This document shows positions 1-64,000 of a stretch of DNA of 64,000 nt, one piece after another. The notes under the pieces are model-generated. The model was not told the DNA's origin. It ran no database searches and worked only from the letters and a program-made list of their open reading frames with translations. Numbering within the stretch: position 1 is the stretch's first letter; each line of letters begins with the position of its first letter. The DNA is from Vitrella brassicaformis CCMP3155 (lineage: Eukaryota > Protista > Chromerida): positions 558,001 through 622,000 of the forward strand of contig CDMY01000243.1 in NCBI GenBank assembly GCA_001179505.1, read 5' to 3'. Both the position numbers and the translations under genes were made by a program.

Positions 1-3000
1 TGATGGCGGGCATCATCAAGAAGGAGGTGCCACCCTGGGTGGACTCTAGCCTCATCGTAGGCTTCAACATCACAGCCGTCGTGGGCAAAGCAAACTTCAT
101 GGCCGCAATGGTACGTGGGTGTATACATACAGGCACATATACGCACGGCAGTACGTCTCTGCGTGTTTCTCGCTGTCTCTCTTCGTTCCATGTCTGCAGT
201 TCACCTTTGTCGATGAAAACGGCACTCGATGGGCTCATCTGCTGGACAGTCGCATCAAGGCCAACACCGACTATCGGGTCTCGGTGGTCCGCAAACTAGT
301 ACACGAACTGGTGCCGCCCATGGAGCACGACCGTGATGCCGAGAAGAAAGCCGAGGAGCTCTTGAAGAACCTGTCGGATACGGTCAAGGACGAGCTGGGT
401 GGTGGTGAAGAGGCCAGGGACGTGCTTGAGGAGGAAATTCCCAAGCAGCCGGAAGGAGTGCTGAGGGCGCTGCTGCCGCCCCACGTCAACCCGAAAAGCA
501 TTAAAGCCATCCTGCTCACACCGACTGATGAAGGGGAAGGCGCCGAGACGATCCGTGTCGTCCCTGTACGCATTCATTCATGCATGCCAAATGCGCTGAT
601 CCAACAATTGCACCAATCCGTTTTGTATGTGTGTGTCCCTCAGACGTCATTCGAGGTAACACTCGACGGCAAGACATACGTCATCCTCCACGACGAGCGG
701 CTGGACGCCGACGGCAGCTACACCGCGCGGATCATATACAAGACAGAGGAAGAGGAGAATAAGGAGGCCCTCAATGAAGTGCTCGGGCAGCCCATGGTCC
801 CCGCTGAGAACGGTGTCGTCCGCATCACATTGCCTCCCCACTTCGATGTCAAGCGAATCGTCGCTGTGGGCCTCGATCCCGAGAGCCTGGACCCATCATT
901 CAACGCCACAAAGGTGCGACATGATACATCTGACACAGCAGCGGAGGCAAGACATTGCCTTTATTGGTTTGCAGATGAATACAACGAGAGAGAGTTTTGA
1001 GCTTCTCCTTCTGCTGGAGCAAGGCCGTGGGCACCGCACGTCGAAGGCCACAGTGGCGCCAGTGGTGCTGGTCCTGGAAGACCCGCGCATCTTCAAGGGC
1101 ACGAAATACAAGGCCACGCCATACCTCACCGCAATCCCCCTCCTGCGAGAGCCAGACCACCGTCCACGGCCGAAAAAGCCCACGGGCCCCATCGAGTACA
1201 GGGACGAGTTGGCGTCGAAGGCTGTGGGTCAGGACGGCAAGCTGGTGGTGGCCAAGAAGCCTTTGCTTAAGGGCAGGGAGGAGGAGATTGTGGAGTGGGA
1301 GGTGGTGGAGCTGGACGCGGGTGACGTGCCGGTGGTGATGCAGCTGCTGATGGTCAAGGACTTCACCTACAACAAGGAGGAGTTCACCCTTTTCCACCCG
1401 CGCATCAAGAGTGGCCAGTCATACCGGGCGCTGCCCGGCCTGCCGCTCACGGTGGTCACTGACCTGGGGCTGCACAGCATCAGCGGCACCAACGACACCA
1501 GGATACGTTTGCCGCCCAACCTGCACGTCACGCCACCAGAGGACTTCAAGCACGTGACTGTCATCCCGTCCGAGCCCGGCATCGACCCATCCATCATGCA
1601 CAATGACAGCGTAAGAACACAAATACTTGAGGCAGTGGCAGTGGCAGTGGCAGAAGACAGAGACAAGACTCGGCTGAACTCTCGGTGTGATTTGTTGCCC
1701 TTTGCCTGTGTGTGCAGTTCTATAAGGCTTTGTGGGATCTACTGATCCGGCCTGGTGTGGTGCCTGAAGGTGAGTATCGCGTGCTGGTGGACAGCATTCC
1801 GCCACTGCCGCCACTGAAGGAGAAGGCCCCAGTCGAGATCCCGCCCTTCTGCCGCACCCTCATCACACACATCATATGTAGGCGTGGATGCGAAGGGACA
1901 GCGAGATGCGAGATATGGGGGATTTTGGTGTTTCTGCTAATGACGCGTGTAACTCTCATTCATTTAGGTGTGGGTCGTCCGGACATGACGCCTGGCAAGT
2001 CTGTGAGGCTGCAGCTGCCGGATGATGTCGAAATGTCGCCGCTCCGCACCGTCACTGTCGCACCGCAGAACGCCTCCGCGTCATTTGACCTCACAAAGGA
2101 CGAGGCTCGCCCACACAATTTGATGCTGCTTCTGTCAATGTATTGTGTCTCCGCCTTTCGTTCAGTATGAGCGTCAAAACACAACGGTCGTCATCTACAC
2201 CGGCCGCGTATCCCCTGGTGTGCATCAAGTGTGGGTCAACACGATGGCATCCGACCCATCCAACAAGACGTCGGCCAACGCATCGGTCCTGTCGCGGGCC
2301 ACCGAGTGCCCCGACACCCCTGGGGAGCACGGTTTGACCCCCTTTGTCGTGCTGAGATGGCATACCCCGGGTGGACACACGGTAGTCGAGGGCCGCCTGT
2401 CCGTTGCACTGCCGCATGAGTTCCAGGCTCTCAAGGCAGGGGATGTCAAATGGATCATCATGAGAGGGGGACCTGACAACACGGACGTCAGGCTCAACAG
2501 CACAGACGTGAGAGACATAAGACGAGGAGCTGGCTGCACGATCATTGGGTGCTGTTACTCCTTTGTGTGTCAGTACACGGTCGCCGATGGCCAGGTTCGG
2601 ATTCACGCGAGTCCAGACGCGCTATCTGATGGCCAATACAGCATCGACATTAAGTGCCTCGACGAGAGAAGACCCACAAGGATCATCGGTGGGCAATTGA
2701 ACGCACATACTTTGTGTCGTATGCACATCCCGTGGGTCTGTGTCTATACGGTGATTTATGCAGATCTGGGCATTCACTACGTCAACAACTCGCGCGCTGA
2801 TGTGGTTTTGCCCGGCTCCCTCCACAGCATGCAGAAAGACGAGCTGGTGCACGTGACGCTCACCCCTGCGGCAGGTGGACCGACGATCGAGCTCGATCCG
2901 CCAGAGTATTCCATTGAGGACGGCGTCCTGCACATTCATTCCCCTAAGGTCCCCGACGGACCTTACAGAGTCCATGTCGAAAAGACGCCGGGCGACTATG

Positions 3001-6000
3001 TCATCGAGACGACGGGTATCACACACGAGACGTGCTCGGTGAGGGTTTGTTGCTGCACTTGGTGTCTGGTGCGTATGCAGATTTGGGTCGATATGAGTGT
3101 GTAAACGGCACCATTGTCGTACCTTCGCCGCCAGTACCGGCCAACCTGAGGGAGGAAGACATCGTGGGTGTGTACGTCACCGACCCTGAGACGGGCGAAG
3201 TCATACACCTCCGGCCGGATGAGGTAGCTGATCGACACAGATTCATGCACAGGAAAAAGATATGCTGGCGAGGTTTTTTTCGTCTTTGTGTCGTCAGTAC
3301 TCGATAGTCGACGGCAAGCTCGTGATCCATTCTGACCGTTTGCAAGATGGCAAGATGTATGACGTCAGAATCGACACCAAAAGGAAACCCCCGACACAAA
3401 CACTAGGTGGGTGGAGAGACGCACACATATCGACACGAGCATGTGTTGTGTGAATGCGTGTACGTGTCTGGCGTGGTGTGCAGACTTGGGGCAGAGCGTG
3501 TGTATGAATGGCACCTTGGAGGTGACGGCTCCCGCCGGTCTCACTGAGGATGACATCGAGGCTGTGTATGTGATCGATCCCGAGACAGGAGAGCTTACCC
3601 TACTCACCCCTGACGAGGTTGGTAGTCCTGCACAGACACATTGACGTCCTCATGTAGTGATTAATTGTGCGTGTTTGCGGCAGTATTCGATTGTCGACGG
3701 CAAGCTGGTGATCCGCTCAGACAGGCTTGAGGACGGCAAAACTTATGGCGTCATGATCGAGACGAAGAAGAAAATCACAACCCATCTTATCGGTCGGCAC
3801 ACACAAAGCATCATCAAAGAAATTTCCGTGTGTCTTGTCCCTTGCAGATTTGGGCCCGCACGTGCTGGACAAGGGCCGCATGAGCGTGGGGGTGCCTGCC
3901 AACATCAGCGAAGTGACTGCTGCCTCCCTAATCAAGGTGTTCCTCACACCCAACTTCCCTCTCGTTGTGCCCGAGCCCCCCGAAGCATACACGGACGTGA
4001 AGGTGGTCGGCCCGCCCAAACCGATCCAGCTGCTGGACAATGAGGTTAGCCACCATCATGCCTACATGGCACTCACTGCTCAGCCTACACGGCACCATCC
4101 TGCCTGTCTTGTCTCTGTCTCAGTGGCACCTGGACGGCAGCACGGTGTCGGTGGCGGCACACCATCTTGAGGACGGCGAGTATCAGGTGCATGCCCTTGT
4201 GTCACGACATCCGCCCAACTACAATGAAGGTCGATGACACATAGACTTACACAAACGGAATGAATGGACGCTATGTCTCGGATGTTCATGACCTAAAATG
4301 CAGTTTTGGGTCGCGCCACGGCAGTAGGGAATCGTCTGGAGCTGCCACTGCCGAGCATGGCTGAGAAGGACATCCACTACCTCACTCTTGTGCCCGTCGC
4401 TCCCCACCACGGCCCACCAATCAAGATCCCACTGCCCAGCGACACATACAAGGTGACTTTCGGCGATAAGCTTTTGGTCATCGAGGGATCCGGCATCCGC
4501 GACGGCACCACCTACTTAGCCGAGGCGGTCGGATATCTAGACGGTACACACAAAGCTGGATACATACGAGGACCAAACAGACTGTCGTGTTCTCCACGTG
4601 CAGAGAGTCGGACGTGTTCCACTGGCTTCTTCACCAGCGGGACCGTTACCCCCCGGGGATTTGTGCCGATCGGCCATGAGGCTAACTTCTCTTGCCCAGC
4701 TGGATTCGACTTGCAGCCACCAGACAGCGCACGGCTCGTCTGCCTCAAAGACAAACGATTCGACGGCCCTCTACCCACATGCGAACGTAACACACTACCT
4801 GCAGGACCACACATTCTGTGTGGCATACATGCGCACACACGCATTTGCCTCTTACTGCGTGTGCAGCGATTCCTCTGGCGCAGGAGTATCTGAAGGATCT
4901 CAACCTGCCCCCCGAGGACGTGGCGAAGCTCGTGGGGCTGTTCATCGCCGACCCCGAGCTGCTCAGTGTCATCAGCGACAATCACGCGGTGTACGGCTGG
5001 CAGAATCTGCTCGGGTCTGCTCAGGGCTTTGGCCATCTGGGCGGGGGCAGATCGGAGGGTCCGCGGATCGACAGATACGCAAAGCTGCCCCACTACCCTG
5101 ACGAACACGGGTGAGACATAAGCTAGCGCACTTGTCTCTGTGCGTTCCTTCTAAGCTTCATTTCTGTTTGGATCGTCTGAGGTCAGATGCGGTGTGGGCT
5201 TCAAGTCGAAGGACTTCATGGTCAGCTATCGCGACTTGCCCGTACCGATGTCGCCCAACTTCACCATCGTGCTCGGCTTCAACCCATCGAAAGAGGCGGT
5301 AGATGAGCATGCAGCTCAGCTCAGCTGATACGATACAGAGCACTCCTTTCTTTCTCCCTCTCTGTGGTCAGCTGTCGGCAAGCACGACTGTTGTGGCTGG
5401 CCTTGCCTCCGTGAGCGAAACAGAGGGCACTCTTTTTCTCGACACAACAAAGGCCGTGGGCACACGAGGTGAACCAGCTCCCCATGTCCTCTCGAAAGAG
5501 CGTATGTGTCCATCCTTTGCCTTGTCTCGTGCTGGCTGGTAGACGGTCATCTGTGGTACCAGCGCGACTGCCACGGCCTTCCTATGGCCCTCTCGCAGCT
5601 GCCGCTGGAACCTGCCGAGCACCACGTTGCCGTCACTGTGGATGTCCCATCACCTTCCACCGGGGACGCCCACGGCACGGCGACTTTCTATGCCCTGACT
5701 GGTACCGAGGCCCGCAGGATGCCGATGAGTGCGGATGCTGCCTGTCTGCCCGCCATCGATATGAAGAGGCAGACGGCGCTCATTGTGGGGTGGCACCACG
5801 TCGACAAGACCTATGTGGGAGACATCTCTGCCGTCCTGATGTTTGCCGAGCCACCGACAAACCTCACCGCGTTCGACGCGCTCCTCAACAAGACACGAAG
5901 TACGTCAGCCGGGTGCATCGCACGGGCATCACGCACTGCTGTTGTTTGTCTCCCTCACTGCCCACAGTGTCATCTACCGGAGAGTGCCCTCTCTCTGCCA

Positions 6001-9000
6001 AAGGTATGCACACCCACCTTGATTGCCCCGATGGATGTGATAATGTATGTGTGCAGATGTGTGTGGCGCCTTCCCCGACTATCCCGTCTACGAGGCGGAG
6101 GGATATGGCCACGGCCTCGGTGCCGCACGGCACCTCCGATGCCTCTTCGCACCCATGAGTGCCTACCTTACCGCCCTGTGCACACGCGAGGGATGGCAGC
6201 TCCCCAAAGGCAACTTTTGTCCAGTGATACCCAGTGAGCCATACACATGACATTTGTTCATCCCTCTTGACCCACATGTGTGTATGCAGGTGGTCAGGAG
6301 GAGCCTGCAGCTCTGAGGGATGTGTCATCCATCATCCGCAAGCAGTACCGAGAGGGCACCCGGCTGGCGTACGAAGCACAGCAGCTCATCGACAGGGCCA
6401 AGCAGGAGCACGCCTGGGCCGACACACACAGCGAGACAGACCCCGACACAGCTGCCCGCAGACGCGCCCACGCGGATGCCATGCTCGCACAGGGCAACAA
6501 GCTGATCGATGAGGCCAAACTGGTGCAGCAGCAGGCCCTCGAGTTGGGAAAGCAGGAGGCGCGCGAGGCTCTGCAGAGGGAACGAGAGCTGGAAACCGAG
6601 GCACGTGCGCTGATGGAGGGGGGGCGGGCGAAGGAGGCAGCGGGCCAGGTGCTGGAGGGGCAATTCGAGGGGCTGCTGGCCAAGGGCAAACTGGCGCAGG
6701 CCGAGTGCATCCGACGGGCCCTGCATCACGGTGTAGAGACCGTCGCCAAGGGGGAGAACAAGCTGGCAGAGGCCAACAATCTGGGTATGACGGACTTCCA
6801 GGCCGCCCAGCGGTTGCGACAGCAGGGCGTCAATATGATCGAGAGGGCCGGCAGAAGATTACAGCAGCCAAGAACGGCACCGCGTGTCAGAACATCACTG
6901 AGCTGACGCATCTGTACCTGTTGGATGACCGGCCCTCGGAGCCTGTGACGACACCAGGCACCGCTGGGCCTGGCTACGTTGCCTTAACACTGCCCATCAA
7001 CTGGGTGCTGGACCTCACCAAGAATGTAACGCTCGTCGAGACCACCAGCAACGCATCGCTGGCAGTGGACCCCACGGACACCGACATCCACACAAGCGTC
7101 CGTCGGAAGCACTGCACTCACATATATTACATACTTGAGTGGATTGTCCAAGCAACGGGTTTGTGCCTGTGTGTTCACATGCAGGTGTTGTCGGACGGTG
7201 TTCGTGTCCGTTTCACCGCTACCGAAGATTGTCCTTACATGTTCGACTTCCTCTCCGTCCACCAGGGGCCGGGCAGCAAGATAGATGTGCAGACAGCGGT
7301 GTTTGTCTACTCGCCCAGCAGCCTGCCGCACGACCTGCAGAACCATTCCAGAGCCAACATCCTATCACACACACCCGCGGCTTTCGTTCAGTTGAGGCGG
7401 CACGTGGCCAGGCGAGATGTCCCCACTCTTGAAGAGGACGTCAAGGCCTCGACCGACCTTCCAACAGTGGTGGGTGGGGTATGTATTGGCCTTCCCACAT
7501 AGCTAAGAGAAATGCGTGTCTCACATGACGTATGTATGTGTCTTGCTGTCCAGTTGCCAAGTGTCCCTCCGCCTGCAGCAACGACCCCAACGCCGCCGCA
7601 AGCAGTGAAGGACGAGACGCCAGAAGAGGAAGTGAAGGGTGACGGCAGTGGGCCTGAAGCACCGGTACGTAGTACAAACACGAGCACAGATGAGAGAAAC
7701 AGCCAGGGTTCGTCTGTAGGTGGGTGAAAGCCCGACAGCGCCACCAGCAGCAGGGGAGACACCACCGGCAGCAGAAGGCCCGGAACTAGCAGAAGGCCCG
7801 GAACTAGCGGCACCCAATGGTACACTCGGGGAGCCCTCCGGTCCATCGACGCCCGAGTTGCTAGACCGTCTGCTGGAGGAGGAGGGCCGCTTCTTCGCTG
7901 ATGTGCTGTCCATCCACAGACACGAGCGGCTCTTCGCTCGCGAGGTGGTGCTAAAGCTCGATGCCGACTACCTGCCGGCCACCGAAGGGCCTCCAGGGCC
8001 GCACAGGGAGTGGCGGGTGGCCAAGCCATTCGTGCTGGAGGACCCCACGAATGCCTCCGACCACCTGCTGATCAATACGACCAGAAAGCCCTCATGGATC
8101 AAGGTAGGTATGTCTGTCTGTCTGCGACAAATACATCCCTCTCTCGCTCCCTCCAATTACGTCCGTCCGTGTCTTGTGTGCCCATGCATTCATCTATCAG
8201 TGGACAACGACGTCGGAATCTGACGTACCCTTTTTGCACATTATGTACCTCAACGCGAGCACGAGTCAGCGCCTGCAGAAAATGGCCGTCCATGGGGCAC
8301 TGCACGCCTACGTCGGTCCCCTGGTAGTGCACCTGCTGTCCTCGCCCTACCCAGACGCACTGCCCGACCCCCTCCACGATATTGAGATCACAGTTGGACG
8401 CGACAGGACAGTCAACGGCTCCCAATACCAAGTGCTGGAAGGCAGAACGGGCATGGACGCCATGGTGAAGCCACCCGACACAGCCAAGACGATCGTCGTG
8501 CCATGCAGCCATGCCGATATCACGTGCAAAGTCCAGGTAGATCGAGACATCCACGATAGACTGACTGACCGAGACATCGACCGTGCCATCCCTGTCTTTT
8601 TTGGGCAGTACCGTGTTGGCTCGTCTGGGGCTCTGCTGCCCTACTTGGTGATTAGTGGGCCTGGCCTGGAGGGAATGAAGCGGCGCGGTCTCGAAAGACA
8701 GCCGAAGTTTGAGCCTTTCGATGCCACGACACCACGGAATCTGACACTTACTGGTGTGTTTGATGGCGCGCGGACAGAGATCCGATTCCGACTCCCGCGG
8801 GACACGCCTGTCGATCTGCACCGGTCACTGACGCTGAGGACGGTGGGCGGGGAGAATGCCGCGGTATGGCAAGATGTCTCAGACATCTACGTGGAGGTCA
8901 GCCAGCGCACATCAGATCCATTTATACATACACGAAGCCGGAAGGGAAACACAGATACCACACACTCTTTGTTTTGTCCGTCAATACCTTGATTGCAGTA

Positions 9001-11537
9001 TACCCCCGACGCCCGCGGCAGCTTCCAAGCATGGCTTGTGCTGCGGCCCAAACAAGGTGTGCCGACGGACCTGGGGATTTGCTCACTGCTCAAGTGGCCA
9101 CAGCCCCCGACAGTGACGGACCTGCAGCTGTGCCCCAACACGTCGCAGCTGCCCCACCAGCACATGTCGGTGCCCCTGCTGGCCACCGGTGAAGGTGACA
9201 TTGGCATCAAGCTGCCCACAGGCAGCGTGCCAGACACCAGGCAGCCGATCGTCGTGTGGTTGAGGGAGGGACCCGTGGTTATCAACCCTACCGACGGCAA
9301 CTTCTCCCTCACTGTCAGCCGGCCACCACACAGACAACACACTATTCATATCTCTTTGTGTGTGTGCAGTACACGAGTGGCGCCCAGCTGCATCCCTTCC
9401 TCACCATAAGCCCCAACACTGGCGCGTCGGCCCGGTTCGCATCGACCTTTCCGCGTGGGATGTCGATGCAGACCGTCCAGGTGGTGCAGAGGTGCTCAGG
9501 CACCGACGAGTCCGTCAGCGACACAAGAGACGCCTATCTCTTACCCGAGTCAATGTGCCCTGGCTGGCCTCGTGTCAATCCCTTCCTCTATCGGCTAGAT
9601 GTCAACGCCGCCGTGCCGCTGAGCCGGGCACTGGGCGCCTCTGTGACCTTCTCATGCAACAGGCCGTTTTATCTTCCAGCACAGGGCAACAACGGCATCA
9701 CGGCCGAGGCCAGCCAATGTGTGACGGCGTCAGGGGCAGGGTCAGATCAGCGGCCGCCTGCGAGTGGCAAGGGAGCCAGGATTGCGCCCATGTGGACATC
9801 GCTCAAGTCACTCAAATGCGAACGTACACACACATGTACATGCCACCCACCACACACATACATAAATCTGATTGGTGTCATGCTTTGCTGATTGATGGGA
9901 TGGGTGTAGCTCGGTGTCCGGCGTGGTCCCTTGAGCGTTATGAGGTGGTCAACCCTGCGCATCCTGCTGTGCGGTCGATTCCGGGTGAGGACGTGTTTCC
10001 CATCCGATGCAAGCCGGGGTTCGAGCCCCACTGCCGGCCAGCCGAGGGAGCGGTGCCGCAACTGCCGTCATCTGTCGACGGGCAGCGGTGCTCCAAACGC
10101 GCCAAGTGCACCAACGGACAGTGGAACGCAACCATACAATGCTGGGGTACTGTACACACCTTGTTATATACGTCTCGTGTGTGATCCGATGATGTATTTA
10201 TGGCCGATTGATGGATGTGTGTGTGCAGCTGTAGGCAGTGTGGGTGTGTCTGGAGGACCAGGCAGCGCCAGCAGTAGCCCGTCCCATGTCATCTCAGGGG
10301 CGCCGATGAAACACTTTGTCGCCCTCACCGTTGGCCCCGACCGACCGCCGCAGCCGCCATCGGCAGCGAGCGACGCTATGGCGGTCTCACCACACGGGGG
10401 CCTGGAGGCGGTGGCATGGCCACTCGGCGACCCACACCCCCATCTCAGCGGAGTCCGCAACCTCACCTCGCACACTCTGAGGCTATACCACGCCCCGCTG
10501 GGCGATGACGGCAGCAGAAGGCCGGTGTCTCGTGTGGCTATTGAGACGCAGAGGTACCAGGTGTATCGGTGGGTGCGGCACGTGGCTGGGCGGGTGATGG
10601 CTCCGTTGGAGGTGGGCTGTCGACTGATGCTCGAGAATGCTGGCGACAGGACCGGACGGCGGGGGGCGTTTGACAACGGTGTCGAGGCGCACCAGGAGCA
10701 CTGGAGACACGCCGACAACTGCTTCAAAGGTCAGTACAGTCAGTCCGTGTCTAAGCGGCCATCCATCCATCCATCTATGTATCATGTGTCTGTCATTCTC
10801 CAGGCTCTCTCCGGCTGTTGGCCATCTGGAGACACCAGCTGAATGAAGAGGGTGCCAACACCACCGATATAACAAGACCATACCGCAGCCTCAGCCGATG
10901 GGACAGGCGCGCCCACGACCACGACCCATCAGCACAGTTACTGGACGATATAGATTGGGGGACTATGAGGCACCTGGCGGCTCTCTTTGTGGCTGAGGAG
11001 CAGTATATGAGTTTCGATGCCGCACATAATGTAAAGGAGTGGCGGGACGCCGCACCCGAGCTGATAAGAGGGAGAACAAAACAAGGGGATACTAGCGCTG
11101 ATATGAGGTCGCTGAGGTTGATACAGAGAGAAGATAAATCAAGACCACACTTCGACAAAGACAGGTAGGTGCACAGCGTCTCCCCGCCTGTGTCTCACCC
11201 TCCCGTCTCCTCTCTCATCTCCTCTCCCTGTCTCTGTGTGTGTGCCCCCAGGGGCACGGTGGATTTCTCGTCATTACAGCAGTTTCTGATCTCATCGGAG
11301 CCGCTGTCTTTATTGGATCCGGCGGACCCATCAGGGGGCTTCTCGGTGGCCGTGGTGTTCTCTGCCGATGAGTCTTCGCTGCATGTGGGGACACAGCAGG
11401 TGTTGATCAACTACAGCAGCGGGTACAGGTGCCATCTGGACGTCAACTTCCAGTTCGGTATCAATATGGGCAACGCTGACGGCCTCAACGCTCAGGGCAG
11501 CCACAGCTGTAGGTCGTTTGTCCATGTCCTGCAGTGA
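1..11537 (+). CDS. Giant multi-exon extracellular/surface protein, 5' end outside the window. It has >=9 copies of a ~80-aa beta-rich repeat, sushi/CCP-like domains, LamG-like domains and a coiled-coil exon. The 3' end is uncertain.
   Basis: Chain of coding-like segments joined by GT-AG introns, e.g. 566-643, 1611-1717, 3224-3297, 3618-3683, 4045-4123. Sushi-like GHEANFSCPAGFDLQPPDSARLVCLKDKRFDGPLPTCE (~4670-4790), VTFSCNRPFYL...CE (~9640-9830) and IRCKPGFEP...CTNGQWNATIQC (~10000-10145). LamG-like HHVAVTVD...LIVGWHHVDKTYVGDISAVLMF (~5620-5850). Ala/Glu/Gln/Arg-rich helical exon at 6290-6900. Confidence 0.75.
7771..7806 (+). repeat. 18-bp tandem duplication encoding AEGPEL x2 in a Pro/Glu-rich linker
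   Basis: gcagaaggcccggaacta occurs twice in tandem. Confidence 0.9.
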
Positions 11538-12654
11538 GGGAATGGAGTGAAGGCATGGCGAGTGGGACTGTGCGTGTGCGTGTGCGTGTTGGTGGTCGTG
11601 ACTGTGTCGGCATGGCATTATTGATGGCCGGCCAGTAGGCCCAAACAGACAGACAGACAGACGTCTAGCAGCAACGCAGAAAGATTCTGTATGGCGTTTG
11701 TGAGTTGGTGTGTGTGTCGTGCTGTTTTGGGATCGCCCGCTGACCTCAGTGAATAGGTGTCGTTTTCACTTGCTCTCCTGTCTTGTCTTCTCTGTGTCTG
11801 TGCGTGCATGCCCGTGGGAAGGGATATTTGTCTGTCTGTCTGTGTCTTTCTCTCCAGGGTAACATGTTGGTTTGCGCTTTCGGGCATTCCTACCTACCAT
11901 ACCCACGTACTTAAGACTTACTGGCCTCTGACTGATGTCCTTCATGTCCACAAGTACTGTGGTGCAGTGCATGTCGCATTCATGCAGCCACACACCATTC
12001 AATCTGATCATTGTGTGTGTATCCAGCTGGCCAGTCCAGGAAAGAAAGAAAAATCGCACGGCCGTCGGTCTCTCTGTCTGTCTAGCGTTACCCACACCAA
12101 CATTCATCCATTCGCCCACACCGGCGGAAGGAATGAATGCACTCATTCATTCATGAGAAATACACAGGTCAGATCACAGCTTATAGATAAGATACATCCG
12201 GTCCGGACCCTACACAGCCGGCGGAAGCAGGCAGGCAGGCCGTCGTGCAAACAGACATACGGGCGGGCATAGCCAAACAGTCAGCCAACACCAGCTGAGC
12301 TCTTCGCGTGCTGTCAGCCCGCCGTCGCCGCCCACCCCACAGGCCTTACCGAAAAAGACCCCCCCAACCGCTCACTGGCAACCCCCCACCGACTCCCTCA
12401 CTAGCTTGCTCGCTTCGTTGGACAGACTACCTACTTTACTTACTTGGCTCACACACACTCTCCTCTGCGCGTGACCGTGTGTGTGTCCGTCTATTTTGCC
12501 CTTGATTTCTCCCGCGCTGATGGGCTGGGCGTGGTGGGTCCCTCGTCGGAGCCACCGGGTGGCCCCCACAGCCTACTAAGATCCCACCTCTCACCAGCAC
12601 CCTGATTAACACAGATGCACACATGGGGTTGCCGTCGGGCGCTCGTCTTTCTTC

Positions 12655-14595
12655 TCACGCCTCCGCCCAGCCCACCGATTTGTCAGGTTTGCCGCCACCC
12701 CGGTCGCTGTCACTGAGCGTGTCAAAGGCTTCCTCGCCGAGCTCCTCCTGGTACTCACGGATGGCGGCGTTGGAGAGATCTGAGACCACTTTGAGGAATG
12801 CGAACAGACCCACCAGCACCAGGCCGGGCACCAGATAGGGGATCTTCTCCCCGCCCACGGATGACACTAGAGACCGACCCAACACACCGGAATACACATA
12901 CGCCTGACAGAGAGATGGATGGGCCGATGGATAAGCAAAGGGTCAACACACAGAGCAACTTAGCTTGTTGCCAGGTGTTTGTTGTGCATATGGTATGGTG
13001 CGTACCAGTGTGCCAGGAATGAACCCGAGCAGCGACGCGAGTGCATAGTCGACGAACTTGACGGATGTGAGGGAATACAGATAATTCGATATGGCGAAGG
13101 GCTGAGGACACACCACAGACAGACACATTGGCTGGCATCCATGTGTGGCATTCGTGTGTAAGTGTCATCATGAGCCCAGCTCACGAGGAAGGGCGAGAGC
13201 CTCAGCAGGAATATCATCTTGAAGCCTTCCTTTTCGACCACCTAACACACCAGAGGCACCGACATTCAGCGATCTCCTGTGTCCGGATCCCTCCATCCAC
13301 TCACTCACGCACTTTGTCAACCGCCCTGAACTTCGGGTTCTCTGCAAAGAACTCCTTGACGCGAGGACGCAGCAGTGTCCTAATCCAACACACACACACA
13401 CACACACAGGGAAGGAGAGTCTATGGTCTGAAGCTGTACGTGTGAGGCTGACCTGCCGAGTAGGAAAGACACCGACGCGGCCATCGTGGCGGCGATGCAC
13501 ACGGTGATGGTGCCCGGCACGATACCAAACAGATACCCAGCACTCGCCGTCAGAGGAATGGCTGCACACACACACAAAAGTACATTGCGTTTCCGCTGCA
13601 TGTCTGTCTGTTCATCCGTCGTGTCGTGCGCCACGCACCGGGCACAGCGAAAATCTCCGCTACTGTGTACAACAGTACGAAATACACATACCTGAAACAC
13701 ACACAAACAACACACACGAAAGAATACCACCGTCACGCCCCGCCTACTGCATGCCTCCCCCACCAGCCCCACCGGCCCCGCCCCGCTCACCCCAGCGGCC
13801 CCTGTTCCTCGATTCGCCTGACGGCCTCGTTGAGGAACTTGGTGGCCACGATGCCCTCTTTGTCAATCGACCCACCATACAACGCATCAGGGGCCGCCGA
13901 CTCATCACTTGATGCATCGCCAACAGGGGGGGCCGGGGGTGGTAACGCATCGGTGGCCAGCAGGTGTGCCGATCGGGGCGATAATTGTGTGGGGGCGGGG
14001 AATGGGGCGAGGGAGTGAGGGGACGACAGCCCCAATGCGGAGGGGGAGCCTGTGGACACACACGGGAAACAAATGGACCCGCTGTCTGTCGCGCAGGCGG
14101 TCTGTCTGCCCATTCTCTGCTCACTCACTTGCGGATGGTGACTCCACAAGTAGAGAGGCCGAGTGCACGGCAGACGTACCCTGCCCAGCCCACGCAAAAC
14201 AGACAGATAAGCAGCAACACAACGAACGCAGATCCACACACGGTGGGTCGGTCGTCTTGTCTTTTGGCTGGCTGGCTGACTGACTGACTGACCGTATCTG
14301 CGAGTGCATCAGGGACGGCCGTTGGCACACCCAAAAGAAGAGAAGGCATAACTACACCCAGCAAATCCACCCATGGCATCAACGAGCTTGACCGCGGCCC
14401 CCTGTCGTCCATCTGTGTTCCGTCCATTGACTCGGCAAGCCTCAAACGATGGCCTCGTCTGTGTCCATGTGGCGGCTGCGCCCGTGGTGCTTCTGTGAAG
14501 CATCTTGAGCTGCGGGCTGCTGGTGCAATGAAGGCGGTGGCTATGAGCGGGTGGGAGAGGACCAGATAGCTGAGGACAAAGACCGGCAGAGCCAT
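12655..14595 (-). CDS. VTT-domain (SNARE-associated Golgi, TVP38/TMEM64/DedA family) membrane protein with a bipartite plastid-targeting leader
   Basis: Exons give IPLTASAGYLFGIVPGTITVCIAATMAASVSFLLGR, FKMIFLLRLSP and PFAISNYLYSLTSVKFVDYALASLLGFIPGT, which are VTT/DedA hallmarks. N-terminus MALPVFVLSYLVLSHPLIATA-FIAPAARSSR (an in-frame upstream ATG lies at 14625). Stop at 12655-12657. Confidence 0.85.
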
Positions 14596-15041
14596 CGCTC
14601 TTCTGCCAGAAGAGTGATAACTCATCGTCAGCACCGGATAAGCGGGGCTACGGTAGATCTGCCAAAGCTGTGTGCGCCTGTCCTCTCGACAGCACCAAGC
14701 ACGTCACCGACATGGCCTGCCAATCCTCATCCTCATATCTGCCCGTCTTCGACACAATTCGATGATTCTTTCGTGAAATCGGTCGGCTCCTCAGCACTGA
14801 AGCTCGCAAGAGAGCCGGGCAGATGAAGCATCGGAGTGCTGCAAACCGATCCCTTTCCGTGGGTCTATTGTGCGTGGCTGCAGACGAAGCTTGAAGAACG
14901 AATTTCCCACACCACGCCTCTCGCTGAGGCCTCAAGACACTCACGATGCAGCCCACTGGTGCAGCGCCCTCACCCCGTCCCCCCAGCCCTGCCCTCTTCC
15001 AGCCCGCCGACCTCTTCGATCTGTCAGTGCCCATCAGCAAG

Positions 15042-16016
15042 ATGGCCGCCATGGCCATGTCGACTGACGATGCCAAACGAGCCGCTCTCCGCTCGCAGAT
15101 CGTCACCCGCACTCAGCAACAGGAGCTGCTGGGCCACTCTGCGGAGACCGTCAACAGCACCCTGCTCAACGGCGTCCAGCGACACATCGACAAGGCCATC
15201 TTGGCCTTCGACATTGGTGGTGACGTGGAGGGCGGCTTGAGATTCGTCTGGCTACTCGAGCGATGGGGCGGTTCCTTCGGCTGGCCTTCATCTATCGGCT
15301 GACTCCCGCCAACACGGCTCTGCCCCTTCAGCTGTCGGCCGACTCGCTGCCCACAGCAACGGCCTTCCACCAGCTGCCCCTCACAATGGCCATCTACAAG
15401 ACATTCAGCCACCTACTCACAGACGAATGGACCAGCCTGGCGCTGCAGCAGGCCGACAATGGGGACTATCACATCGGCGGTGTGACATTTCGTGTGGTGC
15501 CATATGGTGAGCTGCCGGGCGGCCATCGCTATGCTGACGGCTACAAGCGGACCGATCCCGTCATCCGCTGGGTCACTGACTGGCTCTTCCCCTCATTCTC
15601 GGCATTCCTGCTGCACACGCTGCTCAGTCTCTGGTGCGGTGAGGTGGATAGGAGGAGGGTGTTCGATGCAGCCGTCGGCCCTTATGACTATGGCCGTCTG
15701 CTGACCGAGGGCATCACAGAGGATGAGGGCATCGCTGTCGACTGGCGCTACGACAGATCTGAATGCTGCGAATCCGAGTGACTTTCGTCATGTGATAGTG
15801 AGCGGCTTCCGACACAACGAGAGCGTCGCTGCCAATGTCTGGGTGGGCTTCGACCGCATCAGTCTGAACACGACCGAGCCATCTGCCGCCGATACGTCTG
15901 CCGATGCGGCGGGTCCACTCGCTGTGCGCTTTCCCGTATCGGAGCCTCTGTGGCGCCGTTTGCTGCGGCTATTCGGTCTCGAGCGTTTGCTTCGACGGTG
16001 CTGGTGTGAGGGGTGA
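15042..16016 (+). pseudogene. Intronless lineage-specific family gene with two apparent frameshifts (~15260 and ~15757)
   Basis: The coding-like frame switches from ...GGLRFVWLLE to MGRFLRLAFIYRL..., and again from ...DWRYDR to LNAANPSDFRHVIVSGFR...RFPVSEPLWRRLL. No splice signals at either switch. Confidence 0.6.
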
Positions 16017-16872
16017 GTGGTGTTGGCCGGGTGGCGATTGGGTGGTGTTGGTGGATTGGATGCCATTGGTCTGAGAGGGTCTCTCTGTGTGAGCAGTGGT
16101 GGACGGGACTGAGTGCATTGTGTGTGTGCCATGGGTGGATGGCGTGCTCATCTTTGACAGACTCACATAAATGAGCGACTGATCAGCACAATTCATCGGC
16201 AACTGAAAATCCCTTGAGTGCTTTGGTTTGGTGCAGGGGCGGGTCGATACACACTGATGGACACATGACTTGATACTTTCACAGGAAGCCACCACACACA
16301 CACACACAGAGAGTCCATTGTGCACACGGCCACCCCTTCATTTGTGTGGCTGCGAGGAAAGGGTTGTTCTCTTGATGAAGGACTGCACTGAGACAGCACT
16401 TTACTGATGGAGGGGGTCTTTCCGTCTTCACACGTGCGGGTGTATGCGTGTCGACGTCCGATGCTGTGCGGTGCAGTGTGTGTGTGTAGGTGTGCTTATC
16501 TGTGTGTCCATATGACTGATACATCGATTCATCAGCATAACCATAAGGCGTTTCGCACATTCCATTCACACCCACACAAATCACATAAACGGCAGGCAGT
16601 CAAGGAGCGGCACAACGACCAGTGTTTGTTTCCTACTCATACATGCAGCCGGGGAAGGGACACGTCGGAACGGCTGTATGTCTGTCTCTCACCCTGCTGC
16701 GTTACACCCCATTATCTATCTCTCATCCTCGTGCCGCCACATTTTGCCCCCCAGCGTTGTCACACTGTCAAGGGAAGGAACACATCGCAAGGGCACCACG
16801 GCAGCAGACGGGCACAGTCAGCCGTTGCTGTCTGTGTGTCTATCTGTCTGTCTGTCTGTCTGTCTGTCGCTC

Positions 16873-18057
16873 CTACTTTAAGACGACAATCGACGCACCA
16901 CCTGACTCGTCCTGCTCATCCCATACCTTGCCCCCCAGCTGATCCCCCAGCACTCTCATCACGACAGAGCGCGTCTGGTCGTGGGACTGTGAAGATGGCC
17001 ACTCGTTCGTGAAGATCTCCACACAGCGATAGCCTCCCACCCCATGTCCCAGCCGAATGGCTACCATGTTCCCCTCGCCCATCGCCTCACTGCCCACCAC
17101 CACCAGCCGGCAACTCCATCCACCCTCCCTCTTCGTGTCGAGTATGACCGCCCCCCACTGCGCCGCATCGCTTTGAGAGGCCGCCAGCAGATCACCCACA
17201 CGCTGGTGTGCAGCAGAAGCACGACCGAAAGACGACCAGTGTCTGATGCGATTGATGTGGCCGCTGCTGATCAGCCAGTGGAACAGCTTGAAGGCCACCA
17301 TGGACGAGTAGTTGGGGTACGTGTAGCCGTTTAGCTGTGTGTGTGGGTCGGTGAGGTCGAATGGTGCATGAGGGAAGAAGGGGCTGGCAGAGACGAGGAG
17401 GGTGGGGTGACGACGGGCATCCGGGAAGAAGCAAAGGATGCCGTTGCCATCCATCAAGGGTCTCCGTTGGCCGCCATCGTCAACAGTGACCCCCCAGCTG
17501 AGTATCTTCCACTGGCGGACCGCCTCCGTCTCACTCATGAAGGCCGCCCGGCTGCCGAAGACGCCGAAGTTGTCATCCCCCAGCACCAGTGGCCTCTTGC
17601 CTCTCAGCAGATACAGCATCTCCAGCACTGGTTTCCATCTGGCCCAGCTGCCGCCCCTCTCCATCATCCAAAGCCGCCGGCTGAGCTGTTCGATGAGGTA
17701 TGCCACACAACAGCCGTGGCTGAGTGCCTCAGGGAGCGGCAGTTGGGGGATGAGCCACACGACGAGAGAACCGAGGCCGATAGTGGACAGCAGGACGGCC
17801 AACAGGCGCATCAGCATAGGCAGCAGAATTGGGGCGAGGGAGTTGCGGAGGGTCTTATCGATGCGGCTGAGGGCGATCATCCCGGCATAGTCACTGCTGC
17901 TGAGGCACTGGGCGATGGCCGGCGTCACTGTGGCAGCGACGGCTGAGAAGGGCACGCCCCCTTGCTGCTGCTGCTCGCCACCTGTAACCATCGTCACAGT
18001 GTCGTTACATGTGCCTTCATGGTTGCGTCTTTCTGCAGTGACAGTGTTGGTTACCAT
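16873..18057 (-). CDS. Single long-exon hypothetical protein of a lineage-expanded (Vitrella-type) family
   Basis: Uninterrupted 424-codon frame with first ATG at 18057. A splice acceptor near 18140 suggests an upstream exon. No recognisable catalytic motif. Confidence 0.7.
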   Translation of the reverse strand: MVTNTVTAERRNHEGTCNDTVTMVTGGEQQQQGGVPFSAVAATVTPAIAQCLSSSDYAGMIALSRIDKTLRNSLAPILLPMLMRLLAVLLSTIGLGSLVVWLIPQLPLPEALSHGCCVAYLIEQLSRRLWMMERGGSWARWKPVLEMLYLLRGKRPLVLGDDNFGVFGSRAAFMSETEAVRQWKILSWGVTVDDGGQRRPLMDGNGILCFFPDARRHPTLLVSASPFFPHAPFDLTDPHTQLNGYTYPNYSSMVAFKLFHWLISSGHINRIRHWSSFGRASAAHQRVGDLLAASQSDAAQWGAVILDTKREGGWSCRLVVVGSEAMGEGNMVAIRLGHGVGGYRCVEIFTNEWPSSQSHDQTRSVVMRVLGDQLGGKVWDEQDESGGASIVVLK

Positions 18058-18539
18058 TGGCAGTAGCCGGCGCGGCAGATGAAGATGGCTCGTCGGTAGA
18101 GTCACCGGCTCCTTCACAAGCAGCAGCCGACATCTGCACACCTGCAAAGAAAGAAAGCACGGACATCATATCAGTGAATGCACCGGTGGCGCCTCATCAA
18201 TCTGTTAGCCGCCGAGTGGCTTTCTTCCGCTTGCCGTACCTCAGTTGGCTACTCGGCTGCCCTTGACTGTCGCTCTGTTGCTGGAGGCAACTTGAAAGTG
18301 CCAGAAATCTGCAGGAAACACAAAGACATCGCACAGATTGTCATTGCTGGTGCCAGCAGGCCCTCTTGCTTGTCCTCTCTCACCTCAGTGCGTCAGATCA
18401 GCATCACTCAGTCAGATGGGCGGCGGCATCTGTGAGGATCGATGACATCACGACAGCTCAGTGGGCATCTCCCACACACTCTACAACGCCACGTGGTTAG
18501 TGAAATGCACGAAACAGCGTGGCCCCGCAGCAGAAAGCT

Positions 18540-19125
18540 CGCAGATGCGGGAGGTGCTCGGGCGGTGCTCTGGAGGTGATGGGCGTGGACGTGACGCAGA
18601 ACACGATTTCTGACCTGCTGAGCAGACAGATCGCTGAGCAGACAGATCTGTGACACGGGCGACTCTGCCTTTTGGAGGGGAGAAAGGCGCCCTGTCTGTC
18701 TATAGAGAGGTCTTCCACCCGCTGGTACTTGCTGCCGCACGACGCACACGTAGGCAAAAGGGGAGGAGGGAGAGATGGACAGACGGATGTGACTGATTGC
18801 TGCATGTGATGCGTGCAGGTGCTCACTCACCACGTCGTTGAGAGACGCTGCAGGCCAGCTGTTTGGGCCGGTGAGGGAGGAGAGGATGACTGAGCTGCTT
18901 GCTGGCACAGCCGCCCCAATGTGATGTGCAAGCGGCTCATGGGCATCAGGGCGTTCATGAGTCGCGCGGAGTTGCGAAAGACCATCGTGCAGGAGATCAC
19001 CCAGAGGGCGGGCCTGCATGCCCTCTTCACACGGCTGTGCGGCCAACGCGCCACACAGGTGAGATCAGGGGAAGAAGACGATGACACAGCACACAGTCGC
19101 CTGTGGCTAAGTGCAGAGCTGATCC

Positions 19126-19160
<35 letters not shown>

Positions 19161-19496
19161 TGTGCAGAGGGATGTCTCGCTGGTCAGCGTCAAGACTGAG
19201 TATATCGAGACCGTCCTCCCAGCCACATCGACGCCTATGCGAGAGGCCTCAGGAGCCTCACCGGCACGGGCAGCTCGCTGGCCGGGTATGCCGACATGAC
19301 CGCCGCCCAGATGCGGCGGATGGAGGAGGAGCTCTCGCGTGTGCGCTGCCCCCCTGCTATAGAGGAGAGAGCGGCCAGACACCGGCAGCCGCTGCGTGAC
19401 CCCTCGGTGCGCGAGAGAGTGGAGGGTGGGGTGGTGACACTGGCGGATGGGAAACGAGTGACGGAGGCTGACCTGGCGCTGAGCGTACACACCTGA
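18540..19496 (+). pseudogene. Possible degraded small multi-exon gene
   Basis: Coding-like exons MCKRLMGIRAFMSRAELRKTIVQEITQ... (~18910-19058) and ...HIDAYARGLRSL...RVEGGVVTLADGKRVTEADLALSVHT* (19167-19496), with an apparent frame break near 19225. Confidence 0.35.
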
Positions 19497-19881
19497 TCTC
19501 ATCTAGCTGTGATCGTCTGTCTGATAGCATTCTTATCCATGTGTGTGGTTCGTGTGTGCACTGTTTTGCGTGTCATTTGTTGTCTGGTCTGACTGGAGAT
19601 GTCTATTTGTCAGCGCATCTCTATGTGAGCGGTGGGATAGATATAATGAGCGACTGAAGCGAGAGACGGCATATATGTTCGTGAGGCCATGCGAATGAAA
19701 GACACGATTTGTCATGAATCGGTCACGAACACAGCTACAGAATCGGGTCGCCATTGTCTGTATGCAGTTGAAAAACGGTAAAACTCGCAATCAGAAGCGT
19801 CCTTGAATCGCAGCAAAGAGGAGGAGACAATGCAGCCATCTCACCCCCCACTCTACTGCCCTCTCCCTCTCCCTCTCAAAC

Positions 19882-21375
19882 TCAGTCGATGCCCAGCGAC
19901 ACGAACAGGCCGGTTCTCGACAGATGCCCTACCTGGCCCCACGCGAATTGGCAGTCCTGGTCGCCCAGATGCTCGTTGAAGCCCTTGACCACCCCACCCC
20001 CCACACCGTACTGGGCCGCCTCGTCCAGCCGGGCACGGTGCACCACCTCACGCACACCCGTCATGCTCACCACCTGTCCCCCACTGTCGCGGACGGCGAA
20101 GCACTGCAGCGGCACCCGCACCATCACGCCGCCCACACTGGCCATGCCGCCCACCACCTCCCTGTTGCTGCTCGTCCGGGTCGCTGCCGACTTGACGAAG
20201 TGGTTGACGGCCGCACGCACGCGGCGCCTCAGCACCGAGTCGGCGATGAGGTACTCGTCGATGGCCGCCACAGCGGCGGGGGGCTCGTGCAGGAAGGCGC
20301 CGATCTTCCATCCGACGGCCTCAGCCTCGTGTGGGCCGAATGCCATGTTGGATGGGGAGGGGTGGGGGTGGGCGCCGTCGTGGTGGGGGGCGAGGGGCAG
20401 CAGACGGGCGAGAAGCATCGAGTGGTCGCGCTGGGGGGCGAGGGCGCCGTTGATGGCCGACATGACGACCTCGGACAGCTCACTCAGCACTGTGGCGTAC
20501 TCGGTCAGCACCATCCCACGAGAGAGGCGGTCGCCCTCGGTGGCTGTGGGCATGCGGGCGATGGATGCGGCCGCCCCGAACCGCAGCAGCGTCTGGATGG
20601 TGGTCTTGTAGTCCTCGATCCGTCTTGAGTGCCACTCGTATTGCCCCTCTACATGTTGTTCAAATTGCTGCAGAAACACGTGCCGATAGAGCCCGTCGGC
20701 AGCATCTGCGAGTGGTGTCATGTTGGGCCGGTTCGGCCTGCCTCTGTTGACGTCGTCGGCCGTGAGCTGGCGGCACAGCCACTCGAGCACCCAGGGGAAG
20801 CCGTGGTCTGCCGCCACGTGCAGTGGCGTTTGGCCGAAGGTGTCTGTTGCTGTCATGTCGGCTCCGTGGCTGGCAATGACCTCCAGCGCCGTCACGTTGC
20901 CCGCAAGAATCGCCACTTGGATGGGGCTGTTCGTTTGTCCGCCTGCATTGACGTCCGCACCGCCGTCGATGAGTGCCTTGAGGATGTCATGCTGCAGCTG
21001 TCGGGAGGACCAGGGCGGAAGGACGACGGGCACTCGCCCTTGTGTGTAAGGCATATCATAGGCGCCGCTCGCAGAGAGGGATGGTATGTTTGTTGGGCTG
21101 TCGATGGCGAACGACAGGCAGCTGTATCGCCGGGTCGGGGCTGCTGTGGTGCCGCGGACGCGCAGGCCGCCAATGGATCTCGGGTCGGCTCCTTGCTGGA
21201 TCAGCTGTGTGACTTGCCCAAGTGTGAAGCTGCGGCGAATGCAGCCCTCCAACAGCTGCCGGCTGAAAGGACTGACGCCCTCATCGGGGACGATGTCGAC
21301 GTCGTCCAGCCCCTTCCAGCAGTATGGCACCAATTCCGGAAGTGCTTGCGATGCAGTCAACGACGACTGGTCCAT
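19882..21375 (-). CDS. Intronless ankyrin-repeat protein of the Vitrella-type expanded family. The ORF stays open upstream to an ATG at 21603.
   Basis: Ankyrin repeats: ALIDGGADVNA, SPIQVAILAGNVTALEVIASHGAD, FGQTPLHVAA, MTPLADAA. Characteristic C-terminal region MAFGPHEAEAVGWKIGAFL...HLGDQDCQF. Confidence 0.85.
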   Translation of the reverse strand: MDQSSLTASQALPELVPYCWKGLDDVDIVPDEGVSPFSRQLLEGCIRRSFTLGQVTQLIQQGADPRSIGGLRVRGTTAAPTRRYSCLSFAIDSPTNIPSLSASGAYDMPYTQGRVPVVLPPWSSRQLQHDILKALIDGGADVNAGGQTNSPIQVAILAGNVTALEVIASHGADMTATDTFGQTPLHVAADHGFPWVLEWLCRQLTADDVNRGRPNRPNMTPLADAADGLYRHVFLQQFEQHVEGQYEWHSRRIEDYKTTIQTLLRFGAAASIARMPTATEGDRLSRGMVLTEYATVLSELSEVVMSAINGALAPQRDHSMLLARLLPLAPHHDGAHPHPSPSNMAFGPHEAEAVGWKIGAFLHEPPAAVAAIDEYLIADSVLRRRVRAAVNHFVKSAATRTSSNREVVGGMASVGGVMVRVPLQCFAVRDSGGQVVSMTGVREVVHRARLDEAAQYGVGGGVVKGFNEHLGDQDCQFAWGQVGHLSRTGLFVSLGID

Positions 21376-21439
21376 CACACCAGGTCGCAAGGGACCACTG
21401 CGAGCTTTGAGTCGCTTTTGACCCGTGAGAGATTGCGTC

Positions 21440-22883
21440 ATGTCGTTTGTGAGCCGTTTCGCCTCGCCCCTCTCGGCCCTGTCGCCCGTCATGAGCCGGC
21501 GGGTGGCTTTCCCGTTGGCGTCGCAGCACCGGTCATTCACCAAGATGTCGTCCTTCACCAAGCCGCCGGTGCGCGTGGCGGTGACGGGAGCTGCCGGCGC
21601 CATCGGCTACGCCCTCATTTTCCGCGTCGCGTCAGGGCAGATGCTGGGCGCAGATCATCCCGTCATACTGCACCTCATCGAAGTCCCGCAGGTGGGTGCG
21701 CCGTGCCGTGCAGGCAGCAGACAGACAGCCCGACAAGCAGCCGACAGCACAGCAGCCTTCCTGTCAAATGATTTGTGTGTCATGGCTTGGCTTGGCTTGA
21801 CAATGTCAGGTGGAGGCGAATTTGAAGGGCGTCAAGATGGAGCTGGACGACTGCGCCTTCCCGACCCTGAAGGGCGTGGTGTGCACGAGCGACCTGGAGG
21901 TGGGCTTCGGCGACTGCGAGTACGCCATGCTGGTCGGCGCCAAACCCAGAGGGCCAGGCATGGAAAGATCGGACCTGCTCAAGGTAGGCTACCTACACAC
22001 GTGGACACACATTATATGCAGGCCCTTCGATGAACAGACACACGTACACTCCTTCCCTTGCTGCATTGTTTATGTTGTGTCTCGTGTGTCGGTCGTTGTG
22101 GTCAGGACAACGGCAAGATCTTCACGGGCCAGGGCAAGGCGTTGAGTGCGGCTGCCAAGCCGAGTTGCAAGGTGCTGGTGGTGGGCAACCCCGCCAACAC
22201 CAACGCCCTCATCGCCGCCCACAACAGCAAGAACATCCCCTTCGAGAACTTCACCGCCATGACCCGCCTGGACCACAACCGGGCCCTGACGCAGATAGCC
22301 CAGAAGGCCAAGTGCGACGTGGAGGACATCGACAAGTTCTGCGTGTGGGGTAACCACAGCCCCACCATGTACCCGGACCTCTCACACGCAACCATCAAGG
22401 GCACACCAGCCAAACAAGGTACGGACAGACGGCCGAATGCTGGGATGGATGGATGCACACCGACAAACGCACACACCTCGGTCGTGTCGTGTGGTGTCCG
22501 TCCTTCTCCCTTGCTTCCCTTGGTCAGTGATCAACGACGAGTCGTGGATCAAGAACGAGTTCTACCCCACAGTGCAGAAGCGCGGTGCGGCGGTCATCGA
22601 CGCGCGCAAGGCGTCCTCAGCGGCGTCGGCGGCGAACGGTGCTTTGGAGCACATCCGCGACTGGGCGTTGGGGACGGGTGGCAAGTGGACGTCGATGGGG
22701 GTGGTGTCTGACGACACGTACGGGCTGCAGAAGGGGCTGATCTACAGCTACCCCGTCACGTGTGCCAACGGGGTGTGGACCAAGGTGACGGGGCTGCCCG
22801 TCGACCAGCACAGCCACGACATGATGCAGCACACACTCAACGAGCTCGTCCAGGAGAGGGACATGGTCAAGGACATGCTGTGA
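21440..22883 (+). CDS. MDH: NAD-dependent malate dehydrogenase (MDH1/bacterial type-2 family) with an N-terminal presequence; 4 exons
   Basis: Exons 21440-21691, 21810-21983, 22106-22418 and 22527-22883 splice in frame. Motifs [57 protein letters not shown]. Confidence 0.96.
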
Positions 22884-23719
22884 GCCAGTCATCTGAGTGA
22901 GGGATCAGAGATAGATAGAGAGGGCGGGAGGGCGGGAGGGAGGGAGGGAGGGAGGGCAGATAGACAAACCACAGGCGGGGATGGATGGGTAGATAGACCA
23001 GACAGCATACATACGGCGTTTTACATGTTTTGTTTGCCGGCGAACTGCCTCCTGGCATGCCATGCGTGTGGTGTTCCGTTGGTGCGTTTGTGTTGGTAAG
23101 TAAGGTGTTCCTTCCTTTGTTGATGATCCTGTCCTGGTGGCCCCAGCCGGGCCGTAGCGGATCTACGGCTAGGCTGAGGTCAGAGGGATGAGGTCGCCGG
23201 TAAAGGAGGGAAGCCATCTGCGCCAACCAACCGTTCTGAGGGAGCAAGTGGACAGACTGATGCGTACGCCCTGAGTGAGTGGTGTATGTATGTTGTGTGT
23301 GGTTTGAGTGCGTGCATGGAACGCATCGCATCACGTTTAGAGGCCACTCGCCGAGTGTTTGTAGGTAGATGACAATCAATATGATGGCCTCGCCTCCCCC
23401 GACACACAGACAGACAGACAGAGACGATAGGTAGCCGCTGGTTCGTGCGTGTGGTGGGTTGGCTGCTCGACCCCACCCGTGCTCTTTTTCTGCGTGTGCG
23501 AATGTGCGCGTGCGATTTGTGTGTAAAGAGACAAACAGAATCGGTAACGGCAACACCAGCAGAGCGACAGACTTCTTGCACCGTTGTTCTAAATGCCAAA
23601 ACCGTTTCACGGCGGCACTACTCCCCCCGGAGTCAGTCCGCTGGCAAGAGGTGAATGGATAAAACATTTAACGCGACAACATACATCATCAATCTCGTCA
23701 CTTGTGTCGATGCAGGACA

Positions 23720-24739
23720 ATGAACGGCATCTCGGACGCCCTCCTGGAGCGCGTGGCGTCGCACCTCGTGCCTCGAGCACTGGCGTCCCTGTCCATGGCC
23801 AGCCGCAGGTGCGCCCGAGTGCGGCGCACAGATCTGTGGAGGGAGCACTTCGATGGGGAGGCGCGCAGATGGGACTTGTCCGCGCAGGTGGAGGGCTCCG
23901 AAGGGGAGGCCGTCATCTTCTGCCTCGAGTGAGCCACTGGTTGTCCCTGTTGATCGACACGACGAACTGACTATTTGCCTTGTCCGTCATGGTGTGTTGT
24001 GCAGCGGTGCGAGTGTGTTTCATGTGCTGAAGGTGCTGTCACTCGAGCGGCACCTGGCTGCCCTGCGGCTTGGCGATGTGGTGTGCTTCGGCAATTATCG
24101 CGATAGTGGCGCAGCGATAGTCACTGAGGACTTCACGCTGATTGAGAACCCTGACCATGGAGGTATGTCTGTGCTGTGCTGTGCCAAGGGTGCTCACTCC
24201 ATTGTTGCTTCTATTTGTTCCTCTGCTGTGCTGTGCTGTGCTATCTATGATGTGTGTGCATCGGTTGGCCAGGCGAGGGTTTCCTGACGGTGCCTCTGCG
24301 AGTGACGCGGCTGTTCCCTGATCCCCTCGCCAAGTACCGACACATACGAGTAGGACCATCAAGAGCACTGACCCCCTAGGACAGACACAGCACACTTGTG
24401 CCGTTCGTTTGCTTGCAGGTGTGCACGATGGAGTTTGCTCCCTCCTCGCCGGCCCTGTGTGCCCTCCTGCGCGCCCCTTCCCCGCTTCCATCAGCCGATT
24501 CGTTCGCCGCCCTGCGGGCCGTCGAGTACCACCTGGTGTGGAGCATGGAGGCCGACAAACAGGTGGAGGATGGCGGGCCCACCCAAGCAGCTGCCGGTGT
24601 GGGGGCGGTGCTGCGTGGTGCCCCTGACTTGGTGCTGGAGGTGCGGCTGGTGGACGATAGTGTCGTTCAGAAGAGATTTGTGATAGAGGCGGGAGTGGTT
24701 GACGCGGTCAGGGAGTGGCTGGGGGCACTGACAGAGTAG
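23720..24739 (+). CDS. Hypothetical protein with an F-box-like N-terminus; 4 exons
   Basis: MNGISDALLERVASHLVPRALASLSMASRRCARV...LWREHF is F-box-like. Exons ~23720-23928, 24005-24162, 24274-24349 and 24419-24739 join in frame. Confidence 0.6.
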
Positions 24740-24960
24740 TAGGCCATTCATGGGAGAGGGTTTTGACTTCGGATGGGGTTGTTTGGTGGGAATTGTGTGT
24801 TTGATGTGTTCTGGGTGGCAAGACACACCAATGCAATCAACGAGAGTCAAGTTATGAACAGCTGGAGGATGTATGCATGTATCGCATCAGTCAGTCATTA
24901 TCTACACGACGAATAAGCATCCGCCACAATGCAGCCAGCTACGCAACCAGCACGTATGTA

Positions 24961-27702
24961 TCACGCACTCATGTTGGCCACCTTCCGTTGCCTACGCGCG
25001 TCATCCGCCTCCTCATGGCGCCAGAATGGATCATCCAGCACTGGCCCCGCTGGTTTGGGGCCTTTTCTAAGGTGTGGTGGCCGTGCGGTGGGCACTCTCT
25101 GCGATGTGGTGCTCTGGATGGTCCAGTCCGTGGCGGGGTCGTCATCGACCAGCACCTAATCAGGAGGCCGGGCCGGGCCGGGCCATACACACATACACAC
25201 ATACACACACATATCCCGTGTCTGTCTGCATTGGGGAAGGGCCTGGCCTCTCTCGTGTGCAGCCCAGCCCTGGTTGATACCTCTGCGTGTGGGTTGTCGT
25301 AGCATACGATCTCTTTGAGCAGGCGGATGCCCGACACACGCTTGCCTAATGAATGCCGTCCGTGTCCAAAGGAAAGAGAGAGACACAGACAGACAGACAG
25401 ACAGCCATTTGTTTGTGCCGTGGATAGCTAGATGCAAGGAACGCTCGTCCTTGTCTGCTGACTGACCTTCGCATCTGTGTATCGTTTGCAAGTTCTCATC
25501 TTCGCAGTAGAAGGGATACGCCTGGCCATCGATTGACACACTCACTGGTCGGGTCGATGGGCTCTCTGTGTGCATTCATTGTGTGGGTACCTTGGACCAG
25601 TCGAGGAAGGCATCGAGCACTCGCTGACGCGTCTCCGGGTCAGACTGACCAGACAGACAGAGGCACACCACACCATGAATGTCAGTGATGTCGTGTGTGC
25701 GGAGTGGACCTCGTATCTGTGCATGAGTGTGTAGCAGCTGCCGCAGAGTCTGAACCAGCTCCAAAAGTGAGACGCACGCATCGTGTTGATGCTCCTCAGA
25801 CCCAGCGACCACTGGTCAGCATAGCTAAGGCCTTAGCAACGGCAAGGCAAATGCACACATGTCATCGATGTGTGCTAGATAGATGTTTGGCCCCTCCTTG
25901 TCTGTCTGCATTGCAGTGAACCTCTGAAGTCTATGGTGCTTCGTATGAGGTGCTGTCGGAACTCAGGCACGTACAAACTGTTGATGTCCGCCATCGGGAT
26001 GCCTGCAGTGCAGTGCAAGCAACACACACGGATGAGTCTCCCACGCCTCACCGATCCATTCATCTATCCCGGAGACTGTCGGCTGCTGACCTGCCCCGCC
26101 ATGGCCGCCCTTGAACCGAAGACCAGGCCTGAAACAACCAACGAACAAATCAATGAACAGCCAAACATCCGAATGCCATCCATCAATGTGGTTGGTTGCG
26201 TGGCCGACTGTGCTGACTGACCCTCTCCAAATGGTCATGCGTCGGATCTCCTCGAGCACGCTATTGTGTTGTGTGAGCTGGTCCATCGTCGGATCCGTGA
26301 CAGCGGCGAAGTCCGGGCATACGTACGTGATGAACCCTGTCAGGTTGTCGTGCCTGCAAAGAAAGAAAGAAACCAGCCAGCCAGGACAATATAGCAAGGA
26401 ATACGACTCTCTTGCTCACATGTAGAAGTCGGTCTGCGGCAGCAGCGTCGTCTCCTTCTTGTACTCGCCACCCTTGAGCTTGCACGCGTACGGCGCTGGA
26501 CGAAAAACACAGTCCCACACACGGCGGTGACATGGGCCGCTTCACCTACCTACCTCTGAAGAGCTGGAACTTCATGTAGGGATGTCTGTCGACCACGTCA
26601 CGCAGCTCCGGCTGGGATGCCCCCCTCGTGTCGGCACCGTCGGCAGTGTCCGGCAGCCCCGATGCGGTGTGGTCTATCTGCATGGTTTTGGTGTCGAGCA
26701 GGTGGATGGCGTTGAGCAGCGTCGGCAGCACCTCACACTGACGCTCGTAGTTGCTGAACTGCATACGAACGGACAAAGGTCCCCGTAGTCCGTGTTGCAC
26801 TACACAGACATCCCCACGTCCAGGCCTCCTGTAGGTACCTGTATCTGTGGGTACATGACGTGCACGGAGAACTTGTCAGGGTTGGCGGAAGCCAAAACCT
26901 GTGGCCAGTGCAATCCAATCCTCACACAAAGAAAGCAAGACTGCTGCCCGGTATCGGTCGATGTGTGCACGTGCCAGCCGCTCATACCACCGGCTCGAGC
27001 TGGTCGTCGTCAACACTGAAGAACCAACTCACCTGAGGAAAGCAATACAATACCCGCAGACGGGATGGGGATGGCGATGGGCTGCCGTGTGTGCATCCTC
27101 GAGTACTCTCTCACTCACCAGGTGTTGCAGGGACGAAAGAAACCTGTTGCCATGCTTCTTCATCGGCTTCTTCCTGATGCAAAACACAAAACTCCCACAT
27201 CCATCCAGAATGTGCCTCCTTCCATTGCCCAGCCCCCGACCGACCGCCTACCCGTCCAGGTCGAAGTAGAGGACCCGCGGATGGTGCTCGGCCGCCACCT
27301 CATAGAGCCCCGTGAGGTAACCCATCTTGTGCCGGCTGTACACGTGGTCCCAGAAGGACGCATGCGACGGAAAGTACGAGTACTTCTGGGTGGTCACGAG
27401 TTCCCCCTTCTTGTTGGGCAGCTTCCTCAAGTAGCTCGACCCCACCCACACCGCACTCCCCGGCGGTTTCGCCTGCAGCAGCTCCTCCTTGGTTGGAAAG
27501 AAGACCAGGCCATCCTCGTGACACTGGAAACCCTGCACAGATGGCAATTTCAGGAGATGGAACAGGCAGACAGATGTGCAGGCGCGAAGATCTGTGGGCG
27601 TACCCTGCCTACGAGGTGAGGGAAGCTAGATGCGCTCCTATGCCATGATGGTCTGGCTCTCAGTGCTCCAACCGGCAACCCAGATGAGAAGACGCGCCTC
27701 AT
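24961..27702 (-). CDS. Archaeo-eukaryotic primase (PrimPol/NCLDV-herpesvirus clade-like) with a PriCT-2-like C-terminal domain and a predicted mitochondrial presequence; ~13 exons
   Basis: Exons 27702-27604, 27532-27252, 27173-27119, 27032-26988 and 26898-26839 onward splice in frame. They give motif I LYEV...PRVLYFDLDG, motif II DKFSVHVMYP and motif III VVDRHPYMKFQLFR.PYACK. The C-terminal part reads RASHFWSWFRLCG...VLDAFLDWSKAYPFYCEDEN...SGIRLLKEIVCYDNP. Stop at 24961. Confidence 0.82.
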
Positions 27703-28082
27703 GACGTCATGAATTCGATCGGCCATGACCCATGGTGCGCGAAACGCTTGCAAGCCAGGGGGCGTCTCGCGCGTCTCTCCTTGTGCAACCTATGCAATGA
27801 ATGTCTTTCCTTCTATTTCTTCTTTGAAGCTCGAGACGCTCGAGGCTCCATCGATGGAGCCCTCTAATGTGACAAATAAGATGACTTAATGCATGACGAC
27901 CGAAAAAGCAGGAAAAGAAGCATGTCTCAAGTTCCACACGTAAACCAGGATTCGGCTACATAGATAGTTTACTGCATGAAGGCGAAGTACCAAAAAAGCA
28001 GCAAAGAGCACCGGATTCGACACATCCACAGAGAAAGAGTACATACATGTAGCAGCAAGTCGGTCAGTCAGGCTGCGGGCAT

Positions 28083-30105
28083 TTAGTCGACGAGCCAGTG
28101 CATGGGCCTGTTGTCGAAGAGCCTCAGCCTGTCCAGCCACAGCTCCCCAGTCATGCTGTCTTCACGATCAGAGACAAAGTTCCACAGAGGCCAGTTACGA
28201 GCTATGTTCTGCAGCACCTTCATATCTGAAGACACACACACACAACACATGTGCAACAGGACAAAGCACACATCAATCGATCCAGCCAGGCCAGAGACAC
28301 CATCCATCTCTTTTTCCTACTTGCATTCGGCAGGGCCTTTTCGTAGTCAAGTATGCTCCTGAAATACCCCCCCCATCTCCTGTACTGCCGCTGCGAGTTC
28401 AGCAGTGGGTAACACTGGCTAGACAGCCCCCCGCTCTCGAACAGCCACATGACGCATTCATCGTGGCTGCCGCAGAACAGCCGGCAGTCATCCCTGCCCG
28501 CGGCATCAGAGAGGCGAGCCAACATGCGATTTAGCACATCGGGAGTGACGACGCCTGTGAATCCGGGCAAAGGCAACGTGTCTCGCAGGAGAGGGGGTGC
28601 TGCGACCGTCACGTTGCTGGACATGGGGATGTGCGGTCTCCTCTCCTCTGGCCTCAGGATCATGACCTTTTTGTATATCTCTGTGCCCTCTTCTGTCTGC
28701 CTTCTGGCGCTGATGGGGTTGGCCAAAGCAAAGGTGTCGTCCTCGCCGTAGAAGGCGCACTCAGAGTAGATGCCGTTCGGCCGGAACCTGAAGCCTCGGC
28801 AACTCATGACGGCTGGCGCATGCTGTAGGTAGCATATCCGGGCGCATATCTGGCGCATTTGCCTTTCTTCCTCGGTCGACGAGTCATCGATCGCCCCAGC
28901 GCTTGACGAGAAGAAGCCCGTGCGGGCGGCCCTCACCTTGCTTGCCTTGCGATAGAAGACGGTGGTGCCCTTGAGCGTCTTGCACTCCACCCACGCCTGA
29001 CCCCCGCCACATTTCCTCCTGCACGAATGGCTGTCGTGCTCGCCTCCCTCCGAGGTGTGATTGGTGAGGGGAAGATACCCGGACGAGCCGAGAACGTCCC
29101 GCACACCCTGGCTCAGGATGCGATCTCGAACGTACAGTGCCGTGTCTCCGTCCTGCCCTGGCGGCCTCGCGTCTGTCGGCAGCCGACGGAAAGCCACACG
29201 GGGCGACAGAGGTGACTCCTTGGTGACTGCCACGTCAGGTGTGTCGGCACTCTGGCGGAAATACAGGCACAGGTCGCCTCGGCTGAGAGTTGCCGAGGGG
29301 TGGAAGTTGTCGGCGAGATGGTCGGCACACCCCTTGATGGCCTGCAGGATCTCGACGGTAAAATCGGCGAAGTTTGAGGGCTCCCCAACGGTGCCGTTGT
29401 GGCCGATGGCGCCCCGGACGCCTCTGATCTTGAGTGGTGGGCCCTTCTGCTGCAGAGTGAATTGCCCGATGCTCAACGGAACTGTAGGCGGGTCAAAGAC
29501 CACTTCGAACGCCCAGGGAGCAAGAGGGCCGACACCATTCCTGAAGGGAATGAGACAGGAACATGGAAAGCATCATGCAGTGCAGTGCAGTGCACTGCAT
29601 GCAGCGTGTACCTGATGCCCAGCTGGATTTGCCAGCAGGGAGGGTCGCTGCCGGCCTCTGCACAGCCTGTGCAGTTGAGCACCAGCTGCAGCTCCTCGGT
29701 CATGTTGCAGCAGTAGGTCCCGTTCAGCATCGTGAAGTCAGCCTCCTTGCAATACGTCAGCTGCCACCCATCCAGAGTGTCGCCAGGCTGCGACGACATG
29801 ACCAAGTCATACTGCCCGTCGAAACTCGCCAGAGTGGTCAGCGGGGCGTTGGGCGGCAAAAAGCCGCCGACCACCAGCTCACGAGAGATGCGGAAGTACC
29901 GCAAGCAGTCCTCTGTTCTCTCGCCCTCACACCGTCTGTTGCACACTTGTGTTGCATTGACAGCGGCTGGCCGGGCGTGTTGGACGACGATTTGGGGGAA
30001 GGCGAGAGGCAGTGGGACGGATGACGGGGGAAAGGGGAGGGCGGGAAGAGGGGGCACGTACTTGAGCAGCAGCACAACAGCCAACCCAATAGAGAAATGC
30101 ACCAT
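28083..30105 (-). CDS. Secreted protein with PAN/apple-like cysteine modules; 3 exons
   Basis: Signal-like MVHFSIGLAVVLLLK. Exons 30105-29612, 29540-28321 and 28225-28083 are in frame. PAN-like ICARICY...SCRGFRF...ECAFY and DCRLFCGSHDECVMWLF...QCYP. Confidence 0.7.
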
Positions 30106-30179
30106 TCTTTTTTTGGGAGGGGAGGGAAAGGAGATGAGCCCCACTGCAGGTCCCAAGTCGCGAGCTAATAATCCCCCGG

Positions 30180-31381
30180 ATGCACCTTCTGATCTTTGTG
30201 TTTTTGTGGATCTGCGACCGCCATTCATCGTCATCAGCACACAGCACCGCCTGGCTGTCCCCTGCCGTCGTCCGCACTCCGCTGCTGAAGCATGTGTTGA
30301 GGCCGCCAATCACCTCACTCCGACCGCAGCAAAGGAGAGGACAGCTGCGCTCAGTCAGCTTGCAAGTAGCTGAACTTGATGATACAGATGACTTTGAGGA
30401 CGAGGATGATGAAGGGCATCTGTCGGATGGCATCGCACCGCAGCTGAGTGAGAGCAAGTGGGAGAAATCGGCGCATCGCTACCGCCTCCGTGATGGCCTG
30501 GTCGGTGCGGTGAGGCGGAGCACAATGGTTGGAGAGGCATTCTTCGATGGCGCCATCGCGCCACTGATGGCGCTGTGTGGTTTGAGTGCGAGATTCCTCG
30601 TTTCGGGACTGGTCTTCCTGGTACGCCCACCAGTGAGTGCACTTTCTCCGATTCGCACTGACTGACGTCTCTCCGTCTGGTCCCAGGCTCTTGTCATGAG
30701 GCGTGACGCTGCTGTCACGGTGTGGGTGATCGGCTCCCTGCTGAATGCCGTTCTGGGCAAGGTGCTGAAGCGGCTCTTCAACCACTCACGGCCCGACGAG
30801 GCGACCGTTAGTGACCCAGGGATGCCCTCATCCCACGCTATGTCACTTTCCTTCCTGTCGGTCTCCCTCATCCGGGCCATCATCGACGCAGACCGGCTGC
30901 CGGCCTGGTGGAGGCTGGACAAGCGCTGGGCGGTGGTTCTCGTGTCGAGCTATGCGCTGCTGTCAGCTGTGTGGCGAGTGCGGGCGAACCTGCACACGAG
31001 TGAGCAGGTGGCGGTGGGAGGGGCTGTGGGAGGCACCGTGGGGCTCGTTTGGTACCAGCTGGGGAAGAACGGCATCAACAAGTGGATGGAGAGGTGAGTG
31101 GAGTGAATGTGGAGCAAGAACACGGAGCACGGCACAGTGTGATGTGATGTGATGTGTTGTGTTGTGTTGTGTTGTTGTGTGCTGTTGTGTTGTGTTTGTG
31201 TTGCAGGCAATTCGTGTTGATGACGGGGAAGCCGTTGCTGCCTTGGGGCTGGCTTGTGGGGATATGTCTGTTGGGCTCGCTGACTGTTGGGTCAGTGGAG
31301 CGGAAAATTCACAAACTGCTCGTTAGACTGACAGGGGGGGCCGTGAAGAGAGACGATAGCAGCGACAGGAAGGACAAATGA
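30180..31381 (+). CDS. PAP2-family lipid phosphate phosphatase, LPP-epsilon-like, predicted plastid-targeted; 3 exons
   Basis: Exons 30180-30620, 30687-31093 and 31207-31381. PAP2 motifs KRLFNHSRP, SDPGMPSSH and WRVRANLHTSEQV. Signal peptide followed by TA-WLSP and an Arg-rich transit-like stretch. Confidence 0.85.
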
Positions 31382-31399
31382 GTGTCGCTGCTATCCCTG

Positions 31400-33520
31400 G
31401 CTGTGTGTGTATAGCTATAAGCCTGGTGGACCTACTCACTAGACGTGTACACACGTGTCTGCCTGGTTGGTTGGTTGAGAGTATGAAAGAATTGAATGAA
31501 TTCGATAGTCATACGGCCGTCATGGTCATGAAGGAAGGAAGGAAGGAACTCGGAGAGGGGGAGAGAGGTCGCCTTAGACAAATCGACACACCGACCGACC
31601 GACCGACCGACCGACCGACATCAGACAGAGAGACGGAGACGTATACACACGTACACACGTACGAAGCATGACACACACCGCGCCACACCGCACCGCACCG
31701 CACCAAACGCACCAGGCAGGTTGAATACTTACGGACCAATTCGACCTACACACAGCCACCCATCACACAGCACTCAATTGCGATAGGCACAGATAGATAG
31801 ATAGATAGACACGCCATCATACAAACATACATCGACATCGACATCGACATCGACATCGACATCGACACACACACGTGCAGAAGACCACCACACACAACAA
31901 GAATCCATTGGTTGCATCCCTCATCGACTTACACGAAATAAATCAAATCAGTGCACGTCCCGTCCGTGGATGCCATGCCGTCCATCAGTCCATCCATCCA
32001 TCCATCCGTCCATCCATCCATCCATCCATCAAGGGTCCAGAAAAAACACCCGTGCTGGCTCCCTGGCTGGCCGGGTGACTGGGGGGGAGGGAGTGGTGTG
32101 TGTGCGGCATGGCTCTGGCTGGCAAAGAGTAGAAGAGAGGGCAGGCGGAAAATGCCCTACTCGGCCGTCCTGTCTGTCTGTCTGTCTGTCTGTCATTTCT
32201 TCCCCCCGATTTGCTGTCTCTCATTGTCTGTCAGGGCTCACTCACTCACTCACACAGACAGGTCACCTGCCCTGCACTCACTGGTGGGTGTAAATAAAGT
32301 GCAGACAGACACTTACGGGGAAGAACAAAGACGCCCAACACACGAAGCACACGACAGAGGGGAGGGAAAAAGTTCGGCGGCACGCGTGGCTGTGTCTGTG
32401 GCTGGCTGGCTGGCATCAATGCATCCATTGTCCTATTATTATCATCAGAGGAGACCGGCATCTTCGTCATTGTGATTGTATGCACACGAGCGGCAGGCAA
32501 GGAACTTGACGGCACGAAAGGGAAAACGTGCACTTCACACACACCAACAGGCAGGCAGGCAGGCAGGCAGGCAGCGGGCAGGGGGGAGGCTATCTACACA
32601 CCAAAAGACCGACTCAAATCTGCACTTCCCAAATGTCTCTCTATCTGCTAGCAGGGAGGGGCTGGGGATGGCGGGGGGGACAAGTGAGAGGTGGGGACGG
32701 TGGGGATGGGATGCCGTCCGTTCCGTAAAGACAAATAAGAAACAAACCAACCTATGGCTCCCATCTGTCTGTCCTTGACTGACTGGTGTGTATGTATGTA
32801 CGTGTGGCTGGCTGATGAATACACCCACACCCACACGCACACGCACACAAAATACCCACGGCAGAATGTGTAAGTTCCGCTGTGCATGTACGTGAGTGAA
32901 TGTAGGCAGGCACACGTGAGCTGAGCACAGACGAAACGGAGACAGGAAGGAATGAAGGAATCAAGGAAGAATTCCCCTCATCACATCACATGAACGCCTG
33001 AGGCATGCATGGCCATGCACGCATCAACACCACACCCCCCACCCCTCGTCTGTCTGACCACGTGACGTGCACGGCATGGCATCTCATCTCATCTCATCTC
33101 ATCTATCTCGCTTACAAAACCAAAATGGACGGCTGTGGTTGTCTGTCTGTCTGTCTGTCTATACACGAGTGAGTCAGTATGTATCTCGGCCGTCCGCTCA
33201 GCTGCCCTGCCCTGCCCATAAATCAATCATCCACTCACTCACGCATGGACGCATGGACGCATGGAGGGATGGAGGGATGGAGGGAGTATGTACAGTATGT
33301 ACACTCAACACAAACAACACGACACACACCATACCATAAACACACCGGTTGGTTGGTTGGTTGCTCGGGCGGTCTCAGCAAAGGGGGCAAAGCAGAATAA
33401 CGAAACTTCCCACAGCAGTCAGCGTGCATCATGCAGTGCATGTACCAAACATGCCTATCTGCCGGCCGGCCTGCGATTCGCCCATCCATCCGTCCATCCA
33501 CACGCCCGCCCACCCCCCCT
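31400..33520. repeat. Microsatellite-rich intergenic region between convergent genes
   Basis: Short tracts of (CCGA)n, (GATA)n, (CATCGA)n, (CATC)n, (CTGT)n, (GCAG)n and (CATCT)n. Confidence 0.85.
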
Positions 33521-33531
33521 CAGTCACATGA

Positions 33532-36500
33532 TCACACCCACCCCCGCCGCTTGTTCCTCAGCTGCATGCTGATCTGGTGCAAAGGGGAGTCACTGGGGGA
33601 TGACGAGACGTGCGAGCCCGTCCGCAGGGATGACCGCTGTGGCATATGCTGGACCTCGTCCGAGTCGGTGGCCAGGAGGACGGGGAGGGGCTCGCGGGTC
33701 GCGGGGGGGGCCGTGGGGGATGATAGCATGTCGATCGATGTCGCACCCTACACACACACAGAAACAAACGGTACATGTGCCTTGCTTCGGGTATTGGTTT
33801 GGTCGATCCGATCATGGCGTGTGCGTGCCGTGCTGCGCTCACCGGTCTTCCTAATTCGCTGGGACTGGGTGAGTCGAGGGAGTCGGCCTCATCGAGTACC
33901 TTGTCGTCGTCGTTCTCGCGGGCGTTGTCCCGCCTGCGCTGCTCCTGCTCACGCATGCTGCCGCTGTTCAAGACATCGGGCGAGAAGCCGCCGCTCGACA
34001 GCGGGGGCTCAGTGCACCCGCCCTCGCTGCTGTCGTCGTCCCACTCGGTCTTGATGCGGCCCTGCACCCACGCACCCAGGCCCTGCCCACCGGTGGAGCG
34101 CGTGGATGTCCCCGGTGGTGTCTTGCCGCTGCCGCCTTTAGTGGGGTGTCTTGGGGCCTGCTGCCGCTCCAGCCACTGCTTGTGCCGCCGCACCATGATG
34201 GTGCACGCAATGACGGCCGCGATGATGATGGCGATGCACATGCTGAGCACCAGGGTGAAGGTGGTCCTTGAGGAGGAGCCGCCGGAGAGGGTGGGGGAGA
34301 GGTTGGGGGCGTCGCTGTCATCCATCTGTGTGCCAGTCTGCTTCTTGCGCAGCTGGTAGTCGTCTCCGTTGCCGCTGCTGGCGGTGTCCTTGTTGTCTTG
34401 GCCGCTGAAGCCGTTTGGAGGCTTGTTGAGTGCACTTAGGAAGACGATGGTGTCGTTCTCGCCGTGCTTCTTCTCCTGCTGCTCCAGGTACTTGTCATAT
34501 ATGTCCTGGAAGGGCAGGCTGGTGTTGTAGAGGTGGTCGATGTTGTGCGGGATGGACCGGTGCAAAGCCGAACCCTCGTCGGACACGAGCGACTTCCAAG
34601 ACGTCTCGATGGGCTTCCAGGCGGCGATGGCGGGGGGACTGCTTGATGATGAGCTGTCCTTGGGGACAACGGCTTGGTCGAGGATGCTGCAAGACAATCA
34701 ATACAGAAAGAAAGGACAATGCCGTCACGTGGGTCATTGGATTGCCTTTGGTGTGTGTGGTGTGTGGCATGGTTATGGTTGCCTGAAGAGGACGACGACG
34801 GATCCCTTCATCAAGGCCTTGAGTCTCACCCGCCTTGGCTCGACTTTCAGTGTCCGGGCCAGGGAGGTCTCGAGCGACGCCTGCAGCATACGCGACTTCT
34901 CCTCGTCCTGACCACACACACGGACACGGACAGAGTGCAGACTGCCACATGTCTGGCTTTGTGGGCCTGTCATCCATCTGTGGCTGGCTGACCTGTCGTA
35001 GGTCGTCAAACTTCAAGTCGAGGAGTCGGAGAGCGAAGAAGAAGGGATAGGACGACACCTGCTCAGAACCATTACGGTGGGCCACCGCAGCACCTGACGC
35101 TGATGCAGACGCTACACACACATACATGCACAATGCATTAATGCCATGCCTCCGTTGGTGCCTCTGTCTGTCTGTCTGTCTGTGTGTGTGTGTGTCTCAC
35201 TGACTGACTTATGTTGATGCATGCCCATTCGTCCTTGTCGCCGGGAGGGGGGCACACGTCATCGGCCAGACGACAGTGGGCGAAGAACTGACAAACAGCA
35301 AGCGACACACACGGTCGACCAGCCAGCCGTGCGACAATGCTGTCCGTCCGTCCGTCCGCACCTCGTTCTTCTGGATGCACTGTGCGTCAGGGTCCTGGCA
35401 GCATCGGGTGACGCGACAGTTGGAATCGTACAGCTGAGAACAACGACCTGAACGAACCGAACCAACGAGGAAAGAAAGCTCGGATGAATGGCCGGCCCTC
35501 CCCTCCCCTGCTTGACCCCCGCCTCGACTGCCTACCGTGTGAGAGGTCGCATATGCCCTCTCCGTGTTTGCAGTCCTCATCGTCGATCTCGCCGTCGGCG
35601 AAGGGGCACTCCTTGCCGCCGTTGCTGGCGAACGTACGCACAGTGTAGGTGCGCCGTTTGATGCAGTCGACGTCACACGCACTCCAGTTGGACCACTCTC
35701 CGTCGCAGTCAGTCGCATCCGTCGTCCCGTCCTCCTCCGTCTCTTGCTTCTTGTCACATTTGTTGGCGTCGCACTGCCTCTCCTCCGTGAAGCCATCTTC
35801 GTGTAGGCAGCCCTCGCCCAGCCCCTCGTTCTCAACAAAGACGTCGAACCTTCGCCGCTGCACACAACTGTCGTCGCACTTGGACCACTCGTTAAAGGTG
35901 CCCTCGCAGTTGAGCCGCTTGCACTGGCCGTCGCCGTGCTGGCAGGGCCGCGACTCCCTCCCGTCGTCCTTAGCGGGGCAGTCGGCGCCCTTGCCACGGG
36001 CGGGGGATGTGATCGTGAAGGTGCGGGTGGTTAGGCAGGACGGGTCACACTCCTCCCACTCCGACCACTTGCCCTCGCAATCAACGTCTGATACATGTAT
36101 CACGTCACATCAGACACACAGACACACAGACAGAGAGCGGTGGTGTCTGGATGTGGAGGGGGCTGGGGGTTCTCTCCCTCACCTGTTTCGCATTCGTCTC
36201 CCGTGCACTCCTCTTCTTCCTTAGCGTCGTCGGTGTATGGGCAGTTGTTGGCCGTGGCCGCCGGCGATGTGATCTTGTACCGCCGCTCGCGTCTGCAGTC
36301 CTTGGTGCACTTGCTCCACTCCAGCCACTCGCCAGTGCACGTCGCACCTGAGTGAGCCCACACACACATAGGCGATGCGTACGGGCCCCTCAATCGTCCC
36401 TGTTTGTCTGTATGTGCGCCGCGCCTGCCTTTACCTTTGTTGCATTCTCCATCGTCGCAGACCATCATCTCGACATCTCCGTCGTCGAATGGGCATGCCT

Positions 36501-39455
36501 TGCCGTCGCCCTCGGCCTTGTCGAGCACCTCATAGACCCGCTCCTTCTGGCACTTGTCGCTGCACTCACTCCACTTTGTCCACTGACCCTTGCAGTCAGC
36601 AGCTGACACCACACACACACACGCATCCGGGGGGGGATGCAAGTTTGTGTGGCTGTCGACATGCCTGCCTCACTCCCTCACCGCATTGGTCGTCTTTGCA
36701 TTTGCGTCTTTCCTGGAAGCCATCTGGTCTCGGGCAGTTCTTGCCCTTGCCCTCCGGCTCCTGCGTGACCTTGAGTGTCCGCTTCTGCTCGCACTTCTCG
36801 TCACAATCGCTCCAGTCGCCCCACTCATACTCGCAATCCACGGCTGCAACACACAACAACAATGGCCATTCACGGGTGTATGTCTGGCGTGTGTGTGGTC
36901 TGCACCGATCTCGCAGTCGTCATCGTCGCATTCCTCGATCTCCTCGTCCCCGTCTTCGTAGGGGCACTGCTCACCCTCGCCGACGGCATCCTCCTTGATC
37001 GTGTACACGCGAGACCGTGTGCAGTTGGTGCCACACTTGCTCCACTCGCCCCAGCCGCCAACACAGTCGGTGTCTACCAGAACAGAACGTACCAACCGAT
37101 ACGATACAGTGCAGTGCAGTGCATGCCAACGGCGGGGCGGGACGAGGGGTTGGTGGGTGTTTGTACCTTTAAGTTTGCAGGCTGATTTGGGGCACGTTCT
37201 CTTCTCCTGGTCCTGGTCTTCATAGTCGCAGGGGTCGCCCTTGCCCTTGGCCTCGCGGGTGACGTTGAACGTCCGCACCGTCTCGCACTTATCGTCGCAC
37301 TCACCCCAATCGCCCCACTCCCCCTTGCAGTCCACATCTGCACAAACAAATGACCCACCCACCGTTTGGTCTCATGTTATGTTGTGTTTCTCTGTCCGTT
37401 GGCTCACTTCCATCGCATTCGTCATCGTCGCATTCTCGTGTCTCAGTGGCGCCATCTTTCTCAGGGCAGGGGTCCCCCTTGCCGGTGGCGTTGGCCGTGA
37501 TGGTGAAGACTCTCTCTTGCTCGCACTCCTCGCTACACTTTGACCACTTCCCCCAATCGCCCACACACGGCTTGTCTGCATCGACAGAGGGATGGGATAC
37601 ATACGGGGGTCGTATCGTGTATATCTGCTTGTGTATGTTGCTGTGGTCATATATGGCTGACCGGCAGGGCATTCGCCCCCCTCGCACGTGCGCTTCTGTT
37701 TGGTCCTGTCCTCGAATAGACACTCCTTGCCGCCACCCACCGCCTCACGCTCGAGCCGGAAGATTCGCTGCTGCTCACAGTCCTCGTCGCACTTGCCCCA
37801 CTCGCCCCACTGACCCAGACAGTCAAGGTCTGCAACACACACACACACACACACACACACAGAGGAGAAGACACCTACTATTAAGTGGCCTAGAGTGACC
37901 AGACAGGCTGAGGTCGCTTGTTTGTTTCTGACCGTCGCAAAGTTCTTCCATGCAGCCCTCTTCCTGCAGCTCTCCGTGTGCGTATGGGCACTGGTCCCCC
38001 TTGCCAGCGGCGCTCTCCTTGACCATGTAGCTCCTCACCCGCTTGCACTTCTTCTTGTCGCATTCACTCCAGGGCAGCCAGTCTCCGCGGCAGTCCCGCG
38101 ATGGCGTCAGGATGGGCGGCACCACGTACCCGTCTTCACCGTACTCGTAGTCGTAATCGCCAGCGTAGGTGCACTCCTCCCCCGCACACACCTGCAACTC
38201 CACCATCCCGTTCTTCACGGGGCAGGCCTTGCCGCCATTCTTGGCGGGACGAGAGATGGCGTAGATGCGCTCTTGCGTGCAGTCAGCCGAACAGCTAGAC
38301 CAAGATGACCTGGGTGAGCAGCAGGAAAGGCACCAACACATTACATTCGTCTGTCTGTGGCTGGGCTGAGACGCTTTTTGTCTGTGTTTATTCGTACGTA
38401 CCAGCTGCCTTTGCAGTCTTGGGGGGCGGCCTTTTCGGGGCACTTGGGGCACTCTCGCGTCTGTTTCTCGCCGTCAGGGAACTTGCACACATCGTCGGTG
38501 CCGGGCTTGGGCATGACGACTCGATACTGCCGTTCTTGTGTGCAGGTCTCCTCGTCACAGGGGCTCCATGGCGTAAAGAAGCCCTTGCAGTCGTCCTCGC
38601 CCTTGACGGCTTTCTTCTTTTTCTTCTTCTGCTGATTGGCTGTCTGCTTACTGTCCGTGAAGGCATCTGGCTGTTGCTCTGTACCGGCGCCGAACCACCA
38701 GTCGAGCACGTCACCCACCGTGCCCCATACTGAAGATGCTGAGGAAAGAGAGCAGACACATAGCATAGGTGATTGGGGTCTGTGGTGCCTGCCATTCACG
38801 TACATTTGTCGATGTCGTCGACCGACGCGAATTTGCTGAGCATTGGGTCGCCGTCCTCCTTCTGCTGTTCGCACAGGTCCTCCGAGCACTCGCCCACCAC
38901 CTTGGTGCCGTGAGGGAAGGCGCAGTTGCTGGTGTCGCCGTCCTCCTGAGCCGGATTCTCGTACCACTTGACCCTCGAGCAGTCCTCGGTGCACCGGCTC
39001 CACTCGGTCCACTTGCCCTCGCATTTCTTGGCGTCTTTGCTGCCCATGGCGCTGACCTTGGCCTTGCCCTCGGGCACTCCATTCCGCGACAGACACACTA
39101 CCCTGCCGTCCTCCACGGTCGGCGTGCCGGCCCCCTCAGGGGCGAAGTAGTGCAGGTGGCAGTTGTCCTTGCGCGTCATGAAGAAAGAGATGCCTTGGCA
39201 GGGGGTGTACTCGTTGAGAGCGAAGGTCAGGCATGCCCCCGCACACGCCTTGAGGTCGCCATCGGGCACCGACACCTGCCGCTCCAGCACCGCCCTCTCC
39301 TTGGTCCTGGGAGGGATACACACGCCGCTCTGGTTGAGGCCTTCCTGCAACAGCGCTGTGTATCCCTCGGGCACCTCCAGCTGCTGTGCCGAGGCCGTCA
39401 CGAGCACCGACACCAGCAGCAGTGCGATGATACAACGGTTAGCGCAATTCGTCAT
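33532..39455 (-). CDS. Type I transmembrane adhesin: signal peptide, PAN/apple domain, ~14 thrombospondin type-1 repeats, a Cys-rich module, TM helix and a long cytoplasmic tail ending GWV
   Basis: MTNCANRCIIALLLVSVLVTASA signal peptide. PAN-like CAGAC...CQGISFF...NCHL. Repeated CxGxWxxWSxCxxxCxxxR...C motifs. TM FTLVLSMCIAIIIAAVIACTIMV followed by RRHK. The last exon (33747-33532) joins in frame after LGRP. Confidence 0.9.
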
Positions 39456-39930
39456 TGTGGCGGCTCGTATGTGAGTCAGCCTCAGCGGGGCAGGCGGAAT
39501 GTCATCGAACAAGTGGATAGCCCCCTCCTCCTCTCGTGGCAGCAGCGATCACAACCGCTACTCAGCCTTGACGAGGGAACGTGGCGGCCGCCGTCCCGAG
39601 GGCCACAGGAAGCCCCTCTACGAAGAAAATAGCCAGCGAGTTTCCTTCTCTCCTCGTTTAATTTGGCCCTCCCTCTACCTCCTCCAGCGCCAACGGCTGT
39701 CGCTCGACTGGCCTCGTCTGTGCTTGCAGCCGTAGCTTCGTGTGGCCTCTATGCCGTGCGACTTAGCCTTGTGCCGCGCTCCTCTCCCTTCCCTGATTCC
39801 TTGTGTGAAGGACAACTAATTCTGTCCGTACAAGCTCGCAAGTCAGGGGAGGGAGGGAGAGACAGGCAGAGCAGCAACACACACCTTGTTTGAGCCCCTA
39901 CATCGAAAAAGGACTTCCAGTGGCACCACG

Positions 39931-42900
39931 ATGTCTTCGAATGCCATCATCGGCGAGGCGGTGACCTATCTGATATTTGCAGTGACCTTCGCGGCAGTCA
40001 ACATCATGTTGTTGGACATCGACCAGTCCGCCGACGTGTATCAGGCCGTGACACAGCCGCTGCTCAATGCAGGTGGGTGGACACGAGCGAACAAAAGGAG
40101 ACAACAGGTGAGACAGGCAGTCACACATGTTTGCTTGGCTGTAGGATGCCGAGGGGAGGCTTCAGACACCTGCCCCCCCGCATTTGTCAATGTGACGAAC
40201 CCCAGGCAAATCTACGCCTGGATCAAAGGGGTAGACCCTGGCAACATATGTACATGAATCCCACTGCAAATGTGATGTCCCTCTCTTGCGTCTATCTCTG
40301 TGTTTGGCAGGTGTTGTTTCCCGGTATGTTTGATGAGATGCCCATTCTGGGCGACTTCGACGACTTCTGTCATCCCACGTACCCCTGCGACCTGGGTGAG
40401 GGTGACTGCGACGATGTCGACAATGCAGCCGATTGCAGGGGGGCTCTAAGATGCGGACAGGTACACAGGCCCACACAAGTCCAGATACCTGCCGGCGAGC
40501 CGATCCAGTGCCTGCTCTGCTGTACCTGACAGCCTATGTGGCCTCATGATAAGCGTCGCATTCGGACATCCCCCGCATGTACCAACAACTCCGTTCCTCT
40601 AACCACACAAGTAAAACTCACGCTGCCAGCAGCCGACAAGATGATATACCAATAGGTGGTCGATGCTCTCTGCAGGTGCTATCGTATCTGCCGCATAACG
40701 CCATCGGCTTTTACAGTGCGCTGGCCGACCTCACCCAGCAGGCGAGCAACTCATCCGCAGGGGGCTTGTCTCAGACTTATGACGTTCATTCGACTAAGGC
40801 AAGGCTGGAGGCAGAGTACTACTTCGCTCTGGCAAGAGGTGGGTCGAAGAGCTGGATATGTGTGCGCAAGCACACGAGGAAGACAGAAGAAACAGTGTTC
40901 TATCTGATACACGTCAGGTCCCATTTGGACTGCAAACAAAGGCTGGAATCCTGAGATATTTTTACCGTACCCTGACCATCTGGATGGCAACAGGATCCTC
41001 AGTCAGGTGTATTTGGTGAGAGTATGGAGAAAGACACAGATTTTCACCATGCACACGGCTGACAAACCACCTGTACTCACCTGGATGTCAGGGCCAGGCG
41101 TTCAACTACAGCGAGAACTGTGGGTTCCAAGAGGTGTGTCTGCTACCGTTGGGGCTCACGATGCAGCCGCCACACGGCGAAGGCAAGACGTATAATCAGC
41201 TGGTGGAGAAACCCTGGTGAGACGGAGACACGTTACAGCAGGGTGGTGCGACTCCACGATCGAGTCTCTCGATGCAGGTTCTACGCCCGGCGATTCATGC
41301 TGGTAGGTGCCTTCAATCGCATTATCAAGTTAAGACTCACGCTCAAGAAGAGGCTCAAGAAGAGCAAAGCACAGGTAGTGTTGCAACGACGGCAAGCCTC
41401 GAAGACTGACGCACACCCACGCTGCATCATCTCCTTGACAGTCGAATCCGTCTTGGAGTTTTGGTGATTATTTCCCCCGCGTGTGGCCGGCTCGTGCCAG
41501 TAGCCACTACACTGCCGAGGGGTCCAATGCAGGAGAGCACAAAGACGGACTCACCAGGTACACATAAACAAGGAAGACAGCACGACCCAGACACCGGCAG
41601 AAAGGACTTGCATGTTCCTTTCGCGCGTAGGGCGGATGGCCGAAAGCGGTCCTACGTGACCCGCAAGTCATACCTTCGCAAAGGCGGCTATGTTGAATTC
41701 TTTGATCCGCGAGACACCGTGCACAGCGCCGACATGTGGCTGGATAAGCTGGAGCAGCTCAGAGTGAGTAAGTAGCGAAGAATCCCAATAAAGCTGTCTG
41801 CAACTTACGGCGTGTGATGGACGTCATCTGCTAGGCTGAGGGTTGGTTCGAGGCTGACATGGCCTCAATGGTCGTTGATCTCATGCTATATAACGGCAAT
41901 GTGGACAAGTTCATACAGGTAAATGAGAGACAGACATACAATCAGAGAGAGAAAGAGGGACGTGTGGTTTGCGTGTATCAGGTAGCCTTCCTGTTTGAGA
42001 ACAGCCTGGCTGGCATACTGAAAAACTGGATTAAGGCGCGGCCCTTCTCGACGGCACTCTACGACCTACGAAAACTCAAAAACGCCGTGCGGCTGATACT
42101 TGAAGGTGTCGTGCTCATACTATTTGGATACTTCTCTGTGCAAGAGCTTCGCTTCTTTGCGAACGTCGGCCCAGTGAGTGAGCACGGCATACGTAGGGAC
42201 GTGTCTGTGTATTTCGGTATTGTCTTGCCAGGCGGATTACTTCAAGGACCCCATGAAGCTATTGGATTGCGTTTCGCTAGGTCTTTGCTTCAGCGCGATC
42301 CTCTTCTACATCAGTCTGGTGTTCAACTACACATTCTCGCACTTTGAGTTCAAACCACAAGTGAGTGAGTGAGTGACGAAGACGCGGACCTACAGCTCTT
42401 CCCTTGAATCAAGTGCCTGTTGGCCTGCCTGTAGGTGCAAGCAGTGGGCACCGAGCCGGATGGCTATGTGTCTGATCTCATCTACAGCAACCTGGAGGAG
42501 CTGGCCGTCATCGCTGCGTCCGTCAACCGAGTCGTGGCCATCAACATCTGCTGCCTGTTCGTCCGGTCGCTCACCTTCTTGGAGTCTGTGTCGCCCACAT
42601 GGGGCATCCTCATTACCACCATTGGGCGCGGAGGCCCCAACCTGCTAGCTTTCATCTTCCTCTTCTTCGTTGTCTTCTTCGGCTTCTCCTTGGCCGGGTA
42701 TTTTATCTTTGGCGCGAATTATGGCGGTCAGTGAGCAGCAGGAGACACAACTACATGGAGAATGGAGGGTATTGTGCTGTACATACAGGGATGTCGACTG
42801 TCCCCAACAGCGTAATGAGATGCTTCATCATGCTAAGCGGCCATCCAAAATTCGACAAACTTCAGCAAGCTGACCCGTAAGAGAAACTCACAAAACGCAC

Positions 42901-45900
42901 CAAAGGCATTATAAGGAACTCAATCGCTGTCTCTCTTTCCTGCGTCCGCAGGCAGTGGTCAACTCCCTTCTTCTACGTCTTCTACATTGGCTTTCTTCTC
43001 GTGTTGTCAAACCTGTTCATATCGATCGTCTTGAGCGCCTACAAGAGAGAAGTTGCGCGCATCAATGCAATGGGCCATCTGGAGGACCCCATCTCTCAGC
43101 TAGTTGGCTTCATTGAAGAGGCGTTCATCAAGCGATTCTCTGCACTGAAAAAGGTGACACAGAAACAAAGCCCGCTTGTGAAAACGACCTCTGACTGTGT
43201 GTTCGCCATCAGCTGCAAATGGTCAAATACATGGGCAAAGGGCTAGGTGTCCGTCGCATCAGCCCCGATCGCGTCAAGGAGCTCATGCGTCTGAAGGAGG
43301 AGGCCAACCGCCCCTGCAGCAGTGAGTGCTGGGGCATTGTCGTCTTCTTCGCCATATTTATAGTCTTCATCTACATGCAGGTATGTCAACTAGTCTGCTT
43401 GGTCGATTGTTCTGCCTATTTCGTTTGTTTCAGTCACGCACAATGACGGTGTATCACATCAAAAGGCTGTCTGAATTGGCGATTGAGGAGTCGAGATGGC
43501 AGATGACCCTCAAGGGCTCCACGGCCGACTGGGAGACCTCCTTCCAGCGGGTGTCAAAGATGAACCAGGTGGAGGAGTTCATGCGCGAGGTCATACAGGA
43601 GAGACTCTTTACACACTTTGACCACGAGACCCGCTATCTCGGCTTTACCAACCAGGTGCGCTCTCTCGTCAGTGCATCGAACACTTTCTTACCATGTTTC
43701 TGCATCTCTCATGAGTAGATGGGTGGCCCCTGGCAGAGTGCTGTTGGAGTCCATTCGCTGGTCCGCATGACGATTCAGCTCGCATGCTATCGAAAGAACG
43801 ACATTCGGAGATACAAATATGGTTAGCTGGCGATTGATTCGGAGCCACCTCATACATTAGCACTTCATCTTTTCTGCAGGCTATTATTTCCTTCGCACCA
43901 CACCGAATGAGTATTGCCCCTCGGAGCCGTGTTCGCGAAACAACGAAGACCCTTGCCGGAACTACTACGGCGAAAGGGTCCGTCCACTTCTACATGTGCA
44001 TGCACAGCACATATTTGTGCGCCCTGTTTGATTGTTCAGTACAAGCGGTCTCAATACAAGGGTCGCTTCAAGGCACCCATCTCACGAGACACGTAAGAGA
44101 TAAGGAGACACATATCCCTGCACTGTGCAATAATCCTCGCGTCGTCAGATACTATTACTCGCCGAACAAGAACACATACTTACGGGTCGGCGGGTACCCG
44201 CTGGCCCTGGGCGTGGACAAGGGAGACGTGGAAAGAAACATATTTGAAATCGTCAAGGTGAGCTTCCCCGTCCTGCTATGGTGGTCTGTAGGGATTCATG
44301 CTTGTCTTTTTGCTGTGCCTGTCGGCAGGATGGTGTGTTCACGCCCGATGTGGTGTCATTGGTGTTCGACTGGGTCACGTACAGCGGCAACCTGGACGTC
44401 TTTGGATACTCGAAGGCCGAATTCTCACTCAGTATGCTGACCGCAACGGCAAACGAAGAGCAGATAGTTGTTGCATGCGCTGTCTGTCCCATGTCTGCTT
44501 CTAGGCAGCACTGGTCAGATCAAGAAGAGTTTCTCCGTCCGAACCTTCCCTCTCAACTTCTACCACGGAGGGCACTGGTCAGAACAGGCTTGCACACGCA
44601 AGCGACATCCGTCCACCATTCTCTCCTTCTGCGTCTCAGGTATGTGCACTCGCGTCGAGCCATTCTAGCCCTGCAAGTCCTTTACGTGCTCTTCGTGGCG
44701 TATTACATCTCGAACCTGCTGAGGGATCTCTATCGCCAGAAACTGCTATCATCTGCTAAGGGGCGAAGAACCATTGGAGCAATAATCGACTTCTACTCGG
44801 TGCGCGCTGAGTGAGACACAACACCAACCTACGTTTGTGCGCATTGGGATAATGTGTTATAGAACGACGCGTGGAATATATCTGACTCGATCTCGCTGGT
44901 CCTGTCCGTGCTCACGATCGTCTACTGGCTATTGTACATATGCCCACATCCACGTGTGGGCACCAAACCTTTTCCATGGAGGTATGAGATTCCGTCCATT
45001 GACCGGCTAAGAAGGCAGAGGGCCTACCTCGCGCAAGGTGAGTGGGACACGCATGTCTCCGGTGCTATACATCACGTCCATTATCGTCTGCATTCGTATA
45101 GGCCTGGATTCTCTGTACCGTCCTCCGTTTTCTGTCAATGCGACGCTGGGTGTCGACAACTTTGACGACATCTTCTACCCGCTTGATGAGTTTAGCGTAT
45201 CGTCGTCCACATACGACGTCTTCACCAAGATCGCCGGCGTCAACACATTCTTCGTCTCTATCCGAGTGCTCAAGTATTCCTGCCTTCACAACAGCACGAC
45301 GGTGACTTGGCTGCATGGATGGTGTTTTGTCTGTCAGGTACATGCAGCATCTTCCTACAATTGGCGTCATGGCAAGGACACTGGGTGAATCCGCCGCCCA
45401 GATCATCAACTTCACTTTCCTGATCGTCCTGCTGCTCGTGGGATTCCCTGTAATGTTCCATGTTGAGTACGGCACGCAGTTTGCACAGTTTAGGAACGTG
45501 CCACAGGCCATGATCACGCTGTTCCGGTGAGTGAGCCAACACAGAGTGCAGATTGTATGCCAACGCACACACAGCACCGGTTTCCTCCCATGTCTCCGCG
45601 ACATAATGTTCCGGTCCAGGTACATGATTGGTTCATTTGATGTGTCTGCAATGTATGAGAATGACCCCATCTTCACCGCCGTGTTGTTCGTGCTGTTTAT
45701 GCTGCTGTTCTTCTTCATCCTCGTCAACATGTATCTGGCCATCATGATCACCAAGTGGCGCATGATCGTGGCGCAACAGCAGGGGGGACACCAGACGAAG
45801 GACCAGAAGATGTAGGCTCCAAGTCTTTCATGTCTCTTCCTCATGGGCGTGTCTTTGTGTTTGTCAGTCGCCCGAGTGCGTGGGCCAGGTATCGCACATT

Positions 45901-47169
45901 GAGTCGGAGCGCAGCGGCGCTCCGCGAAGCCATGAAGGACAAAGGCAAGCGGCCGACATTCGTCAGCATCTGGACAAAGGCCAGGAATGCAAGAGTGAGC
46001 GAAAACCACTCCCATGCATCAGTGGTGTTTCGATGTCATATTTGGTCGTGTATGCATCCCGTACGCAGATGCGCGAGGGCATCATCAATGCACTGAAAGC
46101 ATCAGCTGACGAGACCAAAAGCCACGCAGTCCCCGAGAGCGATGCGCTCGTTGCAATAGAAGGCCATCCAGGTGGCAAGGAGGCCACGGCAGCTGCTGGT
46201 GGTGATGAAGGGTATGAGACGGTGATCGAAACAATGTCCGATGGCACGACACGACTCGTCAAGAGACAGGTAGGTACATTTTGTCTGCCATTATGATGTC
46301 TGTCGTATCCCACCGGTTGGTCGTATGTGGTTTGCCAGAGTGCCATTTCTCAGTTCTCTGCAAAGGTGAGGGCCATCACGCAAGCGTCCAATACGGCCAT
46401 CATCCAGTCAGTCACCCAGCGGCTCTTCAACGACCCAAGCGGGCTCTCAAAGCAGCTCATAGAACAAGTATGTCAGGAAAGCATCCGCAGAGATCTGTGT
46501 CCAATGTCTTTCTGTCCATTCGCGGATGCAGCTCGATGTGTCCAAAGGCCCCGATGCGTCTCTCCATCTTGATGCTCTGGTGATGGTGCTCGGATCGCAC
46601 AGGGGCAGGCTTGTCTTTCGGCAGCTGTTTCCCAGTATGTTTGAGCTAATGCTGCGCAGACAGGATCCACTGAAGGCTCGGATGTCCATAAGGACCGCCG
46701 CTACGCCACACTTGCGGAGGCAATTCAAGGCGGCAAAGGATGAAGTCATACAGGCAGAACGGTAGAAGAGGAGACAAGAATCAACAGAATGAACATCGGC
46801 CCATGTCCCTCTTTCAGCATCTTGGATAAACTCGAGCTCACTGCCAAAATGGAGTCGCTGAACCATCAACTGCGCTACTATGAGTCGAGACTTGATAATG
46901 CAAAGCTCTACAACTGGGTCAGCAAAGAAGGGAAGTACAGAGGACACATGGCGGCTGAACTAATGTCTCTCTCTTGATTCACTCAGGTTTACATGGAGTA
47001 CATCACAGAGCTCGAACGTCGCATAGCCAAGGTTAAGGACGAGACAGAGGCAATCAGGACGAAGACCAAGATATTGGTCGACATCGCCAGACCCCTCATA
47101 GACGGCGACATGTTGGGCGACCGTATGAGCAGTCGCTGCAGCAGTGCACTACTGGCAGTGCCTGAATGA
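39931..47169 (+). CDS. Polycystin-2 (PKD2/TRPP)-like cation channel with two tandem channel repeats; many exons
   Basis: Repeat 1: KGGYVEFF...MVVDLMLYNGNVDKF...RSLTFL...LLAFIFLFFVVFFGFSLAGYFIFG...LSNLFISIV. Repeat 2: RVGGYPL...LVFDWVTYSGNLDVF...IRVLKYMQHLP...FLIVLLLVGFPVMFHVEYG...FRNVPQAMITLFRYMIG...LVNMYLAIM. C-terminal coiled coil ends ...LAVPE* at 47169. Confidence 0.88.
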
Positions 47170-47646
47170 GGATTACAGAAGCTGACGTTTGTTGTAGAAT
47201 GCAGAGGCAACGGTAGGGGAGGGCGGCGTGCGTAGCAGTGACGGCGGCGTTGTAGTGAGCAGAAAATGTAGCCAACTGACGGTAGTGATCTCTCTTCGTC
47301 AAGTGCTCCTATAGATGTGGGGAGCAAGTGCTGGCATTGCTGAATGAAGGGAGGCAGAAGCGGATGAGTCTCTTTTCGCTGATCCTCGTTTTGCCCTACC
47401 ATAACATGATTGTATCCTGTGGGCACTTCTCTGCCTCTCTTCTGAGAATTTACGATCCGCTCAACGGCCAACGGCTGGGAGGGATCGCAAACGCCATCTA
47501 CCCCATCTTCCAACGCTACCTCCCCATTTCTCTCCTCGCCTTCCTCCCCTCCCAGCGACTTCTGAAAGCCGAATCCTTCTGCGCGTTCCTCTTTTGCTTT
47601 GTGAGTCCGTTCCGTTGGCCCTGTATCGGCTCTCCTTCCCGTTCCC

Positions 47647-48757
47647 ATGGCTCACGTTCCGCAGCACACTGACAGCAGGGTCAAAAACAGTAACCACCAG
47701 CCGCCCTTCCCCCTCCCCCCCCATCGTGTGCTGCTGTGTGTGCAGGCTGCTGATGTGGAGGATCCCAAGGTGTCGCTGGCTACCGAAAAGCCCAAGCGCA
47801 CCGCCCTTAAGGTGCTGGCCATCGTGGGCGGCATCGTCCTGACCGCCGCCTGCCTCTTTGGCATCATGCTCGCAGCTGTACAAGGTGGGTAGAGCAGCAG
47901 CTGTCTGCTGGGTGAAGTCCTGCTGCATCCTGTCTGCACTGTGTGTGTGCCATCAGTGTCTAAGGAGATCACGGTCTCTGATGACGAGCAGCTGGTGAAC
48001 AGCAAGGACAGCATGCCCCTGAGGTTCAGCGAAGCGCTCGACAGTCTGCCCCTGGAGGGCCTCGCATTCCTCCCGCTGAACGAGATTCAGAAAATGGAAT
48101 CCCTCCACATCAACGTATGTGACGAAGCCAATAACAGAATGGGGGGACCACACTCGCTGAATGTTTCCCTGTGTGTGTTCGTGTCGCATGGCATGTGTGT
48201 GTATGCTGCAGATGCCAGAACAGGGCTCTGAGCGTGTGTACAACATAGAGGGTGTGTTCCGCGACCTCACCACCAACACTACTGAGGTTCACCTCTCGCT
48301 CGGACACAAACTCCTCACATCACCAGGTGGGCGCTGCAGCATTGCCCAGGAGAGGGAGGAACACAAGCAAGGGACCAGCCAAACACGCGACACGCTCTGT
48401 TTGGTCGGTGCTGTGATTGCTGGCCACTCAGGCAAGTTTTCCTTGGTCGATGAGAAGGGTGCATTCGTGTACAGCGGCGAGTACGACTTCGAGTACGTCA
48501 GCACTGAGGAGCTCGAGAAGCTCATCAAGGAGGAGGCCGACACAGCCAACGACAAGGAGGGCAGCAGACGCCGCCTTGGTTTCGGCTTTAGCTTGGGAGG
48601 TTTCGGCCTCCGTCTCAGCAGGGGTGGGTATGGAGGTTGGGGGAGAGGTTACTATAGCGGCTACCGCTACCCCTCCTACTACGGCTGGGGTGGCTATCGC
48701 GGTTACAGCTATCGCCCCAGGTACTATGGAGGGTACGGCCGCTGGGGCTGGTGGTGA
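47647..48757 (+). CDS. Type II membrane protein with a C-terminal Gly/Tyr/Trp/Arg-rich tail after RRRL. The start is uncertain.
   Basis: TM VLAIVGGIVLTAACLFGIMLAAV preceded by KPKR. Further exons at ~47957-48114, 48211-48326 and 48432-48757. The tail ends ...YYGGYGRWGWW*. Confidence 0.7.
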
Positions 48758-49610
48758 GATCACCCGCCCACCCACTCGATGATCGAGATGGAGTGAGTGA
48801 CGGGCGTTTCTTTGTCAATCGCACATGTGTACACGCGCACGAGGGAATGAGCGAGATGTACAGAGAGAGCGGGGGAATTGCACGATCGCAACGGAAGGGA
48901 TACAGTAGATGTACTAATGGACTGCCAGAGCAAGGCAGGCAGGCAGGTGGATGGCATGGATGTGTGTGGGGCGGTTGGCGCACCCGTCGACCGACGGGTT
49001 TTGATGCGCCAAAGGCATCCCAAGTCCCTATCGGTGTTGTATGATGTGATTTTAGTGTTGTCTTCTACGTCCTCTGGCGTCCTCTTGGCATACCTGTCTT
49101 TGTGGTGCTACCTGATACGCCAAATGCAAGCATCTATTTGCCCATCTGACAGTCAGGTGTATCGGATGGAATTTTGCAAGTGCCTTGCGTGTCTACGTAT
49201 ACGGAGCGAGAATAGAGCAGAGCAAAGCAAGATCAGCGAACTGTGCACATTGGTCTGCACAAGTGTCTTGGTGATCGTGGCTGTTCTGCAGTGTCACTTT
49301 ATAGTAGATTTTAGTTGAGGTTTGGAATGGATAGCTGCCGGATGTATACATCGCATGCTGGCGATACAGATATCAATCCTCTGCGCAACGCTCTTGAGCT
49401 CCCACACCACCCGCACACCAGTGGAAACAAAAGCCTGCATTTTTCGAGCCGCTTGCTGTGGTGGAATCGATGGTGTTCACTCAGGAGAAGGTCTGCCCTT
49501 GCTGTGAAGCCGGCCAAACATGCATTCGACCGACAAAGCGGAAAGCTCGAAGCTGAGCGCGCATCTTTCCCTTATGAGAAGCACGAAGATCAACGAAGCT
49601 ATCTGCAGTC

Positions 49611-51132
49611 ATGACGATTCCCTTTGGTCTTCAGCAACGAATCACGTTGATGCCATCTCAGCAGGGCGAGTCGGCAGGAGAGCCGCCATATGTCATTGCC
49701 ATGCGGCTGTCGTGCGACCAATCAACCGCCCTCGCAGCCACGTCAAGCCCAACTCTCGTCCTCTTCTCGCCTCATACGCTCTCCGTCACCGGCCATCTGA
49801 CGGGCCACACCGCGCCTGTCACTGACGCATGCTGCTTCCAGCAGAACGCCTCTTGTGTGGCCTCGGTGGGCAACGATGGCCACGCCCTGATTTTTGACAT
49901 ACGGAGCTCTGCTCAGCCTGCGGTGCGCTTCAAGGTGGCAGCAAAGACCTCCGAGGAGGTCAACAGCTGCACCGTGGGTGGAGGGGATGGGATGCTGGTG
50001 GCGTCGTGCGACAGCAAGGTGGTGGTCTATGACCTACGGGCGGGCAAGAAGCGGACGACGTACGAGTACCACTCTGACGTGGTCAACTGCGTCCGGTTCC
50101 ATCCTTACCACAGCCACTGGCTGCTCTCCGCAGGTGTCTGTCTGACTGTCTGGCTGGCTGGCTGGATCCATCTCTTTGTGTGGGTGGGTGGGTGTGTTCA
50201 GGTGACGACACGAACATCTGTTTCTGCGACACCCAGCAGGACAACACGAGCCAGGAGGGAGGGCCTGAAGACGAAGACTCAGCCATGTTCGGAGAAGAGT
50301 TCCTGCAGGTCGGCTCAGCGTACACCAACACGTGCCGACAGTCGGCAGACTGGCAGCCTGCCTGTTCGTGGTTTCCTGTCCTCCTCAGGTGCTTCCCAAC
50401 GAGCTGAATGTTGCGTCGTTCAACCTGATCGGCAAAGAGGCCTCCCTCCTGTGTGCGGTGTCGACTACCAATGACGTGTCAATATTCGACCTGGACACGT
50501 GCAGCCGCCTGGCGCACTTCCAGTCGATAAGGGAGCATCCCCTGCTGCAGTATGAAGACTCAGGGGGCTACGTGGTCGACACCATGTGGGACGAAGTGAC
50601 AGAGAGGCTGTTCATTCTGGCCGGTGGGCGGACACGCACGAGAGATCGAGGGAGAACGGCACATGCGGGCCGGTGTCCTTTTTGTAGGGTCGTCTCTGGG
50701 TCACTTGTTGCTGTTCCATGCCAACCTGACGACATCAACGCCGGCAGCGACGTTCGTCAACAGAGAGACCCAGGGGACGGGCCATCGAGCGGTCGTCAGG
50801 TATCCACAGGCTTCACACCAACACCATAGCAGGCTGTCGATTTGCCCGTCCTGTGTTGTTTGTAGGTGTGCGTTGTCGATACCCACCAGTGGCTCTGAGG
50901 CTGCCCGTCTGCTCACTGCTGGGGAGGACGGCCTCGTCTGCCAGTGGGCGCAGGTGCAACAAGCACCTATCGTCGAGCTCGATGCACATGTCATCCTCGT
51001 GTCTGTGTTGCGATGCAGGATTCGGTTGAGGGCGGTGCGTCATGGTTCAAGTTGCACAATCACAAGGTGCCGAAACCGGGGACGAGCGAGAAGGGGGAGG
51101 CGCGCAGACAGCGACGGGCAGCGCCCTACTAG
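49611..51132 (+). CDS. WDR89: WD40-repeat protein, WDR89-like
   Basis: GHTAPVTD, FDIRS, YDLRAG, HSDVVNCVRFHP...LLSAGDD, GHRAVVR and LLTAGEDGLVCQW. Stop at 51130-51132. Confidence 0.8.
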
Positions 51133-52344
51133 CCTTGTTCTGTCCGGCTGATCGAACACTGGATGTGTACACATTGACATCAATACTGATACGTCGGTGC
51201 TAACAGTCCTCTCACACACGCGTTCGCATCATGAAAGAGAGGCTTTCTACGCACAATGGTGACCACCCGCTCGCCACTGCGCCGCTCCACTCTGACATGG
51301 GAAGTGAAACGACACACGTACAGTGGGAGAAAGGTCCTTCAAGATATAAAATGTAGGCAGCGATACAGGCAGCCTGTTGTGCATCCACACCCACACCCAG
51401 CACCCACATCTCCACGATTACAAAAACCGATCGGCACGAGTCAGTCAGTCAATCAGAGTCAGTCGTCTCGTCCATGGAAACATCCGCTGCTCTGCTCACC
51501 CACACAACGACATCCATCGATCAGCCATCAACACACAACACAGCCGCCCAGCCACCCAGGCCCTGACCAACACCATCCATCCATCCACCCACCACCAGCC
51601 GACCTCCCGCCCCCGACAAGCACCACCACCACCCGATTTTTCCGGTGCTTGGTCTACGACAATGTAGACAGACGGGGTAGACAGCGACACACCGCACCCA
51701 CGCACACCGACAGAACGTAATCAACACAAACGGAAAGGGAGTGTCCACACCACCATACGGAAGGACAAAAGGAATGGGACAGAGGAGACTCAAAAGGACG
51801 TACATCCATACCATGGACAAAAACAAGAAACAGCCATCCTCCCCCGTCTGTCTACATATGGGCCCGCGGGGGCCTCTTCTCCTGGTGGTGGTGGGTAATG
51901 GGTGGTAGGTGGGGTGCTTCTGCGTGGCCGATGGCCTCCAGGAGGTCACTGTTGCCGGTGATGGGTGCTGGTGGTTGTGCCTGGCCTGCAGCAGCAGCAG
52001 CAGCTTGGATGGGGGAGGGAATGGGGCCAGGCAGCGAAGAGATCTGCACACGCGGCACGGCACGGTACGCACAGAATGAGCAGGGCATTGTCAGTCAGTG
52101 GGTGTGGTGCCTCTACCTTGCTGGGCTGTGGTGCGGCTTGGGGTCTCATTCACGCTCGACGAGTTAGTTACAGTAGTAGAAGAAGGGTTGGTTGAGTGGG
52201 GCGGATGGTGAGCGCCTCCGCAGCGGCACACCTGAACGCATCACACCACAACAGGCACACAGCCACCATGGATGAGGTGCCCAGGGTTTCCAGTCTATGG
52301 CCCCCACCCATTCACTCACCGTAGCTGATGATGAGGGAATCCAA

Positions 52345-54745
52345 ACAGATGGCTGCTGGCCATCGTGTGTGTGTACCTAGGTCTTCTCACAAACAGCCTG
52401 CAGTGGGGAGACCCGACCCACCCACAATGCCCTTATGTGGTGCGAAGGGATCACTCAGCGAGGTCGACACAGCCCGCCGACTCGCCGATTGGCCGTCGTG
52501 ATGCAGACTTCGCAGTTGGCTGTGCTGTTGGGCTGCACCTCGAACAGAGACCGGCCGTCCTGGAACGACAGAGCCCTCTCACACGGGGCCAAACCGACAA
52601 AGCCACCTGCACACATTCAGCCATGGACAGAGCTGCACCAGTGTGTGCGTGTGTGTGCGTGTGTGTGTGTGTGTGTGGTCTGTGCCACCGACCCTGTTGG
52701 TGCTTGTTGTCCGTTAGGGTTGAAGCGGAAGAGCTCCCGCCCATCGCCACTGGCGGCCGCCTCGAGAGACGAAGTTAGCGTCACTCTCGCGCCAGCCGTG
52801 TGGACGCGGCCGTGCTAGACCTGCAGGCACTGGTCCTCGCCGATGGATGTGATGCCGCTGATGAGTGTGACTGTCGGGAGGCCATAGCCGATCAGGCGGA
52901 CTGTGTTGATGCCGTACAAGTCGTGGTCGTGCCGACCCATCACCACCTGCATGGCCTTGACGCGCCTCGGTGCGTCGAACAACAGATCCTGACATACCAC
53001 ACAAGACACAACACGACACACATGTCTCAACCGGCCTCTCCGTCTCTCACTCATTGGCTGCTTGCCTGCCTGGTCGAATGATCCCTCGGTCCGTTCCCAC
53101 GTGCGCATGGGCAGCGCTATCTCGTACTCGCAGGTCGCCGGTCTCTCTGTGCGGCGTGGGGTCTTGTCCTCTCTCATTGGCGGCGGCAAACACGCGTCAG
53201 CCCAGCACTCAGGCGGATCCCGCCCGGTAGCTGACAATCGACACGGCATCGAACGCACCTGGTAGACCCGCCCGATGACGGCCATGGTGTCGGGCGAAAG
53301 GATGGGGAAGTCCTCCACCCACTGAGTTGCTGATACCCAGACCCACCTCGCCGTGACTGTTGACCGTCACGTGGGAGTCCAAGCGGCCGGGGCTGGGCGG
53401 GGCTGACGCACCTGCCTTGGCGACTCAGTGCTGTGGAGAGACGGCCACGTCGAGAGGTCTTGACGGCGCACTTGCCCTCGAAGGTGAAGTACTCCAGCCG
53501 CAAACCCAGCATTTGGTCAGCCTGGACCCAAGACCGTCTTGACGCCAATCCTGAGTGAGCGAGCAACGGACAACGCGCACACATATCCACACACACATAT
53601 ACAGACAGACATGGGTTGGATGCGTGGCTCTTTGCACTGCTCTGCACGTGTTGTGTTGTGTTGTGTTGTGTTGTGTTGTGTGTGGGTCCCCGGGGGTTTG
53701 GACGCTTACTCTTGAATGTATCTGGTCAGTAGCTTCCACACACCCATGGCTTTGTCGATGGAATGGACGCCATTTCCAGCTCATGGTTCTCACGGATCTT
53801 ATCCACACCAACGATGCAGCCGCTGCTGCGACGCCCACCACCTCTACCTCCTGCCCGCACTCTCGAGGGGCGCAGTAGGTCTGCACTGATGCCGCTGGTC
53901 GGAGGCCGAATGGTGCGCCGAGAGAGGGGAGGAGGTAGGGGGGCTGCTGAGTGTCTCCCTTGGTGGTAGAGCTGGCCTTGGTGTGTGGGCTGCTGCGACA
54001 TGGCACGCGGCTCGGCATCTGCAGCGCGGAGACGGCACTCCTGCGGCCTGACACGAACCCACGACCACCTGCGACAGCCATGAGAACATGACAAGAAATG
54101 AGAGATGACCTCCGCCGTGTGTATGTGTGTATGTGTGGGTGGTCAGGTAAGGTACCTCTGTTCGATACTATGACGGCCCTCATCTCCCATCCAGATCAAC
54201 ACGCCGGACGTTGGGCTTCTCCCCGTCATCCACACCCACACCCACAGCAACACCAACCTGGCCCTCGTCTCCATCCAGAACCAAGACCCCCAGCCATTCG
54301 CCCACCACCCACCGTACACAGCAGGCAGCCCTCCATTAGTCATGAGCCCGCACATCCGCCCACTCACTCATAATTGCACCTCACGCCAGATCAGAGAGAC
54401 AGAATAGCCTTGGCAGCCTTATCAGAAAGACAGATCAGAGAGACAGAGAGAAAGAGAGACAGATCAGAGAGACAGAATGGTCGTGCAGTTGTGGCGGCAC
54501 AGAACAGCAAATTCTGATACACAAATGGATGGAGACATGGATGGCATGTGCGGCATGTAGTCTGTGTATTATGCTGACGTACCGAGTGCGGGGTATTCCC
54601 ATTCGATGATGATCCTGTCAAGCCTCGCCGGCTCCCCCAGGTCGATGTCGAATGTGACATGGGTGGGGGGCACGGGCGGCCCGCTCTCGTCAACAATGGG
54701 CAACACGGATTGATGAAAGGACCGACATGACGGCAAGGCGTCCCC
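52345..54745 (-). pseudogene. Degenerate discoidin/F5-8 type C (galactose-binding-like) gene with beta-trefoil-like linker repeats
   Basis: Exon remnants VTFDIDLGEPARLDRIIIEWEYPAL (54745-54583), DLLFDAPRRVKAMQVVM...GINTVRLIG...ISGITSIGEDQCLQV*, LEAAASGDGRELFRFNPNGQ and LAPCERALSFQDGRSLFEVQPNSQL. In-frame TAG at 52815-52817 and several frame breaks. Confidence 0.55.
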
Positions 54746-55240
54746 AACTGCACCAAACACATTTGCACACACAGAGGATTGGACACAGAGATGACCATTT
54801 TCTACATCAGACGGCAAATTACCTGGGCCGCTCCCATTTCTTGACGCGGGCGCGCAGAAAATGAGAGTAAAAGACCTCGAGATATAAAATGCAGACAGCA
54901 ATTAGGCCACCAGGCCCTATCGACAGAAACAAAGAGACATTTGATATGAGGCCAAGGTAATGTCCCTTCTGTCTCATGTGCTTACCGCCTTTCGGTGGCC
55001 ATGAGAGGGACTTGTGGCAGCTTGCGGTCACCAGCCTGACCCACACCCACAGAAACACCAACCTGACTCTCGTCTCCATCCAGAACAAGACCCCCAGCCA
55101 TCCGCCCACCACCCACCGTGCACAGCAGGCAGCCTTCCATTAGTCATGAGCCCGCACATCCGCCCACTCACTCATAATTGCACCCCACGCCGTATCAGAG
55201 AAGAGACAGAATGGCTCGTGGCGACAGTATCAGAGAAGCT

Positions 55241-57215
55241 TTATGCATCCCCCATCGGATATATGACCCCCGCCCACTCCTTCACCAGCAGCACCAGCAC
55301 CTTCACCGCCGCCTCCGCCGACTCGGTCGTCCGCCGCTCGGCCCGCTCGTTCATCACCAGCTCCGCCACCACGATGGCCGCTGCGTCAGTCAGGCTGAAG
55401 CGCTCCGGCCTCTTCTGGAGCTCCAGCAAGCGCCTGACGACACCCTCGACGTCCACGGCCTGCTGAGGTGGTGGTGCGAGGGAGGGGCGTCTTGGGTCTG
55501 TGGGGCTGTTGGGTCGGTGGGAGGGGGGAAGACCTGTTGGCGTCTTTCTTCGCGGATTTTGTGCAGACGGTTGATCTCCCGCCTGAGGTCAGCCAGCCGC
55601 TTATCCAGCAGCTGCAACTCGTCAATGCCCTCGTCACGCTTCTTCTCAGTGGCCCACACGGCGCGCCTCTGCCACTCGTCCGGGGGGATGGGGATGATGT
55701 TGGGATTCTCCGCCGTCTGCTGTTGGGTGCCGATGATGGCCTCGTCAAACGTGACGGCTGGCAGGTCCCTCTTGACGTCTGGCAGGATCTGGTGGGGGTA
55801 CAGAAATGACAGAGCCATGCCGCCCACCGTCCACAGGTCGACGTCGGGCTGCCAGCCGGGGTAGCCCCAGTGTTTCTGCGCCCACTCGCCGACTGCCGTG
55901 GGATTGGTGGGGGGGCCGTTGGGTGTGCTCGAGGGGTCGATGACGGCCTTGATGTGGGGCGGGGCGGAGGTGAGTGTGTTCATGATGTGTGTCTCGTACG
56001 GCACCGCCAGCGTCTTGCCCCCCCTCGTCACCAGACTGCCCCTCTCCTGCCCAGCGGCGTCGATAAAGGTGGGCACCGGCACCACCACCTGCCGACTGCC
56101 CCCGCGCACCACCGACGCGTTGACCTTGACGAATCCGACGAGGATATTGTCGAAAGTCGCGTCGGTGGCGACGTAGGTGGAGCAGATCGGCAGCTCCTCG
56201 GCCGTCTGGACCGCGCTGGTGCTGGAGGTCATGCTGCCGACGGCCTTGGCAACACTAAACACAGGCACCTGAACCACACAAACACACACACATACAAACA
56301 CAATACACCCATGGGTGAGCTCACTCTTTACGCCAATCCGACTGTCTGTCTCACCTTGTGGATTTGCCCTGTCTGTCTGTCTGTCTGTCTGTCTGTGTCT
56401 CTCACCTTATGCATTGCGTTGGTCTTCATCAGCAGGTCTATGACGCCGAAAACGGCACCCACCTGCTTCTTCCCCATCTTCTTCATTATGGTCTTCCTGA
56501 TCTCCTTGCCGTTGGCCATCTGGATGCCCGCCTCCTGCGCCGCTGTCGGCTGAGCTCCGCTGTCCAGCAGACGCAGCGCCGACACCTCGCCAGGCGGATA
56601 CAGCTGGACCCGCAGCGCAAGAAAGCTGCCGAGGGGCTGGCGTCGGGCGTCGTACTGGCCGTCGATGTTGCCAACGACAGCGACGCCGTCCTGGCCGGGC
56701 TGCTGCTTGGGCGGCGCCTCCCCCTCCCCACTCGCAATGTACAGCGAGTAGATCGGTCCCCCCATGGTGTAGAGCCCCTGCGCCTGCCGATACTCGCCCG
56801 CGAAGGCCTCCTCTAGGGCCTCGCGGACGGCGGACGGCACCGCGCCCTTCTTGCGGGCGAGCTCGGGGAGGGCAGGGGGCGGCTGGGCGGTGGGGGGACG
56901 GCTCTTCTCCGGATGCTGAGTGGTCAGCAGGTATAGGAATGCGGGCTCGACACTCCTGGACAACCTGCAACCAAACGAGCAATCCACACAGTGAGTTACA
57001 GGGCAGACCGAATGAGATGTGCAGGACGATGTGGCACTCTCTGTGTGTGGCATTACATACCTGCTGTGGTCGTCCTGGTCGCCTCGAGGGGCCGACGCGC
57101 CCTCCCCACGACAGCTATCAGGTGCCTCCTCGGCAGGGCCAGGGGGACTCTCAAAACACGGGGCAGCGGCTACATTCTCGGCCTCCGTCTCCTCCTCTCT
57201 GCCGGGGAGTAATTC
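55241..57215 (-). pseudogene. Most complete copy of a divergent protein-kinase-like (probable pseudokinase) gene, with a 1-nt frameshift near the 3' end
   Basis: Exons ~57215-57060, ~56965-56406 and 56268-55390 splice in frame. Motif order is GLYTMGGPIY, FLALRV, VATDATFDNILV, TFIDAAG, TLAVPYE, DVDLWTVGG. Frameshift at ~55465 relative to the 57.8 kb copy. Confidence 0.55.
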
Positions 57216-57632
57216 TGAATGAGTCACGCACACATCACAAAACAGACAGACGAACAGGCAGGACGATTTGATGAGCGCTTCTTCATTTGGTCGGTCGGCA
57301 GGCATGTGGTTCGCTTACAGTTGTCGGGTTTCTGATCTGTGTTGAGGTTGCCGACCTTGTGCAACTCCTCGACGCTAGAAATGAAAGTACAAGACCTCGA
57401 GATATAAAATGCAGGCAGCAATAAGGCCACCAGGCCCTATCGACAGAAACAAAGAGACACATGATATGAGGCCAAGGTAATGTCCCTTCTGTCTCATGTG
57501 CTTACCGCGCCCGCCGGGGAAATGGAGGAGGGGGGATCCATCCACCACACCCAGCACCCAGCAGCACACCACATGGGCTCGGGGGCCAGGATAAACAACC
57601 CGAACCCCAAGGCCATTGCTTCAACAGCAGCA

Positions 57633-58620
57633 CTAGCACCTTGACCGCCGCCGCCGCCGACTCGGTCGTTGCCGCTCGGCCCGCTCGTGCATCACCAGCT
57701 CCGCCACCACGATGGCCGCCGCGTCAGTCAGGCTGAAGCTCCCCGACTTCTTCTGGAGCTCCAGCAACGGCGTGACGACACCCTCGACGTCCACGGCCTG
57801 CTGGGGGTGGTGGTGCGAGGGAGGGGCGTCTTGGGTCTGTGGGGCTGTTGGGCTGATGGGAGGGGGGGAGACGTGTTGGTGTCTGTCGGGATTGATTTCG
57901 TGCAGATGGTTGATCGACCGCCTTAGGGTATCCAGCCGCCTATCCAGCAGCTGCAACTCGTCGATGCCCTCCTCGTCAGGCTTCCTTTCGGTGGCCCACA
58001 CGGCGCGCCTCTGCCACTGGTCCGGGGGGATGGGGATGATGTTGGGGTGCTCCGCCGTCTGCTGTTGGGTGCCGATGACGGCCTCGTCAAACGTGACGGC
58101 TGGCAGGTCCCTCTTGACGTCGGGCAGGATCTGGTGGGGGTACAGAAATGACAGAGCCGTGCCGCCCACCGTCCACAGGTCGACGTCGGGCTGCCAGCCG
58201 GGGTAGCCCCAGTGTTTCTGCGCCCACTCGCCGACTGCCGTGGGAGTGGTGGGGGGGCCGTTGGGTGTGCTCGAGGGGTCGATGACGGCCTTGATGTGGG
58301 GCGGGGCGGAGGTGAGTGTGTTCATGATGTGTGTCTCGTACGGCACCGCCAGCGTGTTGCCCCCCCTCGTCACCAGACTGCCCCTCTCCTGCCCAGCGGC
58401 GTCGATCACGCCATCTTGACCCTGCTGCTGATTGAGCACTGCAGGGGACACCACAGCACACACAAAATGTACCGCAGAGCTGAACATTGACCTCAACAGG
58501 CCTATAGTTCTTCCCTACCTTTCTGATACGGCTCGAAACACTTTTGGCACTTCAGCTGCGCGCCGTTATCAAATGAGAAGTCGACAAATATAAAATGTAG
58601 GCAGAGATCGGACCTGCACA
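57633..58620 (-). pseudogene. Second, partial copy (C-lobe) of the kinase-like gene
   Basis: Near-identical to 55400-56060 from IDAAGQERG onward; different upstream exon (FVDFSFDN); own frameshift at ~57670. Confidence 0.6.
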
Positions 58621-58689
58621 TCGACACAAAGAGACACGATCAGAGTGGTCGCTGCGCTGATGTCTCAGTTTGTTTCCTCACGCACACAT

Positions 58690-59590
58690 TCGTCCGCCCC
58701 GCGTCACCAAACTGCCCCTCTCCTGCCCGGCGGCATCGACAAAGGTGGGCACCGGCACCACCACCTGCCGACTGCCCCCGCGCACCACCGACGCGTTGAC
58801 CTTGACAAATCCGACGAGGATATTGTCGGTGCCACGCTCATGCACCCCGTCAACCACCACGTGCGTCTAGCGGCTGTGGTCGTCGCCCGTCGCCGAGGCA
58901 CTCGCACTTCCCTGGCTCTCCTTCATCGCACCCACGATGCGGCGCAACAAGATGCCTGCATGCAGATCCAGAAGCAACACGCAGTGGTGTGTGTCGGTGC
59001 GGGAGTGAGTGAGTGAGTGAGTGTGGCCCATTCCCTTTGCCTACCGCTGGTGCAGAAGAGGATTTTGGTGTGTTTTGATGCGTTGATGTTTTCCTGTCCG
59101 ATCTGCCACCCCACCAGGCCGCCCACCTGGTGCTGGCCGTCCTTGGACAAACCCCGCGTCATGCACTCGTACGCGACACGCCTGACATACACATGGATGG
59201 ATGCTGGCTTTTGCTCGTGTCTTGTGTGTGTGTCGGTGTGGGTGCGCACTTTGCGACGCTTGTGGCTGCGAGTCGGCGTGGCTGCGACACGATAATGCGG
59301 ACGTCACGGCTCGTCTGCAGGGCCTCACGCAAAATGAACTGGGGAAGCTGCACACACTCACACAGGGAGGGAGGGAGGGAGAGGAGAGACGGACCAATAC
59401 AGTGGGTTGGTGTTTGTGTTGTGGGTTTGGGTGTGGTTGACGGACCTGTGTGGTTTTGCCGCTGCCAGTGGCGCCGTGCAGGACGATGCACTGGTGGTCT
59501 CGCAGTGCATCGATGAACGTCTCGTGGTGCGCGTGGACCGGCAGAATGGGAAGCCCAAACTCGCTGTGACACAACGCACACGACACACCA
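58690..59590 (-). pseudogene. DExH (DHX/HrpA-type) RNA helicase N-terminal fragment fused to a kinase-like exon
   Basis: LPILPVH...VLHGATGSGKTTQ, LPQFIL...SQPRRLAATSVAK, ILFCTSGILLRR, R*THVVVDGVHER, then GTDNILVGFVK. Contains a nonsense codon and a degenerate motif II. Confidence 0.8.
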
Positions 59591-59652
59591 CACATACCAC
59601 ATCACATCCGTCCACCCTGTCCGTCAGTCCGATGGCATTGCGTCGTGATGGC

Positions 59653-59952
59653 NNNNNNNNNNNNNNNNNNNNNNNNNNNNNNNNNNNNNNNNNNNNNNNN
59701 NNNNNNNNNNNNNNNNNNNNNNNNNNNNNNNNNNNNNNNNNNNNNNNNNNNNNNNNNNNNNNNNNNNNNNNNNNNNNNNNNNNNNNNNNNNNNNNNNNNN
59801 NNNNNNNNNNNNNNNNNNNNNNNNNNNNNNNNNNNNNNNNNNNNNNNNNNNNNNNNNNNNNNNNNNNNNNNNNNNNNNNNNNNNNNNNNNNNNNNNNNNN
59901 NNNNNNNNNNNNNNNNNNNNNNNNNNNNNNNNNNNNNNNNNNNNNNNNNNNN
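59653..59952. other. Assembly gap of 300 N
   Basis: Run of N. Confidence 1.
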
Positions 59953-60757
59953 CGTCAACCACCACGTGCGTCCAGCGCCTGAAATCGTCGCCCGTCGCCG
60001 AGGCACTCGCACTTCCCTGGCTCTCCTTCATCGCACCCACGATGCGGCGCAACAAGATGCCTGCATGCAGATCCAGAAGCAACACGCAGTGGTGTGTGTC
60101 GGTGCGGGAGTGAGTGAGTGAGTGAGTGTGGCCCATTCCCTTTACCTACCGCTGGTGCAGAAGAGGATTTTGGTGTGTTTTGATGCGTTGATGTTTTCCT
60201 GTCCGATCTGCCACCCCACCAGGCCGCCCACCTGGTGCTGGCCGTCCTTGGACAAACCCCGCGTCATGCACTCGTACGCGACACGCCTGACATACACATG
60301 GATGGATGCTGGCTTTTGCTCGTGTCTTGTGTGTGTGTCGGTGTGGGTGCGCACTTTGCGACGCTTGTGGCTGCGAGTCGGCGTGGCTGCGACACGATAA
60401 TGCGGACGTCACGGCTCGTCTGCAGGGCCTCACGCAAAATGAACTGGGGAAGCTGCACACACTCACACAGGGAGGGAGGGAGGGAGAGGAGAGACGGACC
60501 AATACAGTGGGTTGGTGTTTGTGTTGTGGGTTTGGGTGTGGTTGACGGACCTGTGTGGTTTTGCCGCTGCCAGTGGCGCCGTGCAGGACGATGCACTGGT
60601 GGTCTCGCAGTGCATCGATGAACGTCTCGTGGTGCGCGTGGACCGGCAGAATGGGAAGCCCAAACTCGCTGTGACACAACGCACACGACACACCACACAT
60701 ACCACATCACATCCGTCCACCCTGTCCGTCAGTCCGATGGCATTGCGTCGTGATGGC
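59953..60757 (-). repeat. Near-identical direct repeat of 58848-59652 (offset 1105 bp) carrying the second DExH helicase fragment
   Basis: Same sequence with a few substitutions, e.g. RRWTHVVVD (TGG) here versus R*THVVVD (TAG) in the first copy. Confidence 0.9.
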
Positions 60758-61975
60758 CTTCTGCACCAGCGGCCATCCTCGTGAGACCGATGAGAATGTT
60801 GTCATACGTGGCGTCGGTGGCCACATACGTCGAAGTCGGCGGCAGGGACTCGGTTGTTTGGACGGCGCTGGTTCCTGACTGCATGGCCTTGAGGGCGTCG
60901 GCTGCGTTAAACATTCTCACCTGAACAACACAACCACTCACACACAAGTGCACCATGTCGATCTGTTTCGTGTCTCACCTTATGCATCGCTGAAAGGGCT
61001 TAGAAGCCAGGATACAGGCGCACCTGCACCAAACACACACAGACAGATCACAAAACTCACTATCACAAAAGTCATTCGCCGCTCCTGCTCCTGCCTTACA
61101 GAATGGATGTCGTTGACTGGACAGTGCAGAAGCATGAGAACAGAGATTCTTCGGGATATAAAATGTAGGCAACGATACATCTGCAGCAGACACAGAAACA
61201 TCCGCACTCATTGCCGACTTTTTCCATTCGTTCTGCTTCATTTACCCTCTTCCTTTCCACCTCCTTGGCGCCGTTCATGACCGATCAGGTTGGCGGGGCA
61301 ACTTGAGAAACGACAACAACAGGCGATCAGCCGGACAGCCTGACAGACACAAGGGTATATCCACCACTCGTGTACTCACACACACATGGATGGACTGATG
61401 TGCATTCGCTTACATTCACCCCCTCCCTGCTGCATCTGCTGCCGCGGAACCTCCTCGCCCTCGCCACTCGCGACGAACAGCGAATAGATGGGCCCGCCCT
61501 GCGTCAGCAGCCCCTCTGCCCCACCATACCCGCCGCCGAATGCCTGCTCGATGGCCGGCCTCAGCAGGGGCGGCACCACGCCCTTCTTGATGGTGATCTC
61601 GGGCGGCGGCGGTGGGTTCTTGGGGGCAGCATGGTGCCGTGACAGCAAATACAACATGGTGGGCTCCAGACGGCTCTCGGGCGCGTCAATGACCTTGCGG
61701 ACGACGGGCAAGGTGAGCGGCCCATTCTGCAACACCGGGAAGGTCACCGTGGGCCGCTTGCTGGCGATGCCACGGGGTTCGTCGTCCTTGCCGTCCAGCG
61801 TCCACCGAGCCGCACCGGTGGAGAGCGGCACTACTGTGGGTGGTGGTGTTGGTGGTCCTGCTGGTGCTGTTGGCGGGGCGGGGGCGTGTGCGCCCTCACT
61901 GGCCTCCTGGCACAGCGGTGCTGCTGCTGCAAGTGGGCTGGTGGGTGCGGCATGGTGGCATGACGACCTGAGGAC
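60738..61975 (-). pseudogene. Diverged, internally deleted copy of the kinase-like gene (N-lobe exon plus catalytic-loop exon)
   Basis: SRLEPTMLYLL...LLTQGGPIYSLFVASGEGE (61970-61430); remnant VRLYPGF*ALSAMHK (~61025-60980); TYVATDATYDNILIG (60920-60740). Confidence 0.55.
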
Positions 61976-62054
61976 AAAGGGAAACGACAAACAGACACAC
62001 AGTGAGAGCGCTGCTTCACTAAAGGGGAGACTCTCTCCCTCTCCCTCCCTCTCC

Positions 62055-62086
<32 letters not shown>

Positions 62087-62699
62087 ATGTGTGCGTGTCG
62101 TGTACCCACCTGTCGTGTGGGCTGCTGTCCCCCTCCTCCCCTCCCTCTCCCTCACGGGCGGCCTCTATCTCCCTCTCCTGTCCACTGGGCAACACTGATT
62201 GATGAAAGGACCGCCACACAGAAAGCACACCAGAGGTCATTCATCTCATCACCGTAGTCGCCCATTTCATCCGCCTTGCTGTCGTGAGTGCTTTGGCTCA
62301 CCCTCACTAAGTGTCGCCGGCGCGCCGCGCCCCTCCTCGACGTCGGCCTCTCCTCTCCCCTCCTCCCGGCTGTCCCTCTTTCCCGGCTCGTCCCCAACTG
62401 CACCAAACACATTTGCACACACAGAGCCATAGGCACAGAGATCACCCTTTTCTACATCAGACCGCAAATTACCTGGTCGCTTGCATTTCTTGACGCGGGC
62501 GCGCATGAAATGGGAGTAAAAGACCTCGAGATATAAAATGCAGGCAGCAATTAGGCCACCAGGCCCTATCGACAGAAACAAAGAGACATATCATTGTGGG
62601 TAAGTTAATGTGCCTTCTGTCTCATGTTCTTATCGCACTCTGGTGACCGCCCTTGGCCCCCTCCATCGGTGTCTTGATGGTCTTCTGCACCACAGGCAC

Positions 62700-64000
62700 T
62701 GTGAGGGGGGAAGACGTGCTGGCGTCTGTCGCGGCGGATTTCGTGCTGGCGTCTGTCGCGACTGCCTTAGGGTATCCAGCCGCCTATCCAGCAGCTGCAA
62801 CTCGTCGATGCCCTCCTCGTCAGGCTTCCTCTCAGTGGCCCACACGGCGCGCCTCGGCCACTGGTCCGAGGGGATGGGGCTGCTGTTGGGATTCTCCGCC
62901 GTCTGCTGTTGGGTGCCGATGACGGTCTCGTCAAAGGTGACGGCTGGCAGGTCCTGCTTGACGTCCGGCAGGATCTGGTGGCAATACAGAAATGACAGTG
63001 CCGTGCCGCCCACCGTCCACAGGTCGACGTCGGGCTGCCAGCCGGGGTAGCCCCAGTGCTTCTGCGCCCACTCGCCGACTGCCGCGGGGGTGCTGGGGGG
63101 GCCGTTGCGTGTGCGCGAGGGGTCGATGACGGCCTTGATGTGGGGCGGGGCGGAGGTGAGTGTGTTCATGATGTGTGTCTCGTACGGCACCGCCAGCGTC
63201 TTGCCCCCCCTTGTCACCAGACTGCCCCTCTCCTGCCCAGCGGCGTCGATAACGCCATCTTGACCCTGCTGCTTATTAAGCACTGCAGGAGACACCAAAG
63301 CACACACAAAATGTACCGCAGAGCTGAACTTTGACCTCAACAGGCTATAGTTCTTCGCTACCTTTCTGATACTGCTCGAAACACTTTGCCACTTCAGCTG
63401 CGCGCCGTTATCAAATGAGAAGTCGACAAATATAAAATGTAGGCAGAGATCGGACCTGCACATCAACACAAAGAGACACGATCACAGTGGTCGCTGTGCT
63501 GATGTCTCAGTTGGTTTCCTCACGCACACATTCGTCCGCCCCGCGTCACCAAACTGCCCCTCTCCTGCCCGGCGGCATCGATAAAGGTGGGCACCGGCAC
63601 CACCACCTGCCGACTGCCCCCGCGCACCACCGACGCGTTGGCCTTGACAAATCCGACAAGGATATTGTCGAAGGTCGTGTGGTTGCGACGTACGTGGAGC
63701 GGGGCGGCAGCTCCTCGGCCGTCTGGACCGCGCTGGTGCTGGGGCGCTGGCGACGGCCTTGGCAACACTAAGCACAGGCACCTGAACCACACAAACACAC
63801 ACACAAACACACAGAATACATTCATTGGTGAGCTCACCCTTTCCATCCCTCTGCCCTGTCTGTCTGTCTGTCCGTCTGTCCCTTTGTGTCTCTCACCTTA
63901 TGCATTGCGTTGGTCTTCATCAGCAGGTCTATGACTTGGCGGTGACGGCAAATACGGCACCGACCTGCCAGTCGTCCTCCTCCTTGAAGTTGCTGCTCCC
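62700..64000 (-). pseudogene. Further rearranged copy of the kinase-like gene, running off the window end
   Basis: QVGAVFAV remnant (64000-63897); frameshifted VPVLSVAKAV...TFDNILVGFVKANASVV exon (63783-63540); FVDFSFDN exon; IDAAGQERG...DVDLWTVGG exon (63290-62760). Confidence 0.6.

Follow-up and report, generated by a model that had tools for sequence, protein, structure and literature searches.

An intron-rich nuclear gene of Vitrella brassicaformis encodes an AEP primase with a PriCT-2-like module and a presequence-like leader

The window, a stretch of 64,000 nucleotides of the Vitrella brassicaformis genome, carries on its minus strand, at 24961-27726, a gene of 15 short exons and 14 introns that reads as a single frame of 528 codons plus stop (1587 nt), from the ATG at 27726 to the stop at 24961, with a second in-frame ATG at 27702 (Table 1). 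All 14 introns are of the GT...AG type and measure 58-125 nt each. This is a nuclear V. brassicaformis gene rich in spliceosomal introns; the genes adjoining it are ordinary host genes, and the base composition is host-like. An earlier reading, made from the letters of the DNA only (hereafter the sequence-only reading), had quoted a series of peptide pieces, all of which lie on the minus strand of the window. It had also proposed that about 13 exons splice into one protein, and while the single spliced protein stands, the GT-AG model brings the number of exons to 15.

The same gene is represented in the databases by CEL96692.1 (P0001, 428 aa), which is 100% identical over exon 2, comprises exons 1-12 and then runs into intron 12 up to a stop at 25576. 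Our model corrects this public version, from which three 3′ exons are missing and whose protein end is intron-derived. An independent contig from the genome of a relative (L012) shows the same AG/GT positions and phases at exons 2, 4, 5, 6, 7, 10, 11, and 12, and the likeness to the relatives is far above chance, since exon 2 alone retrieves them by tblastn with E from 1e-13 to 5e-17. An extra intron (25709-25645, minus strand) splits the stretch that holds the RASHFWSWFRLCG piece; as the relatives support the frame of the sequence-only reading together with this intron, that frame is the right one. A single long exon in another frame (25811-25591) also gives a closed frame and was rejected, as both the relatives and L012 favor the former. 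Exons 13 and 14 are backed by similarity to relatives. Exon 15 is without homolog support and is weakly favored by codon usage (codon score 0.14, vs. −0.15 for the read-through frame); reading through the exon-14 donor would give an alternative end at 24969. The protein ends 65 codons past the C-terminal module. Pfam scans of the raw ORF pieces and of single exons returned no matches because the exons are too short.

Table 1. Features of the primase gene, in coordinates of the window.
Feature	Position	Strand	Evidence
Whole gene, first ATG to stop	24961..27726	-	Phases, splice sites, frame closure; identity to P0001 over exons 1-12; L012 boundaries
Exon 1: leader, 41 codons, basic, Ser-rich	27604..27726	-	Composition; predicted model
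Exon 2: N-terminal half of AEP core, ends in motif I (YFDLD, 27254-27268)	27252..27532	-	D132/D134 invariant; L012 boundaries and phase
Exon 3	27119..27173	-	Within P0001; splice model
Exon 4	26988..27032	-	Splice model; boundaries common to L012
Exon 5: motif II (KFSVH, 26860-26874)	26839..26898	-	S179/H181 invariant; PrimPol motif II alignment; L012 boundaries
Exon 6: motif III at its end, with invariant Asp and Tyr (26555-26596)	26554..26758	-	D245, Y249, R256 invariant; L012 boundaries
Exon 7: motif III continued, invariant Lys (K262)	26420..26495	-	Alignment; L012 boundaries
Exon 8: end of structured AEP core	26222..26353	-	Confident structure to about residue 324; domain bounds
AEP core as a whole	26222-27532	-	Domain bounds
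Exon 9: Gly-rich linker, predicted disordered	26091..26128	-	pLDDT below 50, residues 325-346
Exon 10: linker and start of C-terminal module	25922..26002	-	Splice model; L012 boundaries
Exon 11: first PriCT-2-like helices, invariant W-x-W-F-R (25749-25763)	25710..25831	-	Alignment; L012 boundaries
Exon 12: PriCT-2-like module, invariant Trp of '...DWSK'	25591..25644	-	Alignment; L012 boundaries
Exon 13 (unannotated): PriCT-2-like module, invariant E-N	25467..25521	-	Relatives; splice model
Exon 14 (unannotated): last helix of module, invariant D-N-P	25281..25345	-	61% identity to relative P0008
Exon 15 (unannotated, the least certain exon): stop, preceded by a non-conserved tail	24961..25155	-	Codon score

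The encoded protein is an AEP primase-polymerase of the PrimPol/NCLDV-herpesvirus clade. This is the assignment that the sequence-only reading had made from YFDLD, KFSVH and a third motif, and all three are present in that order. Among 14 sequences, with 29-38% identity to the Vitrella protein, residues D132/D134, S179/H181, D245/Y249, R256, and K262 are invariant; motif III consists of an Asp followed by an Arg...Lys stretch and runs from the end of exon 6 into the beginning of exon 7. In the family profile, motifs I and II align to motifs I and II of PrimPol, and comparison of this profile with the PDB returned human PrimPol (5L2X/7JK1) with E 2e-5 across motifs I-II. The Foldseek results agree: against the PDB, the AF2 model of the Vitrella protein (pLDDT 77.7) matched PrimPol first (E 7.8e-8), followed by VACV D5/MPXV E5, HSV UL52, and ASFV C962R, and the AF2 model of the relative P0012 gave the same order. 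The two models (pLDDT 77.7 and 79.4) obtained 25-33 PDB matches at E <= 1e-3, and every match listed is PrimPol, D5/E5, UL52, or C962R. Exon 2 alone gave only a chance match in the PDB, and there was no match in PHROGs, nor in NCBIfam for the core family. In Pfam, AEP_C962R (PF23162) matched 9 of the 14 members at E <= 1 (best E 3.7e-4); its best score in our own scan was 21.2 bits against a gathering cutoff of 23, and a precomputed PF23162.2 match for P0001 is marked 'faint'. The AEP call had been made before, since the automatic naming in UniProt already lists the Vitrella protein as a C962R-like AEP domain protein.

Beyond the linker, the C-terminal module is predicted to be helical, with pLDDT ~90 and 4-6 confident helices in the models of the Vitrella protein and P0012. 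The W-x-W-F-R stretch and one further Trp are invariant in it, and no Cys or His is invariant among 9 sequences. A module that is all-helical and free of invariant Cys/His bears out the earlier remark that a UL52-type Zn finger is absent. The sequence-only reading had called this module PriCT-2-like, and the name is supported: PriCT_2 is the only Pfam family that recurs on the module. At E <= 10 it matched 4 of 9 modules scanned in isolation (best E 0.005) and 2 of the 14 proteins scanned at full length, each time on one and the same stretch, which in the relatives begins at exon 11, and the full-length fold superposes on a giant-virus protein. The Pfam matches, however, never reach the cutoff, the best scoring 17.4 bits (E 0.0058) where 22 is needed. 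In comparisons of the full-length fold with Klosneuvirinae proteins, ~465 of 470 columns were aligned (whole-protein score), and a Catovirus protein, listed in UniProt as 'Primase C-terminal 2 domain-containing protein', matched with E 2.4e-10 over 463 columns. A profile of the isolated module found noise only in the PDB. None of the 14 members has a helicase Pfam match and no helicase gene adjoins in the window, in keeping with the claim that no helicase is fused.

The Vitrella protein is a member of a small orthologous family of chromerids, dinoflagellates, and Rhytidocystis: we found relatives in Chromera and Symbiodinium, in marine transcriptomes, and in the apicomplexan Rhytidocystis, and they are transcribed. 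When the profile search was widened to 5.8 billion proteins, it returned the same 11 family members and nothing else, even at E <= 1. In core Apicomplexa we found no relative; the Toxoplasma ortholog that the sequence-only reading had counted on was not detected, nor was one in Plasmodium. Because core apicomplexans keep mtDNA without a detected ortholog, the primase cannot be universal for myzozoan mtDNA. The viral or plasmid ancestry proposed earlier has support in the fold but no counterpart in sequence, as none of the pattern matches in IMG/VR viral contigs and 185,579 prokaryote genomes was confirmed as a relative by tblastn. The Symbiodinium relative has 23 introns and shares 0 positions with Vitrella, which is uninformative on ancestry. 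The Vitrella protein seems not to be an ordinary PrimPol ortholog, and the family is an uncharacterized one of a known kind, not a new kind of enzyme. In the literature, we found no prior description of the family, of PrimPol in these lineages, or of Cvel_7585.

The leader had been described as Arg/Ser-rich and acid-free. It is so from the second Met (27702), but from the first ATG it includes two Asp within the first 8 residues. In the model of the Vitrella protein, a short helix is predicted at residues 2-14 and the remainder of the leader is predicted to be disordered, with pLDDT below 50 at residues 14-39. Leaders of the same character are found across the family: in 10 of 14 proteins they measure 26-56 residues, contain 5-13 Arg+Lys and have no hydrophobic core, their acidic residues number 0-5 (0-3 in 9 of the 10), and an Arg just ahead of the conserved core recurs. 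The N-termini of three transcripts are complete, since an in-frame stop lies upstream, and no 12-residue stretch in the 5′-complete transcripts has a Kyte-Doolittle mean above about 1.3. Being basic, almost acid-free and without a signal peptide, the leaders look mitochondrial, and the resemblance to a presequence that had been suggested for Vitrella appears to extend to the whole family. Judged by leader composition, a mitochondrial localization of the primase and a role in priming mtDNA are plausible.

All this can be assembled into a working scheme. The protein, of about 528 residues, begins with a basic leader, which is followed by the AEP core, a Gly-rich linker predicted to be disordered, the PriCT-2-like helices, and finally a short tail. 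In the core, motif I with its DxD and motif III with its Asp would hold the catalytic metals, and the incoming nucleotide would be bound by the motif II His together with the Arg/Lys further downstream. On single-stranded DNA, the core would synthesize a dinucleotide de novo and elongate it. The PriCT-2-like module may steady the initiating nucleotide and the template, as PriL-CTD, PriX, PriCT-1, or the PrimPol Zn finger do elsewhere. With the leader acting as a mitochondrial presequence, the enzyme would prime, and perhaps reprime, the replication of fragmented mtDNA, and its probable partner would be the polymerase POP. This putative mitochondrial polymerase is present in chromerids and dinoflagellates and absent from apicomplexans (PMC6523293), and the distribution of our family matches that of POP. 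According to the same review, the apicomplexan mitochondrial polymerase is uncharacterized, and POP was proposed for chromerids and dinoflagellates from in-silico targeting only (PMC6523293). We lean toward a leader-targeted AEP/PriCT-2-like enzyme that primes mtDNA, probably with POP. Replication of the tiny fragmented myzozoan mtDNA would then gain a concrete candidate, a presequence-bearing primase with a POP-like distribution. A broader scenario can be offered only tentatively: the primase would descend from giant viruses, serve the fragmented mtDNA of chromerids, dinoflagellates, and early-branching apicomplexans with POP as partner, stem from an acquisition separate from that of the kinetoplastid primases PRI1/PRI2, and have been lost with POP toward core Apicomplexa.

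Human PrimPol, which is the best match both by solved structure and by sequence, is active in the nucleus as well as in mitochondria (PMC4538821), which means that residence in one compartment cannot be taken for granted. The Vitrella protein could on these grounds be a PrimPol-like damage-tolerance enzyme, nuclear or dual nuclear/organellar, that reprimes stalled forks and bypasses lesions instead of serving mitochondria as a dedicated replicative primase, and the composition of the leader is also compatible with a disordered N-terminal extension. We consider this rather unlikely, as the family has no UL52-type Zn finger, the defining feature of PrimPol, the match to PrimPol spans only ~110-125 residues at 14-20% identity, and the presequence-like leaders, with their Arg just ahead of the core, recur family-wide.

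An address in the plastid, for example at dinoflagellate plastid minicircles or chromerid plastid DNA, would suit the occurrence of the family in plastid-bearing lineages, yet it seems improbable to us. Plastid import in these lineages requires an N-terminal signal peptide, and no hydrophobic core was found in any 5′-complete transcript, including three ORFs with upstream stops. Minicircle genomes do resemble the kinetoplast precedent (PMC4538821), but the PREX primase-helicase-polymerase already serves the chromerid and apicomplexan plastid (PMC6523293). Finally, the whole-architecture fold is nearest to giant-virus primases and the matching Pfam model carries the name of a viral protein, as might be expected if the gene were a relic of an integrated giant-virus genome, decaying or carried along as a passenger, without host function. 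This explanation is close to refuted by the 14 spliceosomal introns, the boundaries of 8 exons common to a second species and the 23 more introns in Symbiodinium, by the intact frame and invariant catalytic residues in chromerids, dinoflagellates, and Rhytidocystis, by the transcription of the relatives, by host-like neighbors and base composition, and by the lack of a sequence-level relative in IMG/VR.

Placed among known systems, the leader-targeted mtDNA primase that we favor resembles several of them in part. Helical modules right after an AEP core aid dinucleotide formation and DNA binding (PMC5862659, PMC10345425), and it is by analogy to these, namely the PriCT-1/helix-bundle domains in pRN1 ORF904, in RepB', and at the C-terminus of CAPP, and PriL-CTD/PriX, that a role is assigned to exons 11-14; the likeness is one of function and fold class only, our searches having given no direct sequence or structure match. 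Among Pfam models, the nearest to the Vitrella core is PF23162, the N-terminal AEP domain of ASFV C962R, whose fold is common with D5/E5 and UL52. However, ASFV C962R, poxvirus D5/E5, and herpesvirus UL52 are large primase-helicases, unlike the Vitrella protein, and the D5-like NCLDV primase-helicases carry a fused D5_N and SF3 helicase, neither of which is found in the Vitrella protein. The giant-virus primases of Klosneuvirinae, pithovirus, and phycodnavirus are the best whole-protein fold matches, with both domains superposing, and a Terrestrivirus protein matches the Vitrella-family fold with E 1.6e-14 over 465 columns. Identity to them is 12-18%, many of them carry a fused SF2 or SF3 helicase while the Vitrella protein has no such fusion, and in contrast to them the Vitrella gene is intron-rich and host-embedded.

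PrimPol (CCDC111; 5L2X, 7JK1) is the closest solved structure, found by Foldseek at E 8e-8 with a TM to target of 0.5-0.6; nothing else in the PDB matched the family profile in sequence, and it has the three catalytic motifs in common with the family; identity is 14-20%, however, the profile alignment is limited to motifs I-II, and where PrimPol has a C-terminal UL52-like Zn finger the family has a Cys/His-free helical module. The closest counterpart in layout is found in T. brucei, whose mitochondrial PRI1 and PRI2 are AEPs of the NCLDV-herpesvirus clade with PriCT-2 (PMC4538821). Like the Vitrella primase, both are nuclear-encoded and have an AEP domain followed by PriCT-2 (only PriCT-2-like in Vitrella), and they act on an unusual fragmented mtDNA. 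Their localization and essentiality are established, whereas for the Vitrella enzyme a role of the same kind is proposed from the composition of its leader. No kinetoplastid proteins were returned in the family searches, and the kinetoplastid PRI1/PRI2 and the Vitrella family are likely independent acquisitions. The family, with its PriCT-2-like module, adds a eukaryotic case to the few AEP/PriCT-2 architectures found beyond viruses, plasmids, and kinetoplastids, and under the broader scenario above it would represent a second, convergent capture of a virus-type primase by a mitochondrion with an aberrant genome.

The sequence-only reading had placed about 13 short exons of a single protein in this region. 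All the peptide pieces it quoted are carried by the minus strand, and a GT-AG model joins them into one multi-exon gene, with 15 exons rather than 13, in which 14 introns of 58-125 nt, each GT...AG, leave a spliced length of 1587 nt (528 codons plus the stop). The RASHFWSWFRLCG stretch comprises two exons separated by a 65-nt intron, and the frame originally given to it is correct, since relatives have the same motif; a single exon in a differing frame was tried for this segment and rejected. Exons 13 and 14, both of which contain family-invariant columns, were found by tblastn with relatives; P0008, a relative from a marine transcript, shares 61% identity with exon 14. Exon 15 is not conserved. 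Read-through past the exon-14 donor offers an alternative 3′ end, and the codon scores (0.14 for the spliced exon-15 frame versus −0.15 for the read-through) give a mild preference to the spliced form. Introns 13 and 14 contain microsatellites; the CAGA-type run of intron 13 has similar counterparts in further introns of this gene.

Exon 2 served as query in an exhaustive phmmer search, which retrieved a 428-aa protein, 100% identical across this exon, which is the public model CEL96692.1 (UniProt A0A0G4EJL1; P0001) of Vitrella brassicaformis CCMP3155, from a 669-kb contig. This model consists of exons 1-12, after which intron 12 is read as coding, adding four residues and a stop. Because it stops inside this intron, it lacks the final third of the C-terminal module, and the missing exons 13-15 are located in DNA annotated as intergenic. 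The gene seen earlier is therefore confirmed, corrected to 15 exons and to a shortened public model. In what follows, translated exons were searched individually, while whole-protein analyses used P0001 and natural relatives.

Coordinates of the gene, its neighbours and features in relatives (window positions unless a sequence is named)
Feature	Position	Strand	Remark
Ankyrin-repeat gene	~19882-21375		Ank_2 E 1e-9
LDH/MDH-type dehydrogenase gene	~21440-22883
Next annotated gene	end near 24739	opposite
Primase gene	27726-24961	minus	ATG 27726, stop 24961
Second in-frame ATG	27702	minus
CEL96692.1	25576-27726	minus	exons 1-12 plus intron-derived end
Intron 12 read as coding	25576-25590	minus
Exons of the RASHFWSWFRLCG stretch	25831-25710; 25644-25591	minus
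Rejected single exon	25811-25591	minus
Exons 13-15	24961-25521	minus
Intron 13 microsatellite	25385-25400		CAGA-type
Intron 14 microsatellites	25165-25216		GGCCC-type run adjoining (CA/TA)-type run
Read-through open until	24969	minus
OB fold of P0008	L001:1634-1810		residues 531-589
Symbiodinium sp. CCMP2456 orthologue	L010:8001-18944
Orthologue-bearing genomic contig	L012:1-2800		Logan SRR28521185

The introns are common to relatives, because in a 2.8-kb genomic contig with an orthologue (L012, GC 0.59) the counterparts of Vitrella exons 2, 4, 5, 6, 7, 10, 11 and 12 are each preceded by AG and followed by GT at matching positions and phases, despite exon identities of only 35-60%. This contig probably comes from a relative, as yet unsequenced, that is chromerid-like or colpodellid-like. 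In Symbiodinium sp. CCMP2456 the orthologue has 24 exons of ~9-48 codons across 11 kb, and its 23 intron positions all differ from those of Vitrella.

The enzyme identity and architecture of the protein are solid. D132/D134, S179/H181, D245/Y249, R256 and K262 are invariant among the 14 sequences of the family set, whose identity to the Vitrella protein is 29-38%. The family profile matched human PrimPol (5L2X, 7JK1; E 2e-5) across motifs I and II, and Pfam AEP_C962R matched nine of the 14 members, the best at 21.2 bits, below the cutoff of 23. AlphaFold2 models of P0001 (pLDDT 77.7) and of the full-length relative P0012 (pLDDT 79.4) both had human PrimPol as top fold match (E ~8e-8), followed by the VACV D5/MPXV E5 AEP domain, HSV UL52 and ASFV C962R, with no unrelated fold among the matches listed for either. 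Animal-virus proteins (poxvirus D5/E5, HSV UL52, ASFV C962R, mollusc herpesviruses) enter here only as named matches of fold and profile searches. The AEP assignment made from the motifs is thus borne out.

After the core, a disordered Gly-rich linker precedes a confidently predicted helical bundle whose invariants include W-x-W-F-R, another Trp, E-N and D-N-P. No Cys or His of this module is invariant in the family alignment, so the UL52-type Zn finger is absent, as had been stated. When nine modules cut from natural transcripts were run against Pfam, PriCT_2 was the sole recurring family (4/9, best E 0.005), on the same stretch each time and always below its gathering score. The module profile found no match in the PDB. 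Compared with predicted viral structures, the whole protein aligned over ~465/470 columns to Klosneuvirinae proteins, among them one of Terrestrivirus (E 1.6e-14) and a Catovirus protein (E 2.4e-10) bearing the UniProt name "Primase C-terminal 2 domain-containing protein". Given the sub-threshold PriCT_2 matches and this whole-fold match, we call the module PriCT-2-like only; of the earlier interpretation, which is partly supported, enzyme and architecture hold, including a helical module of this kind, and the PriCT-2 label is reduced to a likeness. The protein terminates 65 codons past the module and no family member has a Pfam helicase match, in agreement with the claim that no helicase is fused. 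P0008 carries an additional C-terminal OB fold (Pfam tRNA_anti-codon, E 5.3e-6), and NCBIfam rpa1 matches one member, presumably the same (E 4.5e-6); provided its contig is non-chimeric, this would be a primase fused to an RPA-like ssDNA-binding domain. Weak matches to Pfam Tc-38, a trypanosome kinetoplast-associated protein, by one member each in the module and full-length alignments (E 0.033 and 0.2), are probably noise, though curious beside the kinetoplastid parallel.

Family members occur in Chromera velia (Cvel_7585, P0007), three Symbiodinium species (P0019, P0025, P0026), the agamococcidian apicomplexan Rhytidocystis sp. ex Travisia forbesii (P0004, TSA GHVS; PMC7522995) and marine transcript contigs of ~1.5 kb each. 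Two family members from one sample (L003 and L008, SRR6233162) are 73% identical, being either paralogues of one dinoflagellate or two species. The exhaustive exon-2 search, covering 1.84 billion cluster representatives, gave just 11 matches, about seven of them genuine, and none in Toxoplasma, Plasmodium or other core Apicomplexa. A wider profile search at E ≤ 1 recovered the same family and no other protein, and a pattern-plus-tblastn scan detected, within its reach, no sequence-level relatives in IMG/VR contigs or prokaryote genomes. Our literature search found no publication on this family. The AEP domain had already been flagged automatically by UniProt, and we regard the Vitrella protein as a new and so far uncharacterised addition to a known kind of enzyme.

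Ahead of the conserved core, ten of the 14 proteins carry a leader 26-56 residues long, in which 5-13 residues are Arg or Lys and 0-5 are acidic; in nine of these leaders the acidic count is 0-3. Their 12-residue hydropathy peaks at ~1.3 or less, too low for the core of a signal peptide. Most have an Arg no more than four residues from the invariant Gly at the start of the conserved core. Three transcripts are N-terminally complete, since each has an upstream in-frame stop. In the AlphaFold2 models, residues 2-14 form a short helix, after which the leader is disordered. A basic, acid-poor leader with an N-terminal helix and no signal peptide is what a mitochondrial presequence looks like. In Vitrella the first of two in-frame ATGs adds eight residues, two of them Asp; only with a start at the second is the leader free of acidic residues, and the start that is used affects any targeting prediction.

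The AEP core would make primers de novo and extend them, the leader would direct the protein to the mitochondrion, and the helical module may aid initiation in the manner of PriCT, PriX and PriL-CTD, helical modules that assist this step (PMC5862659, PMC10345425). A mitochondrial role is a reasonable reading, and the distribution of the family parallels that of POP, a putative mitochondrial polymerase present in chromerids and dinoflagellates and missing from apicomplexans (PMC6523293). A rival is a nuclear or dual-compartment repriming enzyme resembling PrimPol, the nearest solved structure; canonical PrimPol, however, has a defining Zn finger that the Vitrella protein lacks. Another is a plastid primase. 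The plastid leader in these lineages is bipartite, unlike the family leaders, which by their pattern look like mitochondrial presequences.

Viral ancestry can also reasonably be inferred, the case for it coming from fold and clade membership only, because no sequence-level viral or prokaryote relative was found within the reach of the scan. That the gene is itself a relic of a virus is nearly excluded by its introns, family-wide conservation, transcribed relatives and host surroundings. Around it lie a TSP1-repeat gene, a PAP2 phosphatase, two genes without Pfam match, the dehydrogenase and the ankyrin gene, which do not make up an integrated viral block; neither a tRNA nor an Rfam match occurs anywhere in the 64-kb window.

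Among known systems, the nearest predicted structures to this putative mitochondrial primase are giant-virus AEP/PriCT-2 primases, and D5-type proteins differ from it in having a helicase. Its build is like that of the kinetoplastid enzymes: Trypanosoma brucei PRI1 and PRI2 are AEPs of the PrimPol/NCLDV-herpesvirus clade with PriCT-2 and are essential to kinetoplast DNA replication (PMC4538821), and the likeness may extend to how the Vitrella protein works.
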